DNA from: Takakia lepidozioides
Taxonomy: Eukaryota; Plantae; Bryophyta
Assembly (NCBI GenBank): GCA_030704615.1
Contig: CM060734.1
Location: 49,414,001 to 49,478,000, forward strand
DNA length: 64,000 nt
Direction of reading: 5' to 3'
The position numbers were made by a program, and so were the translations under genes. The notes below the pieces were generated by a model, which saw only the letters and a list, made by a program, of their open reading frames with translations, did not search any database and had not been told where the DNA came from. Of the stretch, positions 1-64,000 are shown one piece after another (positions within the stretch are counted from its first letter, which is position 1; every line of letters begins with the position of its first letter).

Positions 1-129
1 ACAATGCAATCGCATATCTGCACCTTCTGCAGAGGAAAGGCAAATATAGTTCCTTTCGGAATATTGTTTCGTTTGCAAGTTCGTGCCATAATCCTTTTGA
101 ACCTATTTGAAACCAGGGTAAACACTTGC

Positions 130-2532
130 CTGTAATATGAATCGTCTTGTGCAGCTCCGACTCCATAGCTTTCTGTACTGCCACATCCTCTCTCAGACGA
201 GCCAGCTTTTCTCTTTTATCCACCTGCCAAAATGTCCATGTATCTAGTTCAAACTTGTGCAAAAATATCTGCATTTCTGCCCCTTCTCTTGGACCGTGGC
301 ACCGGAAGTGCAACCATTCACATTGCCAACTTCGTCATTGAAACGACCTCTAGCAGCAGGGCTGAAAGCAAACTTGTACTTTCTAGTATGCGGTCAGTCC
401 ACCACATCAAATGATACTCAATCCACTCTAACTGGATTGTCAACAGCAGTCTGCAAGATCACCTTTGTGGGGTTTCAGCCCCACAAACAGCTCTGTGAGG
501 TTAAGTACCTCGCGAGGCCTGTGCCTCATCACCAATGCTTACACGATGAGTACATCTCTCACCCTTTTGAGTATTTTCTGAAGCGGTTTTTTGTTTTTAA
601 TGTTTCTTCTTTCTCTCTACACCCATGGACATATTTGTTTTTTCTTCTTCCGTCTTTATTCATTCCTATTCCTGTTGTGCACTTTGGCTCTTCAGGCCTC
701 CCGCAGATGTAGTTCCTTCTCTAAACGTAATAAGCTACCAACGTCAGCCCCTGACAGAGGTAGGTTTTTGTTCCCGCTCAAACTGGGCGCGGGGTCAATG
801 GCCACAAGGCTACGGCAAACAACGTCTTCTGAGTACAATCTAAACGTAATAAGCTTTCTTTTGCTAACCAATTCTGCACACCAAAAGTGAGGTTTATGGC
901 CACAATGCTACAGCAAGCTAAAGCGCACATTCCATTCTCCACAACAGAAACTTACATAGCTTAGGTTCGAAGTAAAGAAATTGACCTAAAATTGACCCAG
1001 AAGTTTGGATGCCTGAAATTATTGCCTTCTCCTTCAATCACAAAGTGGTATACCTGTTCCGTGACATCTGTGGCAACGTAGTTGAGACCTATGGTCGCTC
1101 CAGATGTGCTAAACACTGGCTCCACAGCAATCAAGAAAGTCTTCACACCAAAGAGGTTGGTCTCAAAATGGATTTCGCGTTTCTCAGGCCAACCAGTACG
1201 TAAAACACTGCGTTTGAATTCCATGAGTTCTGGCACACCCATACCCTGGTATATCTCAATGTCTGTCTTGCCTATGACTTCCTGCAAAATGTGAACACAT
1301 TACCTGGTCAACCTCGCCTAAAGACTGAAAACCGTTTGAGACAGTCAGTCAAACCATACTAGAACTGGGTGTAACACACTACTCATATAACAAATCAATT
1401 AACCAAGCTGGTGAACTAGCTTATGACCATGCCAGGAAATCAGGGTGAACGATATCCAGTCCATTCGTGATAAACTGTGGAATGGGAAGGCCATCGTTGA
1501 GCATAGATGCTAAAGGTAGGAATGTGCGTGCAGAAGGTGCAGGAGAGACGTAGTAACTGGATAAGACAGACAGAAGTGGGAAATAGGACCTAAGTACAAA
1601 TATTTGGCATGGGCTGCAGGCTTGGGTGGTTTTGCAAACCTCTTCTCTCAGAGTTGGAAAGGCATTATAGATGAAACGATAACGCAAGTCCTTGTCCTGC
1701 ATGACCACAGCAATCACTTCAGTTGAGCAAAAATGTCCCCTTTGTGCCATCTTACGCATGCATAGACAGTGCACTTAGCCCCATACCAAAGAGGGTGAGA
1801 CCTTGCATCATTGTTGACGAGTGAAAAACATCCTTTAGAAGAGCATACCTGGTGAGCTACAATAACTGGCGACTTTCTTAGAGAGAAACGCAGAAAGTTA
1901 TCCAAACGCGCCACCTGTTTCCGCAAATCCTCCAAATATTGCTGTTCCGGCAAGGTCTCAGAGGTTTCCTGTAGCTTTTTATCTAGAGCCTCCTCCCTGA
2001 GCATGCTTTCTGACAAAAGCTTCTCCAGCATCCTTGCTTTCTCACGCCAATACTCTGCTGGATAATCTCCTTCAATTTCTGACATACTACTAACACTCCC
2101 TAGCACCGAGCTCCATGAACTAGATCTTTCTTCACAGAAAAATCCTTCAATAGAGCGAGGTGCGTTGTCATCATCCACATCAGGAGGGAAGACGGAATAC
2201 GGAATATGCTCTTCCAAAATCTGCCTTTGCCTTTGCTCTGCCTCTAACCTCTGTTGGTTCAAGGTGTCTAGTTGCTTCCTGAGAAGGCTCACAGCATTTG
2301 CCTGCCTATCCTCCCAGAGCTTGGCCAATGATGCCTGGTAGGTGACCCCTGACTGGCTTGAGTGCAAGAGTTCTTCAAAGTGCGCAGAATCAGCAAAAGT
2401 GTTCTCCTTTTGAAGAAGCTGCCCATCCATCTCAGGCCCCTGTGTGTTAAGATTATGATGCCGCCGGTCAGTGTGGACCAAGGCCTGTAAACTCCCAGGC
2501 CACATTGATGGGATCACTTTTTCATCCACCAT
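130..2532 (-). CDS. AHK5: Histidine kinase 5-like (AHK5/CKI2), 5' part; exons 2532-1849, 1696-1640, 1281-1054, 223-130; continues beyond the left edge
   Basis: Spliced translation LDNFLRFSLRKSPVIVAHQ|DKDLRYRFIYNAFPTLREE|EVIGKTDIEIY...KREIHFETNLFGVKTFLIAVEPVF...TEQ|VDKREKLARLREDVAVQKAMESELHKTIHIT follows the AHK5 PAS region and pre-HisKA helix. Exon phases are consistent. Last visible donor is G|GCAAGT. Confidence 0.85.
737..838 (+). mobile_element. 5'-truncated LINE 3' end (family A) with 17-bp TSD
   Basis: Flanked by exact repeat tctaaacgtaataagct (720-736, 839-855). Shares the 3' end ...ggccacaaggctacggc...tgagtac with four other copies in the window. Confidence 0.8.
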
Positions 2533-4312
2533 CTTGGTAGATCATGTGTCGATGCCCATCTCCAAAGAATCCTGGTCTTGATTTATGACCTGCCTTTCTA
2601 CGGTTATATCCAATCTGTCTTGTGTCGACCCTTTTTCCTGAGCATTATAACTCAGAGAACAATGTCTGCTATGCTTGAGAGCTCCTGACATCTTGACAAC
2701 TTGAAACCCTGTCCCTCAATCTTTCAGGTTTGTCTTGGCTCTTTCCACAATTGCCTCCCCCATCCATCACGCATCACCACCCCTGCCTGAAGTAATTACT
2801 GTGATCTGATCAGAATCCAAAGCCTTGAAGCAATGCAGTCAACCTGTCATGCACTTTCACCTCACATCCAATCTGGTGGAGCAATCCACATGCAGGAAAG
2901 TCCAATAAAATCAATCTTCTTCCGTCAATGTTCAAACTTGCTAAACCATCCACTCCTGTAAGCTCTCAGCTTCTTCCAAACCAATCCAACACTGGTGTAA
3001 ACTCTAGTCACATTTATCATTCTTGTGGGGTAGCCTCTCTTAACAGAGCACACTGGCCACCTCTCTTAACACTCCATCACACTCTACTCTCTCAAAGACC
3101 GCTTCCTGCTCCAGCTTGGAAGTCCTTGAACCTGTAGCTTCATCGACTGCCTTGTATTTATTGTATAGCCAGCCTCAAAGCTCCTGACTAATCCTTGTGC
3201 CCGGTCAAATATGCTCCTGTAAGAATGGACACCCTCACCATCACGAAAAATGAAAATGAAAATATAAAGTGTCTGGCTATCCCGAACTCTTCTACGGACC
3301 ATTTCACCTCAGCGGGGTTCATCTCATCTCCGCAAAATCTCGCATGGATCCCTCTCCTACATCCAGCGTACTTGCTTTCTCACAGGCGGGCTGGGAGAGG
3401 GATCTGGTGGGCCAAGAAGTGGTGGTCGAGTCGTAAGATTGAAGCCCCGAGCAGACACAGACAAGGGATAACTCGCACATTCTTTCCCGAGTACACTGGA
3501 CAAGCAAGCGAGTTTCATAAAGAAGAAACCCAGCTCCACTACCCCAATGCAGCAATAGAATAATTCAGCTGGACCTCAGGTCCTCCTCTCTGACATCATA
3601 CAACTTCGGGCAGCACTTGCACCAGACGTCGATAGTTGGTTGCGTCAGACAATCCCCAATTCAGGGCGTTTGTATTTCACAGTCAAGATTCCAAAGAAAA
3701 CCCTTTTCCAAAGATCGGTCAATACAACCACCCTCTTCCAAAGCTGGGCTCATCACTTGGTGTCTGACAACCTTCCAAGCCCGGGCTCATCACCTTCCAC
3801 GTGATCCCCTCCATGTGAGCTCAGAAACTACTTTCAGGCAGTTCGGTACACCACTAATTCAACCCGACCCACATCAACCTACTACTCTATACACCCAAAT
3901 CGAACCCAGAAAAACGAAAAGATCGGTGATGAGGCATACCTGGAGTCCAAAAAGAAGAAATCTCAGATCTCCGATATCTCAATCAGTGATCTCTCTCTAC
4001 TGAGCTGCATCATCGGTGATGTCTATCTTGGACTACGATCTGGCTGGTGCGCGGTGCATTGCAATTGCAAGCGCGCAGAAGAGATCCTGCAGCCAGTTTG
4101 TCGGTCACGTAAGCTCATTCTTCTTCCAAACTTCCTGAGAGTCCTCTCCCTCAACAGCTTTCTTTCCCACGCCGGCTGTTTCCTTACACCTCAATGGCTG
4201 AGATAGAGCAAGAATTTGATCGGAGCGTTTCGGGAACCAGCACGTGGAGGCTTGCCACTGTTCACGCTTTTGTCTCAGAGTGAAGCATAGTCCCGACTCC
4301 CACTTGCGCAAG

Positions 4313-4346
4313 CACATTGAGAACACATTGAGAACACATTGAGAAC
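4313..4346. repeat. 11-bp tandem repeat (cacattgagaa)x3
   Basis: Read directly from the sequence. Confidence 0.85.
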
Positions 4347-4542
4347 CCGGTCGCTATAGACCAACGTAAAAGTTAATAATGAATGAACTTTCGTCATCCC
4401 GTGTCGCTGGATGTTTTATTTCTCGTTCATCTATTTCGGATATAGCAAACGCACAACATTGTCCGCCAGATAAAGTCTACAATAAAAGAGCTCTGCTACC
4501 AACACAGTATAAACTTGGTTGATCACAACATAGTTTCACATG

Positions 4543-4547
4543 GCGGG

Positions 4548-4590
<43 letters not shown>

Positions 4591-4615
4591 GCGTGTTCGA
4601 TCCACGCTCACCGCA
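4543..4615 (+). tRNA. trnF-GAA: tRNA-Phe (GAA)
   Basis: GCGGGGATAGCTCAGTTGGGAGAGCGTCAGACTGAAGATCTGAAGGTCGCGTGTTCGATCCACGCTCACCGCA, the canonical 73-nt plant cytosolic tRNA-Phe. TATA-like gtataaa about 35 nt upstream. Confidence 0.97.
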
Positions 4616-4992
4616 TGCCAATTTACTCCTCTAGGACTAATCCGGTAGGGGGTGTGTGTACCTGACATTTTGTTCTCAGCAGAGTTTTCTATGTAGATAT
4701 GGACAATTCTCCACCAACATTACACTATCATTACCTTTTCTTGATGAACTGCATTGAATTGACTGCAGTCCGAGTCCCCAAAGATCTCTGTGTGGGCAAA
4801 TGGTCTTTCATTGAGTGTGATTTGAAAACTGCATCTCATAATAATGCAGGGGCAAGGAAAGTCGATAGTAAATCATTTGAAGTAGCTTTGGGAATCCAAA
4901 ACAAGGAGTAAGCCGACACCTTCATGACCTTCTACTCAGCCCTACAGTCTTGCTAACCACAGATGATCAGATCAGATCAGATCTTCTTTGTG

Positions 4993-7900
4993 CTACGCTA
5001 TATCCCCGGTAGTTCGCAGTTTAGTGATATTTTTGTGCAGCTCCATGTTTGTTAGGCGCTCAGCGTGAAGAGCCAACTCCAACTGCAATTCCAAACACCA
5101 CCCATGCCAAACAATCAGAAACTGAAATTGATCTGTCCCAAAGATGTAAAGCTTGCTGTTCGAATCACAGGTTCTTCTTGTGTTTTCAGCCATGTCTTCA
5201 TCCGACTCCATACAGGCCTGCATATGTCCACCCAGAGCTGGATTCCAGGGAGGTGGCAGATGAGTCCTTTCTTATGCCACAAGCCCCACAAATAAATGTT
5301 TGGGAGAAGAGGCTTCCCCCTCATTTAATATTTGTTAAGCCTCCACAGCCTGGTCTTGATTGACACATGCTTGCTTGCTTAGGAAATAATTGGTGCCACA
5401 TGAGCCACCACTTGAACAATGTGAAGCTTTGCTTTGGCACATGAAATGTTAAACATCCAGCAGGTGGACCATATGGAACCCCATCCTCATTCTCCAAGAA
5501 GCGCTTGCAAGATGAATGGAGTAAAGATACACTAAAAACATCACCTCCAAATCTGTATGTAGTCATTTCTTTGTGCACAGTGGTAGGTCATGACTTGGTA
5601 TAACTGCCGCATTAGAGTATACTATTCAACAATGTCAACCAGAAAGGCTCATGGCATACCAGCCTGCCCACCTTGGCTGTGCGGGAGCTCCATTCATCCA
5701 AAATTGCCTGCAATCTTTCATTCTCTTCGACATACTGTACCACAATTCGAAAAAACATGTGCAGAATTAGTCTCAACTCATCAACCGGCACAGATTTAAC
5801 TCTCCAAGTACAAATGCAGGATCTCCTATCTCAACATCAACATAAGGAGATTGCCTACCTTGTCGTTCATACAGCGGACACCAAGAATGTCAGACTCACG
5901 CTCCTCTATGAGACTCCGTGCAAGCCGTACCTCAGCCTGCAATTGATCCCTCTATAATGACCAACAATCTTGTTTCAGATGAGTGCTGGTGAAGCTCAGC
6001 TACATATATAGCTGGAAAACGTTAAAACAAAAAATAAAGCTTCATATAAAATAGTCAGCCATGTCAAATTTGGTGCCATTGAGTGTACATCAGAAATAAA
6101 TAAATCACAGTGGGAACATTGAAGTGTGGTCATGTTTCACAATTTTCCCACATACCATCCATCTCAATCTCGGGGAAGATGATGAATGATCCAACGTTTG
6201 GTGGAGAGAGTAGAGTAAGTACCTCAGCTGTAATAGCGCGAAGTTCTTGCTCACGGGCAGCCAAACGATGCACCAAGTCCGCCTGTTACCTCTCAAGCAT
6301 CAGCAGTGTTGATAAAAAAAATGACAAGCCGTATTGATGGGCTAATGCACCATACCTACTGCTAGAAAGATCAACCTACGTGTTGATGGTAATATTTTGT
6401 GCATGAAAGTTAGTTAGGGTTCCAGACCTGGGGCGTCCCATTTTCAGAACCCTCAAATTTCCTCAAGTTTTCCTGAAGCCGCAGGATCTGTAGCCAAATC
6501 CACAAACTTTTAAACCCAGTGCAGGAGGTAGCAATCAATACTCCTGATCATAAGTCAATTTCTGCAACAAAGACTGCGGACAGGGCATGTGATGTTGCAG
6601 ACACTCATATAGACAAGGTTAACCACCTCAAAGCTTGCCCTGCAACCGCTTACTTGTGGATCCAGACACCCCATGAAGCAACTTGTCTTGTCCAAAATAA
6701 AGAAATGGAGGGCCATGGATGAACTATACCTCTTTGCTCAGATGCTGCAGGTTGTCCTGTTGATAATGAAGAAGAGCTGCTTGTTGCTCGGCCAATCCCC
6801 GACCATCAACATACCTATCATAACCAATTACCATCTCTTCAGGCAAACCGCACAACCTTAAATGCAAAAGCACGGCCACTCTTCTGGTAGTTATAGACAG
6901 GTACTATTTGCTGAAGGTCGACAATGCTCTAACAATTAGTAGGAGGGCAGCGGTAAAATGAGCACATCAAAACTCCTGTATTGAAACAATTAGTTAGCAA
7001 CACGTATCATACAACAGGTATGATGAGCATACTAACACTCCTGAACTAAAGAACTCTCAGATTTTCTACCAAAGATTATAAGAGACAAGGGATGCCCAAC
7101 CTCATGTCATCGAGGGTGGAAGGAGGTCGTAGTGCAGAATAAAGAGAATTTATAGCATCAGGTTGGCAATGGGACATGTTATGTCCTTTCACCTTCCCTG
7201 TGTACATCAGTCATCACCATTAGAAATATTCAGCTGTATCCACTGTCTCTAAAACATCACTGTCAACTGGTGATCCCATATGCCCAAGCCTCCTATCAAT
7301 ACAATGATTTTCCTCTCCACCATATACTGTGGCACTGTGGCAGGGAGCTGAATGGATCTTTAGGTGAGAGATTATAACTTACAGATGAAGATGCTGACTA
7401 AAACACCACTCCATGCAATCTGCACCAGTATGACCACCCTGTAGTGCCATATCCAGTAGTGGTTCAAGATCGACAGTGTAAGCTCTCCAAAAACTTTCAG
7501 AAGTTTGAAAAGCAACACAAATCATGAGCTATGGATAAGAATGTGTCATCCCCTACAGTTAAGCTTGCAATACAACTAGACAAATACCTAAAAGGAACAT
7601 CAGATTGTACTGTTGCATGACTCTGACGGTGTTACACACTATCCCTAACACCTGCTATCCTGCATTTGAGAATGAATCATCCTGCAAAACAGCTAAATGG
7701 GCACTTGATCAGTTCCAATTGCATGACAGGGTGTTGTGAAAGATTACCGCAGAATGAGTGCCTGCGGAATGCCCCTCCTCTGCTGGAATGAATGCAATGC
7801 CACCACCACCAAGACTGCTGCCGATCCTGGAACCCATCAGCCACCAGTCCAATTTCCCTATTTGTGAGTAAACCTTCCTGCTGCAGCTTACTGTAAGGTA

Positions 7901-9396
7901 GAAGCCCATGTAGTCAGCATGGTACCAAGAATTGTCTTTCAATATCATATGGGGCCATGTCAACCCAAAGGATGTCTACTCCCGCGTGCAGACATTCTGG
8001 GATCAGGTGATGGAGCCTCGGACATGCGAAGTGCCATTTCTTCTGCATACACAGGAAGCAAAAACTGGGCAGGGGGCTGTCGAATACGGAATCAGTTTGT
8101 GATCCCAAGCGAAGATCCGACCACATGGCCCTATTTATGTAAATGTGAAGGGTAACATGCCCTACCCCAATTAGTGCATACAAGATAGAGCCACTTCCCT
8201 TTACATGCATCATTTGGATAACTCGCAGAAGTGATAAAGGGACTCTGGTCATGGTATGCAAGAGATGGGGTGGTATGGCTATACAAGCCAAATGGTAGAG
8301 ATTGACATGGAAACGTGGATGGATTGCAGTTCCAATCAAGTACAAAATTCTGCAATATCACATACCATAGGCCACAATTCTGAATGGCTGATAAACAATC
8401 CACTCCTGAAGTGTGCTGAACTTGAGAAAGCCCTGCCAGCCACCAATCAAATGCAACATCGCATGACCTCTATCACTGATGCATGCATATAACCATTCTA
8501 CTTGAGACTTCAATGGATTTGATGTTCCTCATGCCCTCAATTGTGCACTGTGAGCAACAACAATGCAAGAGACTGCCCAATTACAAACAAACTTGCATAC
8601 CTGTCGTTGTTCCTTTCTTAACTGCCAACTCAAATATCTCTGCAGAAGACCTGCAAATGCAAATGTAAATGCATGAGACTCCCTTCCCTATCTCTTTTTG
8701 TTCGTTGTGCATTTTGTCCCACGAGCTCTATAAAGTCTGTTCCTTTTTTATCCTCCTCCCTTTTTCTTGAGTAGCTACCAATCACAGCTGGCGAGGGAGA
8801 TGCACCCATGTCTTTGACAAAGAGAAATTCTGTCTCAAACCACATGGCAGTTTGGCCCCTACACATTTCTCAATGTGCTGCATTGGCAAAATACCTCCAG
8901 AAAAGCAAGAGGAGAATGCCAACCTGTAACAAGAAGCAGGAGGAGGTTACAAAGAGAGAAAAAGGGTGCATCGGATATGGAGGTTGGCAGGGGCAGCCAG
9001 TATGAAACTATGACCAGCAAGGCATAGGCTCCCTGCAAGCTCCATCAGCCCAAACATCCAACGTGGGTTACTCCATGTTCAAAAGTAAGTAGTGAAAGCT
9101 AGGAGAGAACTAAACCCTAGACCTCCAACCCTCCCACTGTAGTCCTACTGAATGATTACAGCCACTGGAGCAGTCAAACTATGAACAAGTATTACAAGGA
9201 CTTGCTTACATGCACTGTGGATCTAAGCATGCAAGTGCAAAACTTTCCATTGAATGTGTGGTCATACATGTGCACTAGGGACATTATAGTAAATATGAGG
9301 GTACGTACAAGTAAAACACAGTAAAGAACGGCCCCTAGTATATCTGCTTTCTGATGCCACCCCAACAACGGAAGTTCTGCTAGTGTGTCTGTGAAG
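4993..9396 (-). CDS. FIP1: FRIGIDA-interacting protein 1 / TMEM192-family membrane plus coiled-coil protein; exons 9396-9309, 9032-8924, 8650-8601, 8432-8366, 7826-7748, 7438-7383, 7197-7101, 6814-6730, 6487-6428, 6282-6223, 5951-5859, 5734-5672, 5082-4993; first coding exon unresolved (candidate ATG at 10445)
   Basis: Thirteen GT-AG exons join in phase: FTDTLAELPLLG...GAVLYCVLL, TM segments, PDAINSLYSALRP, AEQQAALLHYQQDNLQHLSKEILRLQENLRKFE, ADLVHRLAAREQELRAITAE, YVEENERLQAILDEWSSRTAKLELALHAERLTNMEL. This is collinear with plant FIP1 as remembered. Confidence 0.88.
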
Positions 9397-10954
9397 CTGC
9401 ATCCTCCATCCCCACACCCACAACAGTATAGTTAACAAACCTGCTGGAAACAATGTGTTTATGGATATGCCATTCTGGCTGCTCTTCAGTAAAGACTCTT
9501 GCTGACAACCCTGTGTCCTCCCTTGTCCTCTCAACTACAAAGTTGAAAAGTTTTGTCCCTTCGTTATTACAGAGCACTGAGTAGAAATTTGAAGGCCAGA
9601 TAAACATCAATTCATGCCTGTCACACAAGCAGAAAATAGCAACTGGCCAACAATACTGATCCAACCTGCCACATACACTGGTGGAAATCTGCCTCATACA
9701 AAGAGGGGATTGACTGGGAAAGGGCTCGCCAGACATGATGGATTCATGGATTCATGGCTAGACATGATGGACTCATGGGCCCAGAGTTATTACACACACA
9801 AAACAAGCCAAATTAATGGCCCAAGCGCCAGATGGAACAGGTAAACAGTAACTAGTTCCCCGCTGCATCCAGTAGTACAATCCATTTGAGACTAGAGACC
9901 GAGAGGTGGTCTGGGTTGCGAAATTGTGACTACAGATCTGGTGAATTTGTTTATGCAATGTCTGACCTATTCTCTTTACATAAGCGTTCATCAGTCGATC
10001 TTAAAGCAGATCAACCCGTCCTCTAAAGCATTCAATTGTATAGGGGAACTTCTGTGCTTTACCAGCAGTCGAGTTGAACCAGAGTTCGTGTGGTAAAATC
10101 ATTTACAGCTGACTACAAAACAAGACGAGAATCCAATTAAAAATCTCCATCACTCAGAGTTCACCATTGTCCACAAAACAGCATCTAAACAGTTCGAGTG
10201 TAATTCATACAACCATTACTAGACCGAAGCCGCAACGATCCTTCACAATTTGCCTGCCCGAGTGTTACCCTATCATCACGCTATACTGGGTCAAACAGGA
10301 GGGTTGGGGGTGTACTTAGTTCATTCCTTCACACTCCACACAACTGCTTCTCTCCATCAACCATATGAGAACTTACTGTTCGGAATTGACTACATCGCCC
10401 GAGGCTCGTCGAGGATCCTGAGCTGGGCCGACTGAAGACTGCCATTGCAACATCCCCCTAGCCTTTATCCCTCTTGGTCCTCCCAAATCCGTCCGAACAA
10501 GTGTGATGGTCCCGGGACCACTAAGTCATCCAAACTTGTGCATTGCAAATGTCATGAATTGCAAAAACTGAAGACTGGGTTGGATCTGGCGAGCTTCTGT
10601 CAGACCCTTTCGCATCTTCACCTAGATATCAAGTCCCTTCTACACGACCGACCGTTGAAGTGCCTCAAGTGAAAGCAAGTCCGAGTTTATGCGGAACAAC
10701 CGCAAATCGAGTACGGCGAAGATAATGATGACCATCATGATCCTTCTCTCTGAACTCGAAATATATTTCCAAATCGCAGAAAGTCTTTGTAATTTAATGC
10801 ATACGCACATTATGGACTATAAACTCTTCTCCACTGCCTTGAATGCGCAGGCAGACTTCAAAACCGTCCACAATCTCGATGTGTTTCTCATCCAACGTCC
10901 GGTTTCACTGCTGCATCATCTCTCCAACTGTGCGCAACGCTTGAGCTTTGAGTA

Positions 10955-11120
10955 GTTTTTTATTTGCGTGGTTCAACTTTTTGTTCTTCTACTTGTGTCT
11001 CTTGGGCCCTTGGGCCTTCCAGTCTCCCTTCTTCTTGTGTTTCTTGTTTGAGCTCCATTGGCCCATGGCCCTCTGTGGACTTTCTTTCTATAAAGCACCA
11101 TTTCATTTCATTTCATTTCT
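10955..11120 (+). mobile_element. LINE 3' UTR fragment (family B) ending in a (CATTT)n tail
   Basis: Ends ...tataaagcaccatttcatttcatttcatttc, the same terminus as the zinc-knuckle-encoding fragment at 32790-33320 (minus). Confidence 0.55.
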
Positions 11121-11953
11121 TTCTCTCTTTCATGCCCATGTCAACTTCTGTGAATGCTTCCATGGTGTCTGTGTAATTCCTTTCTTAGAAACATTGGAGT
11201 ACCAAGCAAGTCATCATTTGGAGAGAATTGTGGGGTGTCGGTAAAACAACTGATTGTCAGGGAGTTAAGACGTAGGACAAGGCAGCATCTATCTGCCAAG
11301 ATGTACTATAGGATCAGAAGAGTCTTGCCCTCTGGAATGAAGAAGGCTCTTGACGACACTAACATGATTTTTAATCACCTATTCAACCCCATCCTTTCAA
11401 TCAATTCCCAAGAAAATTATGTGAAGCCAGAACCTTGCGCTCTCAAAGTTGAACTCATGGTCAATATCCACAGGGACATCAATCTTTCTCTCGTCCTCGG
11501 AAAACAGCAAAGCAACTCAGCCAATCAACGATTCAGAAACTTCACTAAAATTACTGGAAAGGCTGCATACCTTTCTCAAACCCGAAACAGGTGATTCATA
11601 CACAAGGTGATTGTCATTGGCAAATTCACTTCTTCAAAGTGATCTAGTAGTTCTCTCCATCAGGGAGGCCAAAAAGGGCCTTGCAGTGACAAGGCTAGGC
11701 TGATTGCCCTATGATATCAACCCTTGTGCATCACCTCCCAAAACATTTCAACACAGTAATTCAAGCTCAGCTAACCAAACCTCAATGAGCACAGTGCATA
11801 TTATAGGGGATGCTCAAAGAAAGCTCTGTCAAATCCTCTTTGGCGTGAGCCCACGTGTGTGCGACTTTCTTTCTCCCTCTGGACCCTTTACAATCTAAAT
11901 CATGGAGTCAGCTGTACAATCCCCTGAAAGGCTTGTCTGTCTCTTACTCAGCT

Positions 11954-12678
11954 CTAAGCTTTCTGATCAGGTTTCAGATCGATTTTCTTCGGAGGACTAG
12001 GGGCTGACTGTGGACTAGGAGTTCTAGGAATCGAGTGTGAACGCTCAGGAGCAGGCTCCCCTTCTTTCTCCTCTGGCAGTCTCACAACAACAACAGGGCA
12101 GTCGCAGTGATGGACGCAGTAATCGCTCACACTTCCCAGGCGTGCCTTGCGTGAACGTTTTGATGCACCAAATCCTGTCAAACAGTGAGCCATAGAAGGT
12201 GTGAGTTCCTTACATTTGCTGGCCTCAGGAACTTAGACTCAGCAGCATGAAAAGCACAAAAGCCCAAGCATGCTACATACATACCACGGCTTCCCATAAT
12301 GACTGCATTGACACCCAAGCGCTCCACCTCCAGGCATATCCGCTCCTTCATGTCATGATCTTTCACTATATGAATCTTGTATGGAATTCGAGCATCCGAG
12401 AGAGGCTTAGCAAGATCCGAGCTCTTGGCAGAAGTGAAGGCATCAAAGTCCTCTTCCAATTTCTGTTGGGATTCTTTGTCAGCTTCCAGAATTTGGTCAG
12501 ATGCCCCCCAATCGGCTCCATAGAGGACACTTGTAGGTCTGACATGTAGAATAGTGACGTTGTCCCCTGGGCGGAGGTAATTGGCGACTGCCCACTTCAC
12601 AGCATATGCACTCTCATCGCTCAGGTCCACTGCGATTGCTATCTTCCTATCACCCCCCTGACCTGATGACAGCGGCAT
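11954..12678 (-). CDS. Universal stress protein (USP, PHOS32/PHOS34-like); exons 12678-12285, 12174-11954; probable 5'UTR intron 12686-14528
   Basis: RKIAIAVDLSDESAYAVKWAV, KIHIVKDHDMKERICLEVERLG, MGSRG|FGA...LGSVSDYCVHHCDCPVVVVR. Canonical splice sites. Confidence 0.93.
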
Positions 12679-14636
12679 GTTTTACCTGAAAAAATAAAGC
12701 AATATAAGCTCAACCATTCTTCCCATACTGATCCATCATCTATCTACAGTTCACAAACATCCAGAGACCAGGGTCTTTGGTTTGCTGAACAGGCTATGTG
12801 CAGCAATTAAGGGACAGCTGAGGAGCCTATCATAGACTACGAGCACCTGGACAACTCACCAGATATGACTTGGCCATACTCCAAAGACATCTACTGTGTG
12901 TCATTGTGGTCATGAGCTGCTGCAAAATTCTGGCTCCTAAAGACCAGTCAGTATTAGGTCTATGGCAAAGTTGCAAAAAAAACACTCGGATGTGCGAAAA
13001 TTCATCACAAAGTGACAAGCACATCATCCTGCAGGGCCAGCGACCTGGCAAGGCAATTGCTGAAACATACTGCCTTCCATCTCTAAGGAGGGATTTGTAT
13101 GTTGAAACAATAAGTTCATCATTTGTGGGAACAGTAGCAGTAGATCTGAAAATCTGCTTTTTAAATTAAACTTTAGAAATGAAATCTCAGACGCTTGCGA
13201 TGAATTCAGTTCCTTGTGGTCAAGTGAAAAACCACCAACTATGCCACTGGATATCCTTAGTCTTCTATTCAGTAAAGCTGCAATCTTTTGAATCAGCTAA
13301 ATAACAGAGCTTGTTAAAAGAAGAGTTTCCAACGACTCAGGCAGAAAAAATTGGCAGGGTCCAACAGCTATCCTCCTATTAGTATTAAACCAGCTCCGGG
13401 CTCTTGCGCTGATCCAAACACAGAATTGACTTTCTTTCAGAACTGATGAATGTTGAGCACAGTGCTAAGGTCTTAACATTTAGGAGATATGGTCTAAAAA
13501 GAAAGCACCTAATACTTTAGGCTCAATAAGTGATCCGCACATCTAAGAGAAGCTAAGAATAAAGGCACCTGCAAAACTCAAACAGCTAAAACACTTCAAC
13601 AGCATTGACTTTTCCAGTCAGTATGCATTCTTTGAAGCAAGAGCTCTCCTGACAAGGAATCAATGTACAAATAAGTTGCAATTGCTTTGCCATAAGATAA
13701 ATCTGTAGCCTTCCAGCCATGGACCCCGCAGAAGACAACCCCTCTCACTTCAACCTTAGTTTCAAATGGCATACCTATCCCATGTGCTAGATTGCGTTCA
13801 GAGGAGATCCCAAAAGGAATTATGGAACATTTCTCCCAAAACTTTGCCATGGCATCACGTAAACAGAAGATTTCTACCACAAAAGTCAAAAAGAGGGAGG
13901 AGGATCCTCAAGCACACCTCATGTTTTCCGAGATTCCTTTAGTGAGAGTGGATAGCCATTATTATTAATGAGTGGCAAGTACTCCACTCACTAAACTCAC
14001 TCCTGCTCGCTTACAACATGCACCGCCTAGTTGTCAAAAGCCCTTCACATAATCCAACGAAACTAAAAGTAATCTAGTCCCTTCTACTCTTCCTCACGGT
14101 TCACAACATACATCATACATGATGCTGCCTTCCTCTTTCTCTTCTTCGCTAACAAAAGCGCACACAAACTCAAGAGCAAATTCTCCCCGTAGGTCCTTAT
14201 CTCGCAGAATCTAAAGCCAACGCCCTGAAGACTCTAGCTGCGAGATTGAAACTTGCAACGCTGCAGATCCTCTTCATCTGCTAAGCTTCTCAATCACTGA
14301 TTCTTTTGACTTTCAAACTCTTAAACCCACTGATCGATGACCCATCTAACTCAAATAAGACCTATCATTCTCTCTTTCCCCCAACCTCGAAAGTGTGAAG
14401 AGCCCAGCTATCGCTCGCACAATCACCCTCTTTCAATATCGAAATCTCTCACTTTCATGCTTACCCCGGCCACTAAAGGCAAGCTTATAAACATATGGTA
14501 AGAGATACAACAGAAGGAGAAGAACTACCTGTTTGATTTAACACTGGCACGGACCGGATTAGTTCGGATTCCCTGCTCCCTCCTTGGCCTCCCTCTTCCT
14601 CTCTCAAGCCGCGCGTTGCTTCCGAGCTGGCTACAT

Positions 14637-14644
14637 GTATATAT
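14637..14644 (-). promoter_or_regulatory. Putative TATA box of the USP gene
   Basis: TATATA about 110 nt upstream of the 5'UTR-exon donor CAG|GTAGTT at 14529. Confidence 0.4.
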
Positions 14645-16255
14645 CATGGCAGAACCGCATTCATTGCCCTACTGAACAGAATCGCATGCGAATATCTTGA
14701 TTCCCTGCAGCAATTTCTTCACAGTTGCTCTTGTTTCACTCCAAGTTGGCTAACTTAATGTAGTCTCAATGCTCCATTGCATCTTGCTGTCACAAGGGCT
14801 GGGTTTATCTCAATTTTGAAGTTTTGAGTGTATTCTCTTTCTGCCAGTTGAACTTGTGTTTCTGAAAAGTTTGCTCGGTGTGGTCAATGGAGTGATGGAG
14901 TGGCCTTCCATTGGTAGTAGTCCATTCCAAGAAAGTGCTTGCATGGAAATTGCACTAACAACAACTAAGAAGCTTGACTCTTGCTGAAGCAAGCCTACCT
15001 TATGGTGTTACTTCACTCCCAAGGCAATAGCCCTTTGGTGTGGAAGGTGGACTGAAAAGATAACTATACAATGGTTTATTGATTACATCATATGGATCTC
15101 ACCTGTCACTTGAGGGAAAAGCAAAGCTACAAAAAAAGTCTGTCTTCTTCTTCCTCTTTCAGTAAGGAATGGAGCGTGCAGCTCCCAAAGCACAGGAACT
15201 GTTGTAAAGACTTAGTGTCAAATGTTTTCACAAAACTGTTAAACCTATCAACTTTGGAGAGCATCTCATAAGAAGATACTTTCATATCTTGTAAAAGCAA
15301 ACAAGTGAGCTAGAGAGATAGTCTCATGTAATCATTGAAGTAACGCCTTGCTAGCAGAAAAGGAGCTATGGCCTGGTGCCTACCAACGGCCAGTTATAAA
15401 CCTCATGACAGTCTCAGTACATAGTATTACTTTACTTTTCCTCTTTTGGAGCAGAGAGGAACAGCTATAGCTCCTTCACAGCCAACCAACTCATTAGGAG
15501 TGAGTTGTGAGACAAATTGTGAACAGAAACATCCCTTTCTCCCCAAAGGAACTGGTATTAGGGAGCCTTACTTATTGGAAATAGAGCTTTTAAAAAAGTA
15601 CCATTGTTACAGATACGAGCTGCAGGAAGTTGTGTCCTCTAAACAGTCGGTTGGAGGATTCAATCTAATAGGATTCACCCCTTGATAAAAAACCAACACT
15701 GGAATGCAAGGGACCTACTTCTGAGGGCAGGGGGAGACGGAAGCGTCTCATTGACCGTCCCTGTGGTCATTGCTGCACTTGCTTGCCCTGGAGAGGTGAT
15801 GTCTTACCCATTCCTTCTGTGACATTTGTATGACTATGTCTACATACAACACTGGCCATTATTGAACAGGCAACAGAGAGGCATGAGTCAAAACCCATAG
15901 AGAGAGCTGAAGGTTTCTGCCATACCTCATCGTCTTCCCACTTTGCAAATCCTCATGCTCACAGCCTCTTTTTCAAGAACACAGAAAACCATTCTAACTA
16001 TAGGTTTTTCCAATGAAAACATGGAATGTTCTCATGCTCGTACCTGCAACCACACAATTCAGAGGGAGGAGAGATAAGGAAAAAGAGGCATAGTCCCTGC
16101 AGGACATTATGTTGACTGAGTAGCTTGTAGGTTACCCACCAGGATATGAAATACAGAAAACTGCTGTAGTGATGGTCCACATTCAACAACAATGTAGGTG
16201 GAGGATAAAGTATGTGCTGATGTGACAAAATGTTATGAGAGGGACAGAGAGCGAA

Positions 16256-16695
16256 CGTACTCATAAGACATCGTATGCCGTAGCCTTGTGGCCATGGACC
16301 CCGCATCCACTTTGGGTGGAACAAGAGGAAACAGACACTACGTGTGTGAGGGGCTCCAGTAGTAGGACTTACCTTGGTATCAACGATTGGTTCAGGTTTT
16401 CCAGATTTGCTCTAGAAATCCCTTCACACAAGCATCAACCTGCTGTGTGTGAGCTGCCCAGCAATTAGACCCCGGACTTTAGGCTCCGCTTCGAGATTTT
16501 GGAGGTTGGTGAACAGAGAGGTGCAGGGGCTTTGCACTTGATGGTCCTGAAGAGGGTCACTCTCTGATGAGAATACCCCAGACATTGTATCAGAAAATGG
16601 ATGTCTTCAGGCCGCCCACACATTGGGCATTGAATCTCCCTTTCCTCTCTGCATCTGGTTTTGGTTCAAAGGTAGAGTCCCCGCCCTGAATTTAA
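16256..16695 (-). mobile_element. 5'-truncated LINE (family A), ORF2 C-terminal zinc knuckle plus 3' UTR
   Basis: Minus-strand translation KFRAGTLPLN...CPMCGRPEDIHFLIQCLGYSHQRVTLF (CCHC). Ends with the family-A 3' terminus cttatgagtac. Confidence 0.8.
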
Positions 16696-16778
16696 ACTTC
16701 AGTCCAGTGCTGAGGGTAGGTAGGCCAAGAGAGAGAGAGAGAGATTAAAGTATGATGCAACAGAGGTCTTCAAGCATT

Positions 16779-17830
16779 TCATGCCTCCTTGCAAGATGAA
16801 AGAGTATTGTGCCACAGCAAACCCTTGACTCTTCCTCCACCAGACCTGCAAGATCCACACCCTCCTACCTCCATTCCCATAGCCCCCTCTTCCTCCTTTC
16901 CCTCCTTGGCTCCTCGCCCACGGCCACAATTCATTGTAGGCCTGCAATCTGTGTGATTACCCTGGTCTTTGCTAGTCAGAACAGCACACAAGAGATGGAG
17001 TTCACCTGATCGTCTCACTGTATCTTCCCGCACTTTGTCGATGACCTCCAGGTAAGGACCACAAAAACACTCACACAGGATTCAGCAAAGATTAATGAGC
17101 CCGTTTCATGATTGAAAGCACACTCCACGCCCAAGTTGGATTTGGAAAAAGATGGGCAGGGTAACACATGGGCAATGCTGTGATAAAAATACGACGGACT
17201 AAACAGAGAGGGAGGGAGGTGGGTGGTGACGGAGCTCACCTCATCAGGAACACGAAGATATTTAATGGTACTGCCACGGATATAGCATTCAGGAATCCTC
17301 CAAAAGCGATCCCCATCCTACACATTAATAAAACCTCAGCCAATAGTCCAGAACTAAACCTTACTTAGTGGGTGTCTTTCTTCTGTCCATGGCCAAGTGT
17401 CACGAATTCACATCAGCCTCCATGCCAAGAAGCAAAAGAGCATGTCAAGAAGAACAGGGAAATTCCTTTCTTACCAGGAGGAAGAAGGGCATACTCAACT
17501 TGGAAGCAAATGACATCGCAGTTCCATAGACTCAGACCTGGGCGAGAGGAAGGTTTCTGCAAATAACTTCGACTTCCGAGAGCACAATTTAGGGAAGACA
17601 TTGTTCTGGTGTGAGTTTCAGCGGAGAGGGAAGATACAGAGTGGAAAGGGTGCCATTCCGATCAGTGTAGAGAGTGCCACTGCACCTACCAGGTTGCACG
17701 GGATGGATTCTATTGAGCATCGGTCCTTGTGGGAGGACTGAGAGCATACACTCGACAACCAATGGGTTCGATTCTGCTTAGCAAAGCTAGCGTCACAGTA
17801 AGCCATTCCCCATTTTTCGGTTCGTCATAA
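16779..17830 (-). pseudogene. LSM4: LSM4 (Sm-like) intron-retaining pseudogene
   Basis: Exon 17317-17240 encodes [26 protein letters not shown], then [13 protein letters not shown] (~17045-17005) and a decayed RG-rich tail. The upstream pieces (KNGE at ~17810; 'DVIC..SK' at ~17510) carry small deletions. Confidence 0.8.
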
Positions 17831-18382
17831 GCCTCAAGGTCAAACGCATTCACTGAATACGTTTGCCTGGCCTCGAGTCTCCAGGTCAAACGCATGCTGC
17901 ACTACCCTGTCTTCTCCACGGCACTCAATGAGGATATGAAAGCATTCGTATTTGCTTTCAGGAAGTCGATTATGTAGCATGTTCGGACCTTATCCGTGCA
18001 CTGAAGTCGGGAGAACTTAATAGTTCACGACATACTCAATGGGGCAGCCATTAGGGGTGCCAGACGACTAGAAGGTGTGACCTGTGGCACGATCATAAAG
18101 ATGGAAGAGAACATTCACGTGTACACATCACAAACGTGGCAAGAGTCCATAGTTCCAAGGTGTATTCTGTTCCAATAGTCTTATGTCCCATCAAGGGGAT
18201 CCAAGGGACTCAGTCCATTCATAAACAGCAAGGGTGATAACTCCATCATTCAGTAGATTACAAATCTGAGCCAAGTTGGCCGCAGAGGACACCATCAAAC
18301 TTCTTCTTCATCGTTTCTAAATTTCACTTTCGCTAGACTCAGAATGTCCATTGAATTACATTGCGAGATGTATGATTATACT

Positions 18383-20447
18383 TCAGGCGTATTCTGTAGG
18401 ATTCGCTAGCAAGTAGCTTTCAAAAGTCCTTTGGATAAGTGATGCGATTTTGCTGGTCTGCTCTGGGGGTGAGTCCTCGTCTCCAACTGTTTCATATTCT
18501 GCAACCCAGGATGCAGTGGTGGAGGCTCCATCCTCACTAGGAATATACTGAAGTGATGCCTTCATGGATTTGTATTTGGGATCTCCTCCTTTTAGCACAG
18601 TGTATCTTATCGTGTGGGTAGCATCATCGAAGGCATCAACACGCTCCGTCACTTGGCCTCCTTGTGGGAAAGCTGTGCAAGCAATATGTGACCACAATAT
18701 AAGCACTCAAGACCTACCTCAGCACCTTCACTGTCTTTGAAAATGACATAAAACTGCACTAAGCCTGGCACATCCTCATCTGTCGTTCATCTCCCCACAC
18801 TCCCTCCCTTCTTTCTCTAATGTATATCAGTGAGCTCAAATCATGACAAGGCCGTTTCAAACATGGCTGGGGAACAGAACCTCCACTTTTGGACAAACAG
18901 AAGTCAATATTCTTTATCCACAATCTACAGTCTTTTATTGAAACAAGTTGAGGGTTGAGTGACTGCGGATAAAAAAATATCCATCTTATGCATGCAAGCA
19001 AGACTCTCTCATGAAAGGAGGTCCTTATATTGTATATGGCTTGCTTGCATCCATTGCCCCTGTCCACCACATTGTTTTCAGCAAATATTCATACTGAGCT
19101 GAATGCCTCTTGGGGTGAGAACTATGCATGGCAGGCTTGGGCAAAAATCACATAAATCTGGGCACTTCAAGTTCCAACAGGTGCAAGCATGTTAAGCTAC
19201 TCCCTTACATACAGAGATAGTTGTCACAGATATGATATGCATTACTCCGGTCTCTCCAGAGCAGTGCAGAGTAACAATTGACAGGCGCACTGAGCCCAGA
19301 CCCAGATATGACCCCCCTCAGACCCAAGGGGATGATGTAACCTAATCAATGGTCACACTTTTCAGCATGTCTGTTAAGGACTCTGGTGAGGCTTTCCTAA
19401 GAAGTCAACAAAAGCCATTGGGCACTCACAGGCTAAAGAAGCATGCAGATGGGTTTCTATCCAGCGGTGTGAAGAAACTGAACCTTTAAACGCCAAAGCC
19501 AAGACAATCTGGTAACAGGGCATTGACGATTAACAAGATGGTAGACAGCACTGCTGCTCTAGCAGTCATGTTTACATGCAGGCCAACCAAGATGCATAGA
19601 ACCGCTTTGGCATGAATCCATGTCAGATCCTTCGCAGTGGTGGGTATCTATTGTCATGTCCTAATCATTTTTAGTTTGGAGAGAACAAACTCTGTCCATG
19701 TAGACTGAGTGAACTTTATTTTGGACGACCATCATACTAACACTGCTTTGAAGTGAAACCGGGTCTAAGAATTATATGATGGTATCACTCTTTTCCTCCA
19801 TTGCAGGTACAAGAAGTGAGTCCTGATGATACTGGGCTGGCAGATTATGTGCGAAAGACATAATTTGGCCAAATGTGGAGGTATGTGTGTGTATCATTGA
19901 CAGTCAGTCTTGCTAATGTAGAACTGGATTGTGGAATATTCGTTATGTTCAGTGTCTGTTTCTTGAGTGCCTCAGCAGAAAGAGCCCATAGGAAGTGTTG
20001 GAAAATGTCCATGCTACAATTACACTCAGGATATGATTTCTTTTTAGAGCGCCCTAACTACTCCGGGATTCAATAATGCCTTTCTAAGAGTTCCTGAGAA
20101 TGAAAAGGAGGGAAATACACCGAAGTACGGAAAGAGATACTTAAGGAGCTGATGGATGGTGTCAATTACACCCCCAGTTTGCGGTCAGAGGCCCAGAAAA
20201 ATGCAGGGGCTAATTGAAAGTGCACCCTTTCTATAGTGGGCCATAATCAGAAGGAAATTCTCTTACCAGGGCCCATGGTGATCACACGCAACGTTCCAGC
20301 ACCGCCATCGCCCTCCAGGAGCTCAGAACCACCAAAGAGGTCCGGCAGCAGCTTGGGGGCCACAACATCGATCCTTCTAGCCACTTTCCACATGCGCTGG
20401 ATCGGCACTTTGAGATGTACTTGCATTGAGTACGTCCCGGCCACCAT
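18383..20447 (-). CDS. PR-10 / Bet v1 / MLP-like (SRPBCC) protein; exons 20447-20267, 18672-18383
   Basis: Gly-rich loop LEGDGGAGTLR, then ERVDAFDDATHTIRYTVLKGG, C-terminal FESYLLANP. Single phase-1 intron as typical of PR-10. Confidence 0.9.
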
Positions 20448-20964
20448 CGTTAGTTTCTGTAGCCCACTTCCTTAATTATATATCCTGCAAAAGAATGATC
20501 TAGACTAGACTTCGTCTAGTTCTCCACTGCGGATGCTTTGATCTCACAGGCACTCACTGCCCAGATAAAGGATCAGAGGAACTGAGATCTTCGTCCTAAG
20601 AACAAGGTAGAAAGAATCGCAAAGTGTTCCCTTCAACAAGAGAGGATTCTAGGACCTGCAAAGGATGGCTTCTTAAATCGGACCTGCTGCTTGTCGTGGT
20701 GGTCTGGCAGAGTGTTGACAACGTGGGCAACTGTGCAGGCGGCTCTCCACAAGACTGAACCATGGCTGACCAAGCAGGCGAGGTCAACAGTCAAGACTTG
20801 TGTGGAATCCCAACAGAGCCGGATAGCCCTGCGACTTGAGTGGAATATTCTAACAGCATATATAACGATTCTTCAGTTTGAGCAATACGTAGTATACGTT
20901 TTAAGATACGCATATTGTATTTGAATGACATATACGGATTGGGTAGTCATGTACGAGTGACTAG

Positions 20965-21200
20965 ATTTTTATTTTATTTTTGTTTTTTAAGAGGAACTTG
21001 AGGAGGGGGAAAAATTAACCCCCTTTCAATTATGGGCCATGAGACCTACAACGAACAACGCCCAGACTCTGGACTTTGTGACTCCCTTACCAACTCATAT
21101 GCTTGCCGGTTGGAGGTACAACCCTGTACCAGGCGTAACCTTTTGATCTGATACTAGGACTGAAGAGCCTTGAAGGCTGGGCTTCTTCCTCTAATCTTAT
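20965..21200 (-). mobile_element. Possible L1 3' end with A-rich tail
   Basis: T-rich run followed by gaggggg..aaaatt..ccccc, resembling the L1 3' end at ~52100-52200. Confidence 0.35.
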
Positions 21201-21756
21201 TATGCAGTTCTCAGGTAGATGAACACTTGGCAAACCTGGCAAGCATCAAATCGTCACTTAGTTTTTGTGATTGAATGGGGACTGACCCTGTATTAGCATT
21301 GATTTGTCAAGAGGATGGGTGATATGCTGTGGGTGAGGTAGTGCAGTAGGGATTTATACAAGAACAGAGCCGTGAATTTGGTTGGATACATACAATTAAA
21401 ACAAAACAGCAAGGCTGTGGAGTGCCTACAAATGTCAATAGTAAGTATCAGTTGGGAATTCTCAGAAAGTAGAGTGAGGCTTGGACCTGAAGCAATTTGA
21501 CAATTGAGGTTACCAAGGGATGCATGCCACCATGTTTATGGTATGGTGTGAACATGAACATATATAAATGGGTCATATATTCTTTGCCTGGATCACACAA
21601 GCGGAGTTCAAGACATTTGAAGTACAGCTCTAGTCCCAAACTATACATGAACTCCTCTAACATGGCCAATTAACACTGAAACTTGTGGAATTTGAAGGGC
21701 CAAATTGGGTTCGGGTATATTGCATTGCTGATGTAAGAAATTTGTAGATTGTTTTA

Positions 21757-23540
21757 GTGCAAAAAAAAAATCTCTTGGCAGACATCACAACACTAGAAAG
21801 AGCTCATGAGCAAATCCTACAACAAAGTGGGTGCAGAAACCACGAAAATAAGCTGTCAGCAATGGTTCGCGGAGACGGAGGGTCAAGAATAGGTGGACCG
21901 TCAACAATAGATTGGGCGAAGGAGTTGTTTGAGAGGCTCAGAAAATGCAAGCCTCTCAATGCTCCCATCTTTGATGCTAGAAGACAACACGTAGGTAAAA
22001 AGTAGAGAGCCTCCTTCGCCACATTTGACAGATTGTTGTTGCGAAGTGATTTGTATCCCAACCTTGTGCACTTCATCCTTTCTTCGAAGCAACTCTCCCG
22101 AAAGGAGATTATAAGACATACCAAGCCTTGCAGTTGGCCTAGAGACCCCTAGAGACGAAGGAATACCTCCCTAAAGTTATCGTCTGGAATGCTCAACGAT
22201 GGACAACTGGTAGAAATATCTAGACGCCATAGATGTTGGGCACAGTCGGAAATTAATAAGTTCAAGATGGAAAAGAATGGTCCCGAAATGATTGGCATGC
22301 AAGTCCACGAATGCATTATATCCAGTCAACCATCTAGTCGGTTCAATGGAACTGACCCTGTTCAAAGATTGTATCTGTCAATTAGGAGTATGGTCAGTAG
22401 TAAGACTAGTTGTGACCCAGATTGAAGCTATAATTCTTCCTGTTTGTTGTTAGAAAGATCAATCGATATAAGTTCAAAATGAGATGGGGATGAGCCCTGC
22501 GAACTTGTTGATAGAGAGATCAAGGAATACTAACGATTAGAGCAAATTCGGCACAAAAAATGTACTCACATTCCAAGTTATTTGAGAACTACAAAGACTC
22601 ACAGCAGCTTGAAATGGATGGGTGCGCAGAGCTTGTCGACCAAGTTTTAGAGATGTATATTGGAGACGTCGCACCTGCCACTAAGGATGGTTTAATGCTT
22701 GAGGATCTTATTGGTGCAGTCGATGATTCATCTAAGGAGACAACATTCATGAATGCATTGGATGTTGGGAATCGAGATATTATTGAATCCTTGAAGATAG
22801 CCTACAGGCGTTGTGATAATTCAATGCTTGTATCACCGAATCCAATTGTTTCTAGCAGCTCATCGTGGAATGAGGATGATAGGCAGGGACTACTTCAAAT
22901 TCTACACGAAACACAAAACTTATTAGTGGAACAATCGTCGCCACCCTCGCACGAAATGCTAAGCTTTGTGAGTGGCAATCGGGAAGGTTATGGCGAAAAT
23001 TGGAAAGATTATGCCTTTGCGTACATGTACACTTACAGACAATGGTTCCAAAGATTCGACCGTTCATATGGCAGATTATCGTCGAGAAGACAAAGAGTGC
23101 CCAACCTTCTCTTGTGCGATTTCTTTTCCAACTCCAAGATCACCTCAAGTGGCAGGATTCGATTGCATATTACCGTCCACAACGATCCACTACCGAGTTC
23201 ACTTCTCAGCTTCAGAATCAACTCCTCCAAAGTTGTTCCAATTCCTCCATGCTCTGTGCATACTCAACATATACAAGAATGGCAAAATGCACCGGTTCCT
23301 CCCAAAGTGGGAGGGAGAGGGGTAATAAAGCAAGAGAAAAAACCACAAATTAGCAATGGCTCACCTTCTTCGAGGGTCTCCTGGGTGCGAAACATAGCAG
23401 CATCATTTTGCATAACGCTGCATGTCATTGCGAATGCTGGCGGTCGAGAGGTCGCTATTCGAGTAGGGAAGCTTGTCCATGCATGCTCGCTGTACATGGT
23501 TTTCTCACCCGCATCCTTTGGCGGCGCTGCAGGTACGTGA
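21757..23540 (+). other. Intronless orphan reading frames (326-aa ORF 22560-23540 plus stop-broken upstream pieces), function unknown
   Basis: Long open frame with globular-looking composition, preceded by same-strand ORFs 21757-22005 and 22189-22425. No family recognised. Confidence 0.35.
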
Positions 23541-23937
23541 GCCCATGCAGAGATCAGAGCAACATCTTTTGATCGTGTTCCGACTCACTTGAAGATCGGT
23601 ATGTCAAAGCTGAAAAGTAACTAGAACTATAGTTACTTTTACTATTTTTAGTTTATACATTTTGAGGAAAAAGTATGTATATTCTTAGAGCAAAAAGGTG
23701 GCAGGTATCCAGATGTTATGGACACGTGGCGCTCGACTGTTCTCTGCCATTGCCCGTGATCGCTCTTCCCTCTCGCCACTCTTCTCATCATATTTGCCCT
23801 TCTGCGCTGCGCTTTCTTGTTCTCGAGCCCAGTATTCTTGCTCTCTCTTACCCTCTTTGTCGAGCAGGTTGACCTTACCACGTTGATCTCTTTCCAGCAT
23901 TTGTTAGGTCTAGTCTTGCCTACGTAAGTTCCTGGTG

Positions 23938-24468
23938 ATGGTGAAGCGGGACTACATGGCGATTTCCGCCAAGGTTACTACAAGTGGGAGCCTCCATGTA
24001 AAAATCTTCAGGCGTGCAAAGATAAAGTTGGAAGAGGTGGAGGCGGATAATTTCTCTAAGCCTAATGAGCTGGAGCCATTAAAGGGGCATGCGGAGGAGG
24101 TTATGGGGTTGAAGGAGAACTTGGGGAATCTTAAGGAGGGTGTGAAGCCCAAGTCCCGCCCAGAGATGAAGTGCTTCAGAAAGGTGGAATCTGCAGGCAG
24201 ATGCGAAGCACATGAATCGAGCTTGAAAAGGCAGGTGGAGGAGGTGATGGGGTTGAAGGAGACAGCGAAGCCTGAGGCGGGAATGACATCGATTCAGGAG
24301 AAAATGAGGGCCAGCGCATTGAAGCTACGGAGAGGGTATCAGCACCATCTCGACCTCAAGCACGCTAGTAAACTTCTGGATCTGGAGGAAGTTAAGAAGC
24401 AAAGTTGTTGCCATGATGGCAAGACTAGAGTGTACAACAGGCCATTCAAGGGGTCGAGAAGGCTGTAA
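23938..24468 (+). CDS. Intronless ORF with a C-terminal motif like plant MED26/TFIIS-N proteins (possible gene fragment)
   Basis: EKMRASALKLRRGYQHHLDLKHASKLLDLEEVKKQ resembles the 'K.EA.KRKL.E.YQ...AKKQRTIQV.....PK' tail. Internal duplication EEVMGLKE x2. Confidence 0.3.
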   Translation: MVKRDYMAISAKVTTSGSLHVKIFRRAKIKLEEVEADNFSKPNELEPLKGHAEEVMGLKENLGNLKEGVKPKSRPEMKCFRKVESAGRCEAHESSLKRQVEEVMGLKETAKPEAGMTSIQEKMRASALKLRRGYQHHLDLKHASKLLDLEEVKKQSCCHDGKTRVYNRPFKGSRRL

Positions 24469-26085
24469 CTTACATCTACAGCACATTCGCAGTATTGATC
24501 TGGTTCAGATACACTTTATGACCTTGGAATAGATCTACCCTCAGTCTTTAACTTTTTCTTGCGAACATGGCTCTATAATATTGGTGAGGTTGCTTAGGGG
24601 TGGTAGTCTAGATTTACCAGTGGCCTCCCTAGTTCGTTTCTCCGGAACAATACGTCGCTGCGGGTAGGCAAGGATATTCCCATTGAAGTCCATAGAGTTT
24701 CTTGCTTCGGAGGGTAAACTCCAGATGATCTACTGAACTAGTGTTCTAGTGGAACTTAGCTCCTATCAGCTTCCCTTCGTTGGACAAAATCGCAGGAGCT
24801 GTCTCAGACATGATGCCTCTACAACTTGGCACCCATCATACCTGTTGAAGAAGATCGCAGTCAATCGAGGCCAATTTTTCTAAACTGTAGATATCTAGAA
24901 CTGAGATCCAATTTAACTTACAGGACAAATTTCAAGACTCTTCCAAGAGGTCCTCATCTGTCTCATTAGTGAATGTTGAAAACTAGCTCTCAGTCCCTTA
25001 TCAAAGATCCGCTTGCAAGAGACATGTGTGTATATTATATTCCTGCCCTCGATTTTCTCCAAACAATTGTAGCTGCATTTCCTCAAAAACTGGGGTTCTG
25101 ACTTGAACAAAGGATTCCGTGTGTTGGAGCCGGAACCTCAGAGATCGGATTGTCTCATGTGAATAATTATGAAAGTTTTGGGTTTGTATTATGTGCAATG
25201 GATTCGGAGGGTTTTTCTCTGTAATTTGTTTGTATGATGTGTTTCTTAGTCATTTTCGAGGGTAGTATGCCACGGATTTGCGGGAGGGTTTTGCTCTGTA
25301 ACATTTATCCGGAGCGCAGTAAGAGGGAGGTGTTGTGGTCTCGTACACAATGAAAGGGACTACTACGACTAATCGACCCTGTGGTCGTCTACCGGGGGCC
25401 AAGGTTTGAAATTTGCCATTGGTTATGGCCAGAAACTGTGGAGGTCCTTGGATGTAATGCAAGATGAGAGGGAGTAAGCAATTTTTGTTTTTAGGATTGG
25501 AGGCAAGTGGCCTCTTTTGAGACTGCATGGCATTGCACCTTGGTTTCAATCCTACAAAACTAGTTCCAAAATAGCATATCCGTAAACAAAGCATTTTGTC
25601 CTGATTTTTGGTGGATAACTTACTTGACATTTCTCCCACCGATTCTGATAATGGGGGAAACACCTACAAAAAAATCAAATGAACATTCAAATTGGTTCAG
25701 GTCAAAAACTAAAATAAATAGAATATCCCCATACACTGAATTTCGATGTGTATATGGGTATGGTACAATTTTTTTTTATGAGGGTAGGCTCAAATTATTG
25801 GGCAGAGGTAGTCAAATTCAGGTATAAAATTTGCAGTATGCTGGCAATTCTGAAGGGTTAAGAGAGAGAGTGATGACTACTGCCGAGGCCGGCATAACTC
25901 AAAGCCACTTCATCTTACGACGGCTGTCCTGGGTTAAAAAAACAATATTTGCTAATTTGCCAGAAGACAAGCTATTTGACACAGCAATCCACCTTACACA
26001 TCTGCAATATACTCTGTATGTAAAACCCAATGAAAGCCTTAGACACACCTGGAAGATTGGATCAGGGTATCTGCTGCTCTCCCCC

Positions 26086-27570
26086 TTATTTATTGAATGT
26101 TGTCTCCATGTATGAGGTATTGGTTGTTCTCAACATTTCAATAGATGCAGTCTGACTCGCTGAAGTGTCTGCAGTGATGACCCAGTTCCAGACCCGACCA
26201 TCATCAGAGACGGAAATAAACGTGGTTTCCAGAGTAACCACAGGCTTTGCCTCATGAAGATGGGTGTCAAGAAACCCTGTGCTTGGGGCAGGAACAGTGT
26301 CAGCCAGTGGGAGAGTATTGAGCTGCAGCATGGCCAAGTGGCTTCCCACAGGAGTCTGGACATGAAGCTGCAAAGGGCAATGCACCACAGCAAGCACTGT
26401 TGGGGCCAGCACTGGGGACCCCATGGAAGGCATCAGAGCATCCATGTGACATAGTGCAAACGCCTGCGTGCCCCTACATGCCCCTGTACAACAGGAACAC
26501 TCACTTAGGTCAGATTTTAAGGACAATGGATTTGTTTCCATTTTTCAGATTCCCCTTTAGAGAAGATGCTCAATTGCACTACAGATTTCCTCTCTACATT
26601 TCTCACATTCCACACCATGACTTTCCTAGGCCCAACAAGAGTTCCCAATGCCAGAGGCTTCCATTCTTTTCCTTCCAGGACCACGGATCTAAAACCAGAA
26701 TCAGCGCTCAATTGGTGCCTTTGGAGTTTTTAGTCCTGAGCTCTCATATCAGACTCCAGACTCCAAACTGTAAGATTGCAATTCCATGGCCACTGGGAGT
26801 GTCAAAGCCAATCACTCTTATGTCCCATCATTACTTCACACATGCTTCAAGGCACGCATGTGAAATTACTTATTTGGTCCAAGATAATGAAAAATCCCAC
26901 CAGTGACAGGATGCACCTGTTTCAATAAGCAATTAGCATACTCCGAATCAGACCCTGCCCTTACCATGCCCAATTTTGTACACTCCCAGATGACTCTAAC
27001 ACTGCCTTTCAACGAGGAGTCCTCTATCAGAGGATTCTACCACACACTATCCTGACCCACGGCAATTCCTGCCTCGTGCATACTCACATGAAATCTCCAG
27101 CTGCTACAGTGTAAGGAGCTTTTGGTTCAGAGACAACTGAGTATATACATTAACGCAGCTATCATTTCAATTGCAAATAGGTCACGTGTGCAAGGAGTGA
27201 AAGTGAGTTGATAGATATTCTTTAATCCTGTCTGCCCTCATACATTACAGGTGTAAGACATGCAATATGAAAGAGGTCTGAAGTTCTTACTCTCGTCTTT
27301 TCCATGCACTGATTTTGCCATCCTGGTGAGCACAGTAAAGTATGTCATCATCAACAATTGCTAGCAGATCCAGAAGCTTGCCACATCCACGGGGCAGAGC
27401 TGTAGAGGCCAAAGGCATTCCAAAGGCCAAGTCAAACACCAACAATCTCCCTTGGCAACGCAATATAAACCAATCCTCTGGTTCTAGGAGAAAACATGCA
27501 GCACACAGTGAAAGCCAGGGTAGATGCCAGGGCAGGAGCTCCAACTGATGTAGACCCAGTGGAACCGCCG
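26086..27570 (-). pseudogene. WDR11: WDR11-like WD40 gene fragment (two partial exons, intron 26474-27290, one frameshift)
   Basis: FSPRTRGLVYIALPREI-(+1 frameshift)-VFDLAFGMPLASTALPRGCGKLLD...LYCAHQDGKISAWKRRE|GTQAFALCHMDALMPSMG...TTFISVSDDGRVWNW. N- and C-terminal exons are absent. Confidence 0.8.
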
Positions 27571-27811
27571 AAAATCAGTGCTCAGTGCAAAATCTGTCAA
27601 CAACTCTGCACTGACAACTCACCTGCAACTGCTGCTTTCGAATCATACTGGATTGTGATCATCACCATTGAGCGGCTCACTGATCGTGACTGTCCCAATT
27701 AAGACACATCCTTTCTTTGAACCGCACTCTTTGCTTCTGAAATAAGGGAAAATTGGGAACTTTCCAACCTCTTGGTTGAGAGGATGCATTTTTTCATGCA
27801 TGTTGCTCAAT

Positions 27812-30637
27812 TCACCAGTAATCCCCACAAGAACAAACCCCATCTTGGAAGTGGTGAAAGCGGTTGGCATCCCGTACAACAATTGGTCGCCCAACAATCT
27901 TTGAGATGAACTTTGTGGCAGTGTGGCAGTCGCCACACACCCGAAGGTTTTTTATGACACGGACAACCGTTCCATGGGGTGTGTTGATCAGCCCAAAAGC
28001 AATGGCCAGCTTCTCACTGTGGTGGTAAAGAGAAAATTCCTTTTGCTCATCCTCTACATCATTCAACACATAGCGCGTGTCAGGCACATACCCAGCCTCC
28101 TTCATCTTCCCAGACAATCTCTTCAGCTCAGAATGGATTTCCTCAATTTGTGGATGTGCTTTGTCTCCTACAACAAACATATGCACCCGGTTGTCAACCT
28201 CAATGCAGCTGTGCCCTGGCTCCTTTCTGACACCCCTGTCCTGCATCAGTTTTCTCACCTTGGCAGCATCACCCCACCTGCCAGCCGCGGCATAGATGTT
28301 CGATAGCAGCACATAAGTTCCAGCCTCTGGATCCAACTTGAGAAGCCGTTGCGCCACACGTTCTGCTACCTCAATATCACCATGAATTCTGCAGGCACCA
28401 AGCAGGGCCCCCCACACCGAAGCACGTGGTTCGATTGGCACTTTGCTAATGAAGTCCTCCGCCTCATCCAATTGCCCTGCACGGCCAAGAAGGTCCACCA
28501 TGCAACCCAAATGCTCCGTTGCCGGTGCAAGGCCATGATCTTGACCCATCGAATCGAAGTAGTGACGGCCTTCATCTACTAGGCCCCCATGCCTACATGC
28601 AGAGAGAATACATATGAAGGTGACACCATTTGGCTTCAAGCATTCCAGTTGCATTTGTTCAAATAGTTGCAGGGCTTGAATACCACGCCCATGCTGAGCA
28701 TATCCTGAGAGCATCACATTCCACGAGACCACATCTCGTTGAGCCATATTGTCCAGCACTTTACGTGCATCCTTTATGCTCCCACATTTGGCATACATGT
28801 CGACAAGAGTATTCTCCAGAATGATATCTGGCGCAGTGCCAGCTTTGATGATGTCACCATGCACCAGTATGCCCTTTTCCAGGCTTGCCAGGCTGGCACA
28901 CGCATTGAGAACGCAAATGAATGTGATGTTGTCAGGTGCCACTCCCTCTAGTATCATTTGCTCATAAATTTCAAAAGCCTCCCTACCATAACCATGCTGA
29001 GCATATCCTGCGATCATCGCATTCCATGAGACCACATTTCGTTGAGCCATCTTGTCAAACACTTGGCGTGCATCCTTTACCCTCCCACATTTGGCATACA
29101 TGACAGTGAGGGCAGTTTCCAGAATGATATCTTGCACAATTCCAGCCTTGATGATGTCAGCATGGATCTCTTTGCCCTTTCCCAGGGCTCCCAGGCTGGC
29201 GCAGGCATTGAGAACACAAATGAATGTGACGATGTCAGGCGTCACCCCTTCTTGTATCATTCGCTCATACATCTCGAAAGTTCCCCTACCACACCCATGC
29301 TGAGCATATCCTGCAATCATCACACTCCATGACACCACATCTCGATGAGCCATATTCTCAAACACCTTGCGTGCATCCTTCATGGTCCCACATTTGGCAT
29401 ACATGGCAGCAAGGGCTGTCTCCAGAATGATATCTGGCACAATTCCAGCTTTGATGATGTCAGCATGGACCTCTTTCCCTTTTTGCAGGACTCCCAGGCT
29501 GGCACAAGCATTGAGAATGCAAATGAATGTGACCTTATTGGGCATGACCCCTTCCTGTATCATTGTATTGTACATCTCAAAAGCTTCCCTACCACATCCG
29601 TGCTGAGCATATCCTGCAATCATGACACTCCATGAGACCACATCTTGTCTACCCATAATGTCAAACACTTGTCGCGCATCATTCATGCTGCCACATTTGG
29701 CATACATGGTAACAAGAGCAGTCTCCAGAATGATATCTGATGCAATTCCTGCTTTGATGATGTCAGAATGGACCTCTTTGCCTCTTTCCAAGTCTCCCAG
29801 GCTGGCACATGCATTGAGAACACAAATGAACATGACCTTGTCAGGGTTCACCCCTTCCCATATCATTTGGTTGTACATTTCCAAAGCCTCCCTGCCACAC
29901 TCATGCTGAGCATATCCTGTGATCATTGCACTCCATGAGACCACATTTCGGTGAGCCATACTGTCAAACACTTTGCGTGCATCCTTCATGCTCCCACATT
30001 TGGCATACATGTTAACAAGGGTATTCTCCAAATTAACATATGACTCAATACCAGTATTGATGATGTCAGCGTGGACCTCTTTGACCTTTTCCAGGGCTCC
30101 TAGCCTACCACATGCCTTGAGAATACAAATGAATGTGACCCTGTTGGGCATCAACCCTTCCTGTATCATTTGGTCATAGATATTGAAACACTCCCTACCA
30201 CGCCCATGCTGAGCATATCCTGCTATCATTATAGTCCATGTAAACACATCTCGTTCAGGCATTTTGTCAAACACTTGGCGTGCATCCACCACTCTCCCAC
30301 ACTTCGCATACATGTTGACAAGGGTGTTGAGTAGAAAGATATCGGGCTTGAATCCACTTTGGATGATGTGGGCATGCACCTGCTTCCCCTCTGCTAGCCT
30401 TTTCAAGTTGATGCACTCCTGCAAGAGACAGACATAAGTCTTGGAGTCTGCTGAAATGCCTTGTTGGTTCAAAATGTACAGCGCCTCTTGCAGTTGTCCT
30501 GCTTTAGAGAGTGCCCTCACATTCTCACAAGTGCCTGAAGAGTTCTTGTTGACTCCCTCTCTTGCTCCGCTTTCAGATGCAGTGGCCATGGTGGAAGTGC
30601 CTGATTCAAACAATTGGGCCTGATTCAACTGTAGCAT
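27812..30637 (-). CDS. PLS-class pentatricopeptide repeat protein with E1/E2/DYW cytidine deaminase domain (organellar C-to-U editing factor); N-terminus may be extended by upstream exons
   Basis: 941-aa ORF: repeated L-S-P triplets, P2-L2-S2, E1, E2, PG box (EPGHSCIEV), HSEKLA, CGDCH, terminal GDYW. Confidence 0.96.
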   Translation of the reverse strand: MLQLNQAQLFESGTSTMATASESGAREGVNKNSSGTCENVRALSKAGQLQEALYILNQQGISADSKTYVCLLQECINLKRLAEGKQVHAHIIQSGFKPDIFLLNTLVNMYAKCGRVVDARQVFDKMPERDVFTWTIMIAGYAQHGRGRECFNIYDQMIQEGLMPNRVTFICILKACGRLGALEKVKEVHADIINTGIESYVNLENTLVNMYAKCGSMKDARKVFDSMAHRNVVSWSAMITGYAQHECGREALEMYNQMIWEGVNPDKVMFICVLNACASLGDLERGKEVHSDIIKAGIASDIILETALVTMYAKCGSMNDARQVFDIMGRQDVVSWSVMIAGYAQHGCGREAFEMYNTMIQEGVMPNKVTFICILNACASLGVLQKGKEVHADIIKAGIVPDIILETALAAMYAKCGTMKDARKVFENMAHRDVVSWSVMIAGYAQHGCGRGTFEMYERMIQEGVTPDIVTFICVLNACASLGALGKGKEIHADIIKAGIVQDIILETALTVMYAKCGRVKDARQVFDKMAQRNVVSWNAMIAGYAQHGYGREAFEIYEQMILEGVAPDNITFICVLNACASLASLEKGILVHGDIIKAGTAPDIILENTLVDMYAKCGSIKDARKVLDNMAQRDVVSWNVMLSGYAQHGRGIQALQLFEQMQLECLKPNGVTFICILSACRHGGLVDEGRHYFDSMGQDHGLAPATEHLGCMVDLLGRAGQLDEAEDFISKVPIEPRASVWGALLGACRIHGDIEVAERVAQRLLKLDPEAGTYVLLSNIYAAAGRWGDAAKVRKLMQDRGVRKEPGHSCIEVDNRVHMFVVGDKAHPQIEEIHSELKRLSGKMKEAGYVPDTRYVLNDVEDEQKEFSLYHHSEKLAIAFGLINTPHGTVVRVIKNLRVCGDCHTATKFISKIVGRPIVVRDANRFHHFQDGVCSCGDYW
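28690..30310 (-). repeat. 303-bp tandem PLS-triplet coding repeats
   Basis: Near-identical blocks recur every 303 nt (e.g. tgctgagcatatcctg, cacatttggcatacatg). Confidence 0.9.
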
Positions 30638-30846
30638 CCTGGAGGACTCAAGCCCTTAGTTACAGACCGTTACAGTCAAACTTACAGAGTATATTTCAAG
30701 TCTCCCACTACAAAGACATATCTCTTCATGAGTGCAGGCTCCTTTTAACAGGGTTACGAAACAAGTGTAGTCATCTATTCTGAGAATTAACTGACTCCAT
30801 TGTATGTGTTTATGTTGGAACCCTTGAATCATCAGCAGAGTAATAC

Positions 30847-32474
30847 CCGTTGTATTCTTGATCTCGTGTTCCATGGTGCACATCAGAATTAGAACCATCT
30901 TCAAATTTTGTTCCACCTTCTGTTAAGGTAGCTAGCTCTGCTGTCACCCAAGCTGGGTCTGACCAACCCTTAATCCAAAGCACCTTGTTTGCGTGCTTCT
31001 GTCCGAGGTCTTCTAATCTTGGGCTTTTCTGTGAAACCACCAGTGGGCAGCTGAGCAGCAATAGCTTCAACCATAGCCTGGCAGAGACCAGGTTACAACC
31101 ACCAAAGATCCAAGCATCTTTAAAATATCAACGACAACCACCTTTCATGCCCTGCTAACATGTGCATCCTACTGATAGCGGTAAGCAAAGAACCACGCAA
31201 GCCTGTGCAAGCCCAAAGCAACTCAAGATACAAAAGCAACTTGAGATACAATCAAGTCCACATAATGTCATCTTACCAGCTTCAAGCACAAGTCCTCCTT
31301 GACAAACTAAGATATCTCACCTTGTCGGATCTGCTGTCCCACCAATCTGAAGGATACGAGAAGAATATCTGCCAGCGTTGATCATTACTTGTTGTTTGGC
31401 CTGCATGTGAACATTTCTTAAACGTAAATTCTTGTGCTTCTCCTAGTCACTGAGTCTTACATGCTAGGACAGGCTCTCTATAAATCTCTCCACTCTTTCC
31501 TTTTTTTTCTTTCTCTCTGTCCTGGCCTGTCCTTACATTTACAATCCATGACCATGGTTGGCTCTGTGCACCTTCAGTGTGCTGGCTTACCATATTCTGG
31601 TGGGTAGAAACCCTGTAACTGGCTGCAGGACGCCAACATTTGCACACTACCATAGTCCATCCCACAGTGTAATTGGCAACTCTGCAATGCTCCAGAGGTA
31701 CCATACTCAATCGCTCTAACCTTGACGTGGACGGGTAGCTACTCCCCAAAATCAGGGTATCCACAGGACTGTGGCTGCACTGTAAACAAGAACCTATGCC
31801 TCTCTCACATAATGTACTCATAAGCCGTTGTTTGCCATAGCCTTGTGGCAATAGCCCAGTGGGAGGACCAAGAGGGAACAGACTAAAACTTTGGGAGGGG
31901 CTCACTCGGGTAGTGGGACTTACCTTGACATAAGCAATTACTTCTGGCTTTCCAGATACCCCATAGAAAGCCCTTCACACAAGCATCGATCTGATGTGTG
32001 TGAGCTGTCTAATAGGGCCAGGTAGGCTCAGCCTCGAGATTTTTTCTTTGCCTCTTTCATACATGGCATGAAATGAAATAAATATAGCAGGTACTTCAGA
32101 TACTGAAAGAAGCTGATGACACTCCTTCATGACTAAAACTCGAACAATGAGGCCAGGATGGCTGTAGTTTCATCTGGGATGGGTCAAGGACAATATGGAG
32201 CGTGGATTGCGCTGATACAAACAGTTGGAGTCCCAATTTACACGTTCATACCTTTCTCCGGTGCCTCTGGACGCTGCAGAGACATCGTATCCACAATTTG
32301 CAAGTTTCTGGGTCCCGATTTGTCCAAGCTTGATACCCATTTCACCTCCACAGCCATGCCAGTTAATCTATTGAACGATATGGGACTTCCAGCCTTTTCA
32401 AAACAAGGAGAAGAAGTGGGCTTGTGTGTGGCCTCTCCCTGCGACCTCAGGTGTGAGGAGGAACGCGCAGCCAT
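30847..32474 (-). CDS. Upstream exons encoding a transit-peptide-like leader and an OSB-type 'PDF' motif (exons 32474-32252, 31400-31321, 31028-~30847); probably the 5' part of the PPR-DYW gene
   Basis: In-phase splice gives ...QRWQIFFSYPSDWWDSRSDK|KSPRLEDLGQKHANKVLWIKGWSDPAWVTAELATL, resembling the OSB motif W..FF.NP..WWDNR..K.NP..PDFKHK....LW......P.WV...L. Confidence 0.6.
31812..32048 (-). mobile_element. 5'-truncated LINE 3' end (family A), degenerate ~15-bp TSD
   Basis: Family-A terminus. Flanks tgcctctctcacata (31797-31811) and tgcctctttcataca (32049-32063). Confidence 0.75.
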
Positions 32475-32789
32475 CTCTGTACTGTGAGAGCGCCAAAAAA
32501 ACGAAAGGAACTAACCAGAGGAGGGCGGCGTTGCAGAGCAGGCTTGGACCCAGACTCCAGACTCCAGACCCCTTTTGGCAATCGTATTCAGAAGATCGTG
32601 AGGTAGCAATTTCACTTGTGTTGTCTCGCGCGGATGCTACGATCAAAACACAATTTTCTCACTTTCGCGTCAGCTAATTGTCATTAATCTGTTTGTGCTT
32701 GTTTGCGTTGCAGCTTGCAACTCATTGCTTTCGGCATTGAGGGTGCATGTCCAGAAGAGATATCTTTGCGCAGAAGGTTGTGTAGAGAG

Positions 32790-33320
32790 GAAATGAAATG
32801 AAATGGTACTTTATAACGTCCGCAGAAAGCTCAAAGAGCTTGTGGGACAAAATGGAAAAAAACATGAGAGAGGAAACAAAGCCAGAGCCGAAAAAACAGC
32901 CCAAAAGCAACTAGTGCTCGAGGGATTGTCTAAGGGTCAAGGCCTCGTGCAGGTAAGCTGCCAAGCATTTCTAATCCTTATAGTGGATTCATAGTGGAAG
33001 ACTTCAGTGAGAGATTGAGTTGCACGGAATAGACAGTGGAATCTCCCACGGATCTCGTAATATAGAGGGCAATGAAAGAAGAAGGGTTCTTCAGTTTCAA
33101 TTTCCTGGTTACGCCCGGTGCAAGCTGGACATAGGCTGTCCTCCCGTTGCAGGTTTTCCCATCTGCCAGTCTCTAGCCCTAGATTGTGGTGGCCTCAGGA
33201 GGGAAGGAGATAAAGGCGCCGAAAGGTAATCGGGCCGCAAGATTGTATCATCAAGGAGAACCCAGAATGTCTCTAGATAGAAATGGGGGTTGGGTAGCAT
33301 GTGAGCAGGCTCACGCCAGC
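32790..33320 (-). mobile_element. LINE 3' fragment (family B; RTE-X/L2-like zinc knuckle) with (CATTT)n tail
   Basis: Minus translation GHHNLGLETGRWENLQREDSLCPAC...ETEEPFFFHCPLYYEIRGRFHCLF. Tail tataaagtaccatttcatttcattt. Confidence 0.75.
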
Positions 33321-33322
33321 GG

Positions 33323-33915
33323 GCGTGAGCACAAAGAAATATTCCGCATATTCTAGAATATTCTTGAGAATATGTTATTGTGAAACCCAAATGCGCTCAC
33401 GGAGTAAGAAGTAGGAAACTATCTGAAAACTGTGCTCACGCGAAAAAATTCATGAAATTAATCGTCCAAAGCTTAAGTCACTTGAGCACAATAACCCACA
33501 AATGTATATGCCCGAACTCAAAGATCAGCGCACATAAACAATGTGACATTTGGTAACATTGTGTTTAGAACATCCCAAGTAACCACCCAGAAAATGGGTT
33601 TCGTTAGCGAAATGAAATGGTTTTTGCCAGCAAAACTTGTATTTTTGCTAGCGAAACTAGGGTTTTGCCAGAGAAACTTGTATTTTGGCCAGCAGAACTT
33701 GGCTAGAGGTTCGAACTATTTGACAGGTGCATGTGGATTCTGATCTTCAGGTTTACATTCAGATTCGTATCGTCTGCTGGCGCAGCAAAGTCCTTATGTC
33801 CACCTATTATTTGTATTTCCATTGATGTACATATTACCCCCCATAACCTGGGATTCTGCTCAGGCGGCGATTTTTTTTGTGCTCACGACCGTTTCTCTTA
33901 ACTCTGTGCTCACGC
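33323..33915. mobile_element. Non-autonomous TIR element (MITE-like) with subterminal motifs and an internal ~21-bp repeat array
   Basis: gcgtgagcacaaag (33323-33336) vs ctctgtgctcacgc (33902-33915), a 13/14 inverted match. More tgctcacg copies lie inside. No TSD seen. Confidence 0.5.
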
Positions 33916-34100
33916 GATACCAACCCCCATACATAAAAATGGAGTTTTGTTGGAAGATTGGGTAGATTCCAAGTTCTCCTGATATGTAGTTTCCATAAGT
34001 TCCCTTCTAATGAGTCTGTTGCGATCCTGTTTGGAATTTGGATGTGATATCCACCCCTTCTTCTCTTGCCAATAGTGAAGCAATAGAGAGTCCAGTACGC
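33916..34100 (-). mobile_element. L1 fragment (start of zf-RVT region)
   Basis: LWKLHIRRTWNLPNLPTKLHFYVWGLV, matching the W...W....P.K...F.W pattern. Confidence 0.45.
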
Positions 34101-34921
34101 TAAAAAAAATGCACACTCAAGCATAGCAGTGCTTGAAACCTCTGTTTTGAGCCAAATAGATGTTGCAAAGGGATCTTGCCAGGAGCCCCTTGGGTGGAAT
34201 GGGTGGAAGGGCTTGTAACCTTTTAAGAAAGAAAGATTGTAAGCCGGAAGAGGGCCTCAGATTGAAGTGGCACGCATGCAAACTCTACACATAGGATGTG
34301 AGATGGAGAAAACATGACTGCAATGGTTCCAGATTTTTTTCCCACCAGGAAACTGGGACACCAGGTGCCCAGAACTCACAACCATGAGCGGCGGCCGGGG
34401 TGACAACACTGTCAAATGGCCACTTTTTGGTTGGGGGGTGGCGCAGATGTATCTGTTTGCATCTGGACCATTTGGAATCGCATCCAACTATGGCCTCAAG
34501 AGACAATGAAGTAACTCTGGTTCGGATTAGCACAGCCTGCAACACAAGTGTGCTCTCACTTATCCTGAAAAATCCTCAGTTATTCAAGCAGGAACACCTA
34601 CTTACTTATTGGGAAACTCTTTGGCATTTGCCAATAGTATTTCAAGTTATCTGGGGCCAGTTATGGTAGTTTGGCCACTGTGCACTGAAATAGGTTGGCA
34701 GGGTTAGTCATACACAGTTAATCAATGTCAACCTGCAATCTTGTGTCCCATGTGGATTTTGAGGTGATAATTCCATGGAATGGGAATTGAGAGCCTCAAA
34801 TGATTAAACAAAAAAGAGGACAAACAGCATCAAAACCATCTACAAATACATGTATGCAAAGTGATCCTACCCCAACTCACTAATCGATACCAAAGGAACT
34901 TTGGTTGCAAAACAGTTGATT

Positions 34922-37622
34922 CTATGAAGGGCTGTAATTTCGTTCTTGTTCCCAGGCAATTTGTGCCATTATTGTTAGGGATGACCGTGCATCCCTCTCA
35001 TCAGTAACCTCCCGAGGAAAAGGGATCCGAATTTCCAAAATATTCTGGGGTGAGTGTGTGAGCACACGCATGTCGAAGCCCAGCCGGTCCACCCATGTCA
35101 TACTGGCTTCCTCCAGCTGCATCACAAGTCAGTGTCAGCATCCCATCACATGTGAATCTGAAATGTACTAATTATTGCTTGCAGTAGCCTTCTGGCTGTA
35201 CCTCATCGGGATGGAGGAGCCGAAGTGGGTGTGAGGTTTGACAATGAGGAGCAGAATGGAGCCTTATTGATGGAGTAACCTGAAGGAATGAGTAAATGTG
35301 GTTCCAGCCTTCTAGACCACCTTGGCAAAGCCAGAAAAAGAAGGAAAAACCAAGAAAGGAATGAACTTTGTATCCACAGAAAGAGGGCGCGAGAGAGAAC
35401 TTTCCCTGAACTGTGTAACCATTGATCCCACCTGTGAATGAGCCCTCACTACTGGGTGGCAATCTCAGCACAACATTCTCATGGCAGTAACTTTTCTGGG
35501 TATAAGCTATTTGGGTAGTGAGTGTCTACAAGAACATCCCATGGTGGTATTATAGAGCCTTGATATAGGAGGCAGAGAAACAATTGATCTTTGAACTTTA
35601 GTTGCCATAGCCTCATTTGTAGCTTTTAGGGCCCATGCCTGGTTAGGACCAGACTAGGAGTGAGAGAAGAGAGAGACTTCACTGTAGTTAGGTACCACTG
35701 ATTAGAGGACCTTATAAAACTACATTGGGAGTGCTCGTGTGTTGACCATCCTTTCGAGACATGGTGGCCAGGCCAGGCCAAACTTCCAAGCAAAAATTGA
35801 TCAAATGCAAGAATGCAAGCAAGAGCTGAGAAAACAAACCTCTGCTTCCAGCTTGGCATAAACATTGCAAAACCGGCGAATGTCTTCCCAGTGCTTGCGA
35901 TTCATGTCTTCTACTATCCGAGGGGCGCACTCTCTCAGAGGGTCAGCGATGGCCACCCTGTAATCTGACTCTGTTACCCATGTCTCCTCCTATGAACGGA
36001 CACCCAGAAATGCAGCATCAAACTTGTGCCATTTGGACTTGAAGCCAACCATGGGGACGCAATGTAGGATTGAGAACCCCATCAAAAACTTCCAAAGAAT
36101 TTTAAAGAAGTCCCAATAGACTCTGCTACGTTGTGTTCGAGGCCAACTTTGTCACTTGTGACAATGCCATGGTTGTATTGATATGATAACAGAGAACAGC
36201 ATTCAACTGCAATCACTGTGTTTGAGTGTCAAGTGAACACTGTTGCTAGCAAGTAGGACATGCGCACAATGTTACCTGAAGATGTAACAACCACTCAGTG
36301 ACAAAGAAAGGAAGTTCTCATCACCTACCTCACCCATGTCTTGAGCTTGAAGTGCTTGCTCCACATTCATCACATAAAGTACGTTGTCATCATGTGTTCG
36401 CTCCTTGCCAAACCTCCTCGCCCACACAAGCTCAAGAGTCTGTTGCATGAACTTCGGCTTTAGAGATGAAGAATTCTTATCCATTTCTTAAACACCATGT
36501 GCATTGTACTAGCGCAATCAGTCAATACACTGCCTGACTAGTGCAACTAAAGATGTCGTCGGCCAAGGCAAGTCCTATTACTGAAGTGAGGGCTCAGTCA
36601 TTGAATTGGTGCCCGTGCTCCTCTCCTCTCCTCTTACACATGCCTCCCTGCCCCACTGCACCACTTGATCTGAAGGGGGGGCGGACCTTTAGCCAAAATA
36701 AGAAAATAAGATACAACAGGCAAATTTCGACAGTCCCTATAGGTGAAAGAGTTGACTATGATAACAGATGAAGCGCGTCTGCAATACTTGATTGGGTTTG
36801 ATTTATATATGATACCTCCTTGAGATTGGAGTCATCAACTCTGACAACATGGCCTCGGAGTGTGCACTGTGGCTTTTGGCGCCCAGGTTGTTCCAGCTGC
36901 ATCCCAACCAATTGCCATAAAGACTCCTCAGCAGCAAGAGCGAGACCATCAATCATTCGAATTGGCTAATCAAAAGGTGTATGCCATAAATCCCGCAAAT
37001 AACCACCTCTATTAGGAAATCATTTGAGGATGACGACTACTAGAATCCTACTGATTCCAGCACTGCTAATGTGCACCTCTGTCTTTTCAAGCGCCTGCAG
37101 CTGCAATCTGAGAGAGAGACAGAGAGAGAGAGAATCACGGATACTTGCCTGCACATGGAGACTGCAGCGACTGTCGTTCAGCAGATGGCGGGTGTGCAAT
37201 TCCGAAGGTTGGAGACGAAACACAGGGTTACCATCCAAATCCACAGCAAAGCGGACCTCGGTCCCCAAAGGCCAGCCATCATCCGATAAAGTGGACAATG
37301 TGCCCTCAACACAGACCTCCATAATAGTGCGCGCGGCCTCCGCAGGCGTGGGCCGAAGAAGAGAGGGCATGGGAGCTGCCTCTGTGGCTATGGCAGTGGT
37401 TGCCACTGCCACAGCAGCAGTGGCCCTGGCGGCCTTTGCTACGGCATGGAGAGGCCTGGAGGAAGTGAGAGGGCAGAGAGGCGAGGTGGAGGGAGTCCGA
37501 AGAAATGGGGAGGCAAGTTTTGCTCTTGAATTGGAGAGCGCAGTGGCAGCAGAGTGCGACTCCTTGGTGGTGGAGCTGGACATGGCCAGCTTGTCCATCC
37601 AGGAGCTTGCTAGCACCTCCAT
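34922..37622 (-). CDS. GluTRBP: Glutamyl-tRNA reductase-binding protein, chloroplastic; exons 37622-37149, 36896-36816, 36439-36329, 35989-35840, 35116-34922
   Basis: Ser/Ala-rich transit peptide; PTPAEAARTIMEVCVEGTLSTLSDDGWPLG; ADPLRECAPRIVEDMNRKHWEDIRRFCNVY; WVDRLGFDMRV...RIPFPREVTDERDARSS. All exons in phase. Intron 1 has a GC donor. Confidence 0.93.
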
Positions 37623-38259
37623 GCCTGCCTCCACCCCAAAGCTCCAGCTTCTCCTCTGTTGCTGCACTAGTGAGCTCGAAAGACGAGCCTGCTAGAGATG
37701 CGGACCCTCTGCGTTGAGTGTGGGTGCTACATATATCCGTAGTGCACATGGCAAGTGATCATAAGTCGGGTAGTCATAACAAACAGTTTCCAGCTTCTTC
37801 TTGCATCCATCTTGAAGGACCAAATGTCCTACACTCGTTCAGTTTTGGTTTCGTCTTTCCTTAGAGAACTCTTTCCTATATCTCTAGGTAGTTGAAGAAC
37901 CGTTAGTGTATTTAAATTCCTATCATTAGGTAGAATAGCATACACACTATCCTAAACAAAACAAAGTGAGCTTCATACAATCACCATATCAGCAACATGA
38001 GAGCATATCAAGGAACAAGTATGTGATTTGAAGAACATGTGTTCTTTGTGGAGAAGATAAGGGTAACACAAGAGCTTGGAAAGTGTAGGGCACAAAAAAG
38101 AGCTATGTCAGTTTCAAGGCAAGATCAAGAAGCTCGAGTCACAAAAATGTAGAAGAGGATTCCAACAATGCCCTTGAAATGGAAGTCACCAAACTCAGAC
38201 CAGATCATCAAAGAGATAGCAGGGCCTGTAAGGCTGAAATATCAGATGTGAACCGAGTA

Positions 38260-38605
38260 ACACCCCTCTGTTTCTGCCCCCACTGGAAAATGGGCTGCTA
38301 AGTGGCTCCATGAAATGCCCTTCCCGGTGAATTGGGAAGCGTTGTGGAAGCATATTTGGGCTCCTCAGAGGGCAGCCAAAATCTCGGCTTTTCTGTGGAG
38401 AATTGCTAACAGGATTCTCCCGATGGGATCATCCTTGGACCCTCAGGTTGCTTGCAAAATTTGCAGTGACGGACTGACTGTTTCGTCAGAGCATTGTCTT
38501 TTTAGTAGCAGGTTTGCTTCTGGCATATGGGCTCGGATCAGATCCTTCTATCTTGCTTGGAAGCCTGTGGAGGCATCCAGTGTCTCAATTCATCTCCTCA
38601 ATCTT
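38260..38605 (+). mobile_element. L1 zf-RVT fragment
   Basis: WEALWKHIWAPQRAAKISAFLWRIANRILP...CKIC...SSEHCLF...IW. Confidence 0.8.
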
Positions 38606-39119
38606 CATCAAGCGCAGCTATGGTCCAAATGTACTTCTCATTCCCTGAAAAGTACAGCTGATTGCATGTTAAACATAATATTAACCTGGCGAGTAGTTTG
38701 TTGCCTAAATGTTGGTGTAAATGAAGCTTAAGCTGCCTGTAAAAGCACGGTAAATTTCCACGATTGATTTGTGGATGACGAATACAATTAGAGAAGACCA
38801 GTGGGAAGAGCATGCCTGTGCACTCCCCTTCCTGATTTGAATGTGTCCCAGGTAACCCATGACAATGTTTAACAGATCCTACAAGGACACACCTCAACAG
38901 AGCTACCCTACATTTGAAGTTGACTTCATGCTAGGGAGGAAAGGAGGGTGCTGGAAAATTAGGCTGAGTTAAGCTATGGACATGGCTGTGATGAATTGGC
39001 CTCTAAACCCACAGGACCCTCATCCAAAAACAATGTGGTGGGTCCAATCAAAACGCCAAAGATGTAGCTCTTTCGGCAAGAGCTTGAGAAGAAACCTCTT
39101 CAGGCCACCTCAGGATATG

Positions 39120-42100
39120 TCAGATGTTTTTCATTACACAGACAGCAGAGCACGGAGCAGGTGGGAGCACGCAGACTAGGTGAGGGCCAGCAGGGCTATG
39201 GTTGATGTAAGCTCGACCTATGTTGGCTAACCGCAAGGCAGGGGGATGGACATGGCCAGCAATCAATGGAATGCACGCCATTGATACCACAACTCTGGCC
39301 CCTACATGCTGGGAGAGAGTAATACATCCTTTCTTTCTTCCCGCGATCATCCAATTGTCCTCATTGACTTTGAGCTCATAGAACAGCTCCTCAACCTCCT
39401 GCAGAGCATACACCATCCCAAAACCGAATATAAAAAAGATGTTTGTTTTGTTTGACTTGTGCCTCTTGTGAAGGCATGTATAACACCCACTCACAATTCC
39501 TATGAAAAAGATCAATTGATCAAACTTTGCTTTTGAGCAGAAACCACCTTGTGGTCTTTAATCATATTATCTTTCAACTGATTCACAACATCCTTCATAG
39601 ATCTGTTCCATCTGCAGCTGCAGGTATACCACCTTCTACTGGAAATTTTCGGTCCGGTTCCGCAGTAAGAAAACAACATGAAAAACCAGCAGCCAACAAT
39701 ACCTGGCCTTTTACAGAGTGACTCGCAATCCTTCCTCCAGTGTCTCTTGGTTGTGAAGTTGTTGTGTGCCCTTCCTTGAGCCGCTCTATTCTCCATTGAA
39801 AGACAACCTGGTGCCCAACTCGAGGGAATTGAGAGGGAATAGGTAGCATGCCAACTGCTACAAGCTGCTCTAGCACTGGCATTTTGAGAACAAAACTACT
39901 TGTATACTCTAACAACTTCCATCCCTCTTCCAAATCCGAGTCTTGATTCACCGGGGCATGTGCCCCATATCTGCGATCCCCTGAAATTTTGTACTGCACA
40001 CTCAACACACTCTTCCTTTTCACGTGGTTTCCTTCAAGTGGGCCGTTACTGAGAGCGCCACTTCCTGCAGTTCACCATTCCATCAAGGGCACAGCCAATC
40101 AGTCAAACTGCAAAGAGAGGATAAGGGAGTTCACACCAAATTCTTGAAAATAACAATTTTTTCATTTGCTTTGACGTACAAAATTGTAGACAGCAAAAGA
40201 CGGACTACATGAAAAAGGGAAGATATATTGCAGAAATAAGAACAACTTTTGACAGCTCTTGTCAAGAGCTGGACCATTGGTATTGGGTGGATTGTGTCCC
40301 AAACGTTTTGTACTGCAGTTACCATAACAATTGTCTGACAGATCTTGCAACCGTCATCTTTCTCTTCATCCGTCAATTCCTGTCTCTCTCCTGGTCATAG
40401 GTCAACTTAATGTGAGAAAAGAGTACCTTCCTTTCTGACAAAAGACTCTGAACGGACCACAAAGAGTAGAGCACCCTCAGAAGTTGCTGAGATAGTGAGG
40501 GGCAATAGCCAAGGTGGGCTGGGCCGGCCCTCAATGTTGTTCACATGCACAAGGCCTGGTTGCAATGCCAGCCTAGCATTCTCTATTGTCGATGTAGCTG
40601 CCACTTGTGATATGAATGTCACCTGCATAAAAAGTCATGTACACTCTTTGAAATGGCGCAGGCAGCCCAAACCGGCAAGCCACTGTGCTATTCATCTAGC
40701 TGCCAAGATACCAAGATTAGAACCAACGACTATATTAAGGATACGTAATGTGAAAAACTTCCATCTGAAATGGTAGGTTGTAGTGAGAACCTGCAACAGC
40801 AAAATGCCATCATTGCCCCCGCTCACCACCCGGGTGGCAGTCCGAAAAGGAGCTGTAAACTCCACTGCAATTGCTCTGCCAGATACCATCATTTTGGACC
40901 ACAACAGCATGGTTGGTTTATTCACTAACCCTCTTCTTAGGCTAGGACTATCCTTACACATTCCATGTACACCCACTCAGAATCCACTAATAGAATTAAG
41001 GGCGACGACTAGGAATTGGGTGAACAGTTTCCATCTGCAGATCATTATCACCCACTACCTGTTTCTGATGCTGTTCCCTTTTGTTCTGCCCTAACTGGGC
41101 GCCCCTGATCTATGGCCAAGGCAAGAGCTGTCTTATGAGTACATTTTATTTGTTTCTGATGAATGGTGCTTGTAGAAATAGTGGGTGCCCACTCTCTTGC
41201 TGGTGGGTTGGGGGAGCACCTACCAACATGGCTGGGTTCCGCTAGATAATGAGGGGTGAGTGGTTGAGTTGGTGTTGATGGAATCCCTCCTCATCCATTA
41301 CTTATCTGGCAGATTCAAGGTGAATGGATGTGAATGACAAGGCACCAGTACCACATGTGGTAGGAAGAGCAGATAACACACTAAAGGTTGCACCCAGCAT
41401 ACTGAACACCCGTAAACCACCCAACAAGCGTACCTTTCATACATACGACTGCGTGAAGCCCCAAACTCCAGCTTCACATTCAAGGTTGCCACCCCTACTC
41501 TTGTGCTAAGGCCACCAGCTGTAATTGTCTGTTCATGCCCAGTAGTGCCATTTGCGAGAGCATCACAGAGAGAGTCAGCAGGTACACCTTTGTCCTTCAA
41601 GGATGCACCAATTGTGACGGTGCGGTCAAGGCTTGATAAAGAGGAGCTCGATAGAGAAGAGCCTGAGGGGCCAGGTTTCAGAGAGGGGGGAGGGGAAGGT
41701 AAAGGCTGGATGCCAGCTGATGAGGCCTCATCGGGGTCAGGATTGGCCATAACCTGCAACCAAAGCACAGACGAAACTGTACTGGCCCAATCTAGGAGTA
41801 TCACTTTTCCATCCTTCATTTCAAGGAGCTGAGGACCCTCAGGGGTAGGGCCAACAGGCAGCTTGCTGCCATCCTCTTGGATCTCCAAGCTCTCACTAGT
41901 CTGTCTGATATTTTTGGCCTGTTGAGTGACAGAGAGATGACTTGGGCTAGCCTTTGCCGATCCTCCACCAGAAATAATTGCAGATGCCGAATCAGATGGA
42001 AATGCTGCACTGTAAATCTCCAACTGGGCTGTCTGTGAGCTGTCCAGCTGCAAACCAGGCCTGGCTGAGATATGCATACGAGCACCCTTTAGTAGGTAAT

Positions 42101-45100
42101 TAAGGGGCCGAATGATTAATCCCACCCACTGTCGCTCTCCAATCAAAAGTCCTCTTGACACTGCTGCCTTGATCTCTACTAGGGCCCGAGGTTTCAACAC
42201 CTGTGCCAACAGCAGTCATGCTTACATCAGTGGTACAGAAACATGTGTGGCCCGGTAAGTGAATCTCTACATGAAAGGCCGGCTTCACATACGAGTTTAT
42301 CATACTTGACTGATGACTCAGGCTACTGTATTCTCTGATCAGTAAATACTTCACCTGGGTTGTCCCTGGGGCCTCCGTTTTTCCATACTCTGCCTTCACT
42401 CTAGGTATTTCTTATTCTCGGGGCTCAGGCTGGCCACCTCTGCAGGTGCATGGTCCTTGGTAGTCTCTGCTTGATGCGCCCTAGGCTCTTCTTAACTGGA
42501 CCATGTGACGAGCTGATGAGGCACATAACGTGTTCTTCATGGTTATTTGTGAAGATAGAGTATATCCCACCGTCCTTCCGGTGGGTATTTTTTCATGGTT
42601 ATTTGAGCAAGTAAAGGTGCTCCTTTGGCTCCACTAAGAATGGAATAAATAACCCATCCTTGCCACTGTACCATTTCCAACTCATAATAGTACAGCACTT
42701 GCCTACCAGTCCCCCTCAACTCGTTTCATCATTGTCATGAATTCAAGTCTGTCCTGTTGTTACTAATGTTTCCTGAGCCAGTCATGTGGTCATCCACCAG
42801 GGTACAAAAGGAGAGAGAGAAAACCTCCAGCACAGGTCGCAGTGGTTTCTCAATGCTGAGATAGTCATCACTCTCAGGAGGGCCGCCCTTAAAACTAGCA
42901 GCACTGGTACTGCAGTAGGTATGGGAGCGCAGTCGCACTTGTCCTATGTGACCCGTCAACACACCCAATACATATGAGCCTGGACGCTGTGGTGGTAGCA
43001 CCATAAGAACACTATTCTTGCCAGGCCTCAAAACTGGGGTTTCTGCGCTTTTCACAACCTGCGTCAATGCATTTGTGAGACACTGTTGTTACCTACTTGT
43101 GTCTGTCACAACAAAGACACAGGCCTTCATGGCAGAAGAACATGATAGTACAACAAGAGATCAGTTACTCACAACACATGAAAGCCTTTAATAGCAGAAA
43201 AATTCCCACCGCCCTTCTTCCTTCCTTCCTAAGCTCTTCATGTTATTATCCTCTATTCAAGTAATACCAGGCATGTAGAGGGGAGTTTATCCACACCTTA
43301 GCACCTTCATCAGCACTAAACGTTGTGATCAATGTCAAGCTCAAGGACTCCATGGAGATGGCACTCACGAATCCACTCCAAACCGTGACCATCAAAGTCC
43401 CGGGATCGCCCTCACACAAATCAAGGGGAGGGCCACCCCTTGCAGCAAATGTGATCAGAGCTGAGACATCCAAGGAGACAGGAAACTTCAACCCACCATG
43501 GGCAAGTCTTACTATCTCAGACTGCAGAGAATGACGGACCTCGTTGGAGAGAAGGCCTGGCCCCAGGGAAAGGAGTTTGATGCAAGAGGAGAGGTAGCCA
43601 GCCCAGTCAGAGAGTTGTTTTTGGCAGTCGGAGAGGCGTGGGAGGACTTCGGCCAGTAAGGCATGCCAGCGTTCGGCCGCATAAAGAGCACAAACCTGTT
43701 GGGGGAGATTGCATTACACAAAGAGAGAGAATACTTAGCGCATAGACAAGAATGTACTGCCCCACGGACATCAGAAAACAAACATCCAGTTAGTCGAGCT
43801 TCTCTGCTCCAGCCATCCAAGATCAAATGTAGAAATTTGCAGATCTGAGTGGTGTTAGAAAATCTTCCGATTCCTCAATCACTTTTTGTATTGGCTAGAA
43901 TAAGAGATGCGAAGGATGAACTTTGCTAGGACACTCCACGACCCATTCATTGCTTTTTTTCAGAGTTCCATGGAAGTTACCCCATTTTCCTGAAAACAGT
44001 CCCATCTCCCTTGCAGATCATGTTTGAAATCTATCAAAGCTCTAGATAATCCTGTTGCAGTATATGAAAGGAGCAATGTCACCTTCTCAAAAAGCCTGCC
44101 AGCTGCATCCATTGCACCACGCCGGTAGTGGACAGCCGCCATCTCACCATCTAGGACTACCCCATGCCTCTTGCGCCATGAGCGATGGAAGTTGTCAGCT
44201 GCTGCACGTGTGAGGTCCAAGTAGAATTCCTGCCCATCATTCCATTTTGACGAAGTGTAGGTAAATGACCACAAGAGATGAGATAATGTGTCTTGTTACC
44301 CTTAATATCATTCAGGTTCTTTAAAGCAGGTAATTAAAACAACCTAAGTTTCCCCACCTGAGCATAAACTGAAACTTGTACCTCAAAGCCTTCAGCTGAA
44401 GAGAGAGCCTTGCGAAGGGTTTCGTCAGTGATATTGTTCAACAGCGCATGTTCAGCTGCTGCTTGTATCTCAGGAAGTTTCATTGGGCGGTCTATGCCTG
44501 GTCGAGGGGTTCCAGGGCTCGGAGGGGGCAGTCCCGGACTACCTGGCCGACCCTGAATGGAGGTTGATGGAGACGCCAAATCAACATCTGCAGCTGGGCT
44601 GCCATAGGTCCCCACATTATACCCACACAGTTTTTCCAAGGTGCCCTTTTGTGATGCGACAAAGGCTCCCTCCAAGCAATCAAACTTGTGTGAACACTCT
44701 AGTTTTCCTGGATGCCTTAAATTCCTTTATGACTGTCTTCATCTCTATATTGATGGGAAGTATAGCACCAATCATGGTACACGTCTTCCATGTTTCTCCC
44801 TCTTTTCTGTATGGCAAGCATGAATAAAAAGCTTTCTCATCCTTCAGCAGTTTCGGTATTCTTTGTTTCCAACAATACTCATTTAGCTCAGTCAATTTCC
44901 TCCACAGCATGAGAAAGGGAGGGTATTGTGGGGTCAAAAAGGGGGTCATGCTAGCAGTGACCAACTTAAAAACAGACAAAAGTAGATGGGTTGCTTCTCA
45001 CCTTTCTCTAGTGAAGGAAAGCTGATTCATGTCAAGAATCTCTGTCAGGTTGCCAGCTGACAGAGAGGCTCTCCGACGGTTGGCCTCCCGAAGAAGTACA

Positions 45101-48100
45101 GTAGGTGAAAGCGAGAGTTGTTTTCTAAGCAATCCAGGACTGACTTGTTTGTCCTGCGATGATACCTGATGCCATTTAGCCACAATCAACAGTGACCCAT
45201 GACTGGTCCCAAATTACCAGTCCTGTACTGTTCCATGTCATAGATGTCCTAGATACAGCCATGTGGCGTCGGAGCCCATGCATTATAGAGGGAGGGAGGG
45301 AGAAGCAGAAAAGGGATACCTTCAAACGCGAGAGACACAGAAGGGGAAGCGGGGGGCTGAATGAATGTAAATAGTACTACCAGGAAAAGAAAGGAGCACC
45401 TGTTCTTTGGCCAGGATGCGTCTTGTTGCATCCGGAGGGACGGCAGGCCAGACAGCAGGCTTGGGCCATGGCAACATGCTCAATGCGGCACTGCTCAGAT
45501 CATTGGCAACAACAAATCAAACCCAGTGTTATTACATGCTGAAACTTATTATGTTGCGTTCCGTTGTGTTCAAGAAACTTACTATGTACTATGTTATTAT
45601 ATGCGCATGACTGTACTGATCAACCTCAGAAGTTGCCAACTGCATGACTGTGAGCTAAGCCAACTGACTGCATGGTGAAACAAAGACAGACAAAACTGGA
45701 AGCACATGGAGGGGAAGGAACAGGGAACTAGTATAAATACCTGTTGCAAGGGCTTCTCTCGATGTTATGACCATATCCAATCAAGTCTGCCAGTCTCATC
45801 AACTGCAGGTAATTCCGCCTCACAAAGTCAACAACAGACAAAAGGTATATTCAGCAATTTGAAGCACTTCACCGCATACTTTGAAATAGAACAGACACAG
45901 CAAGGGAATTGACAGTTCCTAAGCCATTTTCCTTGCAATTTGGAGGGTCAGGGAGGGTATCTAAAGTTTTGTAAGCTGTTGTCTCATTGAATGCTGTAGT
46001 TTTGCCCCACATAGAGCTGTGGGTAGTGTAGCATATCTTCAGTCTGTCCCCTTCTACTTGCTAGCAGTCCAAAACACCTTCATTAGGAACCACTGCAAGT
46101 GTTTCTAGCTAATATGTTCAATGGAGGCCTAGGTCTTTTGCATAGATTTTATTAAACGATACACCATAGATCTGGATTTTCCACCCTGGATCTAAAGTGA
46201 TATCCGTATATCTTGCAAATACACACATGGAATCTAGCATACATGGCTACCTGTTACAGAGAAAAGAATGAGCTACAAGGGCACCTTGGTTCGGGCATAG
46301 GAGTACAAGTCACCCTGCAGACGATAGAAGTCTTTCTCTACATCAGGTGTCACAGTCAGCGCTGTAAAACGCCGGGCTGTCGCTGTCACCAGTGCAAGAC
46401 ACGCCGTGATCACCCATACTTCCCGCAGACAGAATGGCAATTTTTTCTGGTAGACAACACAAGGAAGGAGCCCCCTCAAATGATGTCACATGTCTCTAAG
46501 CATGCTCATATCACATTCATGTGCATGATGAATGTCAACAGAACAAATGCTGGTACCTCATATAGAAGGAGAGTTTTGGAGAAGGAGATGATAAAAGAGT
46601 GGCCCCTGGCTGAAACTTCTGCTGGGCGATTCAGACTGAACAACAGCTGCATCCATTACAGTTTATCAGTATCAACCCCACTAATGAACGACGGGCAATT
46701 GTGCTTGAAAATTAGTGGTTACTTGTAAAAAGACACAAAAGAAAGACTTGCCCTTGCTTACCTTGGCAAGTGATTATGACCTAAATCCAAAGCACTGCAG
46801 AAAATACATGTTGCTCTATCGAGCGTTGAAAGATATGGATAGAGGTTGTCATGTCGTAGCTTAGGGGTAACAGATATAGATAAATATTGACCCTCATAGG
46901 CCTGAGGTCATCCTGTAGTCAACCATAACAAACATACACACATTATGTAAGGAGGAGCCCCAATGGCCCATGGGTTAAGTAGAACACCAGAGACAGAAAG
47001 TACTGATAAGAATTGCTTGGCGTAGTCTTGTGGCCATAGAACCGCGCCGAGATTGGAGGAGCAAAAGGGAACAGTCGGTACCTTCATGAGGGGCTCACTC
47101 CACTAGTGGGCATTACCATGATATAAACAATTTGTTCAATTTTCCAGATTTCCTGTACGTAGCCCTTCACACAAGCATCAAACTGCTCTGTATGATCTTC
47201 TGAAGAGTTAGACCCTGACAGGACCACGGCTTTAGGCTCAGCCTCAAGGTTTTGAGCAGAGGTGTGGGGACTATGTTCTTGATGGTCCTGAACAGGGTCA
47301 CTCTCCGATGAGAATACCCCAGAGATTGTATCAGTAAAAGGACTTTGTTTCCAGACCGCCCACACATCGGGCATTGACAATCTCCCTTTCGTCTCTCAAC
47401 GGTTTTGTTCAACCCTGCCCTGATTCTATATTTCAATTCTAGTGCAAAAGGTAAAAGAGACAGACAGAGACACCAGAGACAGAGTGAAACAAAGAAGAAG
47501 AAACAGGGAACATAGTAACATCCATCAGGGCCCCCAGATCCCCTGGGAGAAAGTAGAACAACAAAAGTGTGCTTATTGGACTTGCTCATGTAGCAATCTG
47601 ATCATAGAACCCACACCCACTGTGGAGAAAACGTCAAGAGAGGAAGAAACAAGCAAAGACAAAGTATGCACAATAAACCAAGGAAACTTCAGAGATTGCT
47701 TGTCATCTTCTTGAGGTGAAAGAGGGAGGTGAAAAAGGGATGCCTGCTTAGCATCAGGGTCTTAGCCTAAGTGGTAGAACATACCCCTAAGTTAAGGCAA
47801 TCCAGGTTCTAAACCTGAGTGTGAAGCAAGAGTCATCACGTTCCCCGTTGAGGGTTTCCGAGCATCCTCCCTTGATGGTACAAGGGGCTAAGTGATGTCA
47901 CAGTCCGTTTATTGGCGTTTGGGTTGGGACTGTACGGGGATGAGCGGTTCCATTTGGACAGACCCACGTGTTTCCTAGACAAAAAACCTCAAAAGAAAGG
48001 AGGGAAAAAGACACAGATTACTACATCCACAAGAGGCCAGAGGGTTGATGCCTGCTTGTGAATAATACCTGTGCTTGCCGAGAGAAAAGGTATTGCCGGA

Positions 48101-51100
48101 AATCAAATTCACGCACAGAGTCGTCATGCGCAAACTGACTGAAAGGTTTGCGTGAACCCTCTAACAGCGCAGCACGCTCATCCCCATTCTCCATTCCTCC
48201 GAAGTCAGTCGACTTCACATTCGGCGCATTCACTGCCATGGTTGCCCATCACTTGTACATGAGAAACCTAAGTACAAGCTCAGACTTTCAGCTGTACAAG
48301 ATTAACTAGGTTAGGGGAACAGTACCAATTGAGCATTACACTTAGATCAAAATATGCTTTTAAACAAAAAGCTGCTCAGGCACAATGGCAATTACCAGTC
48401 TCCAGGTAGATCTGCTCCAATTCGTCATACTCACGTAGTGCATCCTCTTGCAAGTATGCCATCTCAAACATGAATGCCAAGCTCTCCTGCAATTACACTC
48501 CCTATGCATCAGTACAAGCCAGAGTATCAGCAGGCAGATTAGCAGGTATACATTCCTAAAGAAGATCACAAGTCAATTTACTTGGGAGTAAAGAGTGATT
48601 ACGATGGAGTCATGAACCCCCAGTACTTCAAAATTGGCACAGCACATGTAATTACAAAGAGTCCAGCTCGTAAATACCCCGAACTTGGACTAGACCTGAT
48701 ATAGAGGGTAATCACCACTGCTCCCCAATCAGAGATGAACTTCCATCCCAATTACTGTCTGAGCCTAACTGGCTTAAGGCACAAGGACATAGACTGCATC
48801 TTCCTATGTTTCTTTGCTGTTTCCTTTGTGCTCTAATTTTTCAAGGAGAAATTTGTAACATCACACTGGTAGCTGGGGGTAGAGCCAGTTAGATAACACA
48901 TATACCAGCATAGATCATTCCAAAAGATCCAGGGAGAGGAATGGACAAGAACCCACCTGGGAGTCTCACAAAAGGAACCCGTTAGGAGGAAAGAAATAAG
49001 TCACCCTTTCTCTTTGCATAACTGTGCCCCTCAGTGTGGACTATGATATTAAGTGCATTGGCACACTGGTCACAAAGGTAAGCTGATGGAATAGATATTG
49101 TCCCCTATACATCCACACACGTGCAATAGTGGAAAGACGAAAAGGATGAAATGTGGCTGGTGCTGGTAATGTCGTCCTATACACCAAAACTTATAACATC
49201 AGTTCAAGAACATGTAGAAGAATCACCTTGACGATGAAGAAATTGCAGAAGTTCCAGGCAGGCATAAACCGATTTTCACTAAGCTTTCGAACCTCCTCCT
49301 CATAATACTGGACACGGCGGTCAAGGGTGTTGCGAATGCACTCCACTGCCTTAGCCTCCAGTTCAACCCATGCTCCTGGGTCACCCCCATGTAGCTCCAA
49401 TCTGCAACACCTGCATCCAGAAAGCCAAAGTATTTAAGTTGGTAATCAGATCCGTGAACTCGTTTAGTGCAACCGAGAACAGTAACCAGCATCCAGCAAC
49501 CTGAGAACTTTTCCTTCAATTCTTAGTCTTGAGGGCCTTTCTTGCTACAATTCTCACCGCAAGAACAAGAACCCACTAGATCATCCAATCAGCAAATAGA
49601 TTGGGTAATGTTTGCATTTCAGAACCACAAGAAATAACAGGTACCTTTCTCGCTTTTTAGAGCTGAAGTCGACTTCAAGTTTGGAGTACACTCTCTTGGT
49701 GAGCTTGTTTGCATTGTCGGTGACAGATTTGGAAACAAAAACAATAAACCATTCCCGGTCCTCATTCTGCACTATTGTTTTCAGCCGTAGTTTCAAAAGA
49801 TTCTTATACTCATCAAGGTCCTGCAGTGAAAAAAGGTGTTAGTATACTCCTGGCAGCATAAATTGATATCTTGCCTCTAAACACTAGTAAAAATAGGTTT
49901 ACATCTTAAATAAGGTAGGCCAGACAAAGAGAGAGTCCAAGACAAAGCACTAGAAGCCCAAGGTAGGCACATCGGTCATGTCCCTTCCAAACACATACAA
50001 TTTCTTCTTGAGAGGAAGGGTGAAGGGGGGAAAGGTTCACTTACTTCACATGTTACAAGTATGATGCAAGCATATGGGCGGCGAAACCACAAAGGCAAGG
50101 GCAATGCTTCCCCTGGAAAGCGGCCACGGAGGCGAGCATCAGTTGTAAGAACATATTCCACTGGCAAGCGCTCCACTATCACCAGATTCCGTGCCTTGTT
50201 GTTCAAGCTGGCCTTCTTGAAGGGCACACGTGCCTCAAAGCCCTCTTGCACCGTCGGCCATAGATTATTCACATCCTCAACTGCAGGAAAACGTGATCAA
50301 CTGGGATTAGATTGTATGTAAGACGAAGGGTTCATTTCAAAAGGAAGGACCTTTGTATTTAGCTGCTACTTGAGCTGCATTCCTAGTGGTCCTGCATATC
50401 TGAATGCAGTTCCTCTCCAACTGACCGACTATATCCCATCATTGGACTTATATGAATCTAGAGTCACTTCAAAGCCTTTGCATAGACCTTGCTCTCTCCC
50501 ATGAGGTCAATAATGAGAGGCCAAACCCAAGGAGGGATTATATCCAAGACACCACATATCATCCCAAGTTGTTGGCCCAGGTACAAAAGGAAGATTTCCC
50601 CCTCTTTACATGCCCTTCTCCCTCTGTACTCTGCACGAGTTCTACAGATGGAAATCCACTATCTAGTGAATTGGCTTCGCGTGACAATAACTGGATTGTG
50701 GCATGCAAGGAAATCATAGTCATTCAGGTGGGAGCCAACATTTCATTAGAAATTTTTTTTAAGAGTTGATGAGTTCTGAAAACCTAACTATCCTGACCCT
50801 CCTGATTGCGAAATATGTTTGTTTCTTCCAATGAAGTGGATACAGTGGGGAGGGTCGACCGAAATATCCTGCAAACGTACATATAGAGTGGCCTAAACAT
50901 GGAGCTGAACCTTTATAATCCACTAAACACAACCTGATCCAATGTGTTTTAACCTTTCAATCGCAGTAGTATAACATTCATTCTTCCTTCGTGTCGGTGC
51001 TGGCGTAAAGCTGCTAACAATGCAGTTACATAGTTCGTTAACTCAGGGTCACATTGACACCACATAACAATTAATTCCAGCAAAGCTAGTGTCAGAAAGG

Positions 51101-51208
51101 GACATTGAGACCCCGTCCAATGAAGCGAATGAGAGGAGGCATACTGGCAACAATGAGGCGCTCCGACGCATTCTTGACCATCTGAAACTGTGACAAAGGG
51201 CTGGCCAT
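39120..51208 (-). CDS. TRS130: TRAPP II subunit TRS130 / TRAPPC10 (CLUB); about 20 exons including 51208-51145, 50280-50045, 49820-49645, 49410-49227, 48486-48396, 48232-48069, 46646-46557, 46446-46285, 45802-45741, 45490-45400, last exon ending 39120
   Basis: MASPLSQFQMVKNASERLIVA|IEDVNNLWPTV, LTTDARLRGRFP, QNEDREWFIVFVSK, KLEVDFSSKKRER, WNFCNFFIVK, FREFDF-like VREFDFRQYLF, SWRKRHGVVLDGE, NWMIAGRKKG, collinear with plant TRS130. Confidence 0.95.
41071..41150 (+). mobile_element. Very short LINE 3' end (family A) with 11-bp TSD
   Basis: Flanked by tgtttctgatg (41060-41070, 41151-41161). Ends tcttatgagtac. Confidence 0.75.
46998..47469 (-). mobile_element. 5'-truncated LINE (family A) with 14-bp TSD
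   Basis: Flanked by acaccagagacaga (46984-46997, 47470-47483). Encodes CQCPMCG...LIQSLGYSHRRVTLFRTIK and aligns with 16256-16695. Confidence 0.82.
47755..47986 (+). mobile_element. tRNA-derived SINE
   Basis: A box tagcctaagtgg (47763-47774), B box ggttctaaacc (47805-47815) in a cagg/cctg T-arm, unrelated body, short A6 tail. Not a full cloverleaf. Confidence 0.6.
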
Positions 51209-52100
51209 GGCTGCAGCAAGGGTCTGTCCATACTTACACCTGCCCCTGTCCCTGCCTCCACATTCTTCGCTCCCGCTTTCTTCCGCAAAGCTGGATCCGC
51301 ATAGCTAAAGTATAGAGATACAATCCCAACCTAACATTCCAAAATAAGGACCGAGCGAGAATCCATCAATTTCATCGCCATCGCTGCCTGGAATATTAAC
51401 AGAGAAATAGCAGACAATGTAAAGGTGGTACCACGCGTTGAAGCTCAAACAACTAGACCTGAACAAAAATGTGTCACTGGACACAGAGAAAGGCGTGAAG
51501 GACAGACTGAAAAACAGCGATCAACCTCAACTAGCAACGCACGCAAGACAAAGATGAAGCCCCCAAGTTTTCAACTTTCATATTTCTGCGCCTAACACCA
51601 CATACTACAATGCAAGAAAAAAATACATTTCACGAAACCTACAAAACCAGGGACGGATTCCCCGCCGATTTTTCCAGCTCGGTATTAAATGGAGTTGAGA
51701 ACATGAATGCAGGAAAGCGAAACACACGGATGCACAAGAAAAACAAGTAGACAGATATATATAGAGAAAGACGGGGCCAGGGGGACGAAATTACGTGTGG
51801 TTGTGAGCTGAGAATGAGTGGAATCCAAGAAACAGAGTGTGGCAGCGATCACAGTGCAACACACCCAACGCACTCGGAAAACGGCAATGGACAGAATGAC
51901 GAGGAGAAGCACGGTACAGAAGGAGGGTGCTTCCGCCTATCTCCTGCTGCCACGTCCCCTCCTACAGTAGCCTAAAATCTTGTAATGGGGTTTGGGAGTC
52001 TCAGTGAATGAATGTCTCATGAATGAAACATAAATTCTTATGCCATAAATTCATCTAATTAAAAAAAGAAAAAACAATTGTCCTCTACATAATGAAATGA

Positions 52101-53400
52101 TTTTTTATTTTTATTTTTGAGAACAGGGTTTATTGCCCTGATTAATTTTATTCATAAGTTATTGAGGGGAAAAAAATTAAAACCCCCATTAAGCCATAAG
52201 GCACATACACCGTAATCAGTGTAAAGGGAGCCATACATCCACCAAATGGGATTTTGAAGAGCCAATATTGGCAAGAGAGAAGACCAATTTAATGTAGGCA
52301 GGCCTACACTCGTCCCTAAATGGAGCGACCCTTTGACCTTACACTAGCAATATCACAAATGATAGAACGTTGATTTTGTCATTGAGTCTCGAGGCCTTGG
52401 ATGAAGTCTTGACATGCTTCAAGTTGACATCTCGCTCAAACTCCGGCGAAAGAGTGGAGGGGGACTCGAAGGTCACGCCACGTTCGTGGAGGGAGCTCAG
52501 TCCAGAAGCATTCATCTTGCGAGGGGGAGTGGCAGATGATTCCGGCAAGGCCCCATATACTGAAGAAAGCTTCGTAGATATCATGTGCGCTCCCGGAATT
52601 TCGTTCCATGTCTGCACACGTTTTAGCCCATGCTTTACGAGCTTCAGTTTGGAGATCATAAAAGATACTGGAGAGGAGCGAAGAATGGTGGCAGTCTGTC
52701 CAGAGAAGGTATTCTTACAGCGAATCTTCCATAAGGTGCCACAGCGTCGATCCTCTGAGGGTTTCGAATAACAGACAGCTTACCGCTTTGGTTTTTGTGA
52801 CCTTGTCATAGTTTAGGAGCAAATGAGTTTCACAGAGGGGTCTTGGATTCCAGTTTAGGTATAAGGATTTGACTAGAGGCCATATCTTGGACAAAGCTTG
52901 GCAGTGAAGCAAACAGTGTTCCAATGTTTCCTGTACAGCGGTTGAGCAGCACGCACAAAGAACTGATGCCTGGAATTGGAGCCCCTCTCCTACTTTAAGA
53001 ACCCGATTTGCTACTTGCCAAAGAAAAGCAGATATTTTTGTTGGACGGGTTTTGATCCATACCGAGCCCCAAATAACAGACCACTTCTCTTCCCGAAATC
53101 CGTGGTTTTCCCATTTCGAGTCCCATTTAGCGAGCATTGGCTCCGTTTTAGAGAGAACCTTGTACCCTCTCTTTGTTGAGTAAGGAAAAAAAGGATCCGG
53201 CGATCTGGTGAAGGACCAAGACCACTCAACAGGATCTATATCAAGCTCTACCAAGGGCCTTCCAAGAATCCACACAAAGGTATTGGATGCCAGCCAGTCG
53301 TGAACTGGGACAAATATCGGGGGTGGTGGGTTGAATGCCTTATCTTGTGAAGTCCAGCAGCAAATCCTAATCGGGGTTAGAGGTATTGGTTGAATGAGCT
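52101..53400 (-). mobile_element. L1 3' part (zf-RVT, A-rich tail at ~52101-52120)
   Basis: WSVIWGSVWIKTRPTKISAFLWQVANRVLKVG...CACC...ETLEHCLLHC...IW. Confidence 0.85.
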
Positions 53401-53409
53401 GGGGGAGTT

Positions 53410-54233
53410 GCCTCCTCTCCCCTCAAGGTGCCCACTTGGCAACCCTCACTGCGCTAGATAGCCCACGGGTTCAATCTCAAAGCAACATGGTCACCACTAT
53501 GGAAAAACATTTGGCGTGCATGGCGTAAGCTTCAAAAATACCTGGTTAAGGCCCAACCCAAGACCTTCTATGAAGTGCTAAGACAACACCTTTTCCTCAG
53601 TACAAACTCACCGAACCCTTCTCAACGTAATCATGCCAGACGTTGGTCTTGCTGGGACAAGCTGGGAATCAGCCAGATCAACAATATCTAGAAAAACAGG
53701 GCCCTCCAACCCTTAGAATCGATCTCAGAGCAGGTGGGCAAAGGGAGGGTGAACAGGGGATATCAAGCCCTCATCACATCCATAAACCCTCAATGGTTAG
53801 CCATCATGGGATCAGGCCCCCAGGGGCAGGTGGACAATACGTGGGGCTTGGCCATTTACCATGGTCAATTATCAGTCATTTTTGTCCAGTACGCTTCACC
53901 ACAACAGTTTACGATCTTCAGCTTTCATATCAACGCCTATCCCTCACAGGTTGGGTCTTGGTGGCAAAACAAATCTGCTCAGCTGGAATGTGGTATTACT
54001 CTTCCTCCTGGCACCCAGACTCGAAACAAGTCCAAGAAGCCAGACGCCTCCTAAGAAACTTCATCTGGGGGGCTCACAAAGCCACAGACAACAAACGACC
54101 ACAAGTAGGTTGGAAACAAATCTGCCTCCCCAAAAATAAAGGGGGGTTGGGGGTCTTGGATTTAGAAACTCAAATCAATGCACTTCTTGGAAAATGGATT
54201 CCACGTTTCCTAGGGCCTGAAGGAGGCTGCTGA
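53410..54233 (+). mobile_element. L1 post-RT segments in inverted orientation
   Basis: LSLTGWVLVAKQICSAGMWYYSS...RNFIWG...VGWKQICLPKNKGGLGVLDL...ALLGKW (53930-54233) and WSPLWKNIWRAWRKL (53480-53600). Confidence 0.8.
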
Positions 54234-56240
54234 GCTTCGAGCCCCAGTAAGTGAGTTGTCTTTTAAGCTTTTGCAGTGTGGGGGCAAATTTCTGTTCATA
54301 TGTAAGGTCTATTCCAAAGGTGTAACCTAGCAGGGTTGTTGTCTCACCTGTTTGAGCCACTTCAGACCCTGGTTTGATCCCCACGTAGGCGGTGAACCCA
54401 ATGTGGATTGTGATAGATCTCCAACAAGTAAGGCCGATGTTTTATTCCAATTAACCTTGAAGCCCGAGGCTTGGCAAAAGGCGTCAAGAGTGTACCATGC
54501 TGAGTTTAGATTTTCCACTGTTGTTTGAAGCATAAGAAATGTGTCGTCAATAAACATGGAGTCTATGAGGTGGCTAGGTCGTGTAATGTAGTTAGTGATC
54601 CTGAGGCCCCTGATGTTTTGGTTGTGATCCAGCAGGTAACCCAAGGTGTCAACCACCACCCAAAAAAATAAAATGGGGCCAGTGGGCACCCCTACCGGAC
54701 AGATCTTTGTAGAGGGAAGGAGGAGGAGATGTATCCATTAACAGTGACCCTACTGGAGGATGTTGTTAAAAGAATGCGCACCCATCTGCCAAAATCTGGC
54801 GGGAAGCCTATCCTAGCCAATGCTGCAAGGAGGAAGGGCCATTCTACCCTATCGAACGCCTTTTCAAAATCCAGAAGAAGCATGGCAATGGCCTGGCCTG
54901 TTCTGGAAGCAAATTCGGGTACCTCTTGAGCTAAAAGTAGATTATCTAATATGAATCTTCCTTTTATAAACCCCGTTTGATTAGGACGGATTAAAAGAAG
55001 GCAAGAAAGGCTGCAGTCTGAGGGCCAAGGCTTTCGCTATGATTTTATATGCCACATTCAGCAAGGTATTGGGTCTGTAATTGGAAATGTTGGTTCTATC
55101 CTTTTTTTGTACAGCTGGGTGATGACAATGACTTACTTTATTTCAAGGGACTTCTCTATGTACCTCAAGGACCTATACGACTTCGAATTCTTCAAACATG
55201 TCATGATCTTCCGGCTGCAGGACCACATTGCTTGTAGAATTCCACGGAAAGTCCGTCCATTCCCAGGGACTTATTGTTTTGTAATTTCTGCAAGGCCTCC
55301 TCCAACTCTGTTTCAGATAGTTCCCCTTCGAGAGATGAAGCTTTTTGACCAGTAAGAATCGTGGGTGTATGAGCCAAACAGGCAGTCTGAGAGGGAGTTA
55401 GATCAGTATGGTCACTTTTGAATAGCTGCTGGAAATGTTTACTGGAAAGTTCTGCCAAGGCTTTGGGGGAAGTGGCAGACAAACCGGAAGTCTGGTCAAT
55501 GAGGTCAGAGATGGTTTGTGCTGCCCTACGAAGCCGTGTCTTGTCGAAGGAATATTTTGTCATTTTCTCACATTTGGTCGACCAGTTGACACCAGCCTGC
55601 AGCCTGAGCTTTCTTTCCTGAATCTTATGGTAGAAGTCAAGGTTGCATCTAGCCTGAACATAGGTGTGGTATGTATATTCATCACATCTGGTTGATTCCA
55701 TTCTTGATTGACAGACTTTCAGACACTTTTCCAAGGCTGTCACCTTTTTTTTTCCTGATGATAGACATTGTCTTGCTCATTTTCTGACTTTCGACATTCA
55801 CTGCTTTGAGCTTGGCCATAATTTTTTCCGTAGGTTTTTTTGGGGAGCCCAGCCCTTGTCCAGGCTTATCCAAGACCCTGTTTAAAGGCATGCAGCTTCA
55901 ACAACCAGTTGTTGATTTTGAACATACCTCTGCCACGACGTTGATTGCCTGGGAACTGAACTGTGAACGAGATCGGAGCATGGTCAAATCCTAAAGGGAT
56001 TGGCTCTTGGGGGAGCCTTCTTGATAGTTGCACCAAATCTAGGGATATGTAGGATCTGTCCAGGCGCGCCATGCATAGGTCTGCCAAAAGTTTTGTTGTT
56101 TGTCCGAAATTTAAGGCCTGAAGCCTATCCGAGGATTGGCGTAGCCTCTGTCAGATTGTGGCTTTGCAGACAAGAGAACCATTGGTCCATCTCCTCTTGA
56201 TTGGGGTTAAAGGATCCAAGACCCCTTCTATCCTGCTAGG
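54234..56240 (-). mobile_element. Degenerate L1 ORF2, endonuclease C-terminus to reverse transcriptase
   Basis: ARLDRSY...DHAPI (APE), KSLGMDGLSVEFYK, NYRP..LLNVAYKIIAKALA, QTGFIKGR, LLDFEKAFDRVEW, MFIDDT, SGFKVNWNKT. Several stops and frameshifts. Confidence 0.9.
55110..55225 (+). mobile_element. Ty3/gypsy integrase zinc-binding fragment embedded in the L1 RT
   Basis: DLLYFKGLLYVPQGPIRLRILQTCHDLPAAGPH (HD.P.AGH motif). Confidence 0.65.
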
Positions 56241-57400
56241 TTTTTTTTTTTTTAATAGGAAAGGGGACAGAGGCCCTTTTAATCAAATTAATTAAAAAGA
56301 GGAGTCACAATGATGGAAAAAATAACCATCCAAGAGGTCGTGAAGGCTAACTAGGGGGAAACTTCCCCGTGACCCTAGCAAACTAGCTAATCGAGCAAGA
56401 GGAGGGAACTGAGGAGAGTGTGAGTGCTGCATGGGAATGAAGCATCTGGAGAAGTGGAGGAGTGAAACAAAAGGAGGGGCATGTGGGAGCAAAATCAAAT
56501 CCCAAAAGCTATAGGTGCCCGAGAGTAGAGCTGAATCGACTTGTTGAATCGATTTGATCTGTAGGTATCAGAACTTCAGTTGAGTTCTAAACTTCGGGTC
56601 TCGCGCTTTCTTATGACGCCAATTGAAATCTGTCCCCTCCCCTTCCCCTTCACCAGGGGACCTCCCATTGAGTGGGGATGGTGTGTTGCCAAGCAAAGTG
56701 CATGTTGGGAAGACCGGAGCCGAGCAGGTTGCCTTTGCCCCAGGACTGCATGAAATCTTGAGACAAATTTCTCCCTCATTTGTTGAGAAGTTCTTAAAAT
56801 AGCTGCACGGAGACGATCCCACACTTTTCTTCCCTCAATCAACATATCATGAAATGTGTGATACAAGACACATCTGCCTCTAGGGGGCTTGCCCTCAAAG
56901 ACCCAAGAACACATGGACTTCCATAAATTCCATAACGTATGGGCTTGAAGTGAGGCCCATACTGGACAAACAATTTGAGAGCTACTAGGCTGAATATTGA
57001 GAAGTAGCAGAGACCGAGAAAGAGGAGAGGGGAAGGTAGCCCAGTGTGAGTAGAAACCCAAGACCATCCTCCAAACTCTACATGCTATATTGCACGACAA
57101 CAAACAGTGTTCAATGGTTTCTAGTTTAGCCAAGCAGAGGGGGCAAGCTGGATTATCCTCATGCGTGGCATGTCTGACTGGGAGTATTCTGTGAGCCAGC
57201 TTCCATAGGAATCCAGAGACTCTCGCTGACCGATCCTTCCTCCATATGTCCTTCCAAATTTTGTCCAAGGTAGGTCGAGTAATGTTGGGATTGTTCCTTG
57301 CAGACCATTTAGTAAAGAAGCTCAAACGAGGTGGGTTGATGAGAGAGTAACCCATCTTTACTGAGTAGGCAAAGAATGGGGAGTGTTGTCCTTGCAATGA
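56241..57400 (-). mobile_element. 5'-truncated L1 (zf-RVT) with poly(A) tail
   Basis: T12 run at 56241-56252. IWKDIWRKDRSARVSGFLWKLAHRILPV...CPLC...ETIEHCLLSC. Confidence 0.85.
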
Positions 57401-57609
57401 TATTTAAGCCTTTGATCTTTCTCGCAACGAAAACGCAAAAATTTAAAAACAAGTAATATAAACGTTAATTTAGAAACCAAACAATTAAAAGAAAATCTAG
57501 TGACGACTGAAGCTCGGAGACTAGTTTTTAGTTCTGTCCTCACTAGTTCTTATTGTAGAGCAGGAATAGGGTGCCATAGTGCCACATCATCGTAGCCACA
57601 CCATCACCG

Positions 57610-58413
57610 TCATTTGTTTAAAGCTGCCCACTCTTTTTTAGCTGGTACTTTGAGACCAAAGAAGACTAGAGTCAAAATGGCAGTTGCGGATGTATTTTCC
57701 TTATTGTAGCTCCATGCACATCGTCCCTTCCATATGTTCCAGAGAACTGAGTATCTTAGCACTTCAAAAACCGGGCAATCTCGAGTTTTTGCTTTCCTTG
57801 TTTGACTGTAGTTGAGGAGGATTTTCAAGGAACCAAGATTGAAGGGCTCCCAGTTTTTGTAGAATGCTTGGACCAAGGGCCAGAGGACTTCGGTGCTAAG
57901 CATTGGAGGAGACAATGCTCAAGGGATTCAACTGCTTGGTCAGCACAACATCCACAAAGGGTAGCAGTATTGAAGTTTAAATTAATGTATTGGCCCACCT
58001 TGAGGACTCTGTTGGCTAACTGCCACAGAAAGGCACTTATCTTGGCAGGTTTTTTCTTCTCCCAAACTACTGACCAGATGCCCTTCCAATTTTCCTCGCT
58101 GAAGTTCTCATGACTCCATCTGCCCTCCCATTTTGTGGTGAGAGGTCTGGCTCGAAGTAAGGCTCTGTACCCCCGCCGAGCTGAGTATGAGAAGAGAGGA
58201 TGAATCTCGCCATTGACTGTCCACTTCCACTCGGCAGGGTCTAATTGCAAAGATGCACTGCGAGAGTTTCTAAACAGAGTGAATGATTCTTTCCAAAGCC
58301 AAGTTAACAGGGGAATGCCCCCCGGGACAGAAGGATTAATTTTTTTATCCGGTGACCAGTGGCATATTCTACCATGGATGGCTTCCTCATTTGGAATTGA
58401 GATGATGTCTGAG
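57610..58413 (-). mobile_element. L1 zf-RVT fragment interrupted by the LTR element
   Basis: WKGIWSVVWEKKKPAKISAFLWQLANRVLKVG...CGCC...ESLEHCLLQC, similar to 52715-53275. Confidence 0.85.
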
Positions 58414-59137
58414 TGTCGCGGCCCTTTGCCTTGAGGGCAGGGGGTCGGGACGCAGAGGGGCTGCCCCTATGGTGGGGGCGGTGGCAGCAATAGGTACGGG
58501 GGGCTGAAGCAACCTTGAGTGCCCAAGGCACTCAAGGAGGCGGAGGCACTCACTAGGTGGAGCCCCGCACACCGGGTTGCGGTGGGGGTGGCTCCACAAG
58601 GGGTGGTGGTAGCTTAGTGGGACTTAGTGGGGGTGGCATAGGACTCACATGGGGCGGAGACCTTGTGGTGGGAGTCATGGGGAGTCTTGCGACTCACCAC
58701 GGTCCAATGGGGCCGTGGTGGGTGGGCCAAGACTCACCGCGACTCATCATCGGGAATCGAGGGTCTTCGTGGTGGTTCGCCATAAAATGGCATGGTTATT
58801 TGTGAAACCCCCGCGGACAGTCACAGAAGTATATATAGGGAGTAGTAACCCTGAGAACGGTGCAAGCCCGTTGGTGACCAAAAACTAGTGAGTAAGCGAG
58901 CAAGCCGGAAAGCGACTAAGGAGTGGGGAGATATTCCGGACTGCCATCTACCAAAGGGAATTTCCACTAGGCCCAAATTAGTGGAGGGTCTGTTGGGGGA
59001 AGAAAGGGGGACCGTTGTGCCCCGGTAAGCAGCCGAAGCTCCGAGTTGGCCCGGCGGCCAGGTTGGGAGTTAGGCGCGCGCATCAAAGCGAGTAACTATG
59101 ACTTGAAGGGGAGCTTACCGAAGTGAGGTGCACGACA
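58414..59137 (+). repeat. 5' LTR of a Ty3/gypsy retrotransposon
   Basis: Starts TGTCGCG and ends CACGACA (inverted termini). TATA-like gtatatatag at ~58830. Followed by the tRNA-Met PBS TGGTATCAGAGC (59140-59151). Confidence 0.82.
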
Positions 59138-59139
59138 CT

Positions 59140-60535
59140 TGGTATCAGAGCTTAGAGTTCAGTACGCGATCGTCCTTGGGATCGGCCTCATCATGGGGTC
59201 GGGCAAGCCAAAGCGAAAGCGGAACGGCCCGAAAGATGATGATCATGGTGAGCCCGATGGGGGCGACGTGTCACCAAAGCGGCCATTTGAGGAAGCGATG
59301 CATGCTTTTGAAAACGAGACCTCTCAAGAAAGGGAGGAATCTGAGGAGTCAGAGTCCGAGGAATCCCTGACAGACCAACAGATGCCTCCCATGCCAGCAG
59401 CCTTTTGGGAAGGGTTGTTGGCGTAGTTTGGCGGAACGTTGAAAGACGTGTTGAAGGCGGGTAATGCCACTTCTACTAAGGCAAAGTTTAAGGTGAAGCC
59501 TAAGGAACCCGGCACCTTCGAGGGCGTCCAAAATCGGAAGGCACTCAACACTTGGCTCTTGGAGCTAGAGAAGTACTTCCGGGCGACCAAGTTGAGTGAC
59601 GAGGATCGGGTGGAAGTGGTTCCCACCTATTTAAGGGGCTATGCTCAACAATGGTGGCAGAAACGCCTTCACGACCGAGGTCCAAACCCGGAAACCTTGA
59701 ACTGGAGTGGGTTCAAGGAACTTATGAAGAAACAGTTTGTGCCCCTCAACGCATCCTAGCTCGCCCGGGACAAGATGAGGAATTTGAAGCAAATGGATGA
59801 CATTCGGGGATATGTTCAGGCTTTCAATGTGCTGTTGCTCGAAGTCGCGGACATGGCAGAATTAGAAATGGTCTTCAACTTTGTGGCGGGACTAGCCCCA
59901 TGGGCCAGACGAAAGTTGGAGGAGAAGCCACCTAAGACTTTGAACGAGGCAATTGAGAGGGCTGAATGTTTCTCGGATGTCTTTAGGGGCGAAAGACAAG
60001 GCCGTACGGAGCTGAGCCACAAGAAGACCCGGCGGGAGGGTGACTCTTTTCGACCGGAAAAGAAGTGGGATAGGCCACGCGGCGACAATGGCACGTGGAA
60101 ATTGAAGGGAGGGCCTTCACACACCAAGACGACACCCGGTGCTCCGAAAGGAAAATTAGGTGCGACGCCTTATGGCGGACAAAAGGCGACCTTCGATGGA
60201 GTGTGCTTCAATTGTGGGGAGCCCGGGCACATGGCCAAGAAGTGTACAAATCCTTGACAATTGAACATGACTCGGGCAACCACGAAGTTGTCTGAAGCTT
60301 CCATCAGCCGCTTGGTGGAGGCGGTGGTCGCCAAGACTTGCAAGGTAGGCAACTACTCTTGTGAGTTGTATCAGGAAACTGGCGCCTTGCGTAAAGGGAG
60401 TCAGTTAATGTTTGTGAGTGGGATAATCTCCGGAACTAACGTGTCCTTGTTGGTGGACACAGGAGCGTCGCACTCCTTCATGACACCGGCAACGGCACGG
60501 AAGCTGGGACTCCCGACAAGGGATGTGGGGGCCGT
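59140..60535 (+). mobile_element. Ty3/gypsy PBS, gag and protease (dead, truncated)
   Basis: KPKEPGTFEG...LNTWLLELEKYF...AQQWW; zinc knuckle CFNCGEPGHMAKKC; protease LLVDTGASHSF. In-frame stops at ~59424, 59757, 60255. Confidence 0.9.
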
Positions 60536-63500
60536 TCTGCCAAAAGAGAACCACAATTGGCGACGAGGGTGACGTTCGATGAGGGCATTACAAGTGGATA
60601 AGGATAATGGGAGGGATAGCGGGGAGGTGTAGCTTGATGATTTGAAGGTGTGATCGGAGGGAGAGAACAACAGGTATTTTGACCGTGGTGCTGGGGGAGT
60701 GATGTGTGCGAAGGATACCAAAAGCCACTCCGCCCCGAGTGGGATGATATGGCGCGGAGCGTCTAAGTAGGCATTGTGCGGCTGTGAAGGAACTGCCATA
60801 TAGCAAATAGTAGGCTGGAAGAAGATTGTTGATGTAGGAGCTGTTAGGGCCGTGTGTGCACTCGTTCCTTCCCTTATTTGGTATATTAAAAAAGAATCTA
60901 CATCATCCAAACTCACTACCAAAAGTATTGCTCTGCTCAAAACCCCAATTGCCATTCGACCAAAACTATCAATTATTCAATCAGTACTACAAACACAAAT
61001 TCAATACTCGTTCCACGTCGCACCCTTCTTCTTATCAGCCATCAAAAAACTTGATAAAAATATTATCCAGCTAACAAAACGTGTATGTGGTCTACCAACT
61101 AGCATCCCCAATGCCCTCATACAACTACCTATGGACCACTATGGCATTGGTTCGAGCCCATTAATCATCTCATATGCTCGCACATTAGGCACCCAATTAA
61201 AAGAAGCACTCAACGATCATGGGCGTCTAGGTATCATTTATCAGGGACTTCTCAAATACCTTACATCTAAATACAATGGCCTATATTCATTATCATCCCT
61301 ACACCCACAAGCCTGTCTACACTCCCCCACTGCACACACACTACTCATCTTGCGCCAAATGAAAATTAGCATACAAACTGATCCGCCTAACTATCCCAAC
61401 ACCTCATCACCCTTAGAACGCGCATGGCTTACAAGCCCGTCTCTACCACAATTTAACATTTCCTATCCCAAACAAAAAGTCCTCATCCTCACATATTTCA
61501 AAGAACGACACATCACCACCCTCACCCAACTTACTACCGCCACTGGCCATAGACTTTTAAAACCTAGCGAATTCACTCTTAAATTCTCCGGAGCCACGAC
61601 CAAAACCAATCGCTACCTACATCATCTTCGTACCCTCTTCTGCCATCCCTCGACCGCCTGCACTCTACAATGTGACCTCTCATGCCTCTACTATCCGCAT
61701 ACGGCTCAAGACCTGCTCCCCCAGTACCGCTCTACCCCTACTACCTCCATCTACCAAACACTCAAAACGGCATATACCAGACATAGAATCTGATTTTCCC
61801 TCTCAAGTAACTAACACACAACACCCTGAACCTATCCGCCACTTGCATACGCCATCCAATCCCTCACCTACAAGGCAAGGATCCCACACCCCCCTAGTCA
61901 CCGCACCATCCCCCCCATCCTCACCACAATACGATGACAATAACAATGCTTACATCATTGAAGCTATACTAGGAGTTAAAACCCAAACGTCCATTGATTC
62001 CTTTGGAGCCACCTGCATTGATACATACTATCACTGTCAATGGGCTGTGTACTCTTCCGCAGACAACACATGGCAGATAGAAGATGACCTCTTCGGCCTA
62101 CATGACGATTGCGACCCCGAACACAATCTTGCCCTCCTCACCACCTTCCACAAACAAACCAACACCAACTATCTAACACACATGCACCAACAACACACCA
62201 CTCCCGCCCAACCTACATATAACAGATATATACACCAACCACTATATGCCCCCAACGTGCACATCTGCATAACTGAATGTAATCCTGACAAAGATGTCAA
62301 GCATGATCAACCTCTAATCCACATGGGCCCCCGCCTTTCCAACATTTACGCTCAACATGGCCGCTTCATTGGCCTCATCCCCAATACAAGACTAACGTGG
62401 CTCTGGGAGAAATACTCTACTACTACCTCATCCCCACAATCGCTACAACCCCCGAAACAAGACTTTGCTACCGAATTATATTGGCTGGTTGATCGCTACC
62501 TCAAAGACACTCCCCCCAAGAAACTGCGGTCCCTCATTAAATTGGAAACAACATGTGCGCACCATACTATACCCCAAGATATTCTCTCCTTACTTATCAA
62601 CACATTCCAGCTTACTCACTCATATTACTCCAACCCACTGACATGCCTTATGGCATTGCCCACATTTTCTAGCCCGCACCACAGAGACTGTATCTTTGGA
62701 GCCACTGGTACTGCCACCCAGCACACCTGGGAAGGCCGGGGCCTTGCCCACCCTCCACCTGGTTCTCCTTCTCACGAAGCTCTTCAATGGGCAAAACTTG
62801 TTGCGCACTCCTCTCCTACTGCATCCACAATCCTCATCCTCACACAACAAAACACTCCTAATATCTCTCACCCTCTTCTACAACTCCTAGAAGAGGTCAA
62901 TCTACTCGCCACAATTGACCCAAACCAGCTTAAGTATATTCATACCCCTCCTCTTCCCAAATATCTCCAACGGAAGGAACCCACCCTAACCCTGATTCTA
63001 CACATCCAAAACCCCCGCATACAGCCATACCGCCATTTTACTTTTCTCAGCTCGAACAATTGCTCACCATCACTCATAAAATAAAGGCCACCATCCATTA
63101 TCCAACCATCCTCTCCCACACCCAGACACCCACCACATTGTCCCGGATCAAAACCAACAAAGCTTGGAACATTGCGACACCACGCCCTTCCCAGGTCGCG
63201 CCAACAACACCTCTACCCCCAATTCCTGCAATATATCAACAAAACACCATCCCCAAATACCCACTGGCCAATTCCCATTACACTAACGGATCCCTCGCCA
63301 AACCTAATGCAGGGTATAGAATCTATCACGCTGGCACCAGTCAAGGCGTTGCCCTCAGACTCCCTGGCCCTGCCACTATCCTCCGGGCTGAACTCATGGC
63401 CATTTATGACGCCCTCTCTCTACTTGACACCTCCCCGCCCCCCCCCACACTACATCTTCACCAACAGCCTTACCTCACTATTCCTCATCCGCAACCACAT

Positions 63501-64000
63501 CTCCCACCCCTCTGCCCATCATCATCACCCCGACCGCAACCTCATTGCCACTATTGTCCAGAGGGCCATCTCCCTAGGCCACCCAGTCCATATACTCAAA
63601 GTCCGTTCGCATACTGGCATCCATGGTAATGAAGAAGTAGACCTACTCGCCCAACTTGGCGCCTCCCAACCCATAGTTGAACCCTCGAATGACCCTATTC
63701 ACATCGCCCACACCCATCCCTTCTAGTTCATACACCCCGTTCCGGACCCCCCTAGTCCGAAACCTCCTGACCACTCTGACCAAAGAAGCAAATAGACAAG
63801 CGGCAACCTCTATCAGCCATACCAAAGTACACAACTCAATCCAATGTACTGCACCATAAACTCTCCAATCATTTCTGGCTAACCAAAGCCACCACCGACG
63901 CACAAATCCGACAAACACTCAAATTCCGATATGCCCAATACATGGGCCACTAGTGCAAACACATCTTCTGGCCACATCTGTTCCCATCCCCATACTGCCC
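60536..64000 (+). mobile_element. Non-LTR retrotransposon (Dualen/RandI-like by inference): inverted APE-like piece, RT thumb, chromodomain, PCIF1-like MTase-like domain, RNase H, start of zinc finger; runs off the right edge
   Basis: RT thumb KLSIIQSVLQTQIQYSF...IKKLDKNIIQLTKRVCGLP...YGIG; RNase H YTNGS...TILRAELMAI...IFTNSL...LKVRSHTGIHGNEEVDLLA; end LKFRY...YCP. Strongly C/A-rich sense strand. Frameshifts near 61790, 63060, 63440. Confidence 0.8.

Follow-up and report, generated by a model that had tools for sequence, protein, structure and literature searches.

The question raised by this locus of Takakia lepidozioides is whether a retrotransposon carries a methyltransferase domain related to PCIF1/CAPAM and, if so, what such a domain may do there. 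To our knowledge, cap-adjacent m6Am has no writer other than PCIF1. An initial annotation of the window (the whole stretch of 64,000 nucleotides analyzed) had placed a PCIF1-like domain at 62560-63010, within a retrotransposon and in one open frame with a chromodomain, upstream of RNase H, and had proposed a mobile reader-writer system able to methylate its own RNA cap, cDNA or target DNA. The peptide quoted there is the exact translation of 62560-63010 on the plus strand, HPPP tetrad included, and the PCIF1 core string given there for comparison is consistent with PCIF1 of human and zebrafish in our alignment. The quoted observation is confirmed, and the similarity to PCIF1 is not due to chance. 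The features identified in this part of the window were the following:

59439..60572, plus strand: fragment of a Ty3/gypsy LTR retrotransposon with gag, a CCHC zinc knuckle and the start of an aspartic protease (Pfam).
60852..61793, plus strand: 5'-truncated start of the LINE, a 313-aa ORF corresponding to the polyprotein just C-terminal of the reverse transcriptase (RT) catalytic domain (blastx).
61672..63084, plus strand: 470-aa open frame with a chromodomain-like region and the PCIF1-like domain (ORF list), shifted by +1 with respect to the preceding ORF.
61951..62094, plus strand: chromodomain-like module, ORF aa 94-141 (Pfam Chromo, E 0.0021, 18.4 bits, cut-off 25.1).
62305..63054, plus strand: PCIF1/CAPAM-type methyltransferase-fold domain, ORF aa 212-461 (Pfam, profiles and AF2 model).
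62431-62760, plus strand: Pfam core of the PCIF1-like domain, ORF aa 254-363 (PCIF1_WW).
62749..62760, plus strand: H-P-P-P at the motif IV position, NPPF in PCIF1 (column alignment to ANPPF of PCIF1).
63255..63720, plus strand: RNase H domain, with 63255-63425 in one frame and 63451-63720 in another.
63816..64000, plus strand: LINE segment after RNase H (blastx), with an in-frame stop at 63951-63953 and ending at the window edge.

The homology of the domain was examined at the levels of sequence, family profile and fold. Taken alone, the Takakia copy matched the Pfam family PCIF1_WW (PF12237) with an E-value of 7.5e-4 and 19.6 bits, below the cut-off of 31.1 bits. A search of 1.84 billion representatives yielded 248 relatives at E<=1e-3, and many relatives exceeded the PCIF1_WW cut-off with 32-54 bits (P0115 48.1, P0136 51.7, P0140 54.1, P0006 44.5 and P0105 39.7), as did six open-frame metagenome ORFs (32-46 bits). 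A family profile including the Takakia copy retrieved the solved PCIF1 structures 6irx and 6irv with E-values of 4.8e-10 and 5.5e-9, and a second family profile retrieved the same PDB entries at 7.9e-8 and 1.3e-7. When the 470-aa ORF alone was compared with PDB sequences by phmmer, only chromodomains and no PCIF1 were returned, because the Takakia sequence is too diverged and a family profile is needed. A homologous-protein search with the 283-aa domain gave no match at E<=1e-10; this search relies on shared words and length and is little informative. The top PDB matches of profile A1 were WD40 repeat proteins, which we rejected as an artefact, since a short Y-x-p-d-G...L-W motif fits every blade and no single stretch passes alone.

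The AF2 model of the domain had a pLDDT of 79.5, and the best six Foldseek matches obtained with it were all PCIF1 (E 3e-10 to 3.5e-8). Structural alignment with VIA-align superimposed residues 63-312 of the model on residues 417-665 of human PCIF1 (Z 17.4, rmsd 4.0 A over 223-226 residues), the next best methyltransferase reaching a Z of 8.3. In the ESM Atlas, 30 out of 30 feature matches were PCIF1_WW clusters. PCIF1_WW proteins of 260-330 aa carrying the label Nucleocytoviricota were also noted. The PCIF1-type Rossmann fold supposed in the initial annotation was thus recovered by profile and by structure, and its placement of such a domain in a retrotransposon polyprotein was borne out. These data establish the module as a genuine homologue of the methyltransferase domain of PCIF1/CAPAM (human residues ~417-665). 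The homology is limited to this part of the protein: no Pfam match to a WW domain was present in the window, the structural alignment covered human PCIF1 417-665 with nothing N-terminal of 417, and the region upstream of the PCIF1-like domain is occupied by the chromodomain-like module in place of the succession of WW domain, linker and helical domain.

The element that carries the domain lies downstream of the Ty3/gypsy fragment, which is separate from it; the LINE begins about 280 nt further downstream. The gypsy fragment scored 26.5 bits against Retrotrans_gag, 32.4 bits against zf-CCHC and 36.1 bits against Asp_protease_2, the last match breaking off within the profile (positions 1-37 of 90). 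GC skew was positive across this fragment and about -0.5 after ~60800, and the G-rich stretch at 60572-60850 gave no minus-strand match by blastx. The 5' truncation of the LINE falls at about 60850, and the Takakia copy has neither the apurinic-like endonuclease (APE) nor the RT catalytic core. By blastx, positions 60870-61256 aligned to aa 184-312 of P0136, immediately after the RVT_1 match of that protein (aa 12-181), and positions 60933-61430 aligned to aa 2115-2280 of P0141; the post-RT ORF (60852-61793) had no Pfam match of its own. In the relative L003, a single unbroken 660-aa frame covers the stretch from the post-RT region to the PCIF1-like domain, both included.

RNase H was found downstream of the PCIF1-like domain, as had been claimed. 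It is split by a frameshift in an assembled C-run at about 63436-63450, and its second half matched Pfam RNase_H with an E-value of 2.6e-4 and 21.6 bits, below the cut-off of 25.8 bits. Its pieces aligned by blastx to aa 220-280 and 287-376 of P0012, and also to P0002, two proteins in which RNase_H scores 54 bits. Further downstream, positions 63816-63998 aligned to aa 414-473 of P0012 and positions 63849-63998 to aa 438-487 of P0002. The claim of a shared frame holds for the chromodomain-like and PCIF1-like regions, both of which lie in the 470-aa ORF, and fails for RNase H, which lies in other reading frames. What remains of the Takakia copy is interrupted by no fewer than four frameshifts and by a premature stop. 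These lesions, together with the missing APE and RT core, leave nothing in this copy able to function. The region should accordingly be annotated as transposon sequence and not as a host methyltransferase gene, a dead copy without functional consequence. We also considered copy-specific G-to-A hypermutation as the source of its G-poor strand; this was ruled out, as the bias is common to all 27 plant-type metagenome loci, which share the G-poor strand of the Takakia copy.

The Dualen/RandI clade of non-LTR retrotransposons reportedly goes back to Kojima and Fujiwara in 2005. The clade is described in PMC3636483, PMC5029228 and PMC9977147; its published domains are APE, RT, RNase H, CCHC and RLE, to which cryptophytes add a SET methyltransferase and a C48 peptidase (PMC5029228), and an active Dualen family, Dualen-4b_cRei, is found in Chlamydomonas (PMC9977147). 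The window is collinear by blastx with P0136, P0141, P0002 and P0012, and its alignments to the post-RVT_1 and RNase_H regions of relatives reveal a LINE-type RT followed by RNase H. P0141 (Exo_endo_phos 30.8 bits, cut-off 24.5) and L030 both have the layout APE - RT - PCIF1 - RNase H. After the part aligned with the window (to base 63998), P0002 and P0012 continue into a CCHC and PD...E/D...K region, which in the Takakia copy would lie beyond the end of the window, and a tail profile of this CCHC-endonuclease region matched the solved R2 protein 9nl3_A with an E-value of 7.6e-9. The window-collinear relatives thus combine APE, RT, RNase H, a CCHC finger and a PD-(D/E)XK-like endonuclease, which is the defining dual-endonuclease layout of Dualen/RandI elements. 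The host of the domain is best classified as a dead, 5'-truncated Dualen/RandI-type non-LTR retrotransposon, a clade assignment drawn from architecture. It differs from the published domain lists (PMC3636483, PMC5029228, PMC9977147) in its PCIF1-like domain and chromodomain, which are not named there. In one relative, a weak match to Josephin marks a cysteine-protease-like ORF further upstream.

The match of the chromodomain-like module to Pfam Chromo (PF00385) lies below the cut-off in the Takakia copy. The nearest relative, P0001, exceeds it with 36.6 bits, and the PDB chromodomains 2m2l, 2rsn and 3g7l matched the module with E-values of 0.009-0.04 when the whole 470-aa ORF was used in phmmer. 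In other plant-type relatives, only a divergent Y-x-C-Q-W ... W pattern recurs. Chromoviruses, the chromodomain-bearing LTR retrotransposons, likewise carry such a module within the retroelement polyprotein; there it is located at the integrase C-terminus, whereas the present module belongs to a LINE and is found after RT and before the PCIF1-like domain. For such a module, targeting of integration to chromatin would be a plausible role.

Selection on the domain was assessed in the open-frame relatives, as the initial annotation had proposed. The NG86 dN/dS values of the PCIF1-like core, uncorrected for the extreme base composition of the sequences, were 0.11-0.20 (L004/L005: dS 0.20, ω 0.20; L003/L004: dS 0.42, ω 0.16), and those of the flanks were similar (0.12-0.21). 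The 90% clusters of P0002 and P0012 consist of near-identical sequences and are unfit for dN/dS. Identity between the Takakia copy and P0002 and P0012 was 43% in the PCIF1-like domain, compared with 41-48% in RNase H. About 17 positions were invariant among 11 plant-type sequences at 30-46% identity. By these measures, the PCIF1-like module is under purifying selection in the relatives, and the recurrent layout shows it to be a regular component of the LINE family polyprotein, located between RT and RNase H.

The catalytic residues gave a different picture from that of the working writer proposed initially. In the Takakia copy, HPPP lies directly after the predicted strand 207-210 of the model (DSSP); its fourth residue is not aromatic, and the tetrad departs from the general motif [DNSH]PP[YFW], in which histidine is an allowed first residue (PMC4738411). 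The tetrad columns of 63 plant-type sequences hold H at position 1 in 52 cases and P at position 2 in 46; positions 3 and 4 range freely over N, D, T, P and H, and the residue at position 4 is aromatic in 5 and non-aromatic in 58. A few plant-type sequences read HPPY, and the open-frame plant-type copies L003, L004 and L005 have FPTD or FPMD, with a first residue that is not polar. Outside the plant type, relatives such as L030/P0149 keep NPEY. Glu precedes the ASPLN loop in PCIF1 as well as in the non-plant-type relatives, whereas the plant type, Takakia copy included, has Ser there, and the Trp aligned with the cap-contacting W588 is absent from the Takakia copy and kept by relatives. The D-x-x-F-G block and the S-P-L loop, common to PCIF1, are nearly invariant in the relatives, and the cofactor pocket could be kept. 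As these alignments show, the adenine-binding tetrad is not kept as [DNSH]PP[YFW] in the plant-type branch, the Takakia copy included, with HPPP here and HPxx or FPxD elsewhere.

In PCIF1 itself, mutation of NPPF to APPA or SPPG yields inactive enzymes (bioRxiv 10.1101/485862; PMC6318281), and the enzyme is likewise inactive when N553 and F556 are mutated together (bioRxiv 10.1101/485862). The caveat on HPPP made in the initial annotation was well placed and extends beyond this copy to its lineage. The check proposed there, whether intact copies show NPPY/F, revealed that the motif is not kept across the plant-type relatives, open-frame copies under selection included. A working reader-writer system was not borne out either, given a Takakia copy that is 5'-truncated and frameshifted and whose HPPP lacks the aromatic base-stacking residue. 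The idea of a writer is further weakened by the Ser that replaces Glu before the ASPLN loop and by the unmatched WW domain and region N-terminal of residue 417.

Altogether, we favor, with a probability of about 0.7, the reading that this is a PCIF1-type methyltransferase-fold module of a dead Dualen/RandI-type LINE, non-catalytic in the plant branch and more likely engaged in binding. The loss of the tetrad and of the Glu suggests that methyl transfer by the canonical N6-adenine mechanism would have been lost in the plant-type module, which may act instead as a binder in the ribonucleoprotein of the element. Candidate ligands are the 5' end of the template RNA or nucleotides, or a nucleic-acid partner, and the chromodomain-like module may steer integration to marked chromatin alongside it. 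PCIF1 acts on the cap-adjacent adenosine of mRNA, which it methylates. The helical domain of PCIF1, placed N-terminal of residue 417, takes part in cap binding (PMC10544176, PMC13290413). Whether the module binds caps specifically is uncertain, because nothing N-terminal of residue 417 was matched and the helical domain is the part reported in cap binding.

A more elaborate version, which we consider unlikely, would make the module a device of the LINE for the 5' end of its RNA. Relatives with NPEY and Glu would be active adenine-N6 methyltransferases acting on the capped transcript or cDNA, and the plant branch a dead binder holding the 5' end of the template, with the chromodomain-like module delivering the ribonucleoprotein to marked chromatin. 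If true, this would be a mobile element with a captured mRNA-cap enzyme, caught at its active and pseudo-enzyme stages.

An enzymatic role in the plant type itself is improbable. Functional members would then be active SAM-dependent adenine-N6 methyltransferases with His in place of Asn, marking their own capped RNA, cDNA or target DNA, and only the Takakia copy would be dead. The histidine permitted in the general motif (PMC4738411), its frequency and that of the following proline, the HPPY sequences, the nearly invariant D-x-x-F-G and S-P-L blocks and the strong purifying selection would all fit this reading, and some in vitro activity of PCIF1 on DNA is reported (PMC9178792). However, the great majority of sequences have a non-aromatic fourth residue, with free variation at positions 3 and 4, an open-frame subfamily under selection has FPTD or FPMD without a polar first residue, and the plant type has Ser in place of the Glu that precedes the ASPLN loop. 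The inactivity of the N553 and F556 double mutant and the unmatched region N-terminal of 417 also speak against it. The conserved and allowed histidine, the occasional HPPY and the nearly invariant blocks were likewise counted against a pure binder.

It is also improbable that the plant-type domain is a relic without a function of its own, kept only as a folded spacer that separates RT from RNase H. Its degenerate tetrad agrees with this possibility, and its dN/dS is no lower than that of the flanks, so that selection could be for the overall integrity of the polyprotein. Nevertheless, the low dN/dS and the invariant positions indicate residue-level constraint beyond the needs of a spacer, conservation is about equal to that of RNase H, and the domain has been kept from NPEY-type relatives through the plant type. 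Finally, a chance resemblance to PCIF1 in a long open frame, of the kind that arises easily in G-poor DNA with few TGA and TAG stops, would suit the sub-threshold Pfam score and the single-sequence phmmer result of the Takakia copy, but is refuted by the Pfam scores of the relatives, the family profiles, Foldseek, a structural alignment well clear of other methyltransferases and dN/dS values well below 1.

Compared with PCIF1/CAPAM, the LINE module has the same methyltransferase-domain fold, the tetrad in the same place after the fourth strand, and the collinear blocks L-P...F-x-S-P-L...D-x-x-F-G...G-x-x-x-A-x-P-P. Unlike PCIF1, it lacks a WW domain and any match to the residues before 417, it reads HPPP instead of NPPF and Ser instead of Glu before ASPLN, and it lacks, in the Takakia copy, the Trp aligned with W588. 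It is embedded in a LINE polyprotein, whereas PCIF1 is a cellular enzyme associated with Pol II, and it is not a PCIF1 orthologue. In the literature searched, we found no paper that connects PCIF1 with LINEs, Dualen elements or other non-LTR elements.

The closest precedent is found in DIRS1-type tyrosine-recombinase retrotransposons, whose methyltransferase domain belongs to the PCIF1 clade and is inactive, with substituted catalytic residues (Iyer, Zhang and Aravind 2016, PMC4738411). That domain has been proposed to bind template transcripts or to mimic PCIF1 (PMC4738411). By its published description, the DIRS1 case resembles the present one in having a PCIF1-clade domain with catalytic substitutions in a retrotransposon polyprotein, with the same likely logic. 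In DIRS1, the methyltransferase domain comes after RNase H, whereas the LINE domain lies between RT and RNase H, after a chromodomain-like module. The host also differs, being here a non-LTR LINE whose relatives encode both APE and a restriction-like endonuclease resembling that of R2; no tyrosine recombinase was seen in Pfam scans of the window relatives. A degenerate PCIF1-clade domain was thus already known from DIRS1, and what is new here is its host, a dual-endonuclease LINE family. With the PCIF1 fold a regular and selected part of this family, retroelements of unrelated classes are seen to hold on to the fold of a cap enzyme, and the members with NPEY and those with a degenerate tetrad form a natural series in which to ask whether a LINE uses this fold to recognize or mark its own RNA.

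Translation of 62560-63010 (+) reproduced exactly the peptide quoted in the initial annotation, and this peptide is contained in a 470-aa ORF at 61672-63084 (+). Two Pfam matches were detected in the ORF, both sub-threshold:

ORF aa 94-141, + strand: Chromo, E 0.0021, 18.4 bits (cut-off 25.1)
ORF aa 254-363, + strand: PCIF1_WW, E 7.5e-4, 19.6 bits (cut-off 31.1)

A phmmer search of PDB sequences with the ORF as a single sequence matched chromodomain proteins (E 0.009-0.04), and PCIF1 was not among the matches. Given the sub-threshold Pfam scores and this result, the sequence of the window copy alone does not establish a link with PCIF1, the cellular cap-adjacent adenosine methyltransferase.

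A phmmer search with ORF aa 188-470 against 1.84 billion representatives retrieved 248 proteins at E ≤ 1e-3, 78 of them at E ≤ 1e-10, with a best E of 4.7e-59. The PCIF1_WW cut-off was passed by the natural relatives P0140 (54.1 bits), P0136 (51.7), P0115 (48.1), P0006 (44.5), P0105 (39.7) and P0147 (36.8), as well as by six open-frame ORFs of metagenome loci (32-46 bits). In addition, a profile of the window copy and its relatives (alignment A1) matched solved PCIF1 structures (6irx, E 4.8e-10; 6irv, E 5.5e-9), as did a core-only profile, A2 (E 7.9e-8 and 1.3e-7, respectively). An AlphaFold2 model of ORF aa 150-470 (pLDDT 79.5, pTM 0.73) was compared with the PDB, and this structure search, proposed as a check in the initial annotation, returned human or zebrafish PCIF1 in all six best Foldseek matches (E 3.2e-10 to 3.5e-8, probability 1.00), the next match having E 4e-3. 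VIA-align superposed model residues 63-312 on human PCIF1 417-665 (Z 17.4, rmsd 4.0 Å, 223-226 residues), with DIMT1/KsgA as the next family (Z 8.3). Furthermore, all 30 clusters of an ESM Atlas feature search were PCIF1_WW. Altogether, the Pfam scores of the relatives and the profile, fold and cluster matches indicate that the LINE domain is a true homolog of the PCIF1 methyltransferase domain. The nearest ESM Atlas clusters consist of PCIF1_WW proteins 260-330 aa long; few members are labelled, and those mostly as Nucleocytoviricota, suggesting that giant viruses carry stand-alone PCIF1-type domains close to the LINE domain in features.

PCIF1 has a WW domain and a helical domain, the latter placed N-terminal of residue 417 (PMC13290413; PMC10544176), whereas no WW domain was found in the window copy and its model matched nothing N-terminal of human residue 417. 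Upstream of the Pfam core, window 62239-62545 encodes a block conserved with relatives in alignment A5 (E-C-N-P-D-K-D-I ... I-Y-x3-G ... R-L-x-W-L-W-x-Q-Y ... P-P-x-Q-D-F-x-T-E-x2-W-L-x-Q-R-Y), modeled as three short strands and helices; its greater part, from model residue 63 on, falls in the region superposed on PCIF1 (human residue 417 onward). A short Y-x-p-d-G...L-W part of this block accounts for WD40 matches of the A1 profile, which were rejected as repeat artefacts since no stretch passes individually.

The PCIF1 tetrad N553-P-P-F556 is catalytic, APPA and SPPG mutants being inactive (bioRxiv 10.1101/485862; PMC6318281). Enzymes with the general motif [DNSH]PP[YFW] hold the target base by stacking it on the aromatic residue, with its amino group hydrogen-bonded to residue 1 and to the backbone of the two prolines (PMC4738411). 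The window copy has H-P-P-P at the columns aligned to NPPF, directly after predicted strand 207-210, in agreement with the earlier caveat that its HPPP might mean altered catalysis. Among 63 plant-type relatives, recognised by an H-S-Y-F/Y-S-S-P-L-T-C block, position 1 was H in 52 and position 2 was P in 46; position 3 was most often P (21), T (13) or H (12), and position 4 most often N (20), D (16) or T (15). An aromatic fourth residue was present in only 5/63, so that the NPPY/F consensus looked for in the family was not recovered in this branch. The subfamily L003, L004 and L005, metagenome loci with long open frames, has FPTD or FPMD. Eight more distant relatives, including full-length P0115, P0140, P0141 and P0149, have N-P-E-Y, and others have HPPY or HPTF. 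In these distant relatives, as in PCIF1 (E-C-F-A-S-P-L-N), a Glu is retained two positions ahead of the F-A-S-P-L-N loop, where it may contact the cofactor by analogy with other class I methyltransferases; plant-type relatives have Ser in its place. The Trp aligned to W588, which contacts the cap in PCIF1 (PMC13290413), is absent in the window copy, whereas relatives retain it (as L-P-x-W or L-P-x2-3-W).

A scan of JGI metagenome contigs yielded 27 loci, most from one sample, several with frames open along the whole contig. Pairwise Nei-Gojobori (NG86) dN/dS in the PCIF1-like core was 0.18 for L004/L005 (dS 0.21), 0.16 for L003/L004 (dS 0.42), 0.19 for L003/L005 (dS 0.38) and 0.14 for L013/L015 (dS 0.81). 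After re-alignment, this check, also foreseen in the initial annotation, gave purifying values of 0.11-0.20 for the core of open-frame relatives and 0.12-0.21 for flanking ORF parts; NG86 ignores extreme base composition, which makes the values rough, though the margin below 1 is large. Identity of the window copy to the relatives P0002 and P0012 was 43% in the PCIF1-like domain and 41-48% in RNase H. These sequence comparisons indicate that the domain is constrained like the remaining polyprotein, while its tetrad is not kept to the methyltransferase consensus; mainly for this reason, the plant-type domain probably has a non-catalytic, binding role.

A Ty3/gypsy gag, CCHC zinc knuckle and truncated aspartic protease (Pfam) occupy 59439-60572, just upstream of the LINE. 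Beyond ~60800, and as far as the window end, the + strand is strongly depleted in G (GC skew ~ -0.5; G 12%, C 36%), and this part is a decayed retroelement with coding parts in several frames:

60852-61793, + strand: post-RT region
61672-63084, + strand: ORF with chromodomain-like and PCIF1-like domains
after this ORF, + strand: RNase H, split at a C run near 63440
stop at 63951-63953, + strand: tail with in-frame stop

By blastx, window 60870-61256 aligned P0136 aa 184-312, directly after its RVT_1 match, 62173-62859 its PCIF1 region and 63454-63633 its RNase H. The domain order of P0141 was likewise collinear, and P0002 and P0012 aligned from the PCIF1-like region to base 63998. Compared with collinear relatives, the window copy has shifted frame at least four times and stops prematurely once, and all of the polyprotein ahead of its post-RT region is missing. 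The frameshift splitting RNase H sits in the C run at 63436-63450, and either a genuine mutation or an assembly error in the homopolymer may explain it. The window copy is dead, with no functional consequence at this locus. The proposed PCIF1-like methyltransferase domain in a retrotransposon is partly supported: its descent is backed by the profiles and the fold (Z 17.4), and methylation is not supported, the tetrad being degenerate and the copy dead.

The Ty3/gypsy protease retains its first third only (match ending at profile position 37/90), and its fragment adjoining the LINE marks a repeat-in-repeat neighbourhood. Between them, ~280 nt (60572-60850) are G-rich, with positive GC skew, and matched LINE relatives on neither strand. 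The LINE sense strand itself (60850-64000) is extremely G-poor and A- and C-rich; median G is 11% in the 27 plant-type metagenome loci (L003-L029) and G is 21-26% in the NPEY-type relatives L001, L002 and L030. This bias belongs to the plant-type branch and does not reflect damage to the window copy; it might stem from sustained G-to-A pressure on the plus strand.

The Dualen/RandI group is defined by an APE plus a PD-(D/E)XK-like endonuclease (PMC3636483; PMC5029228; PMC9977147). P0141 (3608 aa, NCBI assembly contig) has the order Exo_endo_phos (30.8 bits, cut-off 24.5), RVT_1, PCIF1_WW, RNase_H. Two head-to-tail elements on a metagenome contig (L030/L031) have called genes in the order Josephin (weak), Exo_endo_phos, RVT_1, PCIF1_WW, RNase_H and unannotated ORFs. 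L030:1-17602 and L031:1-9960 form a single 21.8-kb contig, both copies being NPEY-type, and the cysteine-protease-like ORF upstream of their APE recalls the peptidase domains described for certain Dualen elements. The post-RNase H tails of P0002, P0012, P0115, P0136, P0140 and P0141 share invariant C-x2-C...H-x4-C, R-H-N/D, P-D and E/D...K positions, and their profile matched the C-terminal zinc-finger and endonuclease region of a solved R2 retrotransposon protein (9nl3_A, E 7.6e-9). Neither endonuclease is visible in the window copy, one lost by 5′ truncation and the other past the window end; its assignment as a plant Dualen-type LINE is therefore based on collinearity with relatives, themselves assigned by their architecture.

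We conclude that the window copy is a dead plant Dualen-type LINE, its polyprotein containing a PCIF1-derived methyltransferase-fold domain whose catalytic tetrad is degenerate, of moderate interest at the family level and of none functionally at this locus. Published Dualen domain lists (PMC5029228; PMC9977147), a coverage outside which the original Dualen description falls, name neither a PCIF1-like domain nor a chromodomain, and a full-text literature search for PCIF1 with non-LTR, LINE, Dualen or DIRS gave nothing beyond a DIRS1 precedent. Iyer, Zhang and Aravind assigned methyltransferase-like domains of DIRS1-type retrotransposon polyproteins to the PCIF1 clade, judged them inactive and suggested a role in binding template transcripts or in mimicking PCIF1 (PMC4738411). 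These domains are the nearest precedent, the host here being a LINE; PCIF1-clade pseudo-methyltransferase domains in retrotransposon polyproteins are already known, and the domain of this plant Dualen-type LINE is a variant of them.
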